From assembly GCA_000091205.1 (NCBI GenBank), contig AP006502.2: 64,000 bases of DNA. One strand, given 5' to 3'. Positions 1 to 64,000 of the stretch are shown here, in pieces. The stretch comes from Cyanidioschyzon merolae (lineage: Eukaryota). Numbering within the stretch: the stretch's first letter is position 1; every line of letters starts with the position of its first letter. The notes under the pieces were generated by a model. The model was not told the DNA's origin. It saw only the letters and a list, made by a program, of their open reading frames with translations, and made no database searches. The translations under genes were made by a program, and so were the position numbers.

Positions 1-653
1 GGCGTCGAAAAAAAGGACTACGCCAGCTCCAACTACAAGAACGTACGAGGAGTGCACAAGGGGTTTCGTTACGATACCTGTAGATGAGTTCCGAATGTCG
101 TATACACACCATGAGCTGGGGTGTACACTCCAGAGTGTCGACATGGAAAAGTGCCAGCGGAGCCCCGAGGATATACAAAAGTACGCAGCGCTGACGGAAG
201 AGCAAATGGAGAGGGAAGCGAAAGTTCGAGGATTGCTTGCACTGGTGAGTACAGCTACTAACGGCAAGAAACGTATGGTGTTTGTGAACCGGAACTTTAA
301 TGCCGTTATCAGTATAAGGAGATGTGCGGTGATGGAGACGAGACCTCCGAAGTTGAGAGAATTTTATGGGGCAACCTCTCAAGGTGGAACTATATGAGAA
401 AAAGTTGAAACCAGTAGTGGGTGGCCATTCCAAAAAAGCTGGGAGGCGTCTGCACTTTAGCTGGAGACGTTCTGTCTAGGGCGCGTCGGTCGCCACTACT
501 GTACGCCGCTGAAGGCAACGTTTTTCTTTCGAAAGGCGTTCGCTGGAGGTGTCCTGCACTTGAAACTGTGGTTCAAGGACACACGGGTGGCTGGTTCCCG
601 AAACTCGCGTCCAACACTACCGACGAGCGACGCCGTGCTCCCCGAACGAAGCG

Positions 654-1073
654 ATGAAACACCGCATAAACCTGCGTAAGCTCGGTCGAGACTCAGCCCA
701 CCGCTTAGCTCTCTTAAGAAATCTTGTTTCTAGTCTGATTGAGCACGAGAGCATAGAAACGACCGTGGCGAAAGCGAAGGAGTTGCGTCGCGTTGCGGAT
801 AAAATGGTAACGCTTGGAAAGCGTGGCGACGGTCTGTCCCGAATCCGAGCTCTTGGTTTCGTTCGTGGACCGCATCTTGTGCAAAAACTGTTTCGTACGC
901 TTGCGGAGCGATATCGTGAACGTAACGGTGGCTATACTCGAGTGATGCGATCGAGGAACCGACGAGGCGACAACGCCCCAATGGCTATCGTTGAACTCGT
1001 TGACTCGCCGAAGGGAGTAATACGCCGGCCACTGGAACACTACCAACGTTCAGAGCAGCGGCAATCAGTGTAA
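654..1073 (+). CDS. Bacterial-type (organellar) ribosomal protein bL17
   Basis: The 139-aa ORF MKHRINLRKLGRDSAHRLALLRNLVSSLIEHESIETTVAKAKELRRVADKMVTLGKRG...GGYTRVMRSRNRRGDNAPMAIVELVD aligns end-to-end with the bL17 family, including the basic N-terminus, the GGYTR(I/V) motif and the GDNAPMA-IELVD signature. The in-frame upstream sequence hits a stop at 561, so no presequence lies in this frame. Confidence 0.9.
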   Translation: MKHRINLRKLGRDSAHRLALLRNLVSSLIEHESIETTVAKAKELRRVADKMVTLGKRGDGLSRIRALGFVRGPHLVQKLFRTLAERYRERNGGYTRVMRSRNRRGDNAPMAIVELVDSPKGVIRRPLEHYQRSEQRQSV

Positions 1074-1872
1074 CACAAACCATTGATCGGTGCATGAGAC
1101 CATGAAACCGCGGGCATGGGAATCTAAAGCGCGGAAGCAAATGGCCATGCCGGTGGCGGCACCTGTGAAATGAAGTTACAGTGATGAATTGGAACGCTGT
1201 ACCCAGCAGGAGAGGTATTCCTGCCCTGTCATCGCTCAAAATTGAGAGCCTCAAAGCTGGTACTCGATGCTCTAGAGTAGAGGGTGTTTTCACTGCTGGG
1301 ATTAACATGGACAGCTTCATTGCCGGGTCAGTTGGTCCACTCTGTGCACTCTCGGCCTGGGCCGTATAAGGGCTTCGAACCGTTTTATGCTGCGGAAAGG
1401 TTGACGCCATCCATAACGCGGCAGCCGTCCACCGTAAAGGATCGCTTCGCGGTAGCGCCGTGATTATGAGGCCGCCACTCCTAGAACTGAGCTCCAAAGC
1501 GCTCGGCAACGCCACCTGCTTATGCATGTGTACGCGTTGCACGTACCGGATCGCCAGCACGAGCTGCATGCTGTCTGGTGTGCTTTCACGTAATGAGCTT
1601 GGAAGACTAGAATCCTGCGTTATCACGGAGGCATGCGCGGCACGCGGACCTCGACACGCTGCACCTCGAACGCGTTTGCGTCTGACAAGTGTTGGGCCAC
1701 GCTGAGGACTTCCGTTCCAATCTCGTAAATCCGTGTCGAATGTGGTAAAACAGCCAACGGATCGCAGAGAGTCTCAACTAAGTGAGCTGGATATTACAAA
1801 AGAGGCTGCTTCCGGGGACACTATTCGAGAATCTCAAAAGTGGCATGTCTTTCTGACGTAATTTACCGTCAG

Positions 1873-2914
1873 TCACATCCTCCCCACGCTTGGGTACTGC
1901 GATGTTACGATATTCGTGTTCCCAGGGTCCGCGTCAACGATCAAGTCGTTATCTTGCGCCTTCTGCGTCGCAGGATCCGCCTCTTCCTTTTCTTCTTGCG
2001 GCACCGCGCCAACGACAAGGTCGTCATCCCGCACTTTCTGTGTCGCAGGATCCGCTTCCTTCTCATCTTCATGCTTCGTCACGGGGAAAGCCGAAGGCAC
2101 GATAGGGCGATCCGCCTTCACCCGCCGATAGTGGACACACGTGCCTACTACACCGGTTTCGATCATCCCCGTGAATATCTTCTGCTTGCTCGTATTGAGA
2201 CGTTTGAAATCGAATATATTCCTCCAGTACGCCTCCCGGGTTTCGCCGGTGAACTCTGTCTTCCGTACATTGAACTCCGGACTGATCTCCTTGAAGATGC
2301 CGTAAAGGATTCTCGAGTCGATAGTCACGAAATCTGACTTGATGTTGCACATTGGAACCACGTTGAAGCGCTTCCCAATTAGGACAGCCTTCCGTCTCTC
2401 CCACTCTTCATTTTTTCCCTCTCACCTTCATCTCCGCCTTGCGTTCGAGTTCTTGGTCCAGAAACACGAAATACCGCAGGGCGAGGCGATAGTATCTTTC
2501 CTTATCTTTCTTCAACTCTGATATCTTTGCTGCCGGATTCGCCAGCCCCAGTACCGCACGGTGCTCTTGTGTAGCCGCACGGATCACAAAAGCTTCATTC
2601 GTGCTCCTGTGTCACTTCTTCTTGTCGACAAATTCGATCTGACCTTCATGTCGGCAATCGTTCGTGATGCCATTGATAATCGCCCATATCCCTCTACCAG
2701 AGATGCCCGGGTGAGCTGCAAACACGGCGCTTATCATAAAACCTTCGAGGCTCACTGTCGAATGGTTCTTCAGGTTCGTGAGGTACTTCATCGCCCCGTC
2801 AGAGTGTATTCTGGGACTAGGAGCGGGCACGCTGTGTCTGGGCATCGCCCTGCTCAGGTTGTAATCCTGGTATATCGATTCGCGCCGCCGCATAGAGGAC
2901 GTCTGCTTGCCCAT
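1873..2914 (-). CDS. Hypothetical protein with an N-terminal MGxxxS (myristoylation-like) motif. Interrupted by one in-frame TGA and one predicted 88-nt GT-AG intron
   Basis: Three minus-strand coding segments have codon usage like the confirmed genes. Segment 1 (2914..2615) reads MGKQTSSMRRRESIYQDYNL...GIWAIINGITNDCRHEGQIEFVDKKK. A TGA lies at 2614..2612. Segment 2 continues in the same frame (2611..2426): HRSTNEAFVIRAATQEHRAVLGLANPAAKISELKKDKERYYRLALRYFVFLDQELERKAEMK. A consensus donor AAG|GTGAGA sits at 2425 and an acceptor AG at 2338 restores phase 0 into segment 3 (2337..1873): SDFVTIDSRILYGIFKEISPEFNVRKTEF...YWRNIFDFKRL.... No family assignment. Confidence 0.4.
1931..2080. repeat. 75-bp tandem duplication (2 copies) within the coding sequence of the minus-strand gene above
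   Basis: The motif aacga(t/c)caag..gtcgcaggatccgc recurs at 1936 and 2011, a period of 75 bp. On the minus strand it encodes two 25-aa units, ...EADPATQKVRDDDLVVGAVP / EADPATQKAQDNDLIVDADP. Confidence 0.7.
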
Positions 2915-3469
2915 TTTTAGGCTCCCAGAATGATTACGTACTCCGACTCCGTATCTGGTGAAGCGTTCTGCGATATGACGCCCTCAGTGGCATGGCAAAG
3001 CCGTTCTCTCTCTGTGCAGCATCTGCATCAGCGGTTTAGGCGCTATTGCGGGTTGCAGCGCTGCAGGCACTCGGCGCACGATGGAACGTACAGAACGACC
3101 CCCAAGTCCGAGAGGAAGTACGGGTACTCGAACTAGAACTTGGAGCTTCAAATAAAGAGTGATTTCCAGAAAGTTACTACCCATCCATCACGCAACCTGG
3201 GATCCATGGTCCATATACACGTTTCGTCATCGAAAAAAGACAGATCATTGTGGGCGCAGACTGCCGTGCGCGCTGCCTCGTAGCGCCGCGCCCGGCGCGA
3301 CGCTACGCCTCCGCCACCGAAGGCCATCGGGGCGCAGGCGCCACCGCAGAAGCAAGCCTCCGCCGATCGACTGCCTCAGGTCAACGCGATGCAGCTTTCG
3401 TAGTGTTTTGAGCGGAGCGCTCGCATCCTGTGTAGGTTTCTTTGGCTTTGCACTCGCCTACATAAGGCT

Positions 3470-6400
3470 ATGCCTGGTCAACCTGCCATAAGAGTTCATG
3501 ACACGCTAGGATTCGCCGTCAATGTACGATTCCAGACGGATGTGCTCGGAACGCAGCTTGCAACGCGTGACACAACGTTCGTGCACGTGGCGCTGCAACA
3601 GCAACGGCGACAACGAGCGTATCCGAACCGGTCTGGACGACGACACGTTCACCAGAGCGAACAGCGACTCGACGTGCTCCATCGCAATTCAGCATGGCGT
3701 CCGCAAGGTACAGTTCAACGGAGTTCGTCTCGCATGGAGTTGTGGCTCTCGACGGACGAGGGTGAGGTCTTCGGGCCGGCGCCGGCGTTCTCTGTGAAAA
3801 CAAAGGCCGCACCCCGTACAGAAGTTCCCGGAAAAACGGCATCCGGGAGCACTGCGATGTTGTCGGCCTCGAGGGAACAGGGCTCTGGAGACGGTCGGAC
3901 ACGCGTCGACCGTCGACGCCTCAAGTTGCTCTTTCAGCTGGCCTGCGATGCGGAGTCGAAAGGCCGTTTCGCCGAGGCAGCAAGCCTTGCTCGCCAGTGT
4001 CTTGAACTGGACGAGTATGATGCTCGCTCCTGGTTGTTGCTGGCACGTCTCGAAGCGAGCCTCGTACATGCGGACGATCGCAGCTGCACAGTCAGTGTCG
4101 TCAACGGCACGGAGGGCATCCATGTCTGCACAAGCCACCAGCGTGCACGTAACACTTACCGTCAGGGCGTACTCATGTGCCCCGATTCAGTGCATCTGTT
4201 ACATGCTTGGGCGATGTTCGAATATCGACTCGGGGAGATCGAAACTGCACGGGAGCTCTTCCGCCGCGGTCTTGCTCTAGATCCGGCGAACGCCTACATT
4301 TACCACTCGTGGGGACTGATGGAGTGCCGACGTGGAGGCGTCGAGAAGGCCCAGCAACTCTATGTTGAAGCATCTGCATGCTGCTTGAATGATGCGATTT
4401 GTAGCGCCTGGGCCGAACTCGAGGCACGTGGCGGCCGAATGCGTCTCGCTCGCTGCATTTTCGAGCTCGGTCTGGTAATGCTGCTTCGTGATTTCGCGGA
4501 CACGCTGCATCTTACGGGTTCGGATACCGAAGAGCACGATCCAAATCGAGAAGCGGTCCGAGATATGCCGTACGGCTCGCTTCGCAGTCTCGTCCGGGTG
4601 CTGGTTGCGGAGCACTTGAGGGAGAAGGAACGCCCCCCAGTTTCTGGCTTGTGTGGGAAAGAGCGTGACATGGCGTGCCTATCACCGAACGCTGATGCCC
4701 GGCCTACGCCCGGAGAACGCAGTGAGCGAGCGCTCCGAGCCTTACTTTTGGATTGGTTATCTTGGTATAGAGACGGGCGCAACCCGAATCTGATCCATAT
4801 TCGTCTCACGGTACGCACGCGATCGCGCAGAGGTGATCGATATCAGCTGGCTGCGGACCATTGTGTGCAGTATGCAGACTCGGAGCTCACCCATGGGTCC
4901 ATCACGCGAACACGGGAAATCCTACAGTGGGCACTGGATCTTGATCCCACCAATGTGAAAGTCCTGCTGGCGTGCGCTCGTCTTGATGCACAACGTGGCG
5001 CCCATGAGCGGGCTCGCTCTCTGTTTCGGGCGGCGGAAAGCGCGCTCCGAAAGCGAGGAACTGCAGTTGAACGCATAGACGATGCGCAGAGTGCGAGTCA
5101 CCGAGTTGGTGTCTCTCTCTATACATCCTGGGCAACGATGGAGATGAATTTGAGCAGGCCGGTCGAAGCAAATGCCGTGCTTGAACGAGGGAATGAACGC
5201 TTCCCCCGGAACCACGCCCTCTACCAAACCTGGGCACTAGTGCAGGAAAAGCGGGGACAGCCGGATGCAGCCCGCCAACTCTTGGAACAATCCGTTCGCT
5301 TGCGACCGAACGCGCCTGCCTATGTCGCATGGGCTCTGCTGGAGGAGCGCGAGGGCCATTTGGACACGGCACGTGAGCTCTTCGAAGCCGCTCTGCAAGT
5401 GGATCCGAGCCACAGCGCCACCTACAATGCTTATGGTCGTCTCGAGGCTCGTGCCGGGGACCTCGAAAAAGCTCGCCGTGTTTTTCTTCGTGGTCTGCAT
5501 GTCCAACAGGCACCCTGCATCTATCATGGATTCGCCCTCGTCGAGCTACGCTACGGGAATGGTATCCGACGAGCAGAGGAGATCCTTTTGGAAGGAATCG
5601 CGCAGAAAAGCGACAGAAGTATGTTTCTATGGCACACACTAGGTGCTCTCGCTTTTCAACAGAAAAAGTATGAAAAAGCGCGAGAGATTTTCGCCCAGGC
5701 GCTTCAGATCTACCCCAGCAATAGTCGATTGCTTCTCGGAGCGGCGCTCTCGTACGCAGCAGAGGCAACGGCTTTAGACGCGGAGAGGCCGCGCCAGTTA
5801 TTTCGGCGCGCGCTACAGGAGGATTCCTTTCACGGACATGCATGGCAATGCTGGGGAGTATTCGAGAGTCGCCTTGGCAACGTGGATGCTGCCCGGTTAC
5901 TCTTTGAACGCGGCGTTGAGCGATGTCCGTTCCACGTACCACTTTGGCAGGCGTACGCGCTGCTGGAGAGCACCGCAGGGAATATCCGCAAAGCTCGCAT
6001 CCTCTTTGAACGCGGCATGCAGCTAGAAAGCGACCACGTTCATCTCTTGAATGCTTACGCATGTATGGAAGCACGAGTCGGCAACTATCAAAAGGCACAG
6101 TGTTTACTGGAACGGGCGCTGCGCATCGATCCTGGGCATGGTGCAACCTGGAACGCGCGTGCCTTGCTGGAGCTGCGCAGAGGGAACCAGCACGGCGCTC
6201 GCGAGGTGCTAGAGGAGGGCCTCGGAAAGGACGCCAACCACGCGCCGCTGTACCGAACCTATGCGCGTCTGGAGTTAGCGCTTGGCAACGTTGAACGAGC
6301 ACGGCTGCTCATTGAACAGGGCCTTGTCAGGGATGCCAGCGATTCCGGCCTGATCCAGCTGCGCACTGATTTGCAGAAGCCGTCAGCAGTTTTCACAGCC

Positions 6401-6583
6401 GGCGCTTTTGAACGGTGGGCAGATCTATCACCGCGAGAAAGCGCCGGAAGCATGTCCGTACTTGCACGTCTTCAAGCAGAACTGTCCGAAGCATCAATCT
6501 CAACGACAGATTTTGATCTTTTCGCCATTCAGTCTGTGGACGATGCGCTGCAAGAGGGCCATTCCTCGATCGATGCACGCTAG
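3470..6583 (+). CDS. HAT/TPR-repeat protein, HCF107/Mbb1-like (probable organellar RNA stabilisation/processing factor). The true start is probably an internal Met near 3734
   Basis: There are at least 12 consecutive half-a-TPR units with the pattern [WY]..[WY]A.LE.R.GN...AR.LF.R.L..DP.H. Examples: PAYVAWALLEEREGHLDTARELFEAALQVDPSH, HAWQCWGVFESRLGNVDAARLLFERGVERCP, PLWQAYALLESTAGNIRKARILFERGMQLES, ATWNARALLELRRGNQHGAREVLEEGL. The first ~90 codons of the ORF are Arg-rich and low-complexity. MELWLSTDEG.. at 3734 or MLSASREQ.. at 3857 are more plausible starts. Confidence 0.75.
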   Translation: MPGQPAIRVHDTLGFAVNVRFQTDVLGTQLATRDTTFVHVALQQQRRQRAYPNRSGRRHVHQSEQRLDVLHRNSAWRPQGTVQRSSSRMELWLSTDEGEVFGPAPAFSVKTKAAPRTEVPGKTASGSTAMLSASREQGSGDGRTRVDRRRLKLLFQLACDAESKGRFAEAASLARQCLELDEYDARSWLLLARLEASLVHADDRSCTVSVVNGTEGIHVCTSHQRARNTYRQGVLMCPDSVHLLHAWAMFEYRLGEIETARELFRRGLALDPANAYIYHSWGLMECRRGGVEKAQQLYVEASACCLNDAICSAWAELEARGGRMRLARCIFELGLVMLLRDFADTLHLTGSDTEEHDPNREAVRDMPYGSLRSLVRVLVAEHLREKERPPVSGLCGKERDMACLSPNADARPTPGERSERALRALLLDWLSWYRDGRNPNLIHIRLTVRTRSRRGDRYQLAADHCVQYADSELTHGSITRTREILQWALDLDPTNVKVLLACARLDAQRGAHERARSLFRAAESALRKRGTAVERIDDAQSASHRVGVSLYTSWATMEMNLSRPVEANAVLERGNERFPRNHALYQTWALVQEKRGQPDAARQLLEQSVRLRPNAPAYVAWALLEEREGHLDTARELFEAALQVDPSHSATYNAYGRLEARAGDLEKARRVFLRGLHVQQAPCIYHGFALVELRYGNGIRRAEEILLEGIAQKSDRSMFLWHTLGALAFQQKKYEKAREIFAQALQIYPSNSRLLLGAALSYAAEATALDAERPRQLFRRALQEDSFHGHAWQCWGVFESRLGNVDAARLLFERGVERCPFHVPLWQAYALLESTAGNIRKARILFERGMQLESDHVHLLNAYACMEARVGNYQKAQCLLERALRIDPGHGATWNARALLELRRGNQHGAREVLEEGLGKDANHAPLYRTYARLELALGNVERARLLIEQGLVRDASDSGLIQLRTDLQKPSAVFTAGAFERWADLSPRESAGSMSVLARLQAELSEASISTTDFDLFAIQSVDDALQEGHSSIDAR

Positions 6584-8222
6584 GGCCTCGCGAGCACGCT
6601 CCGCGTATGCATGCAGATTGTGTGAGAATCGACCAGGCGGGCGTCATTCGGCAGCCAGGACGCCATGCGTTTTGGTGAACGTGCCTGCGTGCATGCGATG
6701 CGCCGCCAGTTGCCTGGCGACGGCATTTGTGCTTTTCTTTGGTACGTGTGCGTCATTCGAGCACGGACGTGTCGGACACGTGGCAGACGCGATATGCATG
6801 CCATGCTGCATGCACCGCTGCGATCGTTTCCATAGCGTAAATCGACAAAAACACGAACACACAAATGCATGTTTGCGCATAGAGCCTTTCCGCTGCAAGC
6901 ACACATCGTTGTGCTTTCGGAATGCGCATTCCGCGCAGTTTGCAGTACAGCGGCACCGATCCTGGATGCGCTTCAAGACGACGTCGACGCTCTTGACGAG
7001 GTTTCCCATCATAGAACGTATAACTTGCCCTTGTTTCCGTATAGTCTGTCGCAACCACAGGTTCCTGGATCGAGTTGGATTTGCGACTGGGACGTGTCCC
7101 CCAAGTGAGGATCCTGCTTTCGCTTTACACGTGCTTGAGCAGCATCCATGACAGCAGGCACCATAGCATCCGGAATGCAGGATGGAGACCGACGGGGTCC
7201 CGTGGTTCGATGTGGAACGGCGCTGGCACAGACGTTCATACAGTGATGAGCGTGCACGCTCCAGTGCCACTACTCATAGCTGCCAAATAGGTACGGCAGC
7301 GCAGTTCGATTGTTTTCCGCGGGTTTCAGACCGTTTCTTCCAACCAGGAAATCCCCGATTGACCAGTGCTCAATTGAGGTAACGATCGAGACAGAGGAGG
7401 CGCGCTCAAGGCAGCAGCGGACGCTGTGCATGGAGCAGCCAGCCGCGAACCAGATCATGTGCAGGCGCTTCGTCGCGAAAGTATTCGTAGAGGATGCAAT
7501 GGGGACAAGTGCGAAGAGATGGGATGCCCTGCACGAGCCTATGCCGATGATTGCCAAAAAGGTTTAGCGGTCTGTGAAGACTCCGTATGGAAAGCAGCGA
7601 TATCTCGACAAGTGAACTCCCAGGCGTGTGTGTGGTCCTTCATTGCTCAGGGCACGAAGCCTCCTCCGAACATGCAGTGCAGATACGGATTTCGAAAAAC
7701 CGCATGAATGGAGGACGGGATTCGCGTCCATGCTGCACGCATCACCGCCTAGATTCTACTGGATGCAAAAGAGACCGACGCTGCGAACGCTTTCCAAACC
7801 GTCCGCATTCCGCTAGCTCAGTGGTCGATTCGAGTTCCTCAGCAGCCGCTCGTGGCGATGAGGTTCACCATCGAGTAGGAATGCGTACGATGGGCGATCC
7901 TGAATCCGGCCCTCTTGAGGTTTGCTCTGTGCTCGGATTCGGTCCTGATCGTATGGGCGCTTGTCCACGATCGCCAACCAGAGCATACTCCCTGCAAAGT
8001 ATACCCACCACTGCGAACATGTCCAGTCATAGGCTTCTACCAGCAAAAAATGCACAGAATAAAAGCGCGAATCGCTGGAGCTCCGGCTCGCCAGCGTCAC
8101 CCGGGGCTGGCCTTTATTATCGCACGCTCAAGATCAGAAGAAGGCACTGGCCTTCCGGACGATTTGGTGCCCACACTGGCCATTTCCACACACCAAAACG
8201 ATGTTCATGGGCTACGTAAGCA

Positions 8223-9809
8223 TCAGAGCGCGTCTAGCATGACGGCGCTGTCGCTGTCGGCGCTTCTCGTCGAGTATCGCATCAGCGCTGGGTCGCACTG
8301 TGCAGTCGTGCCGGGAACCTGTACCCGTTGCAGATCCTCAGCGATAAAAATGGAGAACTGTCCATCTTTCGCTCCTTGTCTGGCTTCTGCTAGGAGCTGT
8401 CGGCTACTTCGACCATCCTGATCGTCGTACCGCGCGCTTATATGGGTCAAGGCGAGCGCTCCCGTCAGATTGGCGCGCTTTGCAAAGGCACCAGCCATTC
8501 GTGCTGTGCTATGCTGGACGGATCGAGCACGATGTGCCAGTTCATCACCGAGCGTCGCTTCATGGACAAGTAGCTGGCATTGATGCGCAGCTGGAAGAAT
8601 CAGCGTTGAATCGTATGTATCGCCGAGGATAACGAGCTTGCGCGGACCCGCTGCTGGCTGCAAGACCTCAGACGGTTCAATCCATTTGGACGCGTCGTGC
8701 GGATGAGGCACACTTCGTCCAAGCTTAAGCTCTTTCAAGATGGGGTGCGTCTCCAGTTGGTATTTCTGGCGCAGCGCGACAAGATCGATGCGAGGCAAAC
8801 GCTGTTTTTCGACGATCACGTAGCCGAAACAGGGCACAGAATGTCGCAGCGGGGCCACATACACAGAACCACGTTCATCATCGACGAGCTTCAGTGCGAT
8901 CGAGCCATGGATTCGCGGATCCTCGGGCATACTCTGGACATCAGCGAGCGACGGGAAATGAAAGTCAGTGCCGGCTTGCTCGCAGGGCAACATAGGTAAA
9001 CTGCAATCCATGGTAGGGGCCAGGGTCTCAGCCCAGGTTCGCAGTGCCGCGCGCGAAAGTCGGTTGTCCTCTACATTCATGAACTGCCTGCTCCATTCGT
9101 ACCAATCACGCAGCACGTCAGGCGCTGGGGGGACGATTTCGTGGAGTCGCAGTCGCAGCCGGGGATGCGCTCGGCCGACACCAAGCGCAGACCGGACCAG
9201 GAGTCGCAGCCCCGGCGGCCCGTACACATCGACGAGCGGCAGACGGCCCCGACGGTCTCCGGGGGCATCGCCGCTATCTCCTGCAGTCTCACTTTGATCG
9301 TCTGGAATAGAGTTGGCTCCGAGGCCGCACAGGAGTCCTGCCAATCCGAAACAGTGATCTCCGTGCAGATGGGTCAGGAAAATGCGCTCGATGCGCCCCA
9401 TGTGTAGATGACTCCGCATCAGCTGGTGCTGGGTCGCCTCGCCGACGTCAAATAGCCACAGCGCAGCTGACTTGCGCTGTTCCGCAAGGCCTATTCGCAC
9501 CGCCACAGAGAGGACATTGCGGCGGGGCGACGGTGCAGCTGCACCAGTGCCCAGGAACGTCACCTCGAGTCCCTGGAAGTTCCCCATCAACTCGGACGGG
9601 ACCGGCGTACTGCTCTCGGGGGCAACTCCCGGATGATAGGTAGCACCGATGCTGCTGCCAAAGCAACGCTCGTGTACATGTGTCTGTTTGCACAGTACCT
9701 GCGCCGTGCGAGCACCGAGTCGAAACTGGAGCAATGCGGAGCGTCCGCCAGGCGTACGGCGATGCCTGCGTCCGCATACCGAGAGCAGCACGTGGCTCAT
9801 TTGCTGCAT
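8223..9809 (-). CDS. ELAC/TRZ: tRNase Z (RNase Z / ELAC-type metallo-beta-lactamase tRNA 3'-endonuclease) with an N-terminal extension
   Basis: VTFLGTGAAAPSPRRNVLSVAV...LWLFDVGEATQHQLMRS...IFLTHLHGDHCFGLAGLLC carries the HxHxDH motif. ...LVILGDTYDS...LVHEATL...GHSTARMAGAFAKRANLTGALALTHISARYDD is the C-terminal motif. The whole aligns collinearly with bacterial RNase BN/Z. An ~85-aa N-terminal leader suggests organelle targeting. Confidence 0.9.
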   Translation of the reverse strand: MQQMSHVLLSVCGRRHRRTPGGRSALLQFRLGARTAQVLCKQTHVHERCFGSSIGATYHPGVAPESSTPVPSELMGNFQGLEVTFLGTGAAAPSPRRNVLSVAVRIGLAEQRKSAALWLFDVGEATQHQLMRSHLHMGRIERIFLTHLHGDHCFGLAGLLCGLGANSIPDDQSETAGDSGDAPGDRRGRLPLVDVYGPPGLRLLVRSALGVGRAHPRLRLRLHEIVPPAPDVLRDWYEWSRQFMNVEDNRLSRAALRTWAETLAPTMDCSLPMLPCEQAGTDFHFPSLADVQSMPEDPRIHGSIALKLVDDERGSVYVAPLRHSVPCFGYVIVEKQRLPRIDLVALRQKYQLETHPILKELKLGRSVPHPHDASKWIEPSEVLQPAAGPRKLVILGDTYDSTLILPAAHQCQLLVHEATLGDELAHRARSVQHSTARMAGAFAKRANLTGALALTHISARYDDQDGRSSRQLLAEARQGAKDGQFSIFIAEDLQRVQVPGTTAQCDPALMRYSTRSADSDSAVMLDAL

Positions 9810-10415
9810 TCAAGACGGCAGAGCGCTCTTGTTAAGCGTCTCTACACTGCGACAATGCAGGTGTCGTTTGAAGCCCTAGACGCAGAATCGCACAGCCTTG
9901 TACCAAAGCACCGCGTCGAGTTCTCGCTCCTGGGGAGCTATGAGCACCCCAAGCGCGCTAGGCTCTCACGACCCAAAGCGCCCTTGAACGGTATTCTGAC
10001 CGAAACGCGGTGCCGCTTGCCCGATGCAAACGAGCCCAAGCTTCGTCCCGCTCTCGATCGATACCGTCACCGCAACGCTGTACCGCTCGCCCGATTCAAA
10101 CGAGCCCAAGCTTCGTCCCGCTCTCGATCGATACCGTCACCGCAACGCTGTGCCGCTTGGCAGGCGCGAACGAGCCCAAGAATCACACTGAGGCACCAGA
10201 GGCGCTCAGCTCTGTGGTGTTTGCTGCCTGAGCAACGACCACTGCGAAGTGCGTCCCGCGCGGCTACGTCCTCCGCACCACACCGAAAACCGCTTTTTCC
10301 AGGCACCAAAGGCCACACAGAACCTTTCTATCTCCTGCTCCAGTACCCTATTCGTTGGTGCTACGGCCAAAGGTAAACGTTTCCGCTACCCTCAAAGGCG
10401 GTACGACGGCAGACC
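9810..10415. promoter_or_regulatory. Bidirectional (head-to-head) intergenic region between tRNase Z (minus) and the GT31 gene (plus). Contains a 70-bp tandem repeat
   Basis: The two start codons diverge from this ~600-bp interval. It is assigned by position only. No conserved promoter motif was recognised. Confidence 0.4.
10011..10180. repeat. 70-bp tandem repeat, about 2.4 copies
   Basis: The unit (t/g)(g/a)ccgct(t/c)gcccgat(g/t)caaacgagcccaagcttcgtcccgctctcgatcgataccgtcaccgcaacgctg recurs at 10011, 10081 and 10151. The third copy is partial and diverging (cgaacgagcccaagaat). Confidence 0.9.
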
Positions 10416-11933
10416 TTGTTGCGCTGCGCAGTTTCGCGCCTGTCCCAGACGCATCCCTGGCGTTGCGCTATCGCAGCGACAATTTTCGCTTCAAAGCGTC
10501 TGGTTTCTGCTCGCCGCTGCTTTCCTCGGCGGCGTTTGATGCAGACAAGGAGTGCTAGGGTGCGAAAGTCGAGGTCACCGCGAGAAATGATCGAAAAGGA
10601 TGACGATTTTCTTGATAGACAAGCGCAACCGCGGACACGGACGCTACCGTTCGCAGCATTGCTGACGCGCTTCAGGAGGCGGCGGCTGGGACACGCGTCC
10701 GCTTTGCGAAGGCTCACGCTGAACCTGCTCGTCCTTTTGGGGCTATGGACGGCTCTGCGGCAGATGGTGTGCCTGGTAACACCTGTTATGAACTGGCTGG
10801 GTCAGCGCTCGGCTTGTTTGTCTGCCCGCGAGCGGCACTGGCTCGGGCTCGACGGCGAGTCGCTAGACCCGCTCAGCCCGTACGTTGTGGCGCCCAGCGC
10901 GCGCTCTCTCTATCACGCTTCCTGTAGCGACGATGTCATTGTAGTCGTGCGCACCTCTAAGAAAACCTATCCGAAACGAGCCCCGACGATTATCCGCACG
11001 TGGTTGCGCGACTTTCCTCGCGAGCGGGTATTCTTCGTCTCTCCCGACGCTCTACCAGACTATGGCGCGCAAGTCCTGGTACTCGATGTCCTGAGAACCG
11101 ATATTTACTATGGGCACACGTATAGTCCGGATGCCGTCGGGACGCCGGTTTTTCTAAGACTGATGAAAAAGTTTGGAGCGAACTACGTATTGATCGTCGA
11201 CGATGATACATATGTTTTTGGGGAGAACTTTTGCAAGACGCTGCATGAGTTGGAGTCGAGTCGGCGTTCTGAATTTTTGTATTCCGGGTTTAGTTTCTGT
11301 ATGGATGCACCATATGGTGCCTATATGAACAAACGCTGCATCACACCGCCCGAGGCGAAGCGACCTCTGCCAACGCATCGACCGTGCACCGTGGGTTTCG
11401 CCTACGGCGGTGGCGGCGTTGTCATGAATGAAGCGCTCGTTCGCGCACTTGCTTCAGTGGCGGACGAGTGCTGGAATGAGACCTACTGCATCCGCGGTGG
11501 ATCGTTGCGGACCTGGTGGTGTATGTATTATCATCCGGAAATTTTCAAGGGCAAGGAGCAGCACATGGATATGCATTGGTCCTTCATGCCGAATCGACCG
11601 TCATACTATTTACAAACCATGGGCGCGCGAGGCCTGGTCCAGGGTGTGCCTTTCAACTCGAGCTTCAGGCCAGCGAGTTTCCATCATGTCGAAGGCGCCG
11701 AGGCGTACTGGTTGTACTCATTGCGACTGGCTCCGGATCCGCGTCAGCTGAATGTGCCGTCAGATTGGCGCGGCCAGGTCACGATGGCGCACATATTTGG
11801 ACATCCGCCTCCATGGGCTGGTGACTGTGAAGGTAGCTTCTTTCGAAAAGCCCAAAAAGAGGCCGAGGAGCGAATGGAACGCTTTCGAGGTAAGCTCAAA
11901 CAAGTTCATCAGGAGGCGCGTCCACACCCCTGA
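10416..11933 (+). CDS. Type II membrane glycosyltransferase, GT31 fringe-like / beta-1,3-glycosyltransferase family
   Basis: The N-terminal region is basic, followed by a TM segment LTLNLLVLLGLWTALRQMVCLV. The luminal domain carries the fringe-family DDD motif in YVLIVDDDTYVFGENF, plus FAYGGGGVVMNEAL and WWCMYYHPE, typical of Fringe/B3GLCT-like folds. Confidence 0.6.
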   Translation: MLRCAVSRLSQTHPWRCAIAATIFASKRLVSARRCFPRRRLMQTRSARVRKSRSPREMIEKDDDFLDRQAQPRTRTLPFAALLTRFRRRRLGHASALRRLTLNLLVLLGLWTALRQMVCLVTPVMNWLGQRSACLSARERHWLGLDGESLDPLSPYVVAPSARSLYHASCSDDVIVVVRTSKKTYPKRAPTIIRTWLRDFPRERVFFVSPDALPDYGAQVLVLDVLRTDIYYGHTYSPDAVGTPVFLRLMKKFGANYVLIVDDDTYVFGENFCKTLHELESSRRSEFLYSGFSFCMDAPYGAYMNKRCITPPEAKRPLPTHRPCTVGFAYGGGGVVMNEALVRALASVADECWNETYCIRGGSLRTWWCMYYHPEIFKGKEQHMDMHWSFMPNRPSYYLQTMGARGLVQGVPFNSSFRPASFHHVEGAEAYWLYSLRLAPDPRQLNVPSDWRGQVTMAHIFGHPPPWAGDCEGSFFRKAQKEAEERMERFRGKLKQVHQEARPHP

Positions 11934-12300
11934 GGTGAATCTGTGGGGTTCGCTGCGATTTACCCGCATGCGAGCGAACAACGTTGACTGGACTCATTCC
12001 TGATGCGGATTGCTTCTCTATAAGCCTGTTAAGGCGCGCACTCTCGCATTCAAGGATACGTTGCATGTTCTAAAATATGCCAAGGGAAAACAACTTGTGC
12101 CGAACGACCGAGTACGGAGGGGACAGCGCCGAATGTGCGCCGAAGCCCTCGCCTCAGCAAGTGTCTCGCTCCATCAGTTGATACGGTGAACGCACCGATA
12201 GCGTCGTCTGCACAGAATGCCACAGTTCCACAGAGGGTGAGCGCGCGCGCGTGCATCACAAGCACGCTACTGGCCAGTGTGCGGATGATTGCGTTGCGCC

Positions 12301-14631
12301 CTACCGGCCCGCTGCACTCGACACTGCACCATGATTCGAAGACGCATCCTTCTCCCTTGCAACGCTTGAGGTCGGAGCGCCCTCACGCTCCATGAATCGA
12401 ACGAGGGACTCTTGCACCCGATTTCGGGCGACTTGATGTCGTATCAGCTTCGCCCAAGCTAAGACAAGCCACGGACCAGCACAAGAGAGTGCTGTCCAAG
12501 TGCGGCGCAGATGCGTGTATACCTCGCGAAGCGTTGGCGCCAACGCATCCGTGACACGACATGCATCGACGCCTTCGATGCAATCGATGGGATCGCGCCT
12601 CACCTCGGGCTGGGAAACGTTGCGCATGAGCGCGATCAGCAGCAGGAAGCGTGTCTCCAGCGTCATCGAGTTGCTGAGTGCGTGCACGCTCCGCCAACAA
12701 CCGGTCTCAAGTGCTTTTCGGTGCATTTGGCATCGTGCTAGTGCTCGCTCTAACCGCACTGGGACACTACCGGCAGAAAGCACAAGCAAACGTTCCAAAA
12801 GCGCCTCTAGTTGTTGCCGAAGAACAGGTGCGAGCTCGGTAAGCACGAGCACGTTGCGGCTTGGTACGGCGATGAATGGCGCTAGAGCAGTCATCAGGGA
12901 TTTGCAGTGATCGTGCGAAATCATGAGCGTATTTTGCTTACAGAGGACTAGCCGGACCTGGCGGAGGCACTCGGCAGCAAGGCGCTGCTCTCGCTTGCCG
13001 TTGTCCGCTGCGTGAGCGCCTAAGATACACCGGTAGGCGAACTTGATGGTCGCTAGAAGGCATTCGTAGTCAGCAAAGCGCTCAAAAATGGACCAGTCCG
13101 AAGAGGCAGGTACCCAGGAGCCATTCGTGAGCGATTCCATGGCACTCCCGCACCGTTGCCGCCAATGCGTACGCCATGCCGTTTCTGTCAGTGTCGGGTG
13201 ACACGACATGTGCAGCAGGTGCGAGGCCGCCCCGGCTTCCACAGCAGCTGAAACCAATTCTGGCAATATCATTGCAGGGCAACAGAGCACATCTGCCAGG
13301 ATGACGGAGAGCCGTGCGAACGCACGATCGGCCTGCGAGTCGCGAGGTTTGCTCCTCCAGTGCGGTTCCAGATGGTGTTTCCATATGTTGTGTGCCCAGT
13401 GCGAAAAACGCGATGGACCTGGATTCGCAGCATCATACGCTGACGGTGCGTGCTGTCTCAGACGCTGGGAACCGTCCACACACCGGCAAAGTAGATCATA
13501 GAGCCGCCCATCGCATGTGCGATCCTCAAGCACAAAGCTCACGAGAATCCGAAACGCTTCCGAGTAAAAGTTTTGCAATAACTGAGCGGTGGAAGCAGCT
13601 TGCACTGTAGAGGAGTTCATGGACTCTTGATCTACGAAGAGTAGAACAAGCGGGGCGACCGGCGACAGCTGCTCAAGTCGCAAGGCGCACGTCCGAAACG
13701 GCTTCGTCTCGATGACGTCTCTATCAGGATCCTCGTCCATGCTCGCGTCACCCTTCGCTACCAAATAGCCCGAAGACTCGTGTCTCTGTTCCATGTATGC
13801 GAACTCGTCCAGGAGCACCGGCAACTCCGGTGTTGTTTCGATACGGCAACCTGTGTACCGCTCGCCGAAACGGTGCGCAAGTGATATCAAAAGTTCCAGC
13901 GCGTCCAGCGACGACTCCAGACTCTCCGCTTGTTGCAGATGTGACCGATGTTGCATAGCAACGCAAGTCCTCGTCGTTGCTTCTTCGTCTTGGACAAAAT
14001 CTGGGCTGCCGCCATTCAAATGGATCCATGCTTGAACCAAGGCCACGAACGTGGTCTGTTCACATAAAAGTTCGACCAGTGTCGGTCGCAAGCGTGATGG
14101 AGCCGTGTTCAGGATTCGGCACAGGAGCTGAAAACTTTCCAAACGACAGCACAGGTCAGGAAGGGCAGCAGCGCTTGCAAGGCGCAGTACGACATTTGGC
14201 AACACAGGTGAGAGGTCAAGGTCGCTACCACTACATTGTAGCATGTTTAGCACGAGCTCTCCGGCCTGCTTGCGTAGGTGCGTTCTTGTGGGCTCGGTTG
14301 CTAGAATAGTGAGCCTTTCGAAAAGTCTCAGCCAGCTGTACGGAACCGAACCGATCCGCGTGCCGCGTCTCGCGAGCGAACGGAACAACACACTCAGCTT
14401 GTCAACGGCTTCTGCTCGCAGGGTCACATAGTGACTGCTCAGTTGTTCTTCGTAGCGTTGGAGTGCTGCGAGTACGGAACCAGTGTCTTCAACTGACTTT
14501 TGGACCGGTCGACGAAGGCGCTTGCTGACCGGGTTCACTTCCGTCCACGTTGCGGGTCGTCGGGGCGGTCCTAAACCGTGTTCGTGTCTCGCAGTAGTCA
14601 TGTTGAAAGCAGCTAGCTCTGAATCAGGCAC
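12301..14631 (-). CDS. Hypothetical 776-aa protein, probably an alpha-helical (ARM/HEAT-like) repeat protein. No family assigned
   Basis: The ORF is long, uninterrupted and Leu/Ala-rich, with codon usage like neighbouring genes. No catalytic motif was recognised. Antisense ORFs here (12500..12910 and others) are GC-driven artefacts. Confidence 0.5.
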   Translation of the reverse strand: MPDSELAAFNMTTARHEHGLGPPRRPATWTEVNPVSKRLRRPVQKSVEDTGSVLAALQRYEEQLSSHYVTLRAEAVDKLSVLFRSLARRGTRIGSVPYSWLRLFERLTILATEPTRTHLRKQAGELVLNMLQCSGSDLDLSPVLPNVVLRLASAAALPDLCCRLESFQLLCRILNTAPSRLRPTLVELLCEQTTFVALVQAWIHLNGGSPDFVQDEEATTRTCVAMQHRSHLQQAESLESSLDALELLISLAHRFGERYTGCRIETTPELPVLLDEFAYMEQRHESSGYLVAKGDASMDEDPDRDVIETKPFRTCALRLEQLSPVAPLVLLFVDQESMNSSTVQAASTAQLLQNFYSEAFRILVSFVLEDRTCDGRLYDLLCRCVDGSQRLRQHAPSAYDAANPGPSRFSHWAHNIWKHHLEPHWRSKPRDSQADRAFARLSVILADVLCCPAMILPELVSAAVEAGAASHLLHMSCHPTLTETAWRTHWRQRCGSAMESLTNGSWVPASSDWSIFERFADYECLLATIKFAYRCILGAHAADNGKREQRLAAECLRQVRLVLCKQNTLMISHDHCKSLMTALAPFIAVPSRNVLVLTELAPVLRQQLEALLERLLVLSAGSVPVRLERALARCQMHRKALETGCWRSVHALSNSMTLETRFLLLIALMRNVSQPEVRRDPIDCIEGVDACRVTDALAPTLREVYTHLRRTWTALSCAGPWLVLAWAKLIRHQVARNRVQESLVRFMEREGAPTSSVAREKDASSNHGAVSSAAGR

Positions 14632-15535
14632 TAGAGCTCTTTATAACAACAGAAAAGACATATATGCGCGAGCATAATACCAGTTTCAGAGGGCAGAGCG
14701 CTGGATATGCTGCTGTGTTGAACGTCGCAGCGGCGGCACCGCGTCGTCGAGCATCCAGTAGCAATGATCCTGTAGAAGATTCAGGGATTCGGGCGTAGAA
14801 GCACGAAGGCCGAGGTTTCCTCAGAATCATGGCAGTCCCTTTCGGGCAATTTGAAGGCGTATTTATCTTCTGTAAGTGTTTCTCATAAGCTGCAGCATTT
14901 ACGCGAGGCTGTGCTGGAAACCTTAGTAAGAAAACGTTGTTCCGCATAGCGTCGGAAAGGCGGCTTCGTCACTGTCGCTTCCGCTTCGAGTACTTGCACT
15001 GGTAAATGGTTAAGGAGCTCCACTGCACGTGATGTAAGAATTCGATAGCATCCAGAAGGACACCCCAAAGGTGAGCAGTCAATGCACGTCACAGGGGCGG
15101 TCGCTTCGTACCTGCTTCACTATGAGCCGTATAGGAAGCGCTGCATCCCCGTGTGTATCCAACGGCGCTCGTTCGCGTTTCAGCTCGTGAGACAGTGTTC
15201 AAAGTGAGATCATAGTGCCAGCTGCATCGGTTGCTGGTTCGCCCCGGACAGTATTTTCCCGGCCAAGGTTTCCTGGTTGTTGTTTGCTAATGGTGACGCT
15301 TTTCGTAGCCAATCCCTCCCCGTGCCCTGTATGAACAAGGTACACGATACTGGCTGCCTGGTTCGCTGGAGAAAACCTGCTCAGGCTTGTGCAAGACAAG
15401 GGGCAAGAATAGAAATAAATGAACATCTTGCGATCAAAGAAGCTTTTCTAGGTGTGCATGGTTCCTCTCCGATACCGATCGTCAGAAAACCCGAAAAAGA
15501 AGAATACCATAATCGTTTACCAGACGCCCAAGGTA

Positions 15536-15551
15536 TATATATATATACGCG
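15536..15551. repeat. (TA)8 microsatellite
   Basis: atatatatatatatac, read directly. Confidence 0.8.
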
Positions 15552-18367
15552 ACGCTCCGGCCTTTCGGAATTGCGGAACGCTACCACGCCAGGGCTATTC
15601 AGAGGACGGGAATCCTATTCCATTTTTCCTGACCACTGTTCTCCTTCCTTCGGAACGCTTCCGCATTTCGGCGCAATGTCCTCATTGAATTCTACTACGA
15701 TGGCCCCGAAAGTTTGCTCGACACAATGCCGCTGGACGTTCTGCAGGTAAGTGAAATTTCTGAATGCTCACCGAGGCGCTCAAGTCTCGGTGCGGAACGT
15801 GCTTGCGCACACTGTCGCTGGTGTGATTTCACCACAGCAGGCGTCGCGTCTTCGACTGCATCGCCATCTGGCGTTGGGTCAACGTAGCGTCAACCATCCT
15901 CTTGCATACGACTCTGTTTCATGCTCTACATCTGTATTTGTTTCAGCGTGCTCCCGTGCTCCCGATACGTTTTTGTGGTCCCGGAAGCATCGACGGGGAT
16001 CGCACGGCATCGATGCTTGCCCACGATGGACGCTCTTGTCGATAGAGCAGGCGTGCAGCCATTGCGCGCTGCAGCATCTCCACCGTCATAGTTTACCACC
16101 GAATGACGCGTCTTGACTGTTATTTGCTTTCTCAACACGTTGAAGAACACAGCGACTGCATGCTTCTTGCGTTTGCACAACCGATACCGTTTGCGACCCC
16201 AGCGCTATCTAACGTTCTGCTGCCGAGGCTTGTCCGTGTACGAAACTTGGGCGCCCATGAACTCTCTCAAGCGCAGAATCCCTTCAATCAGTTGCCGTTT
16301 TTCTGCACCAGTGAGGTGAAGGTGCAACGCCTATGGGATGCGCCACGTGAAGCGCTCGAGAATGACCCAAATACGTTTTTGATTGTTGAAGTTAGTCTGA
16401 TTACTTTTGGCACCTGCGGTGCAGATGTTCCGTTCGCAGTCGTTCCGCGGCGCCGCGTTATGGTATTCTAGAAAGCGTGTGTACAAATCTAGGATCCTAA
16501 AATCGGACCGCGGTTTGTCTTGTATCCCAAGCATTCGTTGTGTTGGCCCACGAAGATATGATCAAAGCATTCCTGTGCATCGATGGCGACTAACAGCTCT
16601 CTGTCCGGAACTCATTCGAATTGTTTTTTGGCGAGGCGCATCAAGGCCAGGGAAGCTAGTCGGACTTCCTCGGAGTAATACGCTACGCGATCCGGTATGG
16701 TGTCCAGCATCTCTGTCCCTTTGGTGGAGCCTCCCCGTTGATGAATCCCTGTTCGGAGGCCCTGACACGGGTTGCAGACGGGTCGCTACAGTCAGACAGG
16801 TTCTTCTTCCTATCCCGCGTCGTCTTAGTTTTTCAAGGATCTTTATGTTCTTTCTCCGGTGGTTTCTTCGCGCTCTTCCCAACATGGTAGAGTCTCATTG
16901 GATATGGTCGCTATCCTCCATACCCGTTTTCCTACGGATGCAGATGCGCTGGTTAGATTATTGCACTGAAACTCGTTTTGGGTATGCAAGCATCTACAAG
17001 TGCTCCAGTGCCTTTTCGTCACTCTCTCTGTCGCGAACACGCGCGTGGACAGAAACGCCTTTGCGCTCTGTTACGTGCACAAGCAGAAAAGTTAGAGACA
17101 AGTTCAGGGCTGGTGAAGGCAGAGAACGGCAAGTCGAAGAACGGCACCACGGACACGATCGATTTGTCCATTCGCCCGTGTGCTTGAGACGAGGTTTCTA
17201 AAGCAGAGAAGACGCCTGCGTATCTGTTAGACCCTAAAGAATAGGTTTGGACAAAGATCACCGCATTACCAATTTCAGATGCGTATTCCCTGATGAATTT
17301 TAAGTGCCAGAGAATGACAATTCCCATGCGCAGGACAAAAGCACGGAGCTAGGAGGAGCGAAGCATAAGATGTTTAACGATCTCGCCCGTTTGGCGATTT
17401 ACACAGCGAACACATCATTGAATCGCCGCTCATGCTGATATTGCCGTCCTTCGCGTTTGTCTCCTCTTTATGAACAGCGGCATATGGGTACTCTTTGAGC
17501 ATGCATGTACAGGGGGTCTACGATTCCTCCCGAATGGCGTTTCACCCAGTGAGAGGAACACTCGTGTCTCCCCGTGGCGAGCATTCGCGTTTCAGTACCA
17601 CGTCGATCGCGTGTTACTCAACACGCGCGACGGTTTCCCATGGATTGCTTCTTTTCCCTTGTTCATACGAGTCACTTCGTTGCGGTTCGCAGCAGCGGTA
17701 CGGAAATTTCACATCGAGTGACGTATTGTGTAGTATTGCTTACAGAGCGAATCGAGTGAATGAATCGACAAAGAGGCAGTCGTTTAGACAAATTTTTTAC
17801 GAGTTTCGTTTCGGAAGCAATACATTACGAATTCAGTCTGTGAGAACGGTTGTTTCCCTATCTGCTAACCGTTGAATGGCTGACTCGTACGAGTACAGCT
17901 CTTTCCCGTGAGCTAGCAACGAAATCATTTAGACTTGACACTATGCATCACGAATCTGCGTATTGCAATCCTTTTGTTGAATACTCGCGAAAAAAACAAA
18001 CAACAATGAAAACGGCGCGTTCGAACAGGTGTTCCATCATTCACAGTTTTGAGTACGCTACTGCAGCAAAGGCGCATGTTCGAACGTCTAGTCCCGAGGT
18101 GCACGTTCGGTGCTGTTCGCACGAATTCCAGCGCAACCGAAGAGCCACACGAAAGAAGCAACGCATGCTCCATGAGCCGCCTTGGTATGCAGGCTCTCGC
18201 CAACTGATGCACCGTCAGACTATGGCCGGCATTGACGCTGCCATGAGTCGTAGCTGTTCAAGGCGCTTGGCGGGAACGAGGCTGCGATGCGTGCGCATCA
18301 AGTCCGTGCATTCACGCGCAACGTCGCATGTATTCGTTGACCTGCGTGCTGCTGCGAACTTTCCCAG

Positions 18368-19816
18368 ATGGAGCAAGAAAACGCGGAAGAGCGCTTGATT
18401 AACGAAGAATACAAAATATGGAAAAAGAACACTCCGTTTCTCTATGATCTGGTGCTGACAAAGGCACTAGAATGGCCTTCTTTGACAGTGGAATGGCTTC
18501 CAGAGCGTCGGCTCGCTGAAGGGCACTCCAGCGTCCTCGCGAACCTGTTGCTTGGCACCCACACCTCCGATGCTGAGCAGAACTATCTCATGGTAGCAGA
18601 AGTCAGGCTTCCGTACTATGAGGGTGCGTCCGAGAACGCGCCGGCTCCGGGTGCTCCTGGAGCAGGAGCCGGAAAGGAGGCAGAGGCTAGCGGCTGCGAA
18701 GACACCCTGCTCAGCCGAATCGAAATTCGACAGAAGATCAACCACGATGGAGAAGTCAATCGCGCTCGCTACTGGCCGAAGAATCCCTTCATAGTGGCGA
18801 CCAAGTCACCATCGAGCGCCGTGTACTTGTATGACCTTTCAAAGCATCCGAGTAAGCCGCCTACCGACAGCCGCATTGAAGCGCAGGCGATTCTAACTGG
18901 TCATCAGCGGGAGGGTTTCGGCCTTGCTTGGTCGCCCGACGATCGAGGGAACCTCTTGTCATGCGCCGATGATATGCTCATTTGCCAGTATGACGTTCGG
19001 GCCGTCCTGGCTGGTGAGGTCGCCTCCGGCAATGGCACCGCTCCGACGCGATCGTCATCCGAACGTGTGTCAAACTGGGGTGGTCCGCCTCAGTACGGCC
19101 CGCTGAGAGTCTACACTGGCCACAAGGCCGTTGTGGAAGATGTAGCCTGGTGCATGCACAACGCCCATATGTTCGTGTCTGCCGGTGACGACCGCCAGAT
19201 CATGCTCTGGGATACGCGAGAGACGAGTTCGAGTCGAGCAGCTGCGACCTTTGAGGCCCACAAGGCTGAAGTCAATTGTGTCGCTTTCAGTCCTTTCAAC
19301 GCAAATTTGCTCGCTTCGGGATCCAGCGACTCTACGGTAGCTTTATGGGACATTCGATATCTGAAAATGAAAATACACTCATTTGAAGCGCATTCAGATG
19401 CTGTTCAACAGCTTGTGTGGTCACCGACTGAGGAAACGATTCTAGCCTCTGCAGCTGCGGACCGTAGGCTCATGATATGGGATCTTAGTCGAATCGGACA
19501 GGAGCAGTCCCCTGAAGACGCCGAAGATGGACCACCCGAGCTTTTATTTGTCCATGGTGGACATACTGCAAAGATAAGCGATTTCGGTTGGAGCCAGAAT
19601 GATCCGTGGCTCATCGCATCTGTTGCAGAAGATAACATATTGCAAGTTTGGCAAGTTGGTGAACATATCTACGCAGACGAGGACGAGGAGGACGAAGACG
19701 GCGCTGAAATCGAGTCTGAAAGCGATCCGGTGGGTGCACGTGACACTCCTGCTCATGGAGCCGAACGCTCGGATCTTGCTCCTGACGATGACGTGGACGC
19801 TGCGTTGTTGGAATGA
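18368..19816 (+). CDS. RBBP4/MSI1: WD40 histone-binding protein RbAp48/RBBP4 (MSI1 / CAF-1 subunit C / NURF55 family)
   Basis: EERLINEEYKIWKKNTPFLYDLVLTKALEWPSLTVEWLP is near-identical to the RBBP4 N-terminal helix. The match continues with ...IEIRQKINHDGEVNRARYWPKNPFIVATKSPSS, GHQREGFGLAWSP, VYTGHKAVVEDVAWC, FEAHKAEVNCVAFSP, GSSDSTVALWDIRYLKMKIHSFEAH, RRLMIWDLSRIGQEQSPEDAEDGPPELLFVHGGHTAKISDFGWS. The alignment is collinear with human RBBP4 throughout. Confidence 0.97.
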   Translation: MEQENAEERLINEEYKIWKKNTPFLYDLVLTKALEWPSLTVEWLPERRLAEGHSSVLANLLLGTHTSDAEQNYLMVAEVRLPYYEGASENAPAPGAPGAGAGKEAEASGCEDTLLSRIEIRQKINHDGEVNRARYWPKNPFIVATKSPSSAVYLYDLSKHPSKPPTDSRIEAQAILTGHQREGFGLAWSPDDRGNLLSCADDMLICQYDVRAVLAGEVASGNGTAPTRSSSERVSNWGGPPQYGPLRVYTGHKAVVEDVAWCMHNAHMFVSAGDDRQIMLWDTRETSSSRAAATFEAHKAEVNCVAFSPFNANLLASGSSDSTVALWDIRYLKMKIHSFEAHSDAVQQLVWSPTEETILASAAADRRLMIWDLSRIGQEQSPEDAEDGPPELLFVHGGHTAKISDFGWSQNDPWLIASVAEDNILQVWQVGEHIYADEDEEDEDGAEIESESDPVGARDTPAHGAERSDLAPDDDVDAALLE

Positions 19817-19938
19817 GCCAAGCGCTGCTTGCGAGCCCACAGAGCATGACGCAGGCGAGCATGCAAAGCGTAATGTTGACGGCGCGCTTGCGGATCACGC
19901 ACTAGGTCCGTATTAGATTCAAGTGGAGCATTGCACTG

Positions 19939-21282
19939 CTCGCTCTGGTCCTGCCTTGCGACTTTTCTCGAACATTTCTGTATACGCACCGCCTCGATAT
20001 TCGTATTCTAAACATAGGGGCGTAGGGATTCATACATCGTTTTAGGATTCTCGGTCGTCTATTCGGGGTTACGCTTTCGACGTTCGGTCGCTGAAATGCG
20101 GTGCATTACCAGAATCAGGATAGTTCGCGAAGCGCTCCAGCAAGGTTTCCCAGAATCACCTCCATCATCAGCTATTGCATACGCGCAAGCTTCCACGCAT
20201 CTCCTTTGCAAGCGTATCGCGTGCTCCAATCCTGCATTCTCCAACGTTTCGATCTTTCTGCTTCAAGGTAATTCGTGGATGCAGCAGTTCACGTCAATAG
20301 ATCGGCGAGGAAAACCACTGGACGTCGTCCCATGACGACTTGCTCACTAGCTCATGCCAAACGTTCACTGGACTGCTCACGTCCATTCCTCGGCCCGTTC
20401 CAAAGACAAGTCCTGTTCTCATTGTGGAGAACGACGAGACGAGATTCGGCAATAGCAGCACACGGCTCATAGCGTACGCTCCCAGAAGCTCTCGTCTCTG
20501 CTGTTCACATCGCGAAGCGTCCTGGACTCGCACTTGAGTCGAGACAGGGACCGCCTCTCACAGAGCAAGCGTCAACAATCTGCGTGAACGGAGCATAGGC
20601 GAAACGGAGTTTATCAACTTGGTCTCCAATCCGGAGTGTCTCTCCGACACCTGCTTCATCACGGACGTCGTGGCGTTCCACGTGTCCTGCATCGAACGGA
20701 GCAACGTGCGCTTCCAAGCGCAGCGTACAGGGTACTCGCGCATGGAATCGTTCAGAAGAACCCCGTCATCGCGTGGCACCGCACAGGGCGCAGGAACCGT
20801 GCAGACCGTTGGGCCAATGCTTCTATACCCGTCAAGGGCGTGTACCGTGCTAAGAGGGCAGCGTGCACGCGCCACAGGGTCTGTCTCGAAGGCGCGTTGA
20901 TTATCGACACCGAGAAATATCTGACTCTAGTGGCTGCATCACCGCTGCGAAGGACGCACCGAGGCCATATTCGCAAGCGTGACAATGGCACCCGCTGCGT
21001 AGATTGCAACTACGACCGCCTGCGCATGCCTTGCACGAACAATAGCCGAAAGCAGCGAAATCCTGACTTTCATGCTGCCGCCGACACCCTTTGACTACGC
21101 ACAACGCAGTGTGAGGAAAAGGAAAGATCGGCGTGTGTAAAACCGGAGCTCGAAAGAGAGCAAAGAGAAGCGGGTGCTGGGGAAAGCGCGCAAAGACTGT
21201 TCTTGATGGCAGAGGCACGAGTTCCAGATTTCCACGTGAACTCCGAGTCAGCGATGAAGGACTCCTTTCCATTGTACGCTGA
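19939..21282. repeat. Dispersed repeat family 1, copy 1 (~1.34 kb), ~99% identical to copy 2 at 35296..36640
   Basis: The two copies align directly from ctcgctctggtcctgccttgcgac... to ...ctcctttccattgtacgctga. Only about 9 mismatches were seen, for example atcaggatag vs atcagcatag and cgcacttgag vs cgcacgtgag. The flanks are unrelated. Confidence 0.95.
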
Positions 21283-21913
21283 TAGGCGTTGAAAGACGTG
21301 TCTGGGTTACGTTCTCGTGGCGTTGGTTTCGGGGAATGCACAACAAATTATTCGCTGTCATTGGTTATCGATTTCGTTCAATTTACAGATCTCGTCCGAT
21401 TTTCACGTAATTCGGAAACAAAACCCTTGGCTTGCATGGGAAACACTTGCGCGTTTACGTCCGAGGTGCCTCATCGGAAGCAGAGTCCTGCAACCAGCTC
21501 GAGCTGGTTGAAAAACATATCATTTTCGTTCCTCGCATGTTCGTTGCGCTCTTACCATGCATAAACCGAGGCGCAAATCTGGAGGCTCTACTAGAATCAC
21601 AACCTCCACTGACAAACGTTTGAGGGCGAATGCATCACGCGATGCAGCACTTGGCGAGGCGTTGCACTAGTCCAAGCAAGTTTGGTCCAACACGGAAAAA
21701 CAAAGTCCGAGCCTATTCCCATGTTCACATTCCGTGTCGCAGCTTACAAATGGCATCCATTCCATTACTTGCCTGTTGATCTGTTCCGGTCGCAAGTCCA
21801 CTGGCGATGCGAACGCGAGCCATGCGAATACTGCCCCCGGTGTGCGTCTCGCAGCAGATGGTGCTCGCGTACGAAAACGCGACCCGACAGCGATGTGTTT
21901 GGGACACGCTCCA

Positions 21914-23470
21914 TCACGAGGAATCTTCTTTTCCGGGAGAGCGATGCTTGGATATGCAGTTCCCGAATTGCTCTTGAATCTGTAATACTAGTGCATATGC
22001 CTGTTTGCGTTGAATGTTTGGGATGGAACGTGCTACGCAGCGAGCCACTGCCGATGCCGGAAGACCCTCTTGCAATAATGCCGTTATGAAGGTAACCACG
22101 TGAACCCGCTCCATACGAGCGTCGATGGAATGCGGAGCCGCTGCGGACGCTTCGACAACGGGCACCACATCCTGGTCTTCTGTGCAAAAGTGCAGAGCAT
22201 GGGGCGGGTCCTCCGGCCTTGAAGGCGGTCCGAGCACCAGACAGTATTCGCCTCGCGGCTCTCGCTGTTCCAGGTACGCGGCAGCTTCACGAAGTAAGCC
22301 CCGATAAACCTCCTCGTGCACTTTGGTCAACTCTCTTGCGATGCAGATCTGCAGTGATGCGTCCGGAGGTTGCACCGTTGTTGCTTCCGCTGCTGTTACA
22401 TGGACGCTTCGGGCTGCCAACGCAAGATCATGAACGGTTTCGCGTAACCGATGCGGTGCTTCATAGAGAATGACCGGGCGATACCACGCTTCGCGAATGA
22501 TGGTCTCCATCAGCTGCGTTCGCTTTTGACGCCAGCGGCTATGACCAGAGGAGCGATGCGGTAAAAACCCGTAGAAAGAAAAACTGTTGCCGAGCAGCGC
22601 CGCCCAGTCTTCAGCGCTCACTGGACCGCTGTTCGGCGTGCTGAGAAAGCCACTGATCGTCAGTGCCGCCAGAGCTGCGCAAGGACCCGGAACACTCACT
22701 ACCGGTATATTGCGCTGGATTGCCTCGCGAACCAGCTGGGTCCCAGGGTCAGCAACCAGGGGCGTGCCTGCATCGCACACCAAAGCAACGGCAGCGCGAC
22801 GCTCTTGCAGTTCGCTGAGCAGAAACGGAACTTGCTCTCGCCAGTTATGCTCATGGTGCGCCACCTGCTTCCGCATCGAGATACCATAGTGGCTCAGGAG
22901 CTTGCCGGTATGCCGGGTGTCCTCCGCCGCTATCCAGTCCGCCTGACGAAGTATCGCGAGCGCCCGAAAGCTCAGGTCGCCGAGGTTGCCAATTGGCGTT
23001 GCAACAACGTAGAGACGACCTCGCTCAACTGCCGGCAGCTGCAGAAACTTGTCTACCTGGTTGGAGCCGGGCACCGACTCCGCAGAGCCAGAAGTCCCGT
23101 TCACTTCCAGATCAGCAGCGCACGTTGTTAAACAGCGTTTGACACGCCATGTTCCCGGTTCCACAGCAGGACCTCGTGCTGTTGCTCGGTTAAGAGACGG
23201 CAGCGTTCGCAGGAAAAGCGCCAATGATCCAGAAACGCCTCGAATGAAGAGGCAACCAGCGCGCCAGGAAGCTTGCCGTGAACGTCTCTCCCCGAAATAG
23301 TCCGCGCTTCCGGGAAGAACACAGCCACGTGCCGGTCGAGGCGGTGACAGTACCCGCATACACGCTGCGGGGCTCGCAACCGTAGACTGCAGGAACCGGA
23401 TACAAGATTGCGATACTGTGATGTTGTCGAAACGATAGATTGGAGTGTAGAGTCGCCCGTTATTCGCCAC
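21914..23470 (-). CDS. rsmI: 16S rRNA (cytidine 2'-O)-methyltransferase RsmI family (tetrapyrrole-methylase fold), with N- and C-terminal extensions. Probably organelle-targeted
   Basis: LYVVATPIGNLGDLSFRALAILRQADWIAAEDTRHTGKLLSHYGISMRKQVAHHEHNWREQVPFLLSELQERRAAVALVCDAGTPLVADPGTQLVREAIQRNIPVVSVPGPCAALAALTISGF aligns nearly residue-for-residue with bacterial RsmI. Further matches are ...ILYEAPHRL...IARELTKVHEE. A ~140-aa N-terminal leader precedes the domain. Confidence 0.9.
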   Translation of the reverse strand: MANNGRLYTPIYRFDNITVSQSCIRFLQSTVASPAACMRVLSPPRPARGCVLPGSADYFGERRSRQASWRAGCLFIRGVSGSLALFLRTLPSLNRATARGPAVEPGTWRVKRCLTTCAADLEVNGTSGSAESVPGSNQVDKFLQLPAVERGRLYVVATPIGNLGDLSFRALAILRQADWIAAEDTRHTGKLLSHYGISMRKQVAHHEHNWREQVPFLLSELQERRAAVALVCDAGTPLVADPGTQLVREAIQRNIPVVSVPGPCAALAALTISGFLSTPNSGPVSAEDWAALLGNSFSFYGFLPHRSSGHSRWRQKRTQLMETIIREAWYRPVILYEAPHRLRETVHDLALAARSVHVTAAEATTVQPPDASLQICIARELTKVHEEVYRGLLREAAAYLEQREPRGEYCLVLGPPSRPEDPPHALHFCTEDQDVVPVVEASAAAPHSIDARMERVHVVTFITALLQEGLPASAVARCVARSIPNIQRKQAYALVLQIQEQFGNCISKHRSPGKEDSS

Positions 23471-23639
23471 GTCCCGTACAAGTAGAGGAGCGTAAATGTT
23501 TTACGACAATGTAGGGTAAAATCCGTATCCACACGCAGACGCCTCTCAGCCGTTTGGACTGGCGGCTTACTGGGGGCTTCAGCTTCTATTCCTGGAACTC
23601 GTGCACTCAGTTCCGTATGGTGCTGTGGCAGCTCTCCAT

Positions 23640-24700
23640 ACCTTTCAATTGTCGGTGGGCTCCGCTTCCTCCTCTCCATCAAGGCCTTCTGAACTATACA
23701 CCACAGCTCAGCTCTTGGATGTTCAGTTCTTTAAAATGAACGCACTTGTTTATGGCCCTACTAGAAGACCTTTCGGGAGGGAAAGGACCTGCGGAAGAAA
23801 GAGGAAACGCTCCTTTGTGTGCTACCGTGAGCAGAAAGCTTCAGCGACTGTCCCAGTGGAGCGATGATTATGTTTCACAACTGAAAACGCTGTTTTGATC
23901 GGGTTGAACTGCGGAGTCTACGGCGGACTGAAAATCAGATTTACCCGATAGAATCAGCAAAATCTCAAACGCAACGGGAATCCTGAAATGCCACATTATC
24001 GAATAGAAGGACGTCACCAGATGTCAGGCGAAAAGTCTTTCATGATTCGGCAAAGTGTTTGGAGCTGTTGTATGAACCTTCTCTACGCGCGAATCAGCGG
24101 CTGCCACTTGAATTCCCAGCAGCCAGAACAGATGATGATGTCGTTGCTCTCTTCGGGCTCGTTTGCACATGAAACGAGCTCCCTCTTCACGAATACCCAT
24201 CAACGCTCCGATCGTCTCGTCCGAAGGACGTCCCATCGACTGAAAAACGAACCTAGGTTCCTGTGCCTCACACCGATCGCGACGTTTCGGGAAAGCTGTT
24301 GTTGCGACTTCTATGGAAGATGGTGGTGCGTGGAGCTGCACATTTTCTGGCGACTGGATCCCAGCGTTTTCAGGACAATGCGAACAAGCTGTTGAGATGC
24401 AGTCACGCCCGTGGTGGCTGTTATCGTTACTTTTGCTCTCCGTCAGGTGATCAACGAGTCGTCTTATAGCATTGACCGCTAGCAGTCTATGACAATACCA
24501 GGATTTTGACACGGAGCACATCTACTTGTTTCCTTCTTTCAGTATTCCTCAATCATCAGAGTCGTGTGGTATGACTTACCTGAAGGAGGCATGCAGCGCT
24601 CCTTGCACTGTTCGATAAAGCATCTATCCTACACGTAATTGCTCTACGATCTATTCGGTGCGTTGCACAGCGATTCTGATCGATTATGATGCACTGCAGC
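23640..24700. repeat. Dispersed repeat family 2, copy A (~1 kb), ~70-75% identical to 55130..56165
   Basis: The two copies are collinear and in the same orientation. Example aligned blocks: agaatcagcaaaatctcaaacgcaacgggaatcctgaaatgccacattatcgaatagaagg vs agaatcggcaaaagctcgaaagaaatcgaaatggtgaaatatcacgttgtccagtagaaag. A second block: caggtgatcaacgagtcgtcttatagcattgaccgctagcagtc vs aaggtgatcaatgggtctttttatagcactgaccgcaagcagtc. Single-nucleotide indels between copies break every reading frame. Confidence 0.8.
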
Positions 24701-24887
24701 GTACGTGAAACATAATTGAGTTGAGCGTCCCTACTATAACTTTTGTCAATATTGTTCTCATTGCCATCTAGTGTAGGATTGCTGTCGGCAATCAGGTATG
24801 AGCGCTACAGCGAGATGCCGCGGTGCGACCTCGGACGAGTCGCGATGTCCGCGGCGACGACTTTGATCTAGATTGCCCTTCTAATCT

Positions 24888-26762
24888 TTGGATGGTATCT
24901 TGCCAACACCGCTCATGGTGAATGCCCCTTTCTGCTTCGTAACACTGCCATACAGCGTAGACAGGCGTCTACAGGGATCAACGTGGAAGCAACAGCAGGA
25001 CAGGATCAGCAGCAAAACGAAGAGCGCAAGGAAACGGCAGCTAGCAGAGACGCCGCAAACGCTGAAAGCTCAGCAACGGACGGAGGATAAGCGCTCGGGT
25101 TCTATGCGTCCTTGGCCAGTTCTTCGCTTCATCAAAGACGCTACCTTCTTCTTTAACCCTTTTCGGGATCCAAACGCTCGGCCAAACCCGACGGAAAGAC
25201 TTGTTCAGCAGCAGGCGATGCCGCGTGCGGACCCAGAACGAGCGCCGGGCGGACTTGTACTGGTCGCTGGGGCCACTGGCCTGCTCGGGAGACGCGTCGT
25301 AGCGCAACTGCTTGCTGCTGGGTACTCGGTGAGGGCTCTAGTTCGTTCAGAGAAACGGGCGGAGCAAGCACTTGGCAACTTGAAGTATCCAAAGTCGAAG
25401 CTCGGGGAACGCGCTGCACCAGGGACTCTGCAGCTGCTCTTTGGCGACCTGTATAACGTTCCACCCGAAGGTGTTCAGGATGTGACTGCCGTAATCTGCT
25501 GCACTGGTGTGAAGATCGGTCCTCAGGACGATACTCCTGATCGTGACAAATACGGCCAAGGAATCAAGTTTTACGAGCCAGTAGTGCTCGAGGACACCCC
25601 CGAGAACGTGGAATACCGGGGCGTGCAGAACCTCGTGAGCTGCGCACGGGACGTGCTCGTTAGCGGCCAAAAGATCGTACTGATGGACTTTGAGGATGCG
25701 GAGACAGCCGCGCGGCAATGGGGTCCGGTCGACGACGTCGTCATGGGCGGAGTGTCAGCGTCGAAACTGAGCTTCCCCGAACGAGGCATTGGTCGCTTTT
25801 CAGGCCTTGTCCGCACGGATAATTTCGGGGGCTTCGCTTCCGTGCGAACGCTGCCTTTCCAGATGCCACTCAACCTACAAGGCTATGACGGAATTGAACT
25901 CTTGGTCCGCGGCGACGGCAAGCGCTACAAGTTCATCATACGCTGCGATGATCGCTGGGACGGCATTGCCTACTCATGCTCATTTGATACCGAGGATCAT
26001 CGCTCGACAAAAGCATGCCAACGAATTCGTCTGCCGTTTGAGCGCTTTGTGGCGGTATTTCGGGGATCCACCAGGCCGAATGAGCGTCCACTGGATCGGA
26101 GCAACATCCAGGCGTTCCAGATCATGCTGTCGAAGTTTGAATATGACGGGGCGTTGAACCCTGGCTTCAAGGCCGGGGATTTCTGCCTCGAGTTCCGCTA
26201 CATCGGTGCATATCGGGATGTGCTCGGAGCAGAAGCAGACAGAGTGCGTGGTCATGGGGCACAGGTGGTGGCTGGCGGCACCGCAACTCAACGTCCTCGG
26301 TTCATCCATATCTCATCGGCCGGAGTGACTCGGGTGCTGCGTCCGGACGAGTTTCCGGATCTGAGCAAGGAACCTCCCGCTGTACGGATGAACGCACAAC
26401 TCGGCCGTGTACTCGAATGGAAGCTCGCTGGTGAGGATCTCGTTCGCAGTAGTGGGATTCCGTATACCATCATTCGCCCGTGTGCGCTCACGCTGGAGGA
26501 GGCGAGCGGGCTTTCCGCTTTGCGCCTGGAGCAGGGTGATTGGCTTCGTGGCCAGGTCTCTCGTGACGACGTTGCAGCGCTGGCGGTGGCCTGCCTCGAT
26601 GAACCCGCCATGGAGGGCAAGACGGTCGAGGTGGCAACGAGTGCGGCAACTGAGCGTCCGACGATGCATTCGCTTCGTGAACGAGCACTGCAGCTGGAAC
26701 GTGATCAGGATGCAATCCAGCGCAAGTTTGCTCCGTTCCCTTACGTTCCGCAAGGCTCATAA
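24888..26762 (+). CDS. Atypical SDR/NmrA-like NAD(P)-binding protein with an embedded CIA30 domain (HCF173-like architecture)
   Basis: A Rossmann motif LVLVAGATGLLGRRVVAQLLAAGYSVRALVR is followed by a CIA30-type domain, VDDVVMGGVSASKLSFPERGIGRFSGLVRTDNFGGFASVRTLPF...GYDGIELLVRGDGKRYKFIIRCDD. The SDR C-terminal half then resumes with RPRFIHISSAGVTR...PYTIIRPCAL. The likely start is an internal Met (MRPWPV... near 25102). Confidence 0.7.
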   Translation: MDGILPTPLMVNAPFCFVTLPYSVDRRLQGSTWKQQQDRISSKTKSARKRQLAETPQTLKAQQRTEDKRSGSMRPWPVLRFIKDATFFFNPFRDPNARPNPTERLVQQQAMPRADPERAPGGLVLVAGATGLLGRRVVAQLLAAGYSVRALVRSEKRAEQALGNLKYPKSKLGERAAPGTLQLLFGDLYNVPPEGVQDVTAVICCTGVKIGPQDDTPDRDKYGQGIKFYEPVVLEDTPENVEYRGVQNLVSCARDVLVSGQKIVLMDFEDAETAARQWGPVDDVVMGGVSASKLSFPERGIGRFSGLVRTDNFGGFASVRTLPFQMPLNLQGYDGIELLVRGDGKRYKFIIRCDDRWDGIAYSCSFDTEDHRSTKACQRIRLPFERFVAVFRGSTRPNERPLDRSNIQAFQIMLSKFEYDGALNPGFKAGDFCLEFRYIGAYRDVLGAEADRVRGHGAQVVAGGTATQRPRFIHISSAGVTRVLRPDEFPDLSKEPPAVRMNAQLGRVLEWKLAGEDLVRSSGIPYTIIRPCALTLEEASGLSALRLEQGDWLRGQVSRDDVAALAVACLDEPAMEGKTVEVATSAATERPTMHSLRERALQLERDQDAIQRKFAPFPYVPQGS

Positions 26763-28649
26763 GCGGGCATGGGTGGATCCGAGGGGGTTCTATCCGGCCC
26801 CAGTGCGGCTTGCAGCGGCTCTCTGGGGCGCAAGGCCAGATCAGCTGTTGCTGCGGTGCGCTTTCTGTTGACGCTGGACGGCGATGAAACCTGTGAACAC
26901 GGGTGCACTGAGGCGCTTCACAGCAGCACACATAGCATGCGACGGCGACGACGACGAGACTCGTGGGAGCGGTTTACGCGCGAGAGGGCCCTTGAGATGC
27001 ACCGGCTGCCAAGCACGACACAGATATACTTTTGATCGAGCGAATGCTTTGCGAGACCAGTGGCACGTTGCATCGGGGGATACCGAACGGATGGATTCCT
27101 CGAGTCGCCTGCGGTTCCAAGAAACATGCCCAGGACTTGGTGCATGTTGACTGGCCGGAAGCAAGTCACACTGGAGGTCAGCGCTCGATGGTGGTGCGTT
27201 TCGTTGAGCCATGTCACCATCTTGGGATTCAATGGAGATTCGGCGAAGAAACCATTCTGGTGGTATTTGCTGCATTCGGGCAGCATGGTATCCGACGTGC
27301 GTCTTGGCAGCCTGGTCGAGCAGCATCACCAGTGCAGTTGCGGGAGCGCGAGTGCATCAGAAGCGATGATGCACAAGTGCCGGTAACGCGTGAATGTTGT
27401 AGCGTTCCGTTTCGTGAATACGGCACGCTTGCGAGGGCGAACTCTCTGAATGCACATCTTGCATAGTGGGAAACATAAACGATTCAAATACGGGGCTAGT
27501 CTCGTCGAGGTTTTCTCACGAGTGTCTCGTTTCGGACAGGCGTCCAGCAACCGTCACCAGCCACCGCGTGTGCTGCATAGGCCACACGGACTAGAACAAC
27601 GCTTTCGTATGTCGGTGTCGGAGTCTGTTCACAGGAAAATCGGCGGTACGCTTCGACAAAACCTAAATATTCCGCGGGATTCGTGGACCGTTCCCTCTGC
27701 ATAAGAGCCGAGGCCTCCAGCGTCTCGAAACGCAGTGAACAGGTGCAGCGCTTCAGCTCGCAGAGAACCGTTTTGAGCAGAGCAGCAAGCATAAAAAACG
27801 ATTTGCATGCGTTCATCAACGCTTCCTAGAGGAAATCGAGCTGTTCGCGTGTTGTCGCTTCTTGTGAGACAGTCCACAAAAGTCTGTGAGCACCAAGTTG
27901 CCGCTACTTGAGACGCCGATCACCGGGAACGACACTACGTTACCGCTTGTACGTGACGAGCTGCAGTTGACGTGCTTCGTCCGAGTCCATTGATTCACTA
28001 GTTTACGGAGCGGCGTTGTTCGAAGACGGTTGGCTTCGGGCGTCGTGGTTTATGCCTGCAGCTGATGATTGACCGACGTTACCAAGAAAATGGTGTCTCG
28101 GACGAAGACGTTATGCGGGAAAGACAGGCATTGGATTTCAAATCGAACCATGGTATATTCTTATCAAGCACATGATCCCAAACGAATCATTTCTGATGCA
28201 ATCAGTAGGCATTTGCACGCTGTATTCTGGCACAGGGTCCAAAAGAATGCATTCTATCGCAAGTAGTTGCATTCCAGTGAGCAATCACGACACGGGGCTT
28301 TCGAATGAGGCCCGGGCTATTCCGACACATCGCGCTGGTGCTGGAATCAGCAGACCGACCGCTCTTTCTTCAGGAGACAGTTGCAACCGTATCTAGCCTG
28401 TGCTCTAGATCAGGATACCAGAAGAAACGCTCTGTGGGAGCGTCGCCGACCCAGGAACCTCAGACGAACCTCGCTGCTCTGTCCAGCATGCAGTACGCCG
28501 TTTTCCGGAGGCAGCCGTAATCGGTACGCTTCAGAGATGCTCAGAATTTAAACTCAAGATCAATGCATAAGCGATGCAAGCGAGCTCCGCGGGCGAGCGT
28601 CAGCAAGGCGGCTCGGGTGGACACAGCTTCCGGTCTTGGCGTGCAGCAC

Positions 28650-30851
28650 TCAAGGTCCGAAAAGCGTTCGCCATAAGCCTGGGGCGGAGCGTGATACCCA
28701 CCGTGCTGCGTCCTGAAAAACGTCTGGACCAGACGGCGCTTCGAAACCCTCAGCGTAAAATGCATTGCTGCCTTCAGCGGGTACATCGCCACCACCACCA
28801 CTCGCGACAGCACCCGAGGATGCAGTCCTCCGGGGTTGTGGTTGTGAAGGTTGTGAAATCGTGCTCGTCGTTCCATACTTCGTCTGAAGATCGCGATACA
28901 CCATGCGGCTTATTTGCCATAAAGGCAGAAAAACGGATCGCAAAAGAGTTTGGCGTCCACGGGCACTGGTGCTGGAACGCTGGGCTCTATTCATGAAGTA
29001 GACATCCTCCGCGGCAACGGTTGATTCACTCTGGACGGAGTTGGGATCCCAAGTAGCGGCTCTTCGGGACGTGGCTCGAGCCGTTCGAGCACCAGCGGAG
29101 AAGCGTACCTCATCTTTGGTGGAGGCATCGAAATCGAACCGGTTTTCAGGGAAGCCACCGCCACCGCCAACGCGAACAACGCCCTCAACACCAAGACGAC
29201 GCCTTGCAGGTCGCCGCCGCTTGGAACGCTCGTAGCGGACACGCTCCATGATGTCGTCATCATCGTCATCATCATCATCATCATCATCAGGGCTCAGCAC
29301 TTCTACTGGAACGATGGCTATCGAGGAGGAAGAATCGGCCACTGCAGCAGTAACTGACTCGGGCGCCGCCCGCCCGACGTGAACGATGTTGCTTTGCAGC
29401 ACTCCAGTCCCGCCCTGTGCATCAAGTGTAAAGTCTCTTTCGGTTTGTTCCGTCGCATCATGACGTGAAAATATTGCCGGTGATCTTGCTGGCCTTAGAT
29501 CCTCTCCCAGATCCGGCTCGTTTCCGTCCATACCGTCCAGAATCGTCCACGCGCCCAGACCAAAAGTATCATCCTCGCCGTGCGACGCCGTTCCAGCCGC
29601 TGTTCCCCCTTGAACGTACCCATCAACATCTTCTTCCAGAGTGCTATCCGCCTGCCACTCCCTTCGATGATTCTTAAAGAGCGAGCTATACGAATCACTC
29701 TCTGGAAACGGAAGCACTTGCTCTTCCGATCCAGACTGCAGCCTCCGAAGCGGTCGTCGAGCAGCATCCGAACGAGGTCTGCTCGAAGCTTGTGCGATAT
29801 CAGTGGAGTCAGTGTCGGAGAACCAGCCGGCACCGGCATAGGCGTCACGAGCGGAAGCCTGTGCACCACGGCGTCTGCTGCGCTGCCGCAGACGATCCGC
29901 AGGCGGCAGCCCGCGAAGCACAAGGTCAGAACCTCCACTCCAACCGAGCACGAGCGCCAAATCTTCAAGGTTCAGACGACGAAGACGGTGGTGATGATGC
30001 CTTGAGCGTAGTGTCGCCTTGATTCGCTTTGATGCGTCATCGACGTCGTCCTCGTCGCTCGCGAGGTCATCAGGAGACGCGGTGCTCAGCCGTCGACTGC
30101 TGGACAGCAGCAGCACGAGCACACAAGCGATGCACGCGAGGATGCCCATCATAGAGAAGCGTCTATTCGGCGCCCAGCTTGACAGCGTGAATAAGCCGAA
30201 GACGCACAACACGATAAAGAGGGCTTGCAGGTGAATACCGTCGGGAATACCGCGAAAAGATGGACGTCCACGCTGTATGCTCATTCGACTCGTCAAAGGT
30301 TCTGTTCTGTACCGCGGAGACGCTTCTGTAGTGCGCGCGGCCTGATAGAAAGCGTTTCCCACTGGCTTTTGCCGCGAGTCGCCTGATGTACGCCGCCTAT
30401 TCGAGTTTGGTATGGAACCAGGGTGCTCTTGGCAATGCGGCTGCGTCGGAAACGAAACAAGCTGCCGCTCGCGAACAACGTATCCCCTGTATGGACGTTT
30501 TGTTGCAACCTGCTTTCCATAAAAGCGGCGGTTTTGAACAGTTAACGAGCTGCAGCGGTACGCGGGTATGGAACCCACGAAAGCAGCCATAACCTGCTGC
30601 GGCCTGCCGCGACCCATACCTGGCGCAGCGTACTCGACAGGCTCGCTCAAGTCGCCACAACCAAGCCAGCCCTTGTTTACTCGTGTTGATCGCATCTTGT
30701 TGGACGCAGTCTGCGGCCCGAACGGTCGCAGAGTGCTTCGGTGCCTCCTTGCTGTCTGTGGGGCCGTTTTCGCCGACTCCGCCGAGCGTGCACCGCTCCG
30801 TTCAACGAAAGACTCGCGTAACGCCCAAGGAGCCCAGACAGTCACCAGCAC
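28650..30851 (-). CDS. Hypothetical membrane protein with an acidic low-complexity region, including a poly-Asp run. The probable true start is at 30281
   Basis: MSIQRGRPSFRGIPDGIHLQALFIVLCVFGLFTLSSWAPNRRFSMMGILACIACVLVLLLSSS gives one or two TM helices. A long Ser/Asp/Arg-rich disordered tail follows and contains DDDDDDDDDDDD, encoded by (GAT)n at 29262..29292. The ORF upstream of Met-192 looks non-coding (Arg/Ala/Pro-rich). Confidence 0.5.
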   Translation of the reverse strand: MLVTVWAPWALRESFVERSGARSAESAKTAPQTARRHRSTLRPFGPQTASNKMRSTRVNKGWLGCGDLSEPVEYAAPGMGRGRPQQVMAAFVGSIPAYRCSSLTVQNRRFYGKQVATKRPYRGYVVRERQLVSFPTQPHCQEHPGSIPNSNRRRTSGDSRQKPVGNAFYQAARTTEASPRYRTEPLTSRMSIQRGRPSFRGIPDGIHLQALFIVLCVFGLFTLSSWAPNRRFSMMGILACIACVLVLLLSSSRRLSTASPDDLASDEDDVDDASKRIKATLRSRHHHHRLRRLNLEDLALVLGWSGGSDLVLRGLPPADRLRQRSRRRGAQASARDAYAGAGWFSDTDSTDIAQASSRPRSDAARRPLRRLQSGSEEQVLPFPESDSYSSLFKNHRREWQADSTLEEDVDGYVQGGTAAGTASHGEDDTFGLGAWTILDGMDGNEPDLGEDLRPARSPAIFSRHDATEQTERDFTLDAQGGTGVLQSNIVHVGRAAPESVTAAVADSSSSIAIVPVEVLSPDDDDDDDDDDDDIMERVRYERSKRRRPARRRLGVEGVVRVGGGGGFPENRFDFDASTKDEVRFSAGARTARATSRRAATWDPNSVQSESTVAAEDVYFMNRAQRSSTSARGRQTLLRSVFLPLWQISRMVYRDLQTKYGTTSTISQPSQPQPRRTASSGAVASGGGGDVPAEGSNAFYAEGFEAPSGPDVFQDAARWVSRSAPGLWRTLFGP

Positions 30852-30981
30852 GAGACGTACAGAAGTACGCTATCCAGCAGTTTCAAAAAGCACCCTTGTC
30901 CTCCACCGACCAGACTCGCAAAGGTTTGCGCCGCCGGCACTCCGAGTCCAGCAGAGTCGGTGACTCGGAATAAGCCCCACC

Positions 30982-33912
30982 TTGTCGTGCGTTCCCCTGG
31001 GGTTCACACCTCGGAAACACGATAGTAAACGATTTGAACAAAGGAAGGAACACGTTCAGTGCACCTCCAACGCTTATTGGACAAGAAAAGACGCGTCCAC
31101 TCACTTAGAAGCGGTCGCTGCGAAAGGCGAGACAAGCTCGTCGGACGGAGCGCCTTGCCATGACTGCGTGGTGCCGCATCCAAGAAACAGCGTTTCCCCT
31201 CGAACGTGTGCAAAGACGAAGGAGACCCTGAAGCGACCACAGCGCGCCCCAATGGACTTGAGACGAGGTCTCTGTGCAGCGAAGCAGGGTTTAGGGGCAC
31301 GAGTAATCGAAACGGGTGCAGAAGATGTGCTGGTTTTCGCCTATGGAACGACACCACGGGAGCCAGCAGCCGACTCGGTGGCAGCGAGAGCGGCCCCTGG
31401 AACCCTCAGTGGACGCTGGGGCACTCTGGACGATGCCTCGCCCTCGGAGACTGACTCGGAGAGTCTAAGTACATCCTCAGGTTCTATGAGCAGCTCCTCA
31501 TCCGCGTACACTTCCGAAAGCGACTGGGACGGGCTCGGCACCAACGGCGAGGCCGCAGCGCCGTGCGCTGGCGTCTTGTCAACGCGTACCTCTCCGCCGG
31601 TATCGGAGCCAGTACAGCGACGGATGAACAGACAGAAAACACGGCTAGCAAGCTTTCTCGAACCTGCCGTTGGTCATGCGGGAGAGGTGGTGCGTCGGCT
31701 GTCTCCGTCGTCGGCACGCCAGCACAGCACCCTGGGCCTCTTCTGGCAGGGCGCGAGTCCGCGAACTTACCGAGGACCCAGCCAGCACGTACCAGCAGTA
31801 TCCTCGACACCGCGGTCTGGAAAGGCGTTCGAGGATGTCTATCGAACGGAGACTCGGACGAGGACAAGCCCCGATACGGAAGCATCGCCCGACGCTCTAG
31901 GGAGTAGCGCACAGGAAGCACTGCACACGAACCGGCAACTTGTGCCAGCAGCACGTCGAGAACGCGTTCGTCCTCCGCCGATCGATACAGCGTTCGCTCT
32001 TCCACAAGCACATGGACACGCGAACAAGTGGTCTTCTCTGGTGGCGCTGAGACATCTGACACTAAATGGTCAGCCAGGGAGCCCTCCGAATTCGATGACG
32101 CTCCTCCAGGCGGACGCGATGCATCGTTCACTGCTCGACTCCGATGCATCTGAATCGGAGCCGGATTCAGCTGTTTGCTCTGGTCGAACGGGATCTACAC
32201 AGTGTGCAGGGCTTTCTTCAGAGACGCCGCTCGCTTCGATACCGCTGAACGGTGCAGTGCGCTTTGGACCCGGTGAGGTCCTGATCCCCGTTCGCTGCGC
32301 TTTTGCATCTGCGTCTGCTGCTGGTGAACCTGGAATGCAGCCTCTCCTTGCTGTTGCTCATGGCTATCCGCGTTTCCCGATGTTTCAGCATGCAGCTGGA
32401 GCCTGTCCTGTGTCTTCGTCATCGTCGTCAGCGACGACGAGCATGTCACCGCGAGGCGCCATGAGTCCCCCGTCGGATCGGCGGGAGGCGTTCTGGCAAC
32501 GTTCCGCACATCGCCGTGGCGCCTGGGCAGGTTCGTTGTCGTCCTTGTCGCCGGGTCCTGTCCTGAATCAGAGCTGGAGCTCCATCTATCGCAGCAACCA
32601 GAGGTACGATGGAGGCCGTCTTGGCCTATCTTCGGCATCAAGCGCGACACCCCGGACGGCTTGTGCGACCGGCACGCAGCCGCTGCTGTCGCCGTCATCA
32701 GCGCTACGGTCGCATCGCAGGCTGCATCGACGGCTTGACGAGCTGCTCGACGGCATCCTCAGGCACGATCGAGCGCTTGCAGAAGACGACTGGTGGCGTG
32801 AGCTGTCGGGTCTGGTCGCCGATGGGCTCGTATCTGCTGCGAATATTTTCTATCGCCTGAGCGCACACCATGCGCTGCGTGAGCGAACGCAGCGCTCCGA
32901 AACAGCGGCCTACGGAGCGCTGCATATCACCCTGCACCTGATCCTGAACGGTCCGCTGGAGGCACTCGCTGAGGCTGTTGCCAACGGTCAGGTGGATTTT
33001 TGGCAAGCGCTGCATGGGCACTGGCACGCGCAGTTGCCCGACCTCAAATCCCTGAGCGAAGCCGAAACCGCGCGACACTGGCGTATGATCTTCCTCGTTG
33101 AAGTCGTGGAGTATCTCACGCGCAAGTTGCGCTTTCACGAATCATACCCGCCATTCGAAGCCAACTACGCTCTCGGACGCTTTTTCCGACGCGTCGAACT
33201 GGAGTCTACGGATAGCTTCCGCGTCGTGGAGAACCAGGAGACCCAGCGACAGCTTTTTTCGCTCGACACTGTGACGGAAATGGTCTCGATTCTGCATTGT
33301 CTGCTGGATGCGGAACTCGGTCTCGCACGGAACGCTGGTCGATTCCTGGCATCGCGGTCCGAGACGGCATCATCCACGTCAGGCACCGTGACGGAAGCGG
33401 ATCCCGTGCTGCAGTTGTATCGGGAGCAGACGCATTTGGGTGGCCTTTTAGCGCTTCTAGCACAAGATGCTACAAATCTATATCAAATGGTCGTCTATAT
33501 GATGAGCCGCATGCATGCGCGCCTGGGCAAGCGCAGTGTGAGCACGCAGCGTTCGCACTGCGGCACGAGCGGGAACGCTACCACCGCGACACCAACAGCA
33601 ACCACAGCCTGCTCATCATTATCAGGTAGCGGATGCACTGCCTCCGAGGCTGCAGACCTGCGAGAACTGGCTGTGGTGCTGCAGGAAATGAGCGGGTACC
33701 TTCGCAAATTCTTTGAACGACTTTTGGAGGCGGATCTCATTGAGCAGGTCCCGTACATTCCACCACAGCTATTGATTCCCGCCCCCGATGCTTGTATGGT
33801 GCCATCTCGTTTCCCGTTTCTGGTGATTGCGCGCTTCACGAACTTTGCGGATTTGCATCGGGCGATTGCGTCTGGCGCGCGATCCGAGGCAGCCGCTCGA
33901 TCGAGGCCTTGA
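30982..33912 (+). CDS. Hypothetical 976-aa protein. The N-terminal ~550 aa are Ser/Ala/Pro-rich and disordered. The C-terminal ~400 aa are alpha-helical and structured
   Basis: The ORF is long and uninterrupted. The C-terminal half (LDELLDGILRHDRALAEDDWWRELSGLVADG...FWQALHGHWHAQLPDLKSL...) has non-repetitive composition typical of a folded domain. No family was recognised. Confidence 0.5.
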   Translation: MSCVPLGFTPRKHDSKRFEQRKEHVQCTSNAYWTRKDASTHLEAVAAKGETSSSDGAPCHDCVVPHPRNSVSPRTCAKTKETLKRPQRAPMDLRRGLCAAKQGLGARVIETGAEDVLVFAYGTTPREPAADSVAARAAPGTLSGRWGTLDDASPSETDSESLSTSSGSMSSSSSAYTSESDWDGLGTNGEAAAPCAGVLSTRTSPPVSEPVQRRMNRQKTRLASFLEPAVGHAGEVVRRLSPSSARQHSTLGLFWQGASPRTYRGPSQHVPAVSSTPRSGKAFEDVYRTETRTRTSPDTEASPDALGSSAQEALHTNRQLVPAARRERVRPPPIDTAFALPQAHGHANKWSSLVALRHLTLNGQPGSPPNSMTLLQADAMHRSLLDSDASESEPDSAVCSGRTGSTQCAGLSSETPLASIPLNGAVRFGPGEVLIPVRCAFASASAAGEPGMQPLLAVAHGYPRFPMFQHAAGACPVSSSSSSATTSMSPRGAMSPPSDRREAFWQRSAHRRGAWAGSLSSLSPGPVLNQSWSSIYRSNQRYDGGRLGLSSASSATPRTACATGTQPLLSPSSALRSHRRLHRRLDELLDGILRHDRALAEDDWWRELSGLVADGLVSAANIFYRLSAHHALRERTQRSETAAYGALHITLHLILNGPLEALAEAVANGQVDFWQALHGHWHAQLPDLKSLSEAETARHWRMIFLVEVVEYLTRKLRFHESYPPFEANYALGRFFRRVELESTDSFRVVENQETQRQLFSLDTVTEMVSILHCLLDAELGLARNAGRFLASRSETASSTSGTVTEADPVLQLYREQTHLGGLLALLAQDATNLYQMVVYMMSRMHARLGKRSVSTQRSHCGTSGNATTATPTATTACSSLSGSGCTASEAADLRELAVVLQEMSGYLRKFFERLLEADLIEQVPYIPPQLLIPAPDACMVPSRFPFLVIARFTNFADLHRAIASGARSEAAARSRP

Positions 33913-34989
33913 CTCAAGATTGATGCGCGTTGCATCGATACTCGTCATCGATGACGTCCGCTGTTCGGACGCAGTACTGCGTAATCCCGGAGTGATGGTG
34001 TTCGCGCGAGCCGCTCGTATGTAATTGCGCGCATGGGATGCATCCGCGGGACGCACACCGTCATTCGGGGCACCCAGTCTGTGTCAAGCGCAGCCACAAA
34101 CCACGATCACTAAAGCTGTCGCTGGAGGCTCGCATGTCACCGAGTGTGATGCATCTCGTGTCCGTTCGTGTATCGTACTCTGCACGATGATCGCCGTGCC
34201 TCAGACCTGTGATCGGCGCGCAGCATCATCTCGATGCGAGCGGGGCGTCGACCTGTGCGCGCCCCCTGTGATCCGATTGCCCAGCTGTTCGGCGGAAGTG
34301 GAGGCGTCCTGCGCTGTGCGTTCAGCGACGCTCAGAGCGGCCGCACGCAGGAACTGACCGAGGATCTGATTCGGTGCTCAGTTGGATTCAGCGAGGCTCG
34401 ATCGACAGGCGATACAAAAGCGCTCATTTGGCTTCGCAGAATGTCTACGCATGTGTTTTGTCCTGGAGACATTGCACTGGTGTGGATATTCTGAGAAGCT
34501 TAGCCTGTCCAACGAGTCGCGCCACGACAGGTTCACTCGCTCTCTCTCTGTTTGCGTACTGCATGAAACGGTTCGATGATGCGGTGTGATGGGAACCTAA
34601 TTTGGATCGCGCACTGTGTGCGTGTATCACATGCAACGGTGCGATACGCCGCAGGGTTCTTGCGTGAAACTGTATAAAGCTCCTCTTCATATAAATATGT
34701 AACTGGTGGCGCTCGTTGTGCGTCGTTTTATTTCTCGGTAAAACGAGCGGACTCCGTGTCCATTGGAACATTGCTGCAGCATGTTCAGAGGCAGGTCCGC
34801 ATATCGACATTCTCCGAGGCCTGAGCTCCCAATCGCGTTCTTCAGCAAAGCCGCATGTAATCGAAGGAGCATCACCATGAGCGCCGTGCGATCACTGGTG
34901 CGCGCGGCCTTTTGTGCACGACGTTCAGGCGAGACGATGGTACGAGGCGCATATTTGGTGTCATCGTGCGGCGCAGCATGCGCTGTAGT

Positions 34990-35250
34990 CGGCGATGATG
35001 CAGTTTGCGTCAACAGGACGCAGTGCCGGATCTGCTGATGATTCTATACACCCACACGAAAATGTCTCATCCGTACATGGTGATGCAAGTTTTGCAAGAA
35101 GAGGCAGTGCCGGATCTGCTGGTGATTCGATACACCCCCACGAAAATGTCTCATCCGTACATGGTGAAGCAAGTTTTGCTAGAAGAGGCAGTGCCGGATC
35201 TGCTGGTGATTCTAGACACCCACACGAAAATGTCTCATTTGTCCAGAAGC
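34990..35250. repeat. 84-bp minisatellite, about 3.2 copies
   Basis: The unit gcagtgccggatctgctg(a/g)tgattc(t/g)a(t/g)acacccccacgaaaatgtctcatccgtacatggtga(t/a)gcaagttttgc(a/t)agaagag begins at 35020, 35104 and 35188. A partial copy lies at ~34990. The last copy degenerates after aaaatgtctcat. Confidence 0.9.
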
Positions 35251-35295
35251 GTCTTGTACGATGCCCGTCGCAGATTAGCGTAGGACACTAAAGTA

Positions 35296-36640
35296 CTCGC
35301 TCTGGTCCTGCCTTGCGACTTTTCTCGAACATTTCTGTATACGCACCGCCTCGATATTCGTATTCTAAACATAGGGGCGTAGGGATTCATACATCGTTTT
35401 AGGATTCTCGGTCGTCTATTCGGGGTTACGCTTTCGACGTTCGGTCGCTGAAATGCGGTGCATTACCAGAATCAGCATAGTTCGCGAAGCGCTCCAGCAA
35501 GGTTTCCCAGAATCACCTCCATCATCAGCTATTGCATACGCGCAAGCTTCCACGCATCTCCTTTGCAAGCGTATCGCGTGCTCCAATCCTGCATTCTCCA
35601 ACGTTTCGATCTTTCTGCTTCAAGGTAATTCGTGGATGCAGCAGTTCACGTCAATAGATCGGCGAGGAAAACCACTGGACGTCGTCCCATGACGACTTGC
35701 TCGCTAGCTCATGCCAAACGTTCACTGGACTGCTCACGTCCATTCCTCGGCCCGTTCCAAAGACAAGTCCTGTTCTCATTGTGGAGAACGACGAGACGAG
35801 ATTCGACAATAGCAGCACACGGCTCATAGCGTACGCTCCCAGAAGCTCTCGTCTCTGCTGTTCACATCGCGAAGCGTCCTGGACTCGCACGTGAGTCGAG
35901 ACAGGGACCGCCTCTCACAGAGCAAGCGTCAACAATCTGCGTGAACGGAGCATAGGCGAAACGGAGTTTATCAACTTGGTCTCCAATCCGGAGTGTCTCT
36001 CCGACACCTGCTTCACCACGGACGTCGTGGCGTTCCACGTATCCCGCATCGAACGGAGCAACGTGCGCTTCCAAGCGCAGCGTACAGGGTACTCGCGCAT
36101 GGAATCGTTCAGAAGAACCCCGTCATCGCGTGGCACCGCACAGGGCGCAGGAACCGTGCAGACCGTTAGGCCAATGCTTCTATACCCGTCAAGGGCGTGT
36201 ACCGTGCTAAGAGGGCAGCGTGCACGCGCCACAGGGCCTGTCTCGAAGGCGCGTTGATTATCGACACCGAGAAATATCTGACTCTAGTGGCTGCATCACC
36301 GCTGCGAAGGACGCACCGAGGCCATATTCGCAAGCGTGACAATGGCACCCGCTGCGTAGATTGCAACTACGACCGCCTGCGCATGCCTTGCACGAACAAT
36401 AGCCGAAAGCAGCGAAATCCTGACTTTCATGCTGCCGCCGACACCCTTTGACTACGCACAACGCAGTGTGAGGAAAAGGAAAGATCGGCGTGTGTAAAAC
36501 CGGAGCTCGAAAGAGAGCAAAGAGAAGCGGGTGCTGGGGAAAGCGCGCAAAGACTGTTCTTGATGGCAGAGGCACGAGTTCCAGATTTCCACGTGAACTC
36601 CGAGTCAGCGATGAAGGACTCCTTTCCATTGTACGCTGAA
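35296..36640. repeat. Dispersed repeat family 1, copy 2 (~1.34 kb), ~99% identical to 19939..21282
   Basis: See copy 1. The same ORF set recurs, for example 35416..35601 minus is identical in protein to 20059..20244 minus apart from one residue. This simply reflects the nucleotide identity. Confidence 0.95.
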
Positions 36641-36707
36641 ATGGATCTGCTTCAATGACGACGCCGAGGCAGTCGCCACCGTCTCCAGTGAGACACGAGC
36701 ACGGAGC

Positions 36708-38195
36708 TCAGCGCGCATATAGGCGACAAAGGCCACTCCATAGGTACCATTCAGGCTCCTGGTCCAAAGAACGTAGAATTGGATGGTGCAAACTCAGTTG
36801 CAGCAAATGCCCGGTCCAACGATCGGCGATCATTTGCACGATCGCCGGCACTTGGTCGGTTATCTGAACGAGTCCCGAACCAGTCTCAGATAGCTCGAAT
36901 ATCACAAACACGATACACTGTTCACCGTAACAGGAGCGATTCGGGAAGCAGGACAGCCTGCGCGTTGGCGCCTTCAGGCTGAAGGGTGCATGCCGCACAT
37001 TCGAGCTCCGTTGTCGCTGCTCATACAGGCGATATGCAGCCAGAATCCACCAGTGCGATTCATCATCGATATGAACACTAACGAACCGGCGACTTGTCTG
37101 AAAGATTGCGGCCAAGGCGAAGGGTGGCGCTTTTGTGTGTCGTTCTGGGAGCCAGGCTGCTAGGGCGGCTGTCCCGATATCACGTTCCAGGTCCGCTGGC
37201 GTCAGTGAATCTATGAGATTGACCAGTAACCTGTCGTGGGCCTGCGCGTGCTGAACAGCAGCTGTCTGCAGTACCGATGCCTGCAGCGAGCGAATGGGCT
37301 CCTCGTCAAGCACCTGAGGTGCTACCGCGCGACACAACGCATAGATGAGTCGGTAGCGTCCGCTGCCGCCAGCCACGAGGTACAGGGGCTCGTAATCTGG
37401 GGTCTGCAGTCGTACACACGATTCCGCGTGTAGGACACGAACGAGCCCCAGCATGATCAAATACAGAGGTGCTCCGACGTTCATGGAAATGCGCGCCACC
37501 ATCATACCGTTTGCAACGACGTCCACCAGGAGACACGCGGAGACTCGTACTGGACGAGCTCGCTCTTCAACGAGCTTTATGAGACGTTGCATGGAATCCA
37601 TCAGACTGGAGCGCTGGCTCGGATACAACAAGGGACCACTGAGCGGAAGCAGGTCACGGATACAGACGAGCGGATGATGTAGCACCATTTCCAGTACACT
37701 GCCGATGCTATCGCTATCGATATAGGGATGCATGTCAAAGGCGGGCCGAACGTGCAGCGTCGCAAAGACGCTAGTGGGTAGCTGGCTCAGGAGGACTCGT
37801 CGTAACCAGGATTGTAAAGCAAGGCACAGACAACGATAGACAGAGGGTTCTCTCAACTGGCACTGGGGTGCTGAGGCTGGTCCCCCAGGGCTCCGGACCC
37901 CCGCGAGTAAAACGCAGTCGTCGATACTCAGATCCAAACACCAAACGCGTCGTTCACCTTCCACGAGATAGCGATTGCTCCTCTTTCCATAGCTCGGACG
38001 CAGCTTATGTTCGAGGCGAGCCACGAGAGCAGCGGCGCTCGCTCCCAGCGAAACGACAAGTCGACGTTGCTGCCAGTCCGGCCACTGGCGAGTGCTCCAG
38101 AAGAAGAACGGCTTCCCGGCTCGCGTACACGCCAGAACGAGGCACTCTACGGGTCTTTTGCCATAGCGCTTCGTTTCCAACGCTTCCGAGGTCAT
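36708..38195 (-). CDS. Hypothetical protein, tentatively a tri-longin-domain Rab-GEF subunit (Mon1/SAND-, HPS1- or Fuzzy-like)
   Basis: The N-terminus ECLVLACTRAGKPFFFWSTRQW...RRLVVSLGASAAALVARL fits the first longin-domain signature (hhhhSxAGKPhasR...L.SLMGVhQALVSF) shared by Mon1, HPS1 and Fuzzy. The 495-aa length is compatible. No other diagnostic motif was found, so the call is weak. Confidence 0.3.
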   Translation of the reverse strand: MTSEALETKRYGKRPVECLVLACTRAGKPFFFWSTRQWPDWQQRRLVVSLGASAAALVARLEHKLRPSYGKRSNRYLVEGERRVWCLDLSIDDCVLLAGVRSPGGPASAPQCQLREPSVYRCLCLALQSWLRRVLLSQLPTSVFATLHVRPAFDMHPYIDSDSIGSVLEMVLHHPLVCIRDLLPLSGPLLYPSQRSSLMDSMQRLIKLVEERARPVRVSACLLVDVVANGMMVARISMNVGAPLYLIMLGLVRVLHAESCVRLQTPDYEPLYLVAGGSGRYRLIYALCRAVAPQVLDEEPIRSLQASVLQTAAVQHAQAHDRLLVNLIDSLTPADLERDIGTAALAAWLPERHTKAPPFALAAIFQTSRRFVSVHIDDESHWWILAAYRLYEQRQRSSNVRHAPFSLKAPTRRLSCFPNRSCYGEQCIVFVIFELSETGSGLVQITDQVPAIVQMIADRWTGHLLQLSLHHPILRSLDQEPEWYLWSGLCRLYAR

Positions 38196-38618
38196 AGTGG
38201 ACGGCAGACGTCAACGGAGGCTCTGCGCCAGCTGCGCAGAAGGCAACAGTAGTGTCGTTTAGGTACTGCGAAAGGTATCTCCAATGCAACGATCTGGTTC
38301 CACTGCGTCTGCGGATCATTCGTTTATTTGTATTGAACTCAACGCAATATGACTTGGACGTTCCGTTCCTTTATCGAGTCAACGATGCATCTAACCGCAT
38401 TCGTGAGCGACGTCTTGTCCAGCCTTGTCTGCAACGCAGTGCAGGGACCGGATAGCGCTCGCGCTCCGTTCACGTCACAGGCAACGTTAACAAAAGACAA
38501 GGACTCTTCAACGATTATACTTTTCGTCATCGCGCCGAGCTCATGATGAAAATGGTGAAACTGTCATCACTACGACGACGACGACCACGATAAGGATCAC
38601 AACTTGGTCCACCAGTCC

Positions 38619-40331
38619 TTAGACTGCAACGGGCTCCTCAGCTGGAGAGTCCGAGCCTGATTCCTTCTGGTCCACTTTCTGCGACTTTTGGTAGCTTCGG
38701 AGCGTTGCAAGATCCTCCTCAAGGCCAACATCATCCTCTGGATAAGCAGGGCCACCATGATGCGAGGTATCATTGCCCAGAATTTCCTCCTCCGGAGAGA
38801 CGCGCAGCAGGCCGAGGAACTTGAGGATCAGGAAGTATCCTCCGATGACAGTGCATACAAACGACCAAATGTAGAGAATCTCAGTCAGCTGAGCAGCGAG
38901 CTGCTTTCCGTAGCCATAGAATACACCACCTGAACCATTGGCTGGGGCATAAACCATAGCGACATAATCCGGTTTCGCGAAGAAGCCAGGAATGATGATT
39001 CCCCATGTGCCTCCAAATCCATGTACTGCAATCGCGCCCAGCGGGTCATCGATACGCAGCCTCTGTACGAGCTTATCTCCGAAAACCCAAATAAATCCGC
39101 CAATGATACCGCAGCACAGCGCGGAGTACGTCGGGATTGTCGAGCAGGGAGACGTTATGGCGACCGTGCCCAGGATAAAGCCATTCACCATAGATGCGCA
39201 GTCAAAACAGTGGTAAAAGAATCGCGTGATCATCAGCGTTGTGATACCAGCAGCTGCAGGTAACACGAGCGTGTTCACAGCAGCTAGGGCCACCTGACCT
39301 GCAGTCGAATACACGGTCGGTACGCCGTTCAGATTGAAGCCACCGCGCACTGCGCTACCAACCTTACCACCATCCGCGTATGATAACACACCCAGCTGCG
39401 AACCCGGATTGAAACCGAACCATCCGAACCACAGCAGGAGGCCACCGAGAACAATCAACGAGATATTATGCCCGGGAATGGGACGGATCTTCCCATTTTC
39501 ATCGAAACGGCCAATTCGGGGGCCGATGATCAAAGCGCCAACAAACGCTCCAGCACCGCCAGTGATATGCACTACGCCGCTGCCAGCAAAGTCAATGGAG
39601 CCCGCGGAACCGTAGATGCCAAAGCTGCCGGTGATATGACCGGTCGTTGGATCTGTGACTTTGTTGTAGAACACATTCAGCCATCCGTTGACGTCCCACA
39701 TGGCATGAGAGATCACTGGGTAGACAAAACCCATCATGAGTGAAACGAACCCGATGTAGGCGAACACGCGAACCCGCTCACAGATCGCTCCGGCAACAAT
39801 GGACGCGGCTGTCAGGCAGAAAGTGAACTGGAACCACCACAGGAAGAGAGTAGCTCCATTATTTGTACCAGATGGAACCGATAAGCCGGAGAGATACGTG
39901 AACGCATCTTTCGTCAGCGGCGACTGCATGTGTGCCAACGCAAAATGCTGAAAAGCAATAAAGCCATTCGACTTTGTCTTGTATATAGGACTGAGGGGTA
40001 ACTCCGTAACAAAATTGTCGTAGGTGAGCAGTGCCTGATTGATAGGGGCGAACGCAAAACCGAAACCAAGCACATAGTAGGCGACACCGCCGACGCACGC
40101 ATCACAGAGATTGAGAACGAGCGCATTCTTCGCGTTCTTGTTTCTTACGGAGCCCACTGTCAGCATAGCGAAACCAGCTTGCATACAAAACACAAGAGCT
40201 GCAGTCAGCAGGAGGAAAGCAGAGTTCACACCATCGACTATATTCGCCAACGCAAAGTACAAGCTCTGGTTTGCGGCGGATAGCTTAGGCGCGTCCGCGT
40301 TGAGCCCGAAGCGGTCAGCTAAGTAGTGCAT
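38619..40331 (-). CDS. AMT: Ammonium transporter (Amt/MEP/Rh family). The start is reassigned to an internal ATG of the 721-aa ORF
   Basis: NQSLYFALANIVDGVNSAFLLLTAALVFCMQAGFAMLTVGSVRNKNAKNALVLNLCDACVGG is the canonical first TM helix of Amt. Further Amt hallmarks are ...GSGVVHITGGAGAFVGALIIGPRIGRFDENG...PGHNISLIVLGGLLLWFGWFGFNPGS...AVNTLVLPAAAGITTLM...DDPLGAIAVHGFGGTWG. A hydrophilic C-terminal tail follows. MHYLADRFGLNADAPKLSAANQS (ATG at 40331) gives a typical short N-terminus. The upstream ORF extension to 40784 overlaps the divergent neighbour. Confidence 0.9.
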   Translation of the reverse strand: MHYLADRFGLNADAPKLSAANQSLYFALANIVDGVNSAFLLLTAALVFCMQAGFAMLTVGSVRNKNAKNALVLNLCDACVGGVAYYVLGFGFAFAPINQALLTYDNFVTELPLSPIYKTKSNGFIAFQHFALAHMQSPLTKDAFTYLSGLSVPSGTNNGATLFLWWFQFTFCLTAASIVAGAICERVRVFAYIGFVSLMMGFVYPVISHAMWDVNGWLNVFYNKVTDPTTGHITGSFGIYGSAGSIDFAGSGVVHITGGAGAFVGALIIGPRIGRFDENGKIRPIPGHNISLIVLGGLLLWFGWFGFNPGSQLGVLSYADGGKVGSAVRGGFNLNGVPTVYSTAGQVALAAVNTLVLPAAAGITTLMITRFFYHCFDCASMVNGFILGTVAITSPCSTIPTYSALCCGIIGGFIWVFGDKLVQRLRIDDPLGAIAVHGFGGTWGIIIPGFFAKPDYVAMVYAPANGSGGVFYGYGKQLAAQLTEILYIWSFVCTVIGGYFLILKFLGLLRVSPEEEILGNDTSHHGGPAYPEDDVGLEEDLATLRSYQKSQKVDQKESGSDSPAEEPVAV

Positions 40332-40677
40332 GATGAGTACACACCTCTCGTTTCCGAACACAAGGTAAACGCCAGCGCAAGTTGAAACTGAGGTCCAGTT
40401 GCAGCCCGCAACTGGTTGTAAAACGATTGAGCCGAACAATGCTAAAGCGCAATACGTAACAGTGCTCCCGTCTACTTGCGATCGGATGCACGCGCATTGC
40501 TCGCGTACCCGCGACGCTGGAAAACGTTCAACGGCAACGCCCAGATCCAACGGGTGAAATGGGATGATACTGTATGAATATGCACTCAACGGACAAAATG
40601 TCCAAGACGACCGTCGGACCTCTTCTCCACCTTCCGATCCCGTTTTCGAGCCTGTGAAATTCTGAAGGTTATGCACC
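40332..40677. promoter_or_regulatory. Shared ~350-bp bidirectional promoter region between AMT (minus) and the rhomboid-like gene (plus)
   Basis: Assigned by position. The two start codons face away from each other across this interval. Confidence 0.4.
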
Positions 40678-41493
40678 ATGGCAAATGAAAGAAAGCCTTT
40701 GCAACCGGTGCCCAGACCGAGCGTCAACGGAGCACCAGCGACGGCAACGTTCTTGGTGCTCGGGCTCATCGGAACGCTTTCCATCTATCTCCTGGGATTG
40801 CGCCACTGGGACACGGAAGTGTTCCTGCCGCCGGGTTTAAGTAGCGTCGTTCCAGCCGTGTTTCGGCTCTTCCTCTCTGTTTTTGCGTTTCGGTACCCGG
40901 GGGAGGCAATCTTTGCATGGCTCATGCTATACTATTTTCAGACGGTCGAGAAACAAATGGGTACACGCAAGTTTCTACCGTTCGCCGTGTTCGTAACGCT
41001 GGTCCAACAGGTGCTCCAGTACACCTATGGCCACTGGGTGCGCTCGTTGCCGTTGACCAAGTCGGGGCTGTATGGAGTGGCGTTTGCTGCGCTGGCTATA
41101 AAGGTACACTTGGAGCCGACGGTGAAACATCGATTGGTTGGTTGCACGTTGAGCCAGAAGCAAATGTCGTTGTTGATGGCTGCGTTTCTGGTGTTGAACG
41201 ACTTTCTATTTGATCTGCTCTTCAACCACAAACCCGATGTATATTTGTTCGGTCGAAGCAAGTTCAGTGTATCTGGCCTCATGGCGGCCGTTTTTGGGTA
41301 CACAGCAGGGTTGTTGTATTTGCTTCCGGCACTGGGCCCAGTAGAGCGCTGGCTGGTGCTTCCGTCGTCGCGGAATCCCTTGGTCGTCTGGCTGACGCTC
41401 ATAGCGCATCAGGAACTGGAGACTGTGCCTTATCATCTGCAGTCTGAACACATGCGGCTCCTTGAAGCGGCGTACAATCCAGTGAACTGGTGA
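40678..41493 (+). CDS. Polytopic membrane protein, tentatively in the rhomboid-like superfamily (derlin / Dsc2 / UBAC2-like pseudoprotease)
   Basis: The 271-aa ORF has about 6 hydrophobic helices. SKFSVSGLMAAVFGYTAGLLY resembles the rhomboid TM4 GxSG helix, but the first Gly is replaced by Ser (S-V-S-G). A TM6-like TLIAHQEL follows. No UBA domain is present. Confidence 0.3.
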   Translation: MANERKPLQPVPRPSVNGAPATATFLVLGLIGTLSIYLLGLRHWDTEVFLPPGLSSVVPAVFRLFLSVFAFRYPGEAIFAWLMLYYFQTVEKQMGTRKFLPFAVFVTLVQQVLQYTYGHWVRSLPLTKSGLYGVAFAALAIKVHLEPTVKHRLVGCTLSQKQMSLLMAAFLVLNDFLFDLLFNHKPDVYLFGRSKFSVSGLMAAVFGYTAGLLYLLPALGPVERWLVLPSSRNPLVVWLTLIAHQELETVPYHLQSEHMRLLEAAYNPVNW

Positions 41494-42056
41494 AAGGTTT
41501 GCAGCGGGATTCCCAGCTACCATCGGGGACGGCTCGCGCTGGAATCCGAGTCGGCGTTAGGCGTGCTCGCTGATCGAGACTTTTAGGCCCATTCTCGTGC
41601 TGTTTCATGATCATACAAGGCAACAGCGTCTGTGCGAGGAAGTTTTTCCGCAGTCTGGTGGGATGTGTCGCTACAGCGACGAAGAGTCAGTAGCCTGTCC
41701 AGTGCACATAAACGGATGCATTGTCTAATTCTGCGTACTTGGCCGGGTGTTTTTTTCATTTGTCTGGCACGGACTCCTGCAGCTACCATGATAAGAAGGC
41801 ATCCCCTGCGTCTGGGTAGAGCAGCGTACGTATAGAGGACTTTGACGGACCTGCACAATGACATCGCGGACGCACGCAGCACGTTAGCCGCGTGCATGGC
41901 GCGGCAGCGCAGCGTGAGCGCGTAGCGGATGCGTAGGTGCACCTGCGCGTAAACAATTATGGACATATTTGTTCTGAAAACTCTAAAGGCGCATCATCCC
42001 CTGGCAACGCCGGTGCACGCATTCATCCGTTCGATGCGAGATCGCATGGGCAGGGG

Positions 42057-42057
42057 A

Positions 42058-42104
<47 letters not shown>

Positions 42105-42124
42105 TTGCGTGCGTGCTTGCGTGC
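42057..42124. repeat. (GTGC)n tetranucleotide microsatellite, about 17 units with 2 interruptions
   Basis: gtgcgtgcgtgc...gtgcttgcgtgcgtgcttgcgtgc, read directly. It lies in the convergent 3' intergenic region. Confidence 0.95.
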
Positions 42125-42345
42125 AGCCTTGCATCTCCCCGTTTGTCATGAGGCCTTGCCAACGACGCTTCCGTGTGGTGCCGAGATCAAGCGTTGAGTG
42201 CTGATCAAACTACATGAATAGAGGGTGGAGAGCGCAGCATTGTGGTGCATGGCCTAATCGCAGGTCTGGGAAGCATAAAACCCTGGTTATGCGTTTCAGT
42301 GTTCTCGACTTGGCCTGAGCTGGCATAGCGGTGGTCGCTACCTAT

Positions 42346-44385
42346 TCAGGTCCACGAGACGCCGTGGGTTGCAAGTAGGCGCGCTCCGCGAAGAGACTTG
42401 CTTTCAAATACACGGCGCATCTGCCGCACGAAATGGCGCACTCGACTACTCAACATCACCGTGCCGAAGAATATCGCCTTGCGAATATTTGCCCGCCGCC
42501 GCGAAATCGCAAACGCTGAACCGAAACGCTCGAGCGGAATGCTGAACGCTGCAGCGTACACGACGCTACGAATCACCGTGCGCGTGCCTTGGACAAACGA
42601 AATATACCGAGGCCACTGCCGGATGCGAAAGAGATCGCTGAGAATCTCGGCCCGGAAAAAAGAGAGCACGAGCGCCAACAAGGTCGCGAGGCGATAGAGC
42701 GGCGTCCCGAACTTGAGAAAAAATCGATAAATAACCGCTAGACGGAGCATGCGATATGTGACAGTGAATGCGGCGGATCGCCACGTACGCAAGTGGGTCC
42801 AATGGAAGCGCGGTAGCTGATAGAGTGCCGGCTTGCCGGCGACAATGCGACGACGTTGCAAGTACCAAAGCACATAGCTGCCGCAACCACACGGAACAAG
42901 GTACTCGAGAACTTTGCGACGACAACTGAGCTTCCCCGGCGGCAGCAGTTCATCAAGGCATGTCTCGAGGGCGAGCTTCAGCGTGCGACCCAAATCGCGA
43001 TGACCCCAGAAACATAACGATTCATAGAGACAGTAGACCATGCTTCGAACGATGGTGCGAACGGTAACCGTCGGGCGCGATGCTTGGTCGTACCACAACA
43101 GTGCCCAGCGTTTCCGCCACGGCACCACGAGAGCCGCGGAAGACGAACCGGTTTTCGCGTGAGAAGCAGCGCTGGGTACATCTCTGGCAGATAACCCCAT
43201 GACATGCCGTTCCCGTCGAAGTGATGCAGCAGAACGATCCACACTCTGTGCAAGCGCTTCAGTAGCGCGTCCGGCACACTGAGGTCGCACGATCGCTGGC
43301 TCTGCTGGCGAAGCGCTCTCCACACGAAGAGACACTGCGGGACTCGGCTCCGCTCTATCGTCCGGTGCCACACTCAGGGCCGCTCCATGCCTAACGATCT
43401 CGTCGTCTTCGACAGCTGCATCAGGTATATTCTCGGTTGTCTCTCGTGGTGTGCTCAGCGGGGAATCCTCATGCTGTTCAAGTTTCTGTAACATAAGGAG
43501 ATGGCGGAAACGGCGTAGAGCCTCTCTACGGGCACTTTGCGCTTGCGACGCCTCGTGCTGGCAGCCACGAAGTGAATCAATGGAATTGCTTCTCTTCAGG
43601 TGACCATCTGGCACCATCTTCGGACGCTGCGGTGGAGCCCAGTGATGTGCTGGTAGTACTCGTGCAGGTCCTGGTAACGAACCGCGCCCGGTCATCGACG
43701 GCGCGCAAACGGCAGCAGTGGCAAGTGCATCAGAGCGCATCATGTGCGCTCCGGCCGTCCAGGCAGGTTGCAACACGGCCACTCTGCCGAACTCCTGTGC
43801 AACTTCGTCTAAAAGTACATGGGAGAATGTTTCGCTCACATGCACCGGCATATCAAGGAGGAAAGTCGCGTGCATGGTTGCCTCGCTTCGAGTCCGCTTG
43901 AACAGAAACTCATTCGAACCCGATCGTCGTTCTCGCAACTGTCCATTTATATCGGGAGCTGAGGACAGCAACACTGCGAGTTCTCGCCAGCAGAGCCGCC
44001 TTGGCAAGCCCTCGAGACAACTCAACGAGACACTTCTTCGGAGGTGAGACTTTTCATTCAAAGTTTCACCCGAACTTTGAAAGCTAGGAAACGCCTCCGG
44101 CTCTGATGAACGCAGAAGCACACCCCGAGTTTCGAGACTCTCAGGGTTACGCTCGCTCGAGGCGTCACCACCGAGGGTACCACACCGAGTGCGCCCGTCG
44201 TCGCCTGCGATGGGGCCGTTCAGCCCCCTAATATCAGCAGCATCCGTAACGCGACAAGACGCTGGGAGCACACGGGCAGCCTTAGCGTCCATGATGATGC
44301 AGCCCGTCTCGCACACCAAGGTGCGGAGTGCACGTACCTGACCAAAGCGTCCACGCACGACAACCCAGGCACACGATCCACGCAC
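42346..44385 (-). CDS. Hypothetical protein with a disordered N-terminal half and a C-terminal multi-TM domain
   Basis: The C-terminal ~200 aa (YLVPCGCGSYVLWYLQRRRIVAGKPALYQLPRFHWTHLRTWRSAAFTVTYRMLRLAVIYRFFLKFGTPLYRLATLLALVLSFFRAEILSDLF...AIFFGTVMLSSRVRHF) contain 4-5 hydrophobic helices. No family was recognised. Confidence 0.45.
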   Translation of the reverse strand: MRGSCAWVVVRGRFGQVRALRTLVCETGCIIMDAKAARVLPASCRVTDAADIRGLNGPIAGDDGRTRCGTLGGDASSERNPESLETRGVLLRSSEPEAFPSFQSSGETLNEKSHLRRSVSLSCLEGLPRRLCWRELAVLLSSAPDINGQLRERRSGSNEFLFKRTRSEATMHATFLLDMPVHVSETFSHVLLDEVAQEFGRVAVLQPAWTAGAHMMRSDALATAAVCAPSMTGRGSLPGPARVLPAHHWAPPQRPKMVPDGHLKRSNSIDSLRGCQHEASQAQSARREALRRFRHLLMLQKLEQHEDSPLSTPRETTENIPDAAVEDDEIVRHGAALSVAPDDRAEPSPAVSLRVESASPAEPAIVRPQCAGRATEALAQSVDRSAASLRRERHVMGLSARDVPSAASHAKTGSSSAALVVPWRKRWALLWYDQASRPTVTVRTIVRSMVYCLYESLCFWGHRDLGRTLKLALETCLDELLPPGKLSCRRKVLEYLVPCGCGSYVLWYLQRRRIVAGKPALYQLPRFHWTHLRTWRSAAFTVTYRMLRLAVIYRFFLKFGTPLYRLATLLALVLSFFRAEILSDLFRIRQWPRYISFVQGTRTVIRSVVYAAAFSIPLERFGSAFAISRRRANIRKAIFFGTVMLSSRVRHFVRQMRRVFESKSLRGARLLATHGVSWT

Positions 44386-45292
44386 GCGCTTCGCTTCGCG
44401 CGACGCTTTGCTCGATCGCGGCGCCTTGCCGGTTGCGATCCCGAGGGCGCTGCTGCCGCTCGTCGCTTACAGGTAACACACAGCGATGATTTTTCCGACG
44501 ACAACGCGTTTGTATGGACCATAGATTCCAGATTGCGGGACAGATGGGTATTCATAATCGAAAATGCGTCGACGGTGATGCACTTTACCTCCAAGTTCGA
44601 TTAATTATACTTCCTATCGGATGAACTAGTCGTGTCGTACCTTGTATCGTGCGGCGATTGCCCGCCTTGCTGCACTCGTCGTAGCGCTTGAACCGTTGGG
44701 TAGATGCATCACAGAGACAGAACGGCTTTGGCATACCTCGGCGGGCGTCGGTTCGAGGAATGCTTGAACTGACACGGGGTCAGAGTTTATCACCATGCTG
44801 GGAGCCGGGAAGCCGCGTAGACAGCCCTACTGCTTGCGGCAGCGCAAAGCGATATTATGGGAGTCCACTGCGACCATATCGACGCCCAGACGCAACCCTG
44901 AGCGCCCCCGATCCGGGAATAAACTGTGTTTCGGACGAGCTGCTCGGATCTCAGTAAAGCACTCGGCGCTAGGTGGAGCATGAAGCAAGAGTCTGGCAGA
45001 CTCGTCCGACTCGCGGGACCTTCCGCCTCGAAGGTCAACTTTCGACAATACGGAAACCTTTTCCTCTTTTTAACCCTAACCGTAAAGGGGCAAAGATATT
45101 GTTATGTCGTTGCTAGTTAGTGCTTCGTTTCTCTGCTTTTTTCTGCAGCGCGCTTGGTACTTTGCACCGAATCGATGGCGTTTGCGCCGCCTGTGCCAAT
45201 CGCGGGAAGCGCCTCAGGCCAGACGTGGCTTGCGCTAGGACTTCAGCTCAGGAGCTCGAGCGACCCCGGAGCGGAATGCTCGTCTCATACGC

Positions 45293-47602
45293 ATGAACTG
45301 CAGACGTCAGCTTACAATTAGAGCGCTCCATGGTGATGTAAAAGCTGAAACCTCGGATAAAAGACGCTGGAAACGACGTCTGCGGAGAGACGAGTGTTCG
45401 ATGCCGCCGACAGCGTCCGGCTGGACCCGCGGCAGCCGCTTGGACGCTGCTGGTGTCGCAGGCGTTGGCGGTGCGCAGCCTTCGGACCAGGACGCTGCCT
45501 GCCTTCTCTGGTGCGAACGATTCCGGCCGACGTGCGTTGAGGAGTTGGCTGTGGCGCCAAAGAAACGAGTTGAGATCGAGACTTGGCTCTGTCACGCTTG
45601 GGAGACGTGTTCGAACAGCCAGTTCGAAGCTGCGCCCTGTGCGCCGCAAGTGGCACTCATTTGGGGCCCTAGCGGTGCCGGGGCGTCAGCGACTTTGGAC
45701 GTTCTGGCCACCCAGCGATTTCGAGCGACGGTTGTACGATGGACTTGTACCGATCGCTACTTTGACACCGAGCTGGGAAGCGCCTCAGTACTGGAGAGCT
45801 TTCTAGAGTTTCTGTTGATGGTAAGCAACACGCCCGCGGATGAGTGGCGTGGCAACGCTAGCTTCACTCAACGGAGTTCGGTGACGCATCTACGCCAGCA
45901 GAACCAGCCTGGTGCGGAGCGGCTTGGGGCTAATGCCTCCGCCGGACACCACCACGACCGATATCTCGCCGTCGTCGAGGACTTTCCTGTGGGCATCCAA
46001 GAGCGCGACCACGCAGTTTACAGTTCGTTCCAGAGTCGTTTGCTTGCGCTGCTTGCCGGACTGCGACTGCCTTTGGCCTGGATCTTGCCCAGCGACCCGC
46101 ACTGGCGTGCTCGCCAGATTCGCTTCTTGTTCGGAGGCCAGGCAAAGCTGCCGGATCAGTTGCCGCCGTGGGTGCGACACATTGAGTTTCTCCCGGTGAC
46201 TGAGAGGCGCATTCAAACAGTTTTGCTTCAAATTGCCGCGAGACTGGCTGATGCGCGCGATGCCGATAGGTTTGGACGTTCCTCGGCACTGGAGCAGATT
46301 ACGGCAGAGTTAGCTCGACGATGTGCTGGCGACATCCGTCGGGCCATTCAATGGATGCAGTTCTGTTTCGTGGGCCAGGCGATGGAGCCTATTGCTGCGC
46401 CTGGTACGAAACCAACCAAGAGGGGACGCTTTCTTGAAAATTGGAAATGCTTGTCTGAACTGATGCAGCATTTCGAGGGAAATGCGCGGATCGGTCTCAG
46501 CCATATGATCGCGAGAATTCTCTACGATAAGCACCAAGCAGAAGAATGGCAGATCGATGATGAATACTGCATCGATGACATTGGACGCTCGTGCAATGCT
46601 GATGGAGATATCGGCAACATCACCTTGCCGACAACGGCTACAGAGTGCTCTATGTTTCTCAGTGCTTTGCACGAGAATTTCGTCGAGCATTTCGTACGAA
46701 TAGAGGACGTCGCTTTAGCGCTAGCGGATTTTAGTTACGCTGATATGATGCAGCGCAATAAGCTCGATGTCGAAGCGGTGATCGCGCTCCAAGTTGCTGT
46801 TTGCGGTGTACGCTGCGCCAACCGGTGCCACGCTCCTGCAAGGTTTCGGCCAATTCGTCTGCAGCCACGTCGGTATGGAACGCACGCCATCCGACCGAGT
46901 TCGACGTTGTATGATGAAAACGTGAACGATTATCGTGATGCGACAGGGCTTGGGCGTCGTGCATGGGAGCCGGCTGCGTTTACCATGCGGAGCAAAGCGA
47001 CACAATTACCGTGTTGGACATCCCCGGCGAATGACACGCTGGAGTCGGCTGAGTCCACGGCTCTGTTCCTGGATCCTATCGAGGATGCGGATAGCCGCCC
47101 GAGCAGGGCATCAGAAAACACAGGTCAACCTCTCCGTAACGATTGCACAAGGTCGGCAACACTACTAGAGACCACTCACGTATCGACAATCTGTGCACCC
47201 TGGTCTTCCAATCGTAGGAGGCGCTACAGCGTGCGAGTGATCAACGACAATGCGCTGCCGATGCACAGCGTTTCTGCAAATGCATCACGCATCTCAGCGG
47301 AAGCGGGACGCGCTCCTGGACCCTGGAGCGACCACGAGCCGGCAGCAGCATTTGCGGTGGGTCTCGCGAGCGATGAGTTCGGTCTGAGCGGCGAAGCGCA
47401 CTTACCGAGCAGCCGGAGACAACGCACATCCACATCGGGGACGTCACCCTCGCCAGCATACGAATCTTCAGTCGGAGAGGACACTGTGAGACGAGCCCGT
47501 GTTTCAGAGGCCCTTTCGCCCGACATTGAGCCTCGGGATCAAGTCCTGCATTGTCTCTTGGATATGTATGAGAAACGCACTGACCATTTGTGTGCATCAT
47601 GA
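45293..47602 (+). CDS. RAD17: RAD17/Rad24-family checkpoint clamp-loader (RFC-like AAA+) subunit, with a degenerate Walker A motif
   Basis: LWCERFRPTCVEELAVAPKKRVEIETWL matches the Rad17 N-terminal box (WV.KYKP....ELAVHKKKI.EV..WL). The P-loop position reads LIWGPSGAGASATLD, against Rad17 ITGPPGCGKTTT. YLAVVEDFP is Walker-B-like, against ILVEDLP. ARRCAGDIRRAIQWMQF aligns with the Rad17 sensor-2 region CQGCSGDIRSAINSLQF. Confidence 0.8.
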   Translation: MNCRRQLTIRALHGDVKAETSDKRRWKRRLRRDECSMPPTASGWTRGSRLDAAGVAGVGGAQPSDQDAACLLWCERFRPTCVEELAVAPKKRVEIETWLCHAWETCSNSQFEAAPCAPQVALIWGPSGAGASATLDVLATQRFRATVVRWTCTDRYFDTELGSASVLESFLEFLLMVSNTPADEWRGNASFTQRSSVTHLRQQNQPGAERLGANASAGHHHDRYLAVVEDFPVGIQERDHAVYSSFQSRLLALLAGLRLPLAWILPSDPHWRARQIRFLFGGQAKLPDQLPPWVRHIEFLPVTERRIQTVLLQIAARLADARDADRFGRSSALEQITAELARRCAGDIRRAIQWMQFCFVGQAMEPIAAPGTKPTKRGRFLENWKCLSELMQHFEGNARIGLSHMIARILYDKHQAEEWQIDDEYCIDDIGRSCNADGDIGNITLPTTATECSMFLSALHENFVEHFVRIEDVALALADFSYADMMQRNKLDVEAVIALQVAVCGVRCANRCHAPARFRPIRLQPRRYGTHAIRPSSTLYDENVNDYRDATGLGRRAWEPAAFTMRSKATQLPCWTSPANDTLESAESTALFLDPIEDADSRPSRASENTGQPLRNDCTRSATLLETTHVSTICAPWSSNRRRRYSVRVINDNALPMHSVSANASRISAEAGRAPGPWSDHEPAAAFAVGLASDEFGLSGEAHLPSSRRQRTSTSGTSPSPAYESSVGEDTVRRARVSEALSPDIEPRDQVLHCLLDMYEKRTDHLCAS

Positions 47603-47820
47603 GTCAGCGTTCGATCTGCGGATATTTGCGGATACCTGATCAACCGCTGACGAAAAAGTGCATGCGCAATGACGCGCAACTAGCAATAAGAGACGGTAAA
47701 GTCGTACCGTTAGCTGGCCCTTGCCATTGGGTATATCGAATACGACCCCGCTCTGCCCAGGGCGCGGATATATTCAGCAAAGGCCCGCGCTCGCTAAGCA
47801 GCATTGTATATCGGCAACCG

Positions 47821-47838
47821 TGAGGCCGCTGCTGCTGC
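47821..47838. repeat. (GCT)6 microsatellite
   Basis: gctgctgctgctgctgct, read directly, in the convergent intergenic region. Confidence 0.8.
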
Positions 47839-48492
47839 TGCTGCTGTGAGCGTACGTCTGCCCCTGGTATGCTTCGAGTCCAAGCCCGAGCATATTCCAG
47901 CGCATACCAGGGCGCCTGATTACGGTAACGTATCGTTGATGATGCTAGCCGCAGCTCGCGGGTTACCAGGTTGTGTTGGTATGCGCTTCAGAAGAGCGCT
48001 TGTCCGTTTGCTTGCATACGTGCATGCACGACGCAGCTCTGAACCCATTTGCGCTGCGCAGGCATGCTGCTGCAGTGAACACGAGTTTGAGCGCGGCGCG
48101 TTCAGCCAGTTGCAGTCTCTAGAAGATAAACAGACTTTACGTTGAGCTTACGGGAACCAGTTTCCGTCATGGATGACAGGAGCGTTTGTTGCGCTGGATA
48201 CAGCCCCACTTCGCCACGCTTCTGGGACAGGATGCCCACATATCGATATCTCACGTCCGAGATGCTCTTGAAACGCTCCACCTACCAAAACGCTCAACTG
48301 GAAACTGCGGAAACCTTCTCCGTGAGCACCTGCATTCGCGCCTCCCGCACTCGCCTCGAAAACCAACCTGCATGCAGGTTGATGAACGAGCAGGGGCCGA
48401 TCCAGCACACCTCTCCGCAAACAAACGCAGCAGAACGTACGCGCTTCCACGACACATGGTCACAGTGCACATGCGCCAGAACACATCGGTGA

Positions 48493-49176
48493 CTATACCA
48501 GATGCTTGACGAAACCGAAGCCGATAACAACGACGGCGTACAGTGCCAGCATTGACCAAATCACGAGCATCTCGGTCCTGCCCGGTACCATGTCCGTTCG
48601 CCGGTGGCTCTTGCTTCGATCACATGCATCCAGCAGCACTCCGAACGACTCGATAAGCAAGATGAGCGGGATCACAATCCACAAAACGTTGGCAAAAAAG
48701 AGGTAGACCCACTTGTGGACCCAGCTATTCGCCGGGTTCAGCTCGCGACTGCCGGTGAGCCACTCCGGACCGAACGTCATCCAGTTGCCGTAAATTTCAC
48801 CTGTTGCACAAATCACTTGCCAAAAATGTCGCCAAGGCCGTCGTCGGTATGTCCCATAGGCGAGAACGAGCGCTAACGGACCCCAGAGAAGCGCCGTCGG
48901 CACCTCAAGTGCCGCGGTGCAGTCGTGAAGACGACCCCAACGCGGATCCGCCTTTGCGTACTCTTTCCACGGTAGAGCCATGAAGTGATTTGAGCGCTCA
49001 ACTGTCACGGTGAGGGTAAGGATGAGCCACGGCAGCTCGAGCCCCAAGTGCGTGATCGCGTCCAGCAGGTACCAGACGATCACCGCTTTCTCGCCGGGAG
49101 TCAGCGGGTCGTCTGCCTTGAGGACTCGCGGAGCACTGCCCGAGCTGCTACTTTTATTCATCGCCACGTTCGCCAT
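48493..49176 (-). CDS. EBP: Emopamil-binding protein family sterol delta8-delta7 isomerase (EXPERA domain)
   Basis: LPWKEYAKADPRW aligns with human EBP LWKEYAKGDSRY. LLWGPLALVLAYG aligns with CLWGPLSLWVV. GEIYGNWMTFGPEW aligns with GQIYGDVLYFLTEH. WIVIPLILLIESF aligns with WLVLPGVLVLDA. The 227-aa length and four TM helices match. Confidence 0.9.
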   Translation of the reverse strand: MANVAMNKSSSSGSAPRVLKADDPLTPGEKAVIVWYLLDAITHLGLELPWLILTLTVTVERSNHFMALPWKEYAKADPRWGRLHDCTAALEVPTALLWGPLALVLAYGTYRRRPWRHFWQVICATGEIYGNWMTFGPEWLTGSRELNPANSWVHKWVYLFFANVLWIVIPLILLIESFGVLLDACDRSKSHRRTDMVPGRTEMLVIWSMLALYAVVVIGFGFVKHLV

Positions 49177-52100
49177 ATTCTAGGTTTTCAAACGAAGCGA
49201 CAGCTCTCTGGACGTAAACGAACGAATTCAGCACCGAGAGACGCTGTACGTCGATTTGGACAAAGCAAGATCAGCTGTGCATCACTAGTCTGCCGAGCGC
49301 AGGGCGATGATTGGCAGGGCGCCACCTCCGTGCGCCGCGCATGGAAACGGTGGCGATCGCGCGCATTCACCCTGTGGCGATGCGCGGCACGACTGAGACT
49401 GCAGCATGCGCCACCATTGATTCGCGCACGTCTGGTCGTTTCGATCTGCGTTGTGCGAACGCCACGTGTTCGCGCGGCGTCGTCAAGCGCGAATGCCTAC
49501 GCGGGATGGAATCGCTTTGTACAAAATTAGCGGAGGTGCAGCACTTGCCCAGGGAAACGTTTCCTGTGCCAGATCGAAGACGTTGCTGGACGCTTGCACC
49601 GTTCCATATCCAGGCGTTGATCGAGGTGGCGTTCCCGTACCGCTCTTTCCTGGATACTGATTTGTCTCATCAACATTGCCCGCATTTCAGCACGTTGCTT
49701 GCACAGCGTACGAGACAATTTCTTCGATCGTTCATCCGCCGCACAGCCGCTGGGCGCTCCGGCCGCACGAGATGGTATACAGCGACCAGATCGGAATTTA
49801 AAACGGCGAGGGAATTGAACGCATGAGGGCAAGAACGAATTCATCCCACCAGTAACAAAGCGTGCATGCACCATCTACGCCCAGCGTTGGATGCCTCGAT
49901 CAACAACCCGATATGTCTGACGCTTCCGAAGCGCGCCAGCGGCGTTGTTCCGCGTGAACTTTCGAGATGATGTGTGTCGTACGCAATAGGGGCATTGTGT
50001 TGGAAAGCGGAACATTTTTCATGAGGAACATCGTTGTCCAGTAGAGAGAGGGCATCGGATCTCTGCAACGACGATGGCACTGGTGCGGTGCAGGTCAGTG
50101 AGCCAGCAACGCTGAAGCGCCGCACATATATAGACCCAGAACCTGTTTCCTGGACACCTGGTGAAGAGTGCGTGTTTTCCCTGATTCGAGGTGAATGGCC
50201 ATAGAATGGTGTCACGTCAGTTTACCCCGTGACGCCGCCATGTCTTCACTCTATGCGCACGCAGCCGGTAGCAAACGTAGCACAGCTTTTTAGGTGACGG
50301 TGCACGAGGTCCGATCCAGCGACAAGATGCCTGCCAGGCACCTGAGATCAATCATCAGCCTGCGGCCTGCGTGTTCCTTGTTCGTTCGGCGCGCGTGCAG
50401 CCCGACCCGAGACTCTCGCAGGTATGCAGGGCGGTGCCTGCCTGCTTGTCTGTATGTCTGTATGTCTTTCTGACCAGCTGCTGATATGCGTTCCACGCGC
50501 GTATCGTTGCGCCTGGAATGGCCTCGCACTCAGCAGCACGTGCAAAAATGGGAGTGACTGGTTCAGGCCCAAGGTCTGATACGGATCAATGGACGCTTTC
50601 CCGGATGCCGAGAGCACTCTAGCCACCGGGGATCGCCAGTTCACGTACACGAGACTACGCTCAGAAAACTTATGATCATTAATGCCGTGCGTTGGCGACT
50701 CCAAGGTTGCTTGCCGAACCTGGGGGTCGAACCAATTATGATAGGTACCTGGGGACCGTCGCATGCAATTTCAGCGATGTGCATGGTGAGACGAGGACGT
50801 TTCTTGCTTGCTTTTCGAGGCTTGGCATGGGTGGCTCCGTACCAGCAAGTTACATACAATTTTAGATGAAATAGAATCGGTCCACTCACATGATGCGGGC
50901 GTACGATCCAAAGCTTTGGGCTCTTCACATTATCATGCGCACTAGTCATTGCCGACTGTTTATGCGATTGCTTCTTCTGGTCTCTTTCACCTCCGGCTTG
51001 AAATACACCGGTGTTTCCTTCTCTCAATCTCGACTTTCAGTCGTCGAAGAATGCTGATGGTAGCGTTAACGTCCCGATTTCGCTGCTTGCGGCTGCTATC
51101 GACGCACATCATCGTATACAGACGGTCGTTAGGATCGTCGCTTCTCTTGCGAGTTTCACCTGCTTCGTATGCAGCCTCAGTGCACCCCTGGGCAGCGGTG
51201 AAATTCGACTGTGGTCTGATGCTCCGCCAATGTCCATCTAAGGAACACCACCACCTCCACCTCCTACTCCATGTACCCTGAAGGCTGGCCTGTGGCACGT
51301 AAACGCTTGCTTCAGCACACGGTTGATGCCCTTGGCGGATACAGAAGCTTGCTGTCGATGGGCTCCTCTATCTCGTTCTCAAATGCCGTACCCGACAATC
51401 GCCGGCTTCGTCTTAGCGATTCCCCCAGCGAGGACTCTATCCGCTGAACGCACTAGCGCACTGCGTCGTATACCATCCAGAATTTGTGGTGCTCGATTCT
51501 GTCCATAATGTAAAGAGAACCGGAACGAATACCCCAGGTTAGAGAACAAGTCGACAAATTTCGATCCACTTACGTTGACTTCATACCAAGCGATGAAACA
51601 CCCTGCACTGGAAGAGATCGCGACGGTGACTGCAGTCCAATTGCATACACGTTTGCCGTGGAAGGACAAGTGACGCTGAGCCTCTCGGATCGTATCTCGT
51701 GACAGGTACAATGCTGGTGGGGTCGTAGCCGGCTTCGTCGATGGCCACCAAGCAAATGCATTTGTTTTTCGGCCAGAATGGATCATTTGACGTGACAAGT
51801 TCAGTGACCGCTCGAGACGAGCGCGTGAGCAGCGCGTCAACAGTCGCCGTCGAGTTGTTTTCGTTGTCAATTCATTTGGGCGGCGAGCTGCGCCTACGAG
51901 TTGCCTTCAACCAGAGGAAAAGCCTTGGAGAATGCGTGCTCTGAGCGTGCAGCGCGGAACTAGAGGAGATGAAGGGATACCACCACGCATGCGTTTGATA
52001 GTAATACCGTTTATTTTACGAATTGTCGTTCGATGGCGTCGCCACTCATCGTGATGGCAGTGACGAATCGAAACCCAGTAGCAGAGCGTCAAACGAGCCA

Positions 52101-53503
52101 CTCGTCAAGGCCGATCAAGAATCCTAAAACTTTGCATGAACCGGTGAGCGCCTTTCTGCTGCACTTTTGAATGTCGATGATTTAGAACTAGGAAAAAGCT
52201 CGGAAAAATCAAAACCAGGAGCAGGGCGGGCACTGCATTTTTCCATTCAAATCTGACACAGGTATAGAGGGAATCGAAACCAAAAGCGTGCCACCACAGG
52301 CGCATTCATCTACCCGAGAACCTCCGCGAGGCAAGTAAATGCAACAGCATTGGCAGGCAAGCACTTTTAAATGAGCGCGACTCGCTTTCGGTTTGGCGTT
52401 GTATTTCAGACGCGAAGCACCCGGATGCTGGGCACTCGCGACACACCCGACCCGAGTCCCGGTTGACGGAGGCTCACACGGTCCTCGCAAACTTGCACGC
52501 TTTTCGCTGTATCGACCATCAGGTATAACAAAGCGCGATGCCAAGAAAGCATCGCGTCCGAGTCTCGACGACGAGAGCTCGACCGGCATTCGCCAGGCCC
52601 CTCTGTAATGCTTGCAAGGAAGGACGCTGAAGCTGTATCGAAAGCAATGGCGAATGAACCCGTGAGCTTCGGATCGCCCGTTGCAAGCACGACGTGCATT
52701 CAGCAGCACCGAAGGCATTGTTTCCGCGCAAACCAAAACTCAGTGACGCGGTTACCGCCGTTGCACATGGCGGACGATCAGGATCCGCTCTCGAGTTGAG
52801 GTCGTCGGCTGGTTCGTGAGAGCCCAGCGCGCCAACACGCCTGCGAGGTACAAGCGGGTACAGCACGATTCGCCTCGATGATCGTTGGCAGCTACCAGTC
52901 GTCCGCTTCTTCCAGGGAACGATACACTGTCGAGCGATCGTTATTGTGTCGGTCTGGTTTCCGAGATCGATGTTGGTAAACGTTCGGTGCGTTTCGCATG
53001 CACCGACCCTAGTTGGAACCCAAGACCAGTGATTTGTTCCACTGTAGCTGCATGTGCACTTGCAGCGCGCGAATGTGTACACGCTTGTCTCTACCCGACA
53101 CGGGAAGGCTTCGCGCGTTTCGGTGCGAGCAGCGTCCATCTTTGTGCTGCGTCCAATGGCATAAAGCCTTGTTCACGAGAGTGCCGAGGCGTGCTCGCCG
53201 GGCCGCCAGACGACAGCCACCAATAACTCGTACCACACTCGCCACTGGTCTGTAACATGCGTGGAACGGGGTTTCACTCGCGAAACGCGGGCTGAACCCA
53301 GACAGTGCCATTGAATGCACTTTCCGCGTCGTAGAGAACCACCATCCGGGGCCATACTCGCGGCACACGTGAGACATCTATGCGGCGGTTTCCGTTCTAC
53401 GCACAGCAAGCGTGCCAGACCGCTTCAGGACGCCGGGCGGAAAAGCGTTTCTGGGACACAGCCGCATTGCTGTCTTATGTCTGTCCTGGCACGTTGCTCC
53501 GCG

Positions 53504-54208
53504 TTATATCCGAGAAAGGGGTGCTCCGCCCAGCGTGTGCGGCAGTCTGCGGGAAGTATGTACAAAACGAGTACGTAACTTGCCCCCGGATACCTCGGTA
53601 CCATGCAGCAGCAGCAGCTTTTCCACCTGGGTATCCTTTCCAAGCGGTAGACAACGATGCAAAAAATGACGCTTCCAGTGTACCGCTGACGCCATCGTTA
53701 CAACGTCTGGAGGGACAAGAGCAAGCCTTGGAATTGTCTCCGGTGGCGTCAGGTGACGAACGTCGATTCGATAGAAATCCCAGAGTTTGTACTCGGTTTC
53801 CAAGAACGCTATCCGCTCATCAACAGCCGCATGCAGCGGCATATGATCCGCAAAGCGGTGCCCACAAACGCAGTTATCGGCGGGAAACCAGTGCGGCCCT
53901 GTGTCCGCAAACAGCGAATCGTGGGGCTGTCTCCAAGCCTGCATCGCAAGCGCCCTTGCCAGCCGGTAAACGCCTTGCCCCAGCGCAATCAGTACCCCCA
54001 AGATATTCAGATGGAAGACGGCACATCGGCACTGACGGAACTCGTAATCCGGATGAAAGAGTATCACACCGCCGCCGGTTCGCGGTTCAGTAGTGACAGC
54101 TTGTCTGCGGCGAGGTAACTTGGTGCGCAACCAGCGGCGGAAACGCGCTCGCGAGGTCCACGGCTCGCCACTCAGGGCTTCGAAGCTGGGAACCGAGCGA
54201 CAACCCAT
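53504..54208 (-). CDS. Possible hypothetical protein (234 aa). This is the only ORF with protein-like composition inside the 7.5-kb ORF-poor interval
   Basis: ILFHPDYEFRQCRCAVFHLNILGVLIALGQGVYRLARALAMQAWRQPHDSLFADTGPHWFPADNCVCGHRFADHMPLHAAVDERIAFLETEYKLWDFYRIDVRHL has balanced, non-repetitive composition with scattered His/Cys. The overlapping plus-strand ORF 53380..54093 is Ala/Pro/Arg-rich and was judged an artefact. No homology was recognised. Confidence 0.25.
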   Translation of the reverse strand: MGCRSVPSFEALSGEPWTSRARFRRWLRTKLPRRRQAVTTEPRTGGGVILFHPDYEFRQCRCAVFHLNILGVLIALGQGVYRLARALAMQAWRQPHDSLFADTGPHWFPADNCVCGHRFADHMPLHAAVDERIAFLETEYKLWDFYRIDVRHLTPPETIPRLALVPPDVVTMASAVHWKRHFLHRCLPLGKDTQVEKLLLLHGTEVSGGKLRTRFVHTSRRLPHTLGGAPLSRI

Positions 54209-55129
54209 AGCGTGCGTTCTGCAGCAACCACGAACGCTTCAGCACGTCATATCCGTACACGGGCGCACCTGGAACGGAGCACCGGTATCGGGAACGCCAC
54301 TGGAAGAGTTCCCAAAGCCAGAACAACCTCAATGCAGCGTGAAAATTATCAGTTACGCTGTGCTACGGTACGTAGCGCAGGGCACTTCCAGTGCCTACGA
54401 AATGTAGCGGTTGCCGCGTTGCTGCCTGCACGCAACCTCCCAAAGAATACCCAGAGCGTTGCACGAAGACCCTAAGGTGCTTTCGATGAAGTCCTACTGA
54501 ACACACGCAAGAGCTCCCGCGTCACTGGCCGTGCCTCGGAGTTCCGGCGACTTGTGAATCAACGATTGACGGAGGGCGCTCGGTTCTCGGCGGTATTGCA
54601 AAGTCGCCAGCCACACATATCCAAATATAGGTGCCTTTTAAAAATGATGATAGAAGCAATACGTTCGATTTTCGAGTGAGTGAACGCATTCGCTGCTTGC
54701 AGGTGCAATTCATAGTCAGCAAACCGTAAAACGTTCTATGACCGTGGTGGGTATACATATACATACCCAGTCGCAGACGCCTCCCAGGCTTGTTTGCCCA
54801 GACGACTGCTATCGGCTTCAGTCTCTCCTCGCACACTTTGACCATGAGAGTCTGCACCACAGAGTCGGATCGTGTAAGCTCCTCGGGTATCGTCTTCAGC
54901 ACTGCACATCTTCTGATATTGACGGCGGCGTTAAGGTCTCGGTTCACGAATTGCTTGCGTTTCTTGCCTCAGGTGCAACTAACCGATGCAAGGATTCCTC
55001 GGACGCGTGCCCTCTGTGGTACCACAGTATTGCCACCGTCCTGTCGAGCAAACACCATTCTCGTCCATCGCCCTTCCTATGCTCCTTAGTGATTTGCTCT
55101 TCTTTGCTTGGTGGACGACGAGATGCGGA

Positions 55130-56165
55130 TTTTTCGCTTATTTTTCCCCGCAGCCGGAGATGGTGGTCCTCCAGCATCCTTGACTCGCAAGTCTATACCT
55201 TGGCCCATGATTTTTTATTTCTTCAAATGGACGCACTTTAGTATACTCTCAGAAAAGAACCCTCCCAGAGGGAGAAGGACTTGTGCGAGAAAGACAGCAT
55301 ATGTCCCGGTATCAATTTGAGCTGAACGCTTCAGTGATTCGCTCTGTAGAGCGATCATTCCTTTTCAGGATAGAGAACATTCCTTTCATGGGCGTCAATC
55401 ACGGAGTATACGTAGGAATGAAAAGCACCGCTGCCAAGACAGAATCGGCAAAAGCTCGAAAGAAATCGAAATGGTGAAATATCACGTTGTCCAGTAGAAA
55501 GACGTCGCCAAACGTGAGGGAAAAGTCCGCTATGAATCGACAAAATGAGTGCTGTTGGATGAGCCCTCTGAATGAGCGAAACTGATGCCGCCAATTGTAT
55601 CCACTGCAGCTAGAACAGATGATGACGCCTTAGTTCTCTTCGCGTTCGATCGTGCGTACCATGGGCTCCCTGCTCCGCGAATACCCATATCCATCCCGAG
55701 CGTCTCGCCCAAAGGAACTCTCATCGACTGGAAAAACAAAGTCCTCGTGTTTCTCACCTATCGCGACGTTTCAGGAACGCTTTCGCTGCGATTTCGGTGC
55801 AAGATGGCCATGGTTGAACTCGGACTTTTGTTGGAGAGTGTATCTCAGTGTATTCAGGACCGCACGAACAAGCTGTTGTGAAACAGAGACTCCCCTGATG
55901 GCTACTATTATCGCTTTTTTCTTTCCGTAAGGTGATCAATGGGTCTTTTTATAGCACTGACCGCAAGCAGTCTTCGAGAACATCGGTTTTTGGCGCGGAG
56001 TGCATCTACGTGCCTCTTTCATTGTTCCTCAACCATCAGAGTCCAGTGTAGTGACTACCCTGAATGAGAAATGCAATCCTCCGATCACTCTTCAGTAAAG
56101 CATATATCCTGCATGCAATTCATCTACGATCTATCGGCCACATTGCAGCCTGACCTCGATCCCCG
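55130..56165. repeat. Dispersed repeat family 2, copy B (~1 kb), ~70-75% identical to 23640..24700
   Basis: See copy A. This copy has the same orientation. It lies 0.6 kb upstream of the TAT ORF, while copy A lies 0.2 kb upstream of the CIA30-SDR ORF. Confidence 0.8.
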
Positions 56166-56749
56166 TTTATACGCCGCATCGAGCGCGGAACAGACTTGAA
56201 AAACGAAAAGCTTCACAAGATCAGGTCGGCACAGGTGGCGGCCGTGCAAACCCAGTGCTTCATCGTGTTCGAGATTTCCCCAAATCAAACGGCTGCAATA
56301 GACTCGTTGTCTTCAGCACTTTTATAGGACCACACGAAAGCGTTGGAAACACTGCACAAAGGTTTCAATATTGCTCGAAAGCGCGTTTGACGCTGCAGTT
56401 GTCGCTGCGTCCGCGTTCGGTATAACTCCGTGAGAGGCGTTTTCCAGTGCTAGCTCGACCAAAACTATACAGTCGATAGAGAGTGACTATCAACTGGAAA
56501 CTTGAAAGGACAAGTTTACAGGTCAATTCTCGCAAGGATTCGTCAGGCCGCACCTGAGCAACCTGCGCAGCACTCGAGTTTCTGCTTGAGCGCACGTTTT
56601 GCGAGATCACGACCACAAGCACCCTTGCAAGCACAACCAAGTTCCTGGAGAAACTTAACGAGTCCGCAGCACTCTCTCAACTAGTTTCTACGTCTCCACA
56701 GAGCAGTGTGCGCGGCTTTCAGTAACGTGCGTCTGCAGCGGGTTTCCAT

Positions 56750-59122
56750 ATGCGCCGCTGTCAACCTGTGGGCGCTGCTTTCGCCAGCGCACCGTCTCGT
56801 AGCGAGGCGCTGTCGACTTCGAGTTTCGTGGCTTACTGGGCACGCTCGGGAGCCCCGGAGCCAGCAAACCGACGACGCCTGTTACGGATACGTTGCATGC
56901 CCGATGCAGCTCCGTTCGTGGTGCTGCGGACGAAACACTGGCGACTCCGCCACTGCTCAGGTCGCTCTCGTATCGAGGCTCTCAACGCCGATGTTACCGA
57001 ATTGCATCAACTCAAAACGCCTACGACATGCTCTCCTGAAATGCCTGAATATCCAGTCGACTGGTCTGCTGCGGATGAGGATGACGCTCACGGGCACCTA
57101 CATGGAAGCAGGACTGCTGCTCAGCGTGGAACGAAGCAGTGCGTAGGCGCCGGACTGGAGACGACTCATCCTGCATCTTGTCAGCAGCGCATCAGAGCGC
57201 AAGACGCTCCATGCGCAACCACAAGCCCCCGAGCAGCAGCGCTCGTGATGCGAATGATCAGGACACACTTGGCAGCTATGTTGGCTATACTGGGCATTGC
57301 GCAGCAGCGGAAGCAGCAGCATGAACGCCAGTCCATTCGGGACTGCGTATCTAGGATGAGTACCGCCTATGCGAAGTATCAAGCGGCGTCGATTCTTGGC
57401 TTTGCGCAGCGCCCACCAGTTCTTACAACATCCGGGGAGCACCGTCCCTGCTGCCTGGGATCGTGCAGCGATTCAATCCTCGGGTCAGACGCGGTGGCGG
57501 ACAGCACGAACGACTCACTGCCGCAGTGGCTACGCGCATGGCGCGGCGGGCGCTCGTGGAGGGCCAACCTACACGTTCCAACAACGGCAGCGAACCTGCA
57601 GGATACCGGAAAGCAATCCGGGCTATCTCGGGAACTTGTCGTTATCTCGGAACGGCTGCTAGAGCGAGGCCTAGCCACGGGACGCTCAACCGCACTCGAA
57701 ATCGAGTCGAAACGAAGGGCAATCTCTTCGCTGTTGCAGCGCTACACCGAGACTACAGACTCGCCGCAGGGCTCGGAAACCTCAACTGGGTGCGTACCGA
57801 GTTTTCGCATGGAGGCAGGTATCACCAGGAGCGAGCAAGACGCGTTCGACGAGCGCACCAGCCGCAGTGGTACCGCCAGACGCCGCGACGACTGGTATGT
57901 GCCGGCTTCAGCGCGTGCAACACGAACCCGGAACCCCATCCGCGAACTCGTCCAGGGATGGAAACGCTCACCAAACCCGTCACGCGAACTCATTGACCTT
58001 TCCATTGGCGATCCAACCGCTTACCGGAACCTTGAGCCTCCATCGCATCTCTTGGAATATTTCGAAGGTGTGTTGCGAAGTGGGCGCTACCACGGTTATA
58101 CGCACTCCACAGGCATGGAGGATGCCCGCTCAGCGGTGGCGGAACATTTTAACCGCCGACTCGGTCGAAAAGCTCTAAGCTCGCGTGATATCTTCCTGAC
58201 AAGTGGCGTCTCAGGGGCGTTGGAACTCGCTCTATCGGGCCTCCTGAACGAGGGCGATAATATCCTGGTGCCGTGTCCGGGATTCCCGCTCCTGCGCACC
58301 ATAGCCGAAAACCTGGGCGCTTTCGTCCGAGAGTATCCACTGCTTCCTGAACAAGGTTGGAAGATTCATCTGAGCCGTCTGGAAGCATTGGTCGATCATC
58401 GAACACGCGCCCTGGTGGTGAATAACCCAAGCAACCCGTGCGGCTCGGTCTGGGATGCCGCGCATATCACTGAGATCCTCGCTGTCGCTGCCCGGCTGCG
58501 TCTACCGATTCTAAGCGATGAAGTCTACGCGGACATGGTGTTCCCGTCAGTTTCCTTTCATTCATTCGCTGCGCTCAGTCGAGAGGTACCCATTGTGACC
58601 GTCGGGGGTCTCTCGAAACAATTCATTGTGCCTGGATGGCGACTGGGATGGGTTGTTCTCCATGATCCAGTGGGCGCTCTAGATCGCTGCGGCTACCGTG
58701 ATGGGTTACAGCGACTCACCACGCGGATGCTGCTCCCGAACGCACTCGCTCAGGCGGTGGTCCCGTATGCGTTGGGCGAAGAAGCCCTGCGGAAGGCTTT
58801 TCTCGACGATTTGATGCTGCACTTGGCAAGCAATGCTTCGCTGTTCACGGAAAAGCTGCGAGCGGTGCCTGGATTACGCTGTATCATGCCCCAAGGTGCG
58901 ATGTATATGATGATTCAAGTAGACTGTTCTCGATTTTCATCCATCGCGAATACTATGGAATTCTGTCAACAGCTCTACGATGCAGAGAGCGTACTAGCGT
59001 TGCCAGGCGAGTGCTTTGGTGCTGAGGGCTTTATCCGTGTGGTCACGTTCCCGCCACAGCGCATCATCATCGAGGCCTGTGAACGGATCAAGCGCTTCTG
59101 CACGAGTCGATGTGAAAAGTAG
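56750..59122 (+). CDS. TAT: Tyrosine aminotransferase (class-I PLP aminotransferase, TAT/nicotianamine-aminotransferase subfamily). The conserved domain starts near 57900. The ORF has a ~350-aa in-frame N-terminal extension
   Basis: [34 protein letters not shown] aligns with human TAT [74 protein letters not shown] aligns with [61 protein letters not shown] aligns with [21 protein letters not shown]. The C-terminus matches ...FIRVV..P...[11 protein letters not shown]. An internal ATG at 57809 ([10 protein letters not shown]...) is an alternative start. Confidence 0.88.
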   Translation: [790 protein letters not shown]

Positions 59123-61522
59123 GGTTGCTGATGCGGCGAGAGCGGTTCCTGTCTGCCGTGAAAGACCAATGGAGCGAAACAGGGACCCTTTGAGATGCGC
59201 GTCGGTTATCGGCTGTCGCGGAAGCGGTTACATCCGGAACGCTCCAGTGCCGCCAAGCGGTTGCTGCCCCGGCTTGAGGCTCTTGGAAACAGCGGATACT
59301 CGTTTTCGTGCACCAAGGAGCGGTTGCGCGCCGCCATACCGCACAGCGACGACACCATAGTATCCTTGCAACCAGAAAGGAGAAGCGTGCTGCTCCCGGC
59401 TGGCCGAGGTGTTCTTACAAACACTACGGTACGAGTTCAAATTGGGTACGTTCAGCGTGAACGTTTCTAAAACCCAGAAGGGATCGTAACTGGCGTCTTT
59501 GCGTATACTCTTGCCGAGCGTATGCAGCGACTTGCAGTGTTTGTGCCTGGCGCGATGCACGGAAGCGGCGTATATTTTCTGTCGCAAAAGCGCTCTATAA
59601 AAATCATGCCTGCGACCGAGGACTTGCATTGAGAACACAAAAACTCGCCACAGGACGTTGTCTCTGGCGGTAGACAACGGCTTCGCAAGGATCCTGGAAC
59701 CATGATTCTCGGCTTGCTCCAGATGATGAACTGAAACGTCATCTATACACGTGTCAGGATGGAATGGAACGGGAAAGTTTTCGTTTTGTTCCTGCCTTTC
59801 GATTAGGCATGTTTTCGATAACCAACTGCGGTATTCGAAGTGCTGGAATAAGACACAGGAAGACATGGGTAGTTCTGGGGTTCTCGGTCGTCGTTTTTCT
59901 CTCTCTCTCTCGGAATGACGCCTTCGACGCTTTGCCGCTGGAGTTTTCCACTTCACTAAAATCAAGAGGACTCACGATGTCCACGAACAAGGCTTCGTAA
60001 AAGAACCGGTATCGTGATCCAATGCGCACCTACAACCCTCTACGCCTACCCGTTCGCTACATCTAGGGTACCCAAATCACGCATCCTTCAAAATTTCCAT
60101 GTTTCTAGTTCGAGGCACATCGTGAGCGGAGCAGTTTGCTCTTCTGGGGTGACGTGAAATAAAAACGCGATATCGTAATTTGACGACTTTCTCATAAGCT
60201 CTGGTCGTGGGTGCCATGATCTTCTTACTTTAAATGATTGAAATCCCCGAACGACAAAGCCTCCTCCTTTGTAATCATCGACGAAACTTTACTCGATAAC
60301 AACATGATACCTCGAATGGAAGATGCGCCCAGAGGCTCCCATTAATTCTCTTTGTATAGGGATGAGTCTTGGACTTGTGTCATTTCAGCGATCGCCTCCC
60401 GTGGTACATGCGTCATCGCTTGATACGTCGACGGATCGAAATGCCTCGACTTTTCTCCGTTAGGAAAAATGTTTCCTTCCAGTACTTGATGCACTATGGA
60501 CAGTACCGCGTTTCAAGAATGCTCAGTAGAACAGAGCATTGCGGACCTGCGCGTGCAGCGGACAGAGTACTCATCAAGAGTCTCGCCGCGGTGTATCCCA
60601 CGATCCTAGGGTACAACACTTGGCGCGGAAACCGAGCGCCGCATCTAGAGTAGCCCTCTGTACCCGTCAAATGCATCTACTGGGCGTTGAAGCAAGCCTG
60701 CACGCGCCGCACCGGAGCTCTCGGAGATGGAGGAGGATGCAAAGCAGACAGATGGGAACGCCCGATCAGCGTCAGGTTTCATCTCTGAGAGGGGTGCATC
60801 GACGCTGCATCGAAGGAAGCTGCAGACTGCCAGCAATGCGTAAATCGCAACTTGCGTCTGTGGAAGAAATGTGTCGACAAGAGCCGGCCACTATAAATTC
60901 AGGACTTGAATGCTGCCATTAACAACTGGAGGCTGTTGATAACACAGTAGGAGAGAAGGGAGAAACCGGTGTGTGGAAAGTCACAGAAAGCGTAGAGGAG
61001 CAGGAGGCAGTTACGGAAAAATCTCGCCAATGCTGGTGCTTTTGACATTTTGAAACAACCAAAAGATTAGACTGGAGGCTCGAGTGTGTCATTTGGACCC
61101 GTTCCATTTTACTCTAACGAGAATATAGAAGATGCCGGGTGTACGGAAGCTCTCGTGTCCGAGGTCTTCAACCGAGCGCCTCCTTTGCACGTTTACCGCG
61201 GAGGCAGGGTTCAGGGAGCGCCCGCCGCGTGCAGAGAACGCCGCTCTTTGGGCCGCCTGCCTCATGTGCTCGAAGCGTGCCGCCCTGCTCCTAGTGTGAG
61301 CAACCGAAATCAGAACCTGGCTACCCTACATGTAAACCAGAGGTCGAGCAGCCGCATTCCCGGGAAATGCGTAACATTGGCGTTATCTGCTATCAACGGC
61401 GAACTGGAAACAGTGTCCATGATAAAACCCTGGAATTTTTTACTCGCTACACAGAGTCTGAGCCTCGGTGACACTTGTAACCAAGCGAGAATAGATTTCA
61501 TGGATGGATACTTGCCAACGCA

Positions 61523-62131
61523 TTGGAGCACGGTGGTATCTGCATGGTACTCACCAGGGAACTCATTCACATGTCCATGTACCACGCGACAGTTCCCGAA
61601 AAACCGTACAGTCGCCAATCTTCACAGCCGTGGCATCCTTGGAGTGCAACCATGAGCAGTGAGGCAAAACCCTTGCATCTTTTCGTTCCAAAGTTGCTGC
61701 CAAGCATCCTTCTGGTCGCATTACGATGCGTTCTGTTGCACGTTCTAGTGCGGACGCCCAAATCACGCTATGTAGCACAGTGCTCACTGATGTTTGCGAG
61801 CACAACCACGGGTCACGATGCCCTTATTCTACGTATTTTTCTAAAGCGCTTCTCCGAATTTCTGCCTACCAGGCTGGCAACCGGTGATGATCCCTATACA
61901 TGGTACGCGTTTGATGTATGCCGCTGCGGGTGCACGCGCTCTCTCATGCTGGGAAGCGCTCGACGAGGCGGGAAACAACTCTCCTGCCCTTGGCACCAGA
62001 TGCGCTTTTCACCAATATCCCATAGACGAGCGTACTCTGTGACGATGACTCATCCTGCAGTGCGGGCTGCTCTGAGCGTTTGTACGAAAACGAGAGAACT
62101 TGATGCAGCGTTCGCAATACTGCAAGCATGA
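61523..62131 (+). CDS. Possible small hypothetical protein. Weak call
   Basis: The 202-aa ORF has an internal MSSEAKPLHLFVPKLLPSILLVALRCVLLHVLV hydrophobic segment. The C-terminal HPAVRAALSVCTKTRELDAAFAILQA resembles a single PPR/TPR-like helix pair. Nothing more was found. Confidence 0.2.
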   Translation: MEHGGICMVLTRELIHMSMYHATVPEKPYSRQSSQPWHPWSATMSSEAKPLHLFVPKLLPSILLVALRCVLLHVLVRTPKSRYVAQCSLMFASTTTGHDALILRIFLKRFSEFLPTRLATGDDPYTWYAFDVCRCGCTRSLMLGSARRGGKQLSCPWHQMRFSPISHRRAYSVTMTHPAVRAALSVCTKTRELDAAFAILQA

Positions 62132-62364
62132 CAGGCGTAGGCGTATTCGGTAGGTTTCCGTCCGCCCGGGGGTAGCTATCGGATGGATGTCGAGACTCGA
62201 GAGAGCCGGCTCGTAGAGACTTACGCCCATCTGCTCATCAACTTGCAGCTGCAGATTCATCCCGAAAATACACCAAAACTGGCTCTCGAACTTGTCTATC
62301 ACCACGTATGGCCGCATATCCTTGCAGATGACACTGGGCGAACCCCTGAAAAGAGCTGTTCAGT

Positions 62365-63501
62365 TCACGCACCACCCCTTTCGCATGAACATTCACGCGG
62401 ATGGGTCTCCAGAAACTTTAGCAGAACTTCTCTTGCCCGCGACAGACGAATAAACGCCTCCGTGCGCTGCTCCTCCTCCCAGGTCTCGCCGGCCTTATCG
62501 CCAGCGGTTCGACGCCAGTCTGGGTGCAGCGGTGCACATTTGCTGCGGAAAGTTCGATTGACAACGTGCGAGCACCAGTCACCCTCAAGACCGAGTACTC
62601 GAGCCGCGTCGGTTACAGTCAGATCCAGATTACCTCGCTTGGCGTTGAAGGCCTGCAGCCGCTCTTCCTGTTCCCGGGTGTAGTCCTTCACCCACTCAAT
62701 CGCGCCGTCAATCGCGTAGCGTTTGCAGAAGCCGCAACGAACCCCATCTTTGTTATAGATGATCTCACTCTGAATATTACCGTTTTCGTAGTAAGTACGC
62801 CAGTGACCCACTTTGCGAGCGCGCATGGTCTCTTCGTCCTCGACAAAGAAGACTTTCTCCGACTTGAGACGATTATTCGGGTAGTAGTGTTTGCGGTAAA
62901 GGTACGGCTGGCCAAGTGCAAAGTGCATGTCAACCCTACATATCCCACTTGGATCGTAGTGCTTCTCTTCAACTACGCGGTCGTAGTAGGATGACTCAGC
63001 GGTGGGGTCTGTGGCGTCCCGACGAAGGCGTCGCACGAAGGTCCGCATCAGCTTCAGCATGCCGTTCTCGTGGTACTCACGAACTGTCTGCAGCCGTCCA
63101 TCCTCTTCGTCCGGTTCGGTGTCCTCGTCATCCGATCGGTAGCCGTGGTACAGGTCGAGGACACAACTTTGACGTGTGTAGACGCCAGCAAGACGCAGTG
63201 CCTCTGCCGAGGACTGGTGCAAGTCTAACTTGTGATTAACTTCGGTGCTCAGCGCGAAAACCGCATCATCGTCCTGTGCTTTGTTCGTTGGTTTCATGTT
63301 CGAGACTAGCGGTGTCAAGTTCGGAGACAACGCCAGGAAACTGGTCCTGGACACGCTTTTTGAAGCACTCTTCAAGCGACAAGTCGTATGTACGAAGCGG
63401 CGGTGGCGGGTGTTGGGAGCGCCCTGCCCCCGCCAGGCCGCCACCGGGTGCATTCCTGTCCGCACGTTCCAGGCGAGGATCCTAGGGCACAAGCGCTGCA
63501 C
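62365..63501 (-). CDS. MORN/YwqK-type repeat protein with a C-terminal J-domain-like (HPD) region
   Basis: Repeats of the form HWRTYYENGNIQSEIIYNKDGVRCGFCKRYAIDGAIEWVKDY are preceded by GQPYLYRKHYYPNNRLKSEKVFFVEDE, so these are MORN-variant / YwqK-like repeats. The C-terminus DAARVLGLEGDWCSHVVNRTFRSKCAPLHPDWRRTAGDKAGETWEEEQRTEAFIRLSRAREVLL follows the DnaJ J-domain layout: helix II, HPD tripeptide, helix III. Confidence 0.55.
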   Translation of the reverse strand: MQRLCPRILAWNVRTGMHPVAAWRGQGAPNTRHRRFVHTTCRLKSASKSVSRTSFLALSPNLTPLVSNMKPTNKAQDDDAVFALSTEVNHKLDLHQSSAEALRLAGVYTRQSCVLDLYHGYRSDDEDTEPDEEDGRLQTVREYHENGMLKLMRTFVRRLRRDATDPTAESSYYDRVVEEKHYDPSGICRVDMHFALGQPYLYRKHYYPNNRLKSEKVFFVEDEETMRARKVGHWRTYYENGNIQSEIIYNKDGVRCGFCKRYAIDGAIEWVKDYTREQEERLQAFNAKRGNLDLTVTDAARVLGLEGDWCSHVVNRTFRSKCAPLHPDWRRTAGDKAGETWEEEQRTEAFIRLSRAREVLLKFLETHPRECSCERGGA

Positions 63502-64000
63502 CTCTGATGAAGCCTATTGGTTGGGGGTTTTCGCACCTGGACCTATGCAAGCTTTTGTAACTTTCGCTTTTATGGGCGTAGACGTGGAGCATAGGTAGTT
63601 CTATAAACGGTAAGATTGGTTACCTTTAGTGTTCTTGGCGAGTTTTCGCTCGTAGCGTTCGTTACCCGCTCAGAGGGGGAGCGCGTGGTGATGTATGGTA
63701 GGATGCGGGCTCTTCGTTCCTTGAGCGTTTCTCGTGGAGTTCGAATCGTGCAGTTACGACTGTAAACAAGCAGAGGAGAAGCCCGTAAGCTCAACTGTTC
63801 AATTGCTTGTGGGGCACTCTGTTCCATTGATGCGCGATGCGGCACGCTCATAGTCGAAGTACTTGATGCTTGCGCTGGTCAGCAGCAGCAGCAGCAGCAA
63901 TAGCACCAGTGTCCAGATTGAAGTAGCGGCATCCAACTTGCAGAGCAGATCCCGCGGGCTACTGCTGCCGCGAACAAGAAGGCTCCCAACGGGCGTCCCT

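Follow-up and report, generated by a model that had tools for sequence, protein, structure and literature searches.

A discontinuous reading frame in Cyanidioschyzon merolae interpreted as a decayed copy of the Fanzor1 transposon CMe-1A

The locus and its open frames

The DNA analysed here, referred to as the window, is a stretch of 64,000 nucleotides from Cyanidioschyzon merolae (contig AP006502.2). The studied locus lies in an unannotated 2.4-kb gap on the 1.62-Mb chromosome of C. merolae 10D. The gap is bounded by the gene for a mitochondrial ribosomal protein L17 precursor (654-1073, plus strand; exact match to BAM83433 of strain 10D) and by a gene annotated as 'similar to psbB mRNA maturation factor Mbb1' (3470-6583, plus strand; exact match to BAM83434 of the same strain). 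The open reading frames of the locus itself were not found in the protein collection by exact look-up, and thus are not annotated in the reference. The first annotation of C. merolae included only 27 introns and the organism lacks the U1 snRNP (PMC4829280), which explains why the window appears to be free of introns.

The minus strand of the gap contains an open reading frame of 100 amino acids (2914..2612), beginning MGKQTSS and terminated by a TGA at 2614-2612. Beyond this codon the frame remains open until a second TGA at 2410-2408, and a third open frame extends over 2421..1873. The sequence AAG/GTGAGA occurs at 2425 and an AG at 2339-2338, and joining the two restores the frame. A preliminary description of this DNA had drawn attention to the TGA with coding potential beyond it, to the GTGAGA and AG, and to the third frame, all of which are present as described. 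The 25-residue tandem duplication that it reported is also real, and was recovered by TRF as a 75-bp period present in 1.9 copies (1929-2074). Two interpretations were offered, one a spliced gene combined with readthrough, selenocysteine or a sequencing error at the TGA, and the other a young pseudogene. A homology search with the conceptual 312-aa product, which had been suggested as a check, proved informative and returned 185 homologous proteins (E down to 5e-127), all of them unnamed and most of them from hot-spring metagenomes.

Correspondence to CMe-1A and the lesions of the copy

One Fanzor1 family, CMe-1A, has been described in C. merolae (Bao & Jurka 2013, Mobile DNA 4:12, PMC3627910). 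The consensus measures 3169 bp, and the roughly 150 copies are each approximately 80% identical to it. CMe-1A encodes a Fanzor1 protein of 734 aa, lacks TIRs and has its 5' 635 bp in common with the non-autonomous element TE-N2_CMe (PMC3627910). The consensus DNA was taken from the supplement of the same paper and aligned to the window by blastn and by pairwise alignment. The open reading frame of the consensus spans 906-3107 and encodes 734 residues. Two blocks of the window aligned, both on the minus strand. Consensus 1-422 corresponds to window 3232-2803 with 77% identity and 12 gaps, base 1 of the consensus falling exactly at 3232, and consensus 1399-2301 corresponds to window 2799-1825 with 87% nucleotide identity. 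The consensus-guided translation of the second block has 230 of 300 residues identical to the CMe-1 Fanzor1 consensus and is broken by one stop and two frameshifts; it also contains one insertion of 25 aa. The coding-like signal noticed in the three segments is therefore real, and is that of a former coding sequence.

On this evidence, the minus strand of window 3232-1825 is read as a dead copy of CMe-1A, the Fanzor1-carrying element of C. merolae, that decayed after its insertion (probability roughly 0.97); nothing in it would call for splicing or readthrough. The copy resembles CMe-1A in the homology that starts at the exact 5' terminus and covers Fanzor1 codons ~166-465, in a divergence that fits that of the reported copies (~80%), and in the lack of TIRs. 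Unlike the consensus, it is without positions ~423-1398 and 2302-3169, its frame is interrupted by a nonsense codon and shifted twice, and it has one 75-bp repeat unit more. A complete element of ~3.17 kb with an intact 734-aa frame was not found at the locus; what is there is a fragmentary member of the family, a relic. Because of its deletions, nonsense codon and frameshifts, the relic cannot encode Fanzor1. Its 5' part (3232-2803) is the module common to CMe-1A and the ~635-bp TE-N2_CMe; however, the relic runs on into Fanzor1 coding sequence, which identifies CMe-1A itself, and not TE-N2_CMe, as its source. Furthermore, six environmental contigs part from the window just past 3242, immediately outside the 5' end of the element, and this divergence marks where the element ends.

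The preliminary suggestion of a young pseudogene was essentially right but needs correcting on two points. The locus is a pseudogene, although it is a CMe-1A copy and not a decayed host gene. Judged from divergence from the consensus, which is ~13% in the part derived from the reading frame and ~23% in the 5' part, it is not young. CMe-1A was already described in 2013, and the locus is accordingly of a known kind, ordinary genomic debris. Most likely, it makes no functional product. It offers a precisely dissected example of the decay of a Fanzor1 element in the very small genome of C. merolae, and does not change what is known of Fanzor biology, splicing or recoding.

The 5' terminal part of the relic (2803..3232, minus strand; consensus 1-422) is non-coding in the element and contains the ATG (2914-2912) from which the 100-aa frame starts. 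The region of this ATG is non-coding because the Fanzor1 frame begins only at consensus 906. At 2799..2803 the two alignment blocks abut, and the intervening ~976 bp (consensus ~423-1398) are gone. This deletion took with it the true Fanzor1 start codon at consensus 906 and the first ~165 codons, and by chance brought codon ~166 of Fanzor1 into frame with the ATG upstream (...PRIHSD/GAMKYLTNLKNH...). The myristoylation-like MGKQTSS terminus is consequently spurious, since its ATG lies in the transposon 5' non-coding region and does not mark a conserved protein N-terminus. The 312-aa product is an accidental ATG in the non-coding 5' end of the element followed by three out-of-frame pieces of the old reading frame.

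The remnant of the Fanzor1 frame occupies 1825..2799 on the minus strand (consensus 1399-2301, codons ~166-465; 87% identity) and represents a REC/WED-like region and the RuvC-I strand only. When the homologous protein P0007 was used as the tblastn query, the window matched its residues 24-350 in three frame segments and nothing after residue 350. The in-frame TGA (2612..2614) is a nonsense substitution in a serine codon: the consensus reads AAG ACA TCA CGC where the window reads AAG AAG TGA CAC, and at the protein level KKK-stop-HRSTNE in the window faces KKTSRRSTNE or KKASNESTNE in the homologues. Further downstream, between 2422 and 2421, 2 bp have been deleted, turning consensus GAG CTG AGT GAG GAA into AAG GTG A--G AGG GAA. 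The GTGAGA proposed as a donor derives from consensus CTGAGTGAG and was created by a C-to-G change.

The 75-bp tandem repeat lies just upstream of the RuvC-I motif and appears as a 75-bp insertion relative to the consensus. The number of units varies in the family; the consensus has one and other members two to five, with four to five in P0001 and P0002. In the AF2 model described below, the 25-aa repeat region is a low-confidence linker (residues 260-289). The RuvC-I motif DADPG (1921..1935) is the only catalytic motif left. A conserved TDG motif upstream of it has been mutated, IETDGVA having become IETGVVG. A second frameshift results from a 1-bp deletion at 1904..1905 (consensus ATAACCATC, window GTAA-CATC). 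The third open frame stops soon after it (...IVTSQYPSVGRM followed by a stop), and homology goes on in another frame as IAVPKRGEDVTDGKLRQKDMPLLRFS. At 1825..1832, corresponding to consensus ~2301 of 3169, homology to both the consensus and L001 stops. The adjoining 751-bp spacer is unique within the window. Gone beyond the truncation are the RuvC-II glutamate, a Zn-finger-like region, the RuvC-III aspartate and the 3' end with the would-be omega RNA site. The relic thus has the first aspartate of the D-E-D triad, while the glutamate and the second aspartate are past the truncation.

These lesions are observed in the alignment; as to their order, we infer the following. The ~976-bp internal deletion, with loss of the real start codon and ~165 codons, may have come first, and the change of the serine codon to TGA would have followed. 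The 2-bp and 1-bp deletions would then have shifted the frame twice, and the 75-bp unit would have been duplicated after that. In the last step the element would have come to end at consensus 2301, with the loss of its 3' end and of two catalytic motifs out of three.

Splicing, recoding, sequencing error and co-option

In Cyanidiales introns, the 5' splice site is GUAAGU and the branch site ACUAACC is nearly invariant (preprint 10.64898/2026.05.17.725761). The candidate 5' splice site, which had been called textbook, is GUGAGA and differs from GUAAGU at two positions. No ACTAACC was found in the 88 nt between donor and acceptor even when up to two mismatches were allowed, and RNA folding of the 88 nt revealed nothing unusual (z = 0.01). 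Moreover, both open frames can be joined in phase by 66 different GT..AG pairs of 25-400 nt, and the donor at 2425 by itself takes part in 10 of these; the pair 2425/2338 is therefore not significant. Homologues of the locus encode protein throughout the interval (...AEMKLSEENNEEWERRKAFLMGKRFNLVPMCNIKSHF...), and three of them, P0004, P0005 and P0007 (~590 aa), read unbroken across it as ...ELERKAEMKLSEENNEEWERRKAFLMGKRFNLVPMCNIKSHFVTVDSRILYGI.... The window carries the same residues as these long homologues (NEEWERRKAVLIGKRFNVVPMCNIKSDF) in a different frame, and the 88 nt match consensus codons ...LSEEKNEESERRKAALMGKRFNVVPLCNIK. The proposed intron (2338..2425, minus strand) is former coding sequence, ...MELSEEKNEESERRKAALMGKRFNVVPLCNIK... 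in the consensus, that is read out of frame owing to the 2-bp deletion. In sum, a GT...AG pair that restores the frame was found at the locus, the GUAAGU and ACUAACC signals were not, and the interval is part of the coding sequence of homologues. Judging from the alignments, the 2-bp deletion accounts for the change of frame, and nothing appears to be spliced or recoded at the relic. Programmed frameshifting was also considered and was dismissed, the consensus and the intact copies having one continuous reading frame.

The possibility was considered that the locus is nevertheless a genuine host gene with a single GT-AG intron of 88 nt and a TGA that is read through or decoded as selenocysteine. 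The GT and AG are indeed present and restore the frame. C. merolae has the machinery for selenocysteine and a tRNA-Sec with no known selenoprotein, so that an unrecognised gene containing TGA is conceivable in principle (Lobanov 2007, PMC2375036; also PMC6627142), and for this reason the selenocysteine idea deserved to be checked. However, consensus and homologues have coding sequence across the interval, its residues being conserved in the other frame as NEEWERRKAVLIGKRFNVVPMCNIK, and splicing would remove 29 conserved residues from a transcript with a non-consensus 5' splice site and no ACUAACC branch site. The TGA aligns with Ser/TCA and not with cysteine. The SECIS-like element that had been envisaged was not found either, as no Rfam family, the SECIS models included, matched at E <= 1 on either strand of window 1-3600. 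Selenocysteine was accordingly rejected, given the lack of a SECIS, a homologous codon that specifies serine and not Cys/Sec, and a gene that is broken elsewhere too. Even a spliced and read-through product would meet another frameshift and would be without two catalytic motifs. The spliced, recoded gene offered as one alternative in the preliminary description is thus refuted, and such a host gene has hardly any probability. A related reading accepts the relic as such, supposes that it is transcribed and that GT(2425)...AG(2338) is truly used, and takes the pair as a newborn intron that bridges the 2-bp deletion to give a truncated, REC-only Fanzor product. If true, this would be the 'intronisation' of transposon coding sequence in a genome that has only a few dozen introns and lacks the U1 snRNP. 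This reading is very unlikely, as there is no branch site, the TGA still stands upstream of the pair, and another frameshift follows it.

It could also be argued that the TGA and the frameshifts are errors of sequencing or assembly in the reference and that the real locus has an intact frame; the 2-bp deletion does adjoin an A-run, a classic site of such errors. However, the lesions recur in other assemblies. Ten independent metagenome contigs were compared, all carrying the same L17 gene, from JGI samples 3300050376, 3300050379, 3300052695, 3300050748, 3300050370, 3300002182 and 3300005861 and ENA assemblies ERZ27247228 and ERZ27249350. Where they match the window, nine of the contigs are 99.2-99.6% identical to it and the tenth, L006, is 97.4% identical. 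The identical TGA was found in nine independent assemblies, and the 2-bp deletion in all ten contigs including L006. Eight contigs are arranged like the window (L002, L004-L008, L010 and L011), and these share the 75-bp duplication and the 1-bp deletion as well. All contigs that reach the 3' truncation are truncated at the same point. The lesions are therefore real, sequencing error is excluded as their source, and the chance that the reference is wrong is negligible. L006, which has TCA in place of the TGA and no internal deletion, was tried as a candidate for the ancestral locus and rejected. It differs from the window only in 2500-2800 (~18%, compared with ~1% elsewhere) and has identical flanks; it is a mosaic with another CMe-1A copy or a chimeric assembly. 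A codon-position test based on L006 was dropped.

The same contigs bear on whether the relic was co-opted, as a REC-only Fanzor fragment, as peptides of 100, 59 and 162 aa, as a regulatory or antisense RNA acting against active CMe-1A, or as a promoter or terminator of its neighbours. The relic is kept in all sampled strains and lies 240 bp upstream of the divergently oriented Mbb1-like gene, and its three open reading frames were called by prokaryote-style gene callers in the metagenome contigs. However, retention among strains that are more than 99% identical is uninformative on selection, and the relic shows no sign of constraint, its divergence among the strains being double that of the neighbouring spacer. 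Over seven contigs together, differences from the window amount to 0.62% in the part of the relic derived from the reading frame, 0.56% in its 5' part, 0.30% in the unique spacer and 0.03% in the L17 coding sequence. Differences from the consensus are distributed nearly evenly over the codon positions (34:34:47, p = 0.23). Additionally, the open reading frames of the relic are missing from the reference annotation, and the start of the first is an accident of deletion. Co-option is highly improbable.

The dead CMe-1A copy also carries a warning. In a genome with few introns, a transposon pseudogene that has suffered a frameshift can pass as a 'spliced gene', because a GT..AG pair that restores the phase is nearly always on hand, as the 66 such pairs at this locus illustrate. 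Comparison with the consensus of the repeat family settles such cases at once.

Family assignment and other CMe-1A pieces in the window

The TnpB-like nuclease Fanzor1 occurs in eukaryotes and has a RuvC domain, and its solved relatives cut DNA guided by omega RNA. Scans of the conceptual product and its close homologues with Pfam and NCBIfam gave no match. The assignment to PF26935 (DUF8286) is a precomputed one, to a family outside the Pfam version scanned, and sub-threshold matches to PF07282 occurred in two of ten relatives. A profile built from close paralogues only (A1) produced a spurious match to angiogenin in the PDB (E 0.2), which was discarded, and an AF2 model from 52 close paralogues had a pLDDT of 40 and was not used. 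An exhaustive HMM search recovered 1511 relatives at E <= 0.001 among 50%-identity representatives. P0007 was then aligned with 58 diverse full-length relatives, 25-40% identical (alignment A3). In A3, D314 of the DPG motif and E486 of DEFRT are invariant and D555 of RDxNAA is nearly so, together forming the RuvC triad.

When the A3 profile was searched against the PDB, the only matches were to solved Fanzor1 proteins: Parasitella PpFz (9cf0, 1.2e-19), Spizellomyces SpuFz (8gkh, 4.3e-13) and Guillardia GtFz (9cer, 1e-5). The AF2 model of P0007 made with A3 reached a pLDDT of 83 and a pTM of 0.78, and the seven best Foldseek matches to it in the PDB were Fanzor1 structures (E 4e-13 to 2e-9; TM ~0.6 for SpuFz). 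Furthermore, a green-algal profile constructed from six Fanzor1 proteins in the Bao & Jurka 2013 supplement matched the CMe-1 consensus at 7.8e-15, with the TDG, DPG, DEFRTS and RDxNAA motifs aligned. Profile and fold searches agree that the family of the relic is Fanzor1, and this holds for the family and not for the relic alone. The longest open reading frame of the relic had no significant match to the green-algal profile (E 0.65). The relic itself is therefore placed in the family by its nucleotide match to the CMe-1A consensus and not by its own protein signal.

The solved Fanzor1 proteins (SpuFz1, 8gkh and 9ceu-9cez; PpFz, 9cf0-9cf3; GtFz, 9cer-9cet) resemble the family of the relic in profile, in fold and in the D-E-D RuvC residues. 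However, their identity to it is only 14-16%, and the window copy keeps the RuvC-I aspartate only. This residue, the second D of the relic's DADPG, is the one invariant in A3 (D314), and the motif aligns with GvDPG of the green-algal Fanzor1 proteins. As the 3' end of the relic is missing, no omega RNA is expected from it. Bacterial TnpB (IS200/IS605, IS607) and Cas12 belong to the same superfamily of RuvC-type nucleases and gave weak fold matches that ranked behind the Fanzor structures (TnpB 8h1j and Cas12 variants, E ~0.02-0.1). They differ in that the family of the relic is too distant for the NCBIfam and Pfam models, resides in a eukaryotic host and has a long N-terminal extension.

Other pieces of CMe-1A occur in the window. 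The 3' end of another copy lies on the plus strand at 9-538, just upstream of the L17 gene, and extends up to the exact end of the consensus. RNA folding of the CMe-1A 3' end at window 380-545 was not significant (z = -1.35). A TE-N2_CMe-like 5' module is present at 44496-45144 on the plus strand (consensus 1-641, 80%), and older CMe-1A relics were found at 55004-54773, 23710-23587 and ~16270-15929.

In two of the environmental contigs, L003 and L009, which come from different projects, the L17 segment is reversed relative to Mbb1. Here the relic contributes its 5' part and the other copy its 3' part, and the two are fused around the 75-bp repeat, where their positions are homologous. At the point of fusion the two copies are only ~80% identical, so that an assembly artefact induced by the repeat is unlikely. 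The reversed L17 segment may reflect an inversion among natural strains, with two Fanzor relics in inverted orientation at its breakpoints.

Apparent rearrangement around the L17 gene

Upstream of the L17 gene, the plus strand carries the 3' end of another CMe-1A copy (window 9-538; consensus 2635-3169, 87%), in the opposite orientation to the relic, the decayed CMe-1A copy between the L17 and Mbb1-like genes. This second copy extends to the very last base of the consensus, stopping 115 bp short of the L17 start codon, and codes for the RuvC-II/III part (…DEFRTSYTHHELGC…NRNFNAVISIRRC…). In the environmental contig L002, its counterpart begins at consensus position 1945 and adjoins a third, inverted fragment (consensus 2262-3145) that lies to the left of the window. 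The omega RNAs of Fanzors are usually found in the 3' terminal region of the element, which in CMe-1A would be the part held by the 9-538 copy. The fold of window 380-545, within this copy, was not significant (z = -1.35).

An apparent inversion polymorphism of a segment of about 2.2 kb carrying L17 was found by comparing window 1-5919 with the environmental contigs L003 (1-6470) and L009 (1622-5197), the inverted arrangement being present in two independent assemblies (JGI 3300005861 and ENA ERZ27249350). In both, the reverse complement of window 2057-5919 runs into sequence from beyond the left edge of the window, after which comes window 1-2123. The 5' part of the relic, including the TGA and the 2-bp deletion, is fused to the 3' part of the 9-538 copy. 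The fusion joins homologous positions of the two copies and lies at the 75-bp repeat (consensus ~2125-2135). Because the relic and the 9-538 copy are only about 80% identical at the fusion point, the inversion looks like a real recombination or an ancestral arrangement rather than an assembly artefact.

Differences between 10D and the environmental contigs

Six other environmental contigs (L004, L005, L007, L008, L010 and L011) match window 1-3242 at 99.2-99.5% and diverge completely just past the 5' end of the relic (boundary 3232-3242). Their tails had no match anywhere in the 64-kb window. 10D and the strains behind the six contigs therefore differ structurally, with the breakpoint at the transposon terminus.

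Contig L006 carries a divergent relic (L006:1536-3800, the counterpart of window 1825-2800 and of sequence past it) within flanks identical to the window in the L17 coding sequence (420/420) and at 99.7% in the spacer. Across window 2500-2800 the L006 relic differs by about 18%; it reads TCA instead of TGA and does not have the 976-bp internal deletion. It is a mosaic with another CMe-1A copy, produced by gene conversion or by chimeric assembly.

C. merolae has kept SBP2, EFsec, SecS, SPS2 and tRNA-Sec, and no selenoprotein was found in it (PMC2375036); PSTK was reported missing by a later survey (PMC6627142). The TGA of the relic is no answer to this selenocysteine machinery without a known selenoprotein.

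The 25-residue repeat and other Fanzor1 sequences

The 25-residue unit (…KHEDEKEADPATQKVQDNDLVVGA…; window 1929-2074) directly precedes the DPG motif of RuvC-I, and its number varies family-wide from 1 to about 5 among CMe-1A copies (P0001, P0002, P0004, P0030). The repeat region is predicted to be a disordered linker, with pLDDT below 50 at residues 260-289 of the modelled family protein P0007.

Of CMe-1A, the 650-bp plus-strand stretch at 44496-45144 has just the 5' module (80% identity to consensus 1-641) and, following the description of Bao & Jurka (2013), is a non-autonomous element of the TE-N2_CMe type. Older, more diverged Fanzor1-like relics lie on the minus strand at 54522-55022, 23515-23730 and 15929-16270. 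In tblastn they share 31-59% protein identity with the Fanzor1 family, and their nucleotide sequences are 70-71% identical to the CMe-1A consensus. The open reading frame at 54522-54947 starts with MNRDLNAAVNIRRCAVL, the RuvC-III motif.

Follow-up and report, generated by a model that had tools for sequence, protein, structure and literature searches.

The Rad17-like protein of the alga Cyanidioschyzon merolae has an alanine in the place of the Walker A lysine, and this loss is an old, inherited substitution that runs through its whole clade. It is neither an error nor a misplaced motif. We propose that the protein has, on balance, probably lost canonical ATP binding and hydrolysis and that its RFC2-5 partners power the loader, a mode of working that we draw by analogy from bacterial delta.

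The role of ATP on the large subunit of RFC-like loaders is debated, with catalysis on one side and structural glue on the other, and the yeast proteins themselves differ: the lysine of Rad24 is needed, whereas those of Rfc1 and Elg1 are not. A Rad17 that has long been without its lysine in a whole algal clade, and in part of that clade also without sensor 1, constitutes a natural experiment on the A-position ATP. Two outcomes can be envisioned, a loader that runs on RFC2-5 alone, like the bacterial and phage loaders, or a site rebuilt from other residues. Gene targeting by homologous recombination is possible in C. merolae, and thus the role of the A-position ATP is directly testable there.

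A Rad17 orthologue by sequence and fold

The window analysed here, the whole stretch of 64,000 nucleotides from C. merolae contig AP006502.2 (GCA_000091205.1), contains a complete, intronless gene of the Rad17/Rad24 type at 45293-47602 (769 amino acids plus stop); this gene and all features given below lie on the plus strand. Its translation is identical to BAM83448.1 / XP_005539484.1 of C. merolae 10D, a protein deposited under the name 'similar to DNA repair protein Rad17-like protein'.

The Rad17 identity proposed in an earlier, sequence-only reading of this DNA is borne out by profile searches and by fold. Pfam family PF03215 matched the protein above its gathering cut-off (31.7 bits versus 23.8, E 1.9e-7), and the relative P0004 matched both PF03215 and PF25812. 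Against the PDB, a profile of the clade found human RAD17 (7z6h) at E 5.4e-31, followed by Rad24 (5e-8), RFC4 (4e-6) and CTF18 (2e-3). An AlphaFold2 model computed from a 92-sequence alignment (pLDDT 81.6, pTM 0.79; a model from a 5-sequence alignment, with pLDDT 46.8, was discarded) shows an AAA+ alpha/beta domain, a lid and a helical collar, with strands at residues 120-124, 145-150, 223-228, 261-265 and 294-298 and the helical domains after them. When this model was submitted to Foldseek, RAD17 and Rad24 chains occupied ranks 1-11, ahead of Rfc1, Ctf18 and Elg1.

Both landmarks cited in support of that identity, an N-terminal box written as LLWCERFRPTCVEELAVAPKKR and the sensor-2 motif GDIR, prove in the alignment to be landmarks of the family. 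The box (LLWCERFRPTCVEELAVAPKKRVEIETW, 45503-45586) follows the pattern W-x-[DE]-x-[YF]-x-P ... L-[AV]-V-x-x-K-K ... W, and W73, F77, P79, L85, K91 and W98 are found in 4/4 clade members, the family-conserved residues among them being W73, P79, L85, K91 and W98. Rad17/Rad24, to which the gene is orthologous, is the large subunit that takes the 'A-position' in the checkpoint clamp loader. Membership of the gene in this family by descent stands; the definition as an 'ATP-binding A subunit' fails at the Walker A Lys residue.

The P-loop of the C. merolae protein

The Walker A motif, or P-loop, reads GPSGAGAS (45665-45688) and is encoded by GGC CCT AGC GGT GCC GGG GCG TCA, in frame with the 769-residue ORF. 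Its glycines and its serine are present, and the codon GCG at 45683-45685 puts A131 at the position of the invariant lysine. The K-to-A change had been claimed before; besides the reading frame, it is confirmed by HMMER, in whose alignment GPSGAGAS and the P-loop of human RAD17, GPPGCGKT, match column by column, and by the AlphaFold2 model. In this confident AAA+ model the motif sits on the strand-loop-helix turn, with strand 120-124 leading into the loop GPSGAG and a helix starting from A131, a residue that thus lies in the first turn of the P-loop helix (local pLDDT 96-98). No other GxxGxGK[ST] occurs in the 769 residues, so that a true P-loop elsewhere in the protein, an alternative raised by the sequence-only reading, finds no place.

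That reading had also left room for a sequencing or assembly error, notably in the base calls at 45680-45688. The same 24 bases recur in Logan SRR6207159 and in two JGI metagenome contigs, all three of them further, independent assemblies, so that four C. merolae assemblies agree base for base, and it would take two substitutions to turn GCG into AAA or AAG. GPSGAGAS also recurs in 14 further protein variants of the 90% cluster, and orthologues are non-Lys at the same column; the position of the motif is correct in the HMM alignments as well as in the model. Thus, an artefact of any kind, whether an error in the bases, a wrong frame, an intron or a P-loop located elsewhere, has a negligible chance of being the explanation, and the error caveat falls. 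No support for an artefact was found, although a GTAAGC at 45821, just before a low-confidence insertion, looks like a 5' splice site. Introns from this point to the next AG sites would have lengths of 76, 79 and 85 (counted by hand), none of them a multiple of three, and the conserved VEDFP would therefore fall out of frame; an intron is also excluded because the deposited protein is the uninterrupted ORF. Annotators should accordingly treat the substitution as genuine and leave it 'uncorrected'.

Loss of the lysine across the algal clade

To place the substitution among other Rad17s we used the alignment of 92 sequences, made of 88 others and the four algal lineages. The three P-loop glycine columns hold G in 88/88, 88/88 and 85/88 of the other sequences, and the Walker A Lys column holds K in 88/88 of them versus A, A, L and M in the algal lineages. 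Alanine is the residue of both C. merolae and Cyanidiococcus, leucine that of a metagenomic relative and methionine that of a more distant, GC-rich relative in which the Rad17-EBP gene order is retained; the codons in the clade are GCG, TTA and ATG. Over all sequences fetched, lysine is present in 146/146 other Rad17 representatives, and non-Lys residues are confined to the algal clade. In fact, among the columns with no variation at all (100% invariant) in the other Rad17s compared, that of K131 alone has changed in the clade. The orthologue alignment suggested as a check in the sequence-only reading thus reveals a lineage-wide change: since the clade is non-Lys at the true P-loop column, the loss is old and inherited.

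The comparison set is without Rad17 of Galdieria, Bangiophyceae and Florideophyceae, and its ten best representatives from outside the clade are insect and fungal Rad17s, none of them red-algal. Used in a word-indexed search, the clade profile gave no homologue beyond the three close relatives, a search with the P0004 core added one fungal Rad17 and no more, and a metagenome scan returned C. merolae-like contigs only. The EukProt model P0049 of Cyanidium caldarium (GPPGCSAGVSA) was considered and set aside. Its homology to P0004 ends at GPPG and resumes only from about residue 279, and because of this break the model is uninformative at the P-loop. Literature searches for a naturally Lys-less Rad17, for Rad24 K115E and for C. 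merolae Rad17 or 9-1-1 found nothing.

The rest of the nucleotide site

Around the missing lysine, the P-loop glycines, the Walker A Ser, the Walker B E/D and the sensor-2 Arg are present in 4/4 clade lineages. In C. merolae, the Walker B strand AVVEDFP (45968-45988) carries the acidic pair E229 and D230, and the sensor-2 motif GDIR (46328-46339) has the G, D and R that are each found in 88/88 other Rad17s. Sensor 1 is different. In its column, assigned by topology and alignment, 93% of other Rad17s have S, T or N; C. merolae has P266 (46088-46090) there, within strand beta4, PLAWILPSD (46070-46096). Proline is also found in Cyanidiococcus and in the L001 taxon, and serine in P0004.

These observations bear on ATP binding in both directions. 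The second C. merolae loss, from sensor-1 Ser/Thr to Pro, strengthens an ATP-binding-deficient reading; the kept Walker A Ser, Walker B acids and sensor-2 Arg weaken it and leave room for residual nucleotide binding. Retention of these three elements and of the P-loop glycines in all four lineages is what would be expected if a phosphate ligand were still bound.

Four clade-specific arginines, R92, R272, R274 and R507, are fixed in the clade. Each of the four lineages without the lysine has Arg at R92 (45566-45568), where 96% of other Rad17s carry V, I or L. The column co-varies with the loss of the lysine, and as a hypothesis only, we consider R92 a candidate compensating residue.

Clamp and DNA contacts, insertion and C-terminal parts

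The KYxxL motif of human RAD17 (205-209) docks RAD9 (PMC9371934). Its C. merolae equivalent is SNTPAD (45824-45841), in which Tyr and Leu are both gone; the position reads SYAPSL in Cyanidiococcus, SYMPSS in the L001 taxon and RYPSL, intact, in P0004. Between this position and the Walker B strand lies a clade-specific insertion of roughly 35 residues, whose core (45869-45940) is modelled with low confidence.

In yeast, an element made of Rad24 F340, H341, K345 and H351 recognises the 5' junction (PMC9010301). Its equivalent IGLSHMIARILYDKH (46490-46534) contains H404, R408, K413 and H414, and at the position of the junction-stacking Phe C. merolae has Ser and two relatives have Cys, the Phe itself being present in P0004. 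The helical collar (LHENFxxHF ... CGVRCANRCHAPARFRP, 46637-46882) is strongly conserved inside the clade. The C-terminal tail that follows (46883-47599), outside the AlphaFold2 model, is poorly conserved, with three short motifs common to the clade: FLDPIEDAD, RRRRYSVRVIN and LHCLLDMYEKRTD.

A proposed mode of action

What could a Rad17 without its Walker A lysine do? In yeast, the P-loop Lys of Rad24 hydrogen-bonds phosphate (PMC9010301), and this lysine is reported to be critical; K-to-E disrupts function (PMC3865047; bioRxiv 10.1101/2021.09.13.460164). The ATP bound to Rad24 stays and is probably structural, hydrolysis taking place in Rfc4, Rfc3 and Rfc2, and the Rad24 nucleotide is also held in trans by Rfc4 R128 (bioRxiv 10.1101/2021.09.13.460164). 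The Walker A Lys is dispensable in yeast Rfc1 and Elg1 (PMC3865047), and the A-position proteins delta and gp62 are not ATPases (PMC3331839).

We envision that the ancestor of Cyanidioschyzon, Cyanidiococcus and at least two uncultured relatives exchanged the Walker A Lys for an uncharged residue and that the position then drifted to the present Ala, Ala, Leu and Met. Canonical ATP binding or hydrolysis would have disappeared from the Rad17 site, leaving Rad17 as the subunit for specificity and for the DNA junction, and the ATP-driven steps would fall to the RFC2-5 partners in positions B to D. The window itself carries no genes for RFC2-5 or for the Rad9-Hus1-Rad1 clamp. Given that the Rad24 lysine is critical in yeast, an ATP-blind Rad17 would need compensation. 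Since the ATP on yeast Rad24 is apparently a structural ligand that escapes hydrolysis and steadies the Rad24-Rfc4 interface, the algal protein would have to replace this stabilisation with protein contacts. This is the reading that we hold to be, on balance, the probable one.

Alternative explanations

A site that still holds a structural nucleotide in a non-canonical way is possible, if unlikely. Such binding would use the backbone of the glycine loop, the Walker A Ser with Mg2+, the sensor-2 Arg and trans arginines of the neighbouring RFC subunit, and a recruited basic residue, for which R92 is the candidate, may assist. It would account for the persistence of the other nucleotide-site elements in lineages that are only about 25% identical and for the four clade-fixed arginines, and the structural nucleotide of yeast Rad24, gripped in trans by Rfc4 R128, lends it a precedent. 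Cellular ATP is millimolar and could saturate even a weakened site. However, Walker A Lys substitutions generally cut nucleotide affinity strongly, as the disrupted function of the Rad24 K-to-E mutant also warns, the residue in place of the lysine is not constant but drifts (A, L, M), and sensor 1 has gone as well in 3/4 lineages. In the boldest reading, which we regard as a long shot, either R92, from the N-terminal helix, would do the work of the Walker A lysine so that the structural nucleotide is kept, or the site would be empty and this would be the first eukaryotic RFC-like loader to have converged on the bacterial delta design. An R92 stand-in, if true, would be to an AAA+ protein what the 'relocated catalytic lysine' is to WNK kinases.

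The loss could also be a symptom of general decay, in a relic under relaxed selection whose clamp-loading function has been lost or replaced by a new role. In fact, Rad17 is the fastest-evolving of four syntenic genes, with an amino-acid identity of 37% between the window and L001 versus 54%, 72% and 88-92% for its neighbours, and in C. merolae the KYxxL Tyr and Leu, which bind RAD9 in human, and the junction-stacking Phe are absent. Within the species, pN/pS is about 0.5-0.95 for Rad17 versus 0-0.35 for the neighbours, values that are indicative at most because the Rad17 counts are very small (3 synonymous versus 5-9 non-synonymous); between species, at 25-45% amino-acid identity, synonymous sites are saturated. 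Against decay, four lineages at about 25-45% identity still have an ORF of full length with no frameshift, long blocks conserved in the clade remain (such as IARILYDKHQxEEW and VAVCGVRCANxCHAPAxFRP), many family-conserved residues are intact, with K131 as the only 100%-invariant column lost, and 8/8 non-synonymous differences from the strain contig L003 fall outside the conserved core. A relic is thus improbable: because the ORFs are intact in four lineages, the blocks are conserved and the strain-level changes spare the core, the gene is, as judged from its sequence, functional and not decaying.

Comparison with known clamp loaders

By sequence and fold, the C. merolae protein is orthologous to the A subunits of the 9-1-1 loader, human RAD17, S. 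cerevisiae Rad24 and S. pombe Rad17. It has in common with them the W..[YF].P...L.V..KK box, the P-loop glycines, VEDxP, GDxR, the H..[KR]....K residues of the junction element and the helical collar. It differs from them in the change of Lys to Ala and of sensor 1 to Pro, in the replacement of the KYxxL Tyr/Leu and of the stacking Phe, in the insertion of about 35 residues before Walker B and in its very fast evolution.

The working mode proposed above, with RFC2-5 as the source of power, is that of E. coli delta (HolA) and phage T4 gp62, in which the A subunit provides clamp and DNA contacts and B-D use ATP (PMC3331839). The likeness concerns this mode, which on the algal side we read from sequence, and delta and gp62 are not homologous replacements. 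The site of delta is fully degenerate and gp62 is without an AAA+ module, whereas algal Rad17 misses the Lys only, plus sensor 1 in three lineages. Unlike in delta and gp62, the algal loss is recent and confined to one lineage, and the rest of this eukaryotic family retains the Lys.

From yeast Rfc1 and Elg1 it is evident that an RFC-like complex can function when its large subunit does not bind ATP (PMC3865047). These cases, however, are laboratory mutants of other paralogues, and the same review lists the Rad24 Lys as critical (PMC3865047), so that a natural loss of the Rad17 Lys is not predicted by the yeast data. A naturally degenerate site is also found inside the same pentamer, in Rfc5 (human RFC3), the ATPase-incompetent subunit of the E-position, which holds a non-exchanging or structural nucleotide (PMC9010301; PMC3331839). 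Rfc5 retains its Walker A Lys (GPNGTGKKT) and owes its inactivity to the lack of a facing arginine finger, whereas in algal Rad17 it is the cis Lys itself that is missing.

Identity of the Rad17 P-loop

The Rad17 gene is an uninterrupted plus-strand ORF of 769 codons (45293-47602), in a window of about 55% G+C. Its product matches without a difference the protein deposited as BAM83448.1 / XP_005539484.1 ("similar to DNA repair protein Rad17-like protein", C. merolae 10D), which makes the window nuclear DNA of this species; a Rad17-like gene is already annotated in this alga. Its designation as a Rad17-like clamp loader by the sequence-only reading is borne out by several searches. The Pfam Rad17 P-loop domain (PF03215) scores 31.7 bits against a curated cut-off of 23.8, and a single-sequence search matches human RAD17 (7z6h_B, E 1e-7), laying GPSGAGAS over GPPGCGKT. 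A profile of the four-lineage clade discussed below finds RAD17 with E 5.4e-31, the alignment covering the AAA+ domain, the lid and the collar, whereas its matches to other solved clamp-loader subunits are far weaker (Rad24 5e-8, RFC4 4e-6, CTF18 2e-3). An AlphaFold2 model built from a 92-sequence alignment is confident (pLDDT 81.6, pTM 0.79), and the PDB fold matches rank human RAD17 first, followed by ten yeast Rad24 chains and then by Rfc1, Ctf18 and Elg1/ATAD5.

Codons 125-132 (45665-45688, plus strand) read GGC CCT AGC GGT GCC GGG GCG TCA, that is GPSGAGAS, with Ala where Lys is expected, as had been noticed. In the model, strand 120-124 leads into the GPSGAG loop and a helix runs from A131 on (local pLDDT 96-98), and the protein has no GxxGxGK[ST] anywhere else. 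Profile, alignment, model and fold matches agree: the protein is a Rad17 orthologue and GPSGAGAS is its true P-loop.

Nor is the alanine an error of sequencing or assembly, a concern raised at the outset. GCG is two substitutions from any Lys codon, and the identical 24 bases recur in three further independent C. merolae-like assemblies (one Logan run, two JGI metagenomes). Another fourteen protein variants in the 90% cluster have GPSGAGAS too. The codon distance, the independent recurrence and the Lys-less orthologues together rule such an error out, and we give an artefact practically no chance.

A lineage-wide loss of the lysine

The lysine is missing throughout the lineage (Ala, Ala, Leu, Met). 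Cyanidiococcus yangmingshanensis Rad17, 43% identical, has GPSGAGAS; a metagenomic relative (loci L001/L002, protein P0151) has GPSGAGLS with a TTA Leu codon; and a more distant relative, P0004, has GPPGTGMS with an ATG Met codon. P0004 lies on locus L004, of about 70% G+C, whose sole source is Logan run SRR31152685. We place it in the clade because its locus has the Rad17-then-EBP order of C. merolae, because the EBP proteins of the two share 67% identity, because no other outgroup sequence comes near it in the profile search (E 7e-27 versus 3e-17 for the runner-up), and because it has the clade's derived arginines too.

Among the Rad17s compared, the column is otherwise strictly kept. An exhaustive profile search over 1.84 billion representatives returned 429 Rad17-type matches, and among the best 150 of these plus cluster members, Lys is present in 146 and absent in this clade only. 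Six columns of the 92-sequence alignment (G125, G128, K131, G346, D347 and R349) show no variation at all among the 88 non-clade sequences, and K131 is the sole one altered in the clade. Our literature searches for this Rad17 Lys substitution found no mention of it. From AAG, Met is one step away, and from ATG, Leu can be reached via TTG and Ala via GTG; these steps are consistent with a single ancestral loss, probably followed by drift among Met, Leu and Ala.

The Cyanidium caldarium Rad17 model P0049 (EukProt EP00166 P004712) was rejected as a P-loop witness: broken right after GPPG, it is homologous to its relatives only through that motif and then again from about residue 279. What lies between reads as if mis-spliced or translated out of frame, which makes the model unfit for P-loop scoring.

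The ATP site and its consequences

All four lineages retain the three P-loop glycines, the Walker A Ser, the Walker B acidic pair (strand VVEDFP; IVIDDLP in P0004) and the sensor-2 GDxR. In the sensor-1 column, where strand beta4 ends (46088-46090 in C. merolae), 93% of other Rad17s carry S, T or N. P0004 has Ser there; C. merolae, Cyanidiococcus and the L001 taxon have Pro. This second ATP-site loss was absent from the sequence-only reading. Since the Walker A Lys and the sensor-1 residue are both replaced, C. merolae Rad17 is, as judged by alignment, without two cis-acting phosphate-contacting side chains; it is an orthologue by descent that fails the family ATP-site definition at two residues. 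The lysine appears to have gone first and sensor 1 later: because P0004 lacks Lys while canonical at sensor 1, KYxxL (the RAD9-docking motif), the junction Phe, G407 and E149, its sequence suggests that Lys loss preceded a further erosion specific to the Cyanidioschyzon/Cyanidiococcus branch.

The P-loop Lys of Rad24 makes a hydrogen bond to a phosphate of ATPgammaS in the Rad24-RFC structures (PMC9010301). With the complex in its ADP state, Rad24 still has ATP bound and the Rfc4 arginine finger is in a non-catalytic pose; hydrolysis was assigned to Rfc4, Rfc3 and Rfc2, and a structural role was proposed for the Rad24 nucleotide and used to account for the failure of the Walker A Lys mutant (bioRxiv 10.1101/2021.09.13.460164). 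In yeast, this Lys is dispensable in Rfc1 and Elg1 and critical in Rad24 and Ctf18 (PMC3865047), and the A-position subunits of the bacterial and T4 loaders, delta and gp62, are not ATPases (PMC3331839). We lean, by a modest measure, towards an algal Rad17 that would be ATP-blind, or at the least non-canonical, as an A subunit, contributing DNA-junction and clamp specificity while RFC2-5 would do the ATP work. The initial proposal of an ATP-binding-deficient subunit is supported: the loss itself stands as real and lineage-wide (four lineages, independent assemblies), and its functional consequence at the ATP site stays a prediction.

In the main rival reading, which we consider rather unlikely, the site would still bind a structural nucleotide by means of the elements it retains, of arginines acting in trans from the neighbouring subunit and perhaps of an arginine recruited for the purpose. 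R92 (45566-45568) is the candidate for this last role: every Lys-less lineage has Arg there, against V, I or L in 96% of other Rad17s. Arg is likewise fixed in the clade at R272 (46106-46108), R274 (46112-46114) and R507 (46811-46813), the last in a column where most other Rad17s have M, L, A or I; all four columns are rarely basic outside the clade, and the arginines may be compensatory changes. It is improbable that the Lys-less protein is a relic or has taken on a new role, although Rad17 is a fast-evolving gene. Gene order over 40666-49176 is conserved with L001 and L004, Rad17 (plus strand) being followed downstream by the EBP-family gene (48493-49176, minus strand), yet Rad17 is only 37% identical to its L001 counterpart, against 54% (42346-44385), 72% (40666-41490) and 88-92% (EBP) for its syntenic neighbours. 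Within-species pN/pS, on very small counts, comes to about 0.5-0.95 for Rad17, compared with 0.2-0.35 in the upstream gene and 0 in EBP. Against decay, each of the four lineages has an intact ORF, the clade members share long conserved blocks, and the eight amino-acid differences that set the protein apart from that of strain contig L003 are all confined to the N-terminal leader, the C-terminal tail and the insertion specific to the clade. We conclude that the core is under purifying selection and the gene functional.

Other departures from the family

In human RAD17, the Tyr of 205-KYxxL-209 inserts into RAD9 and the motif is needed for the interaction (PMC9371934). The C. merolae equivalent, SNTPAD (45824-45841), has lost both Tyr and Leu, which puts in question how, or whether, this Rad17 binds 9-1-1; P0004 has an intact RYPSL, Cyanidiococcus SYAPSL and the L001 taxon SYMPSS. 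In C. merolae, Ser replaces the Phe with which Rad24 stacks on the 5' junction, and the adjoining His and basic residues are kept. A poorly conserved insertion peculiar to the clade separates the KYxxL position from the Walker B strand; its core is 45869-45940 and its whole span about residues 184-222. It is modelled at low confidence (pLDDT <50), and human RAD17 has only about 12 residues in its place. A splice-donor-like GTAAGC near it, at 45821, was considered as the mark of an intron, and no in-frame intron is possible.

The C-terminal tail is divergent apart from three short motifs common to the clade: the acidic FLDPIEDAD (47066-47092), the basic RRRRYSVRVIN (47213-47245), which may serve in nuclear localisation or in an interaction, and the near-terminal LHCLLDMYEKRTD (47543-47584). 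At the other end, residues 1-36 (45293-45400) have no conservation with Cyanidiococcus. Several metagenomic variants of C. merolae Rad17 are annotated as 733 aa with M37 as the start, and M37 (45401) may be the true start codon.
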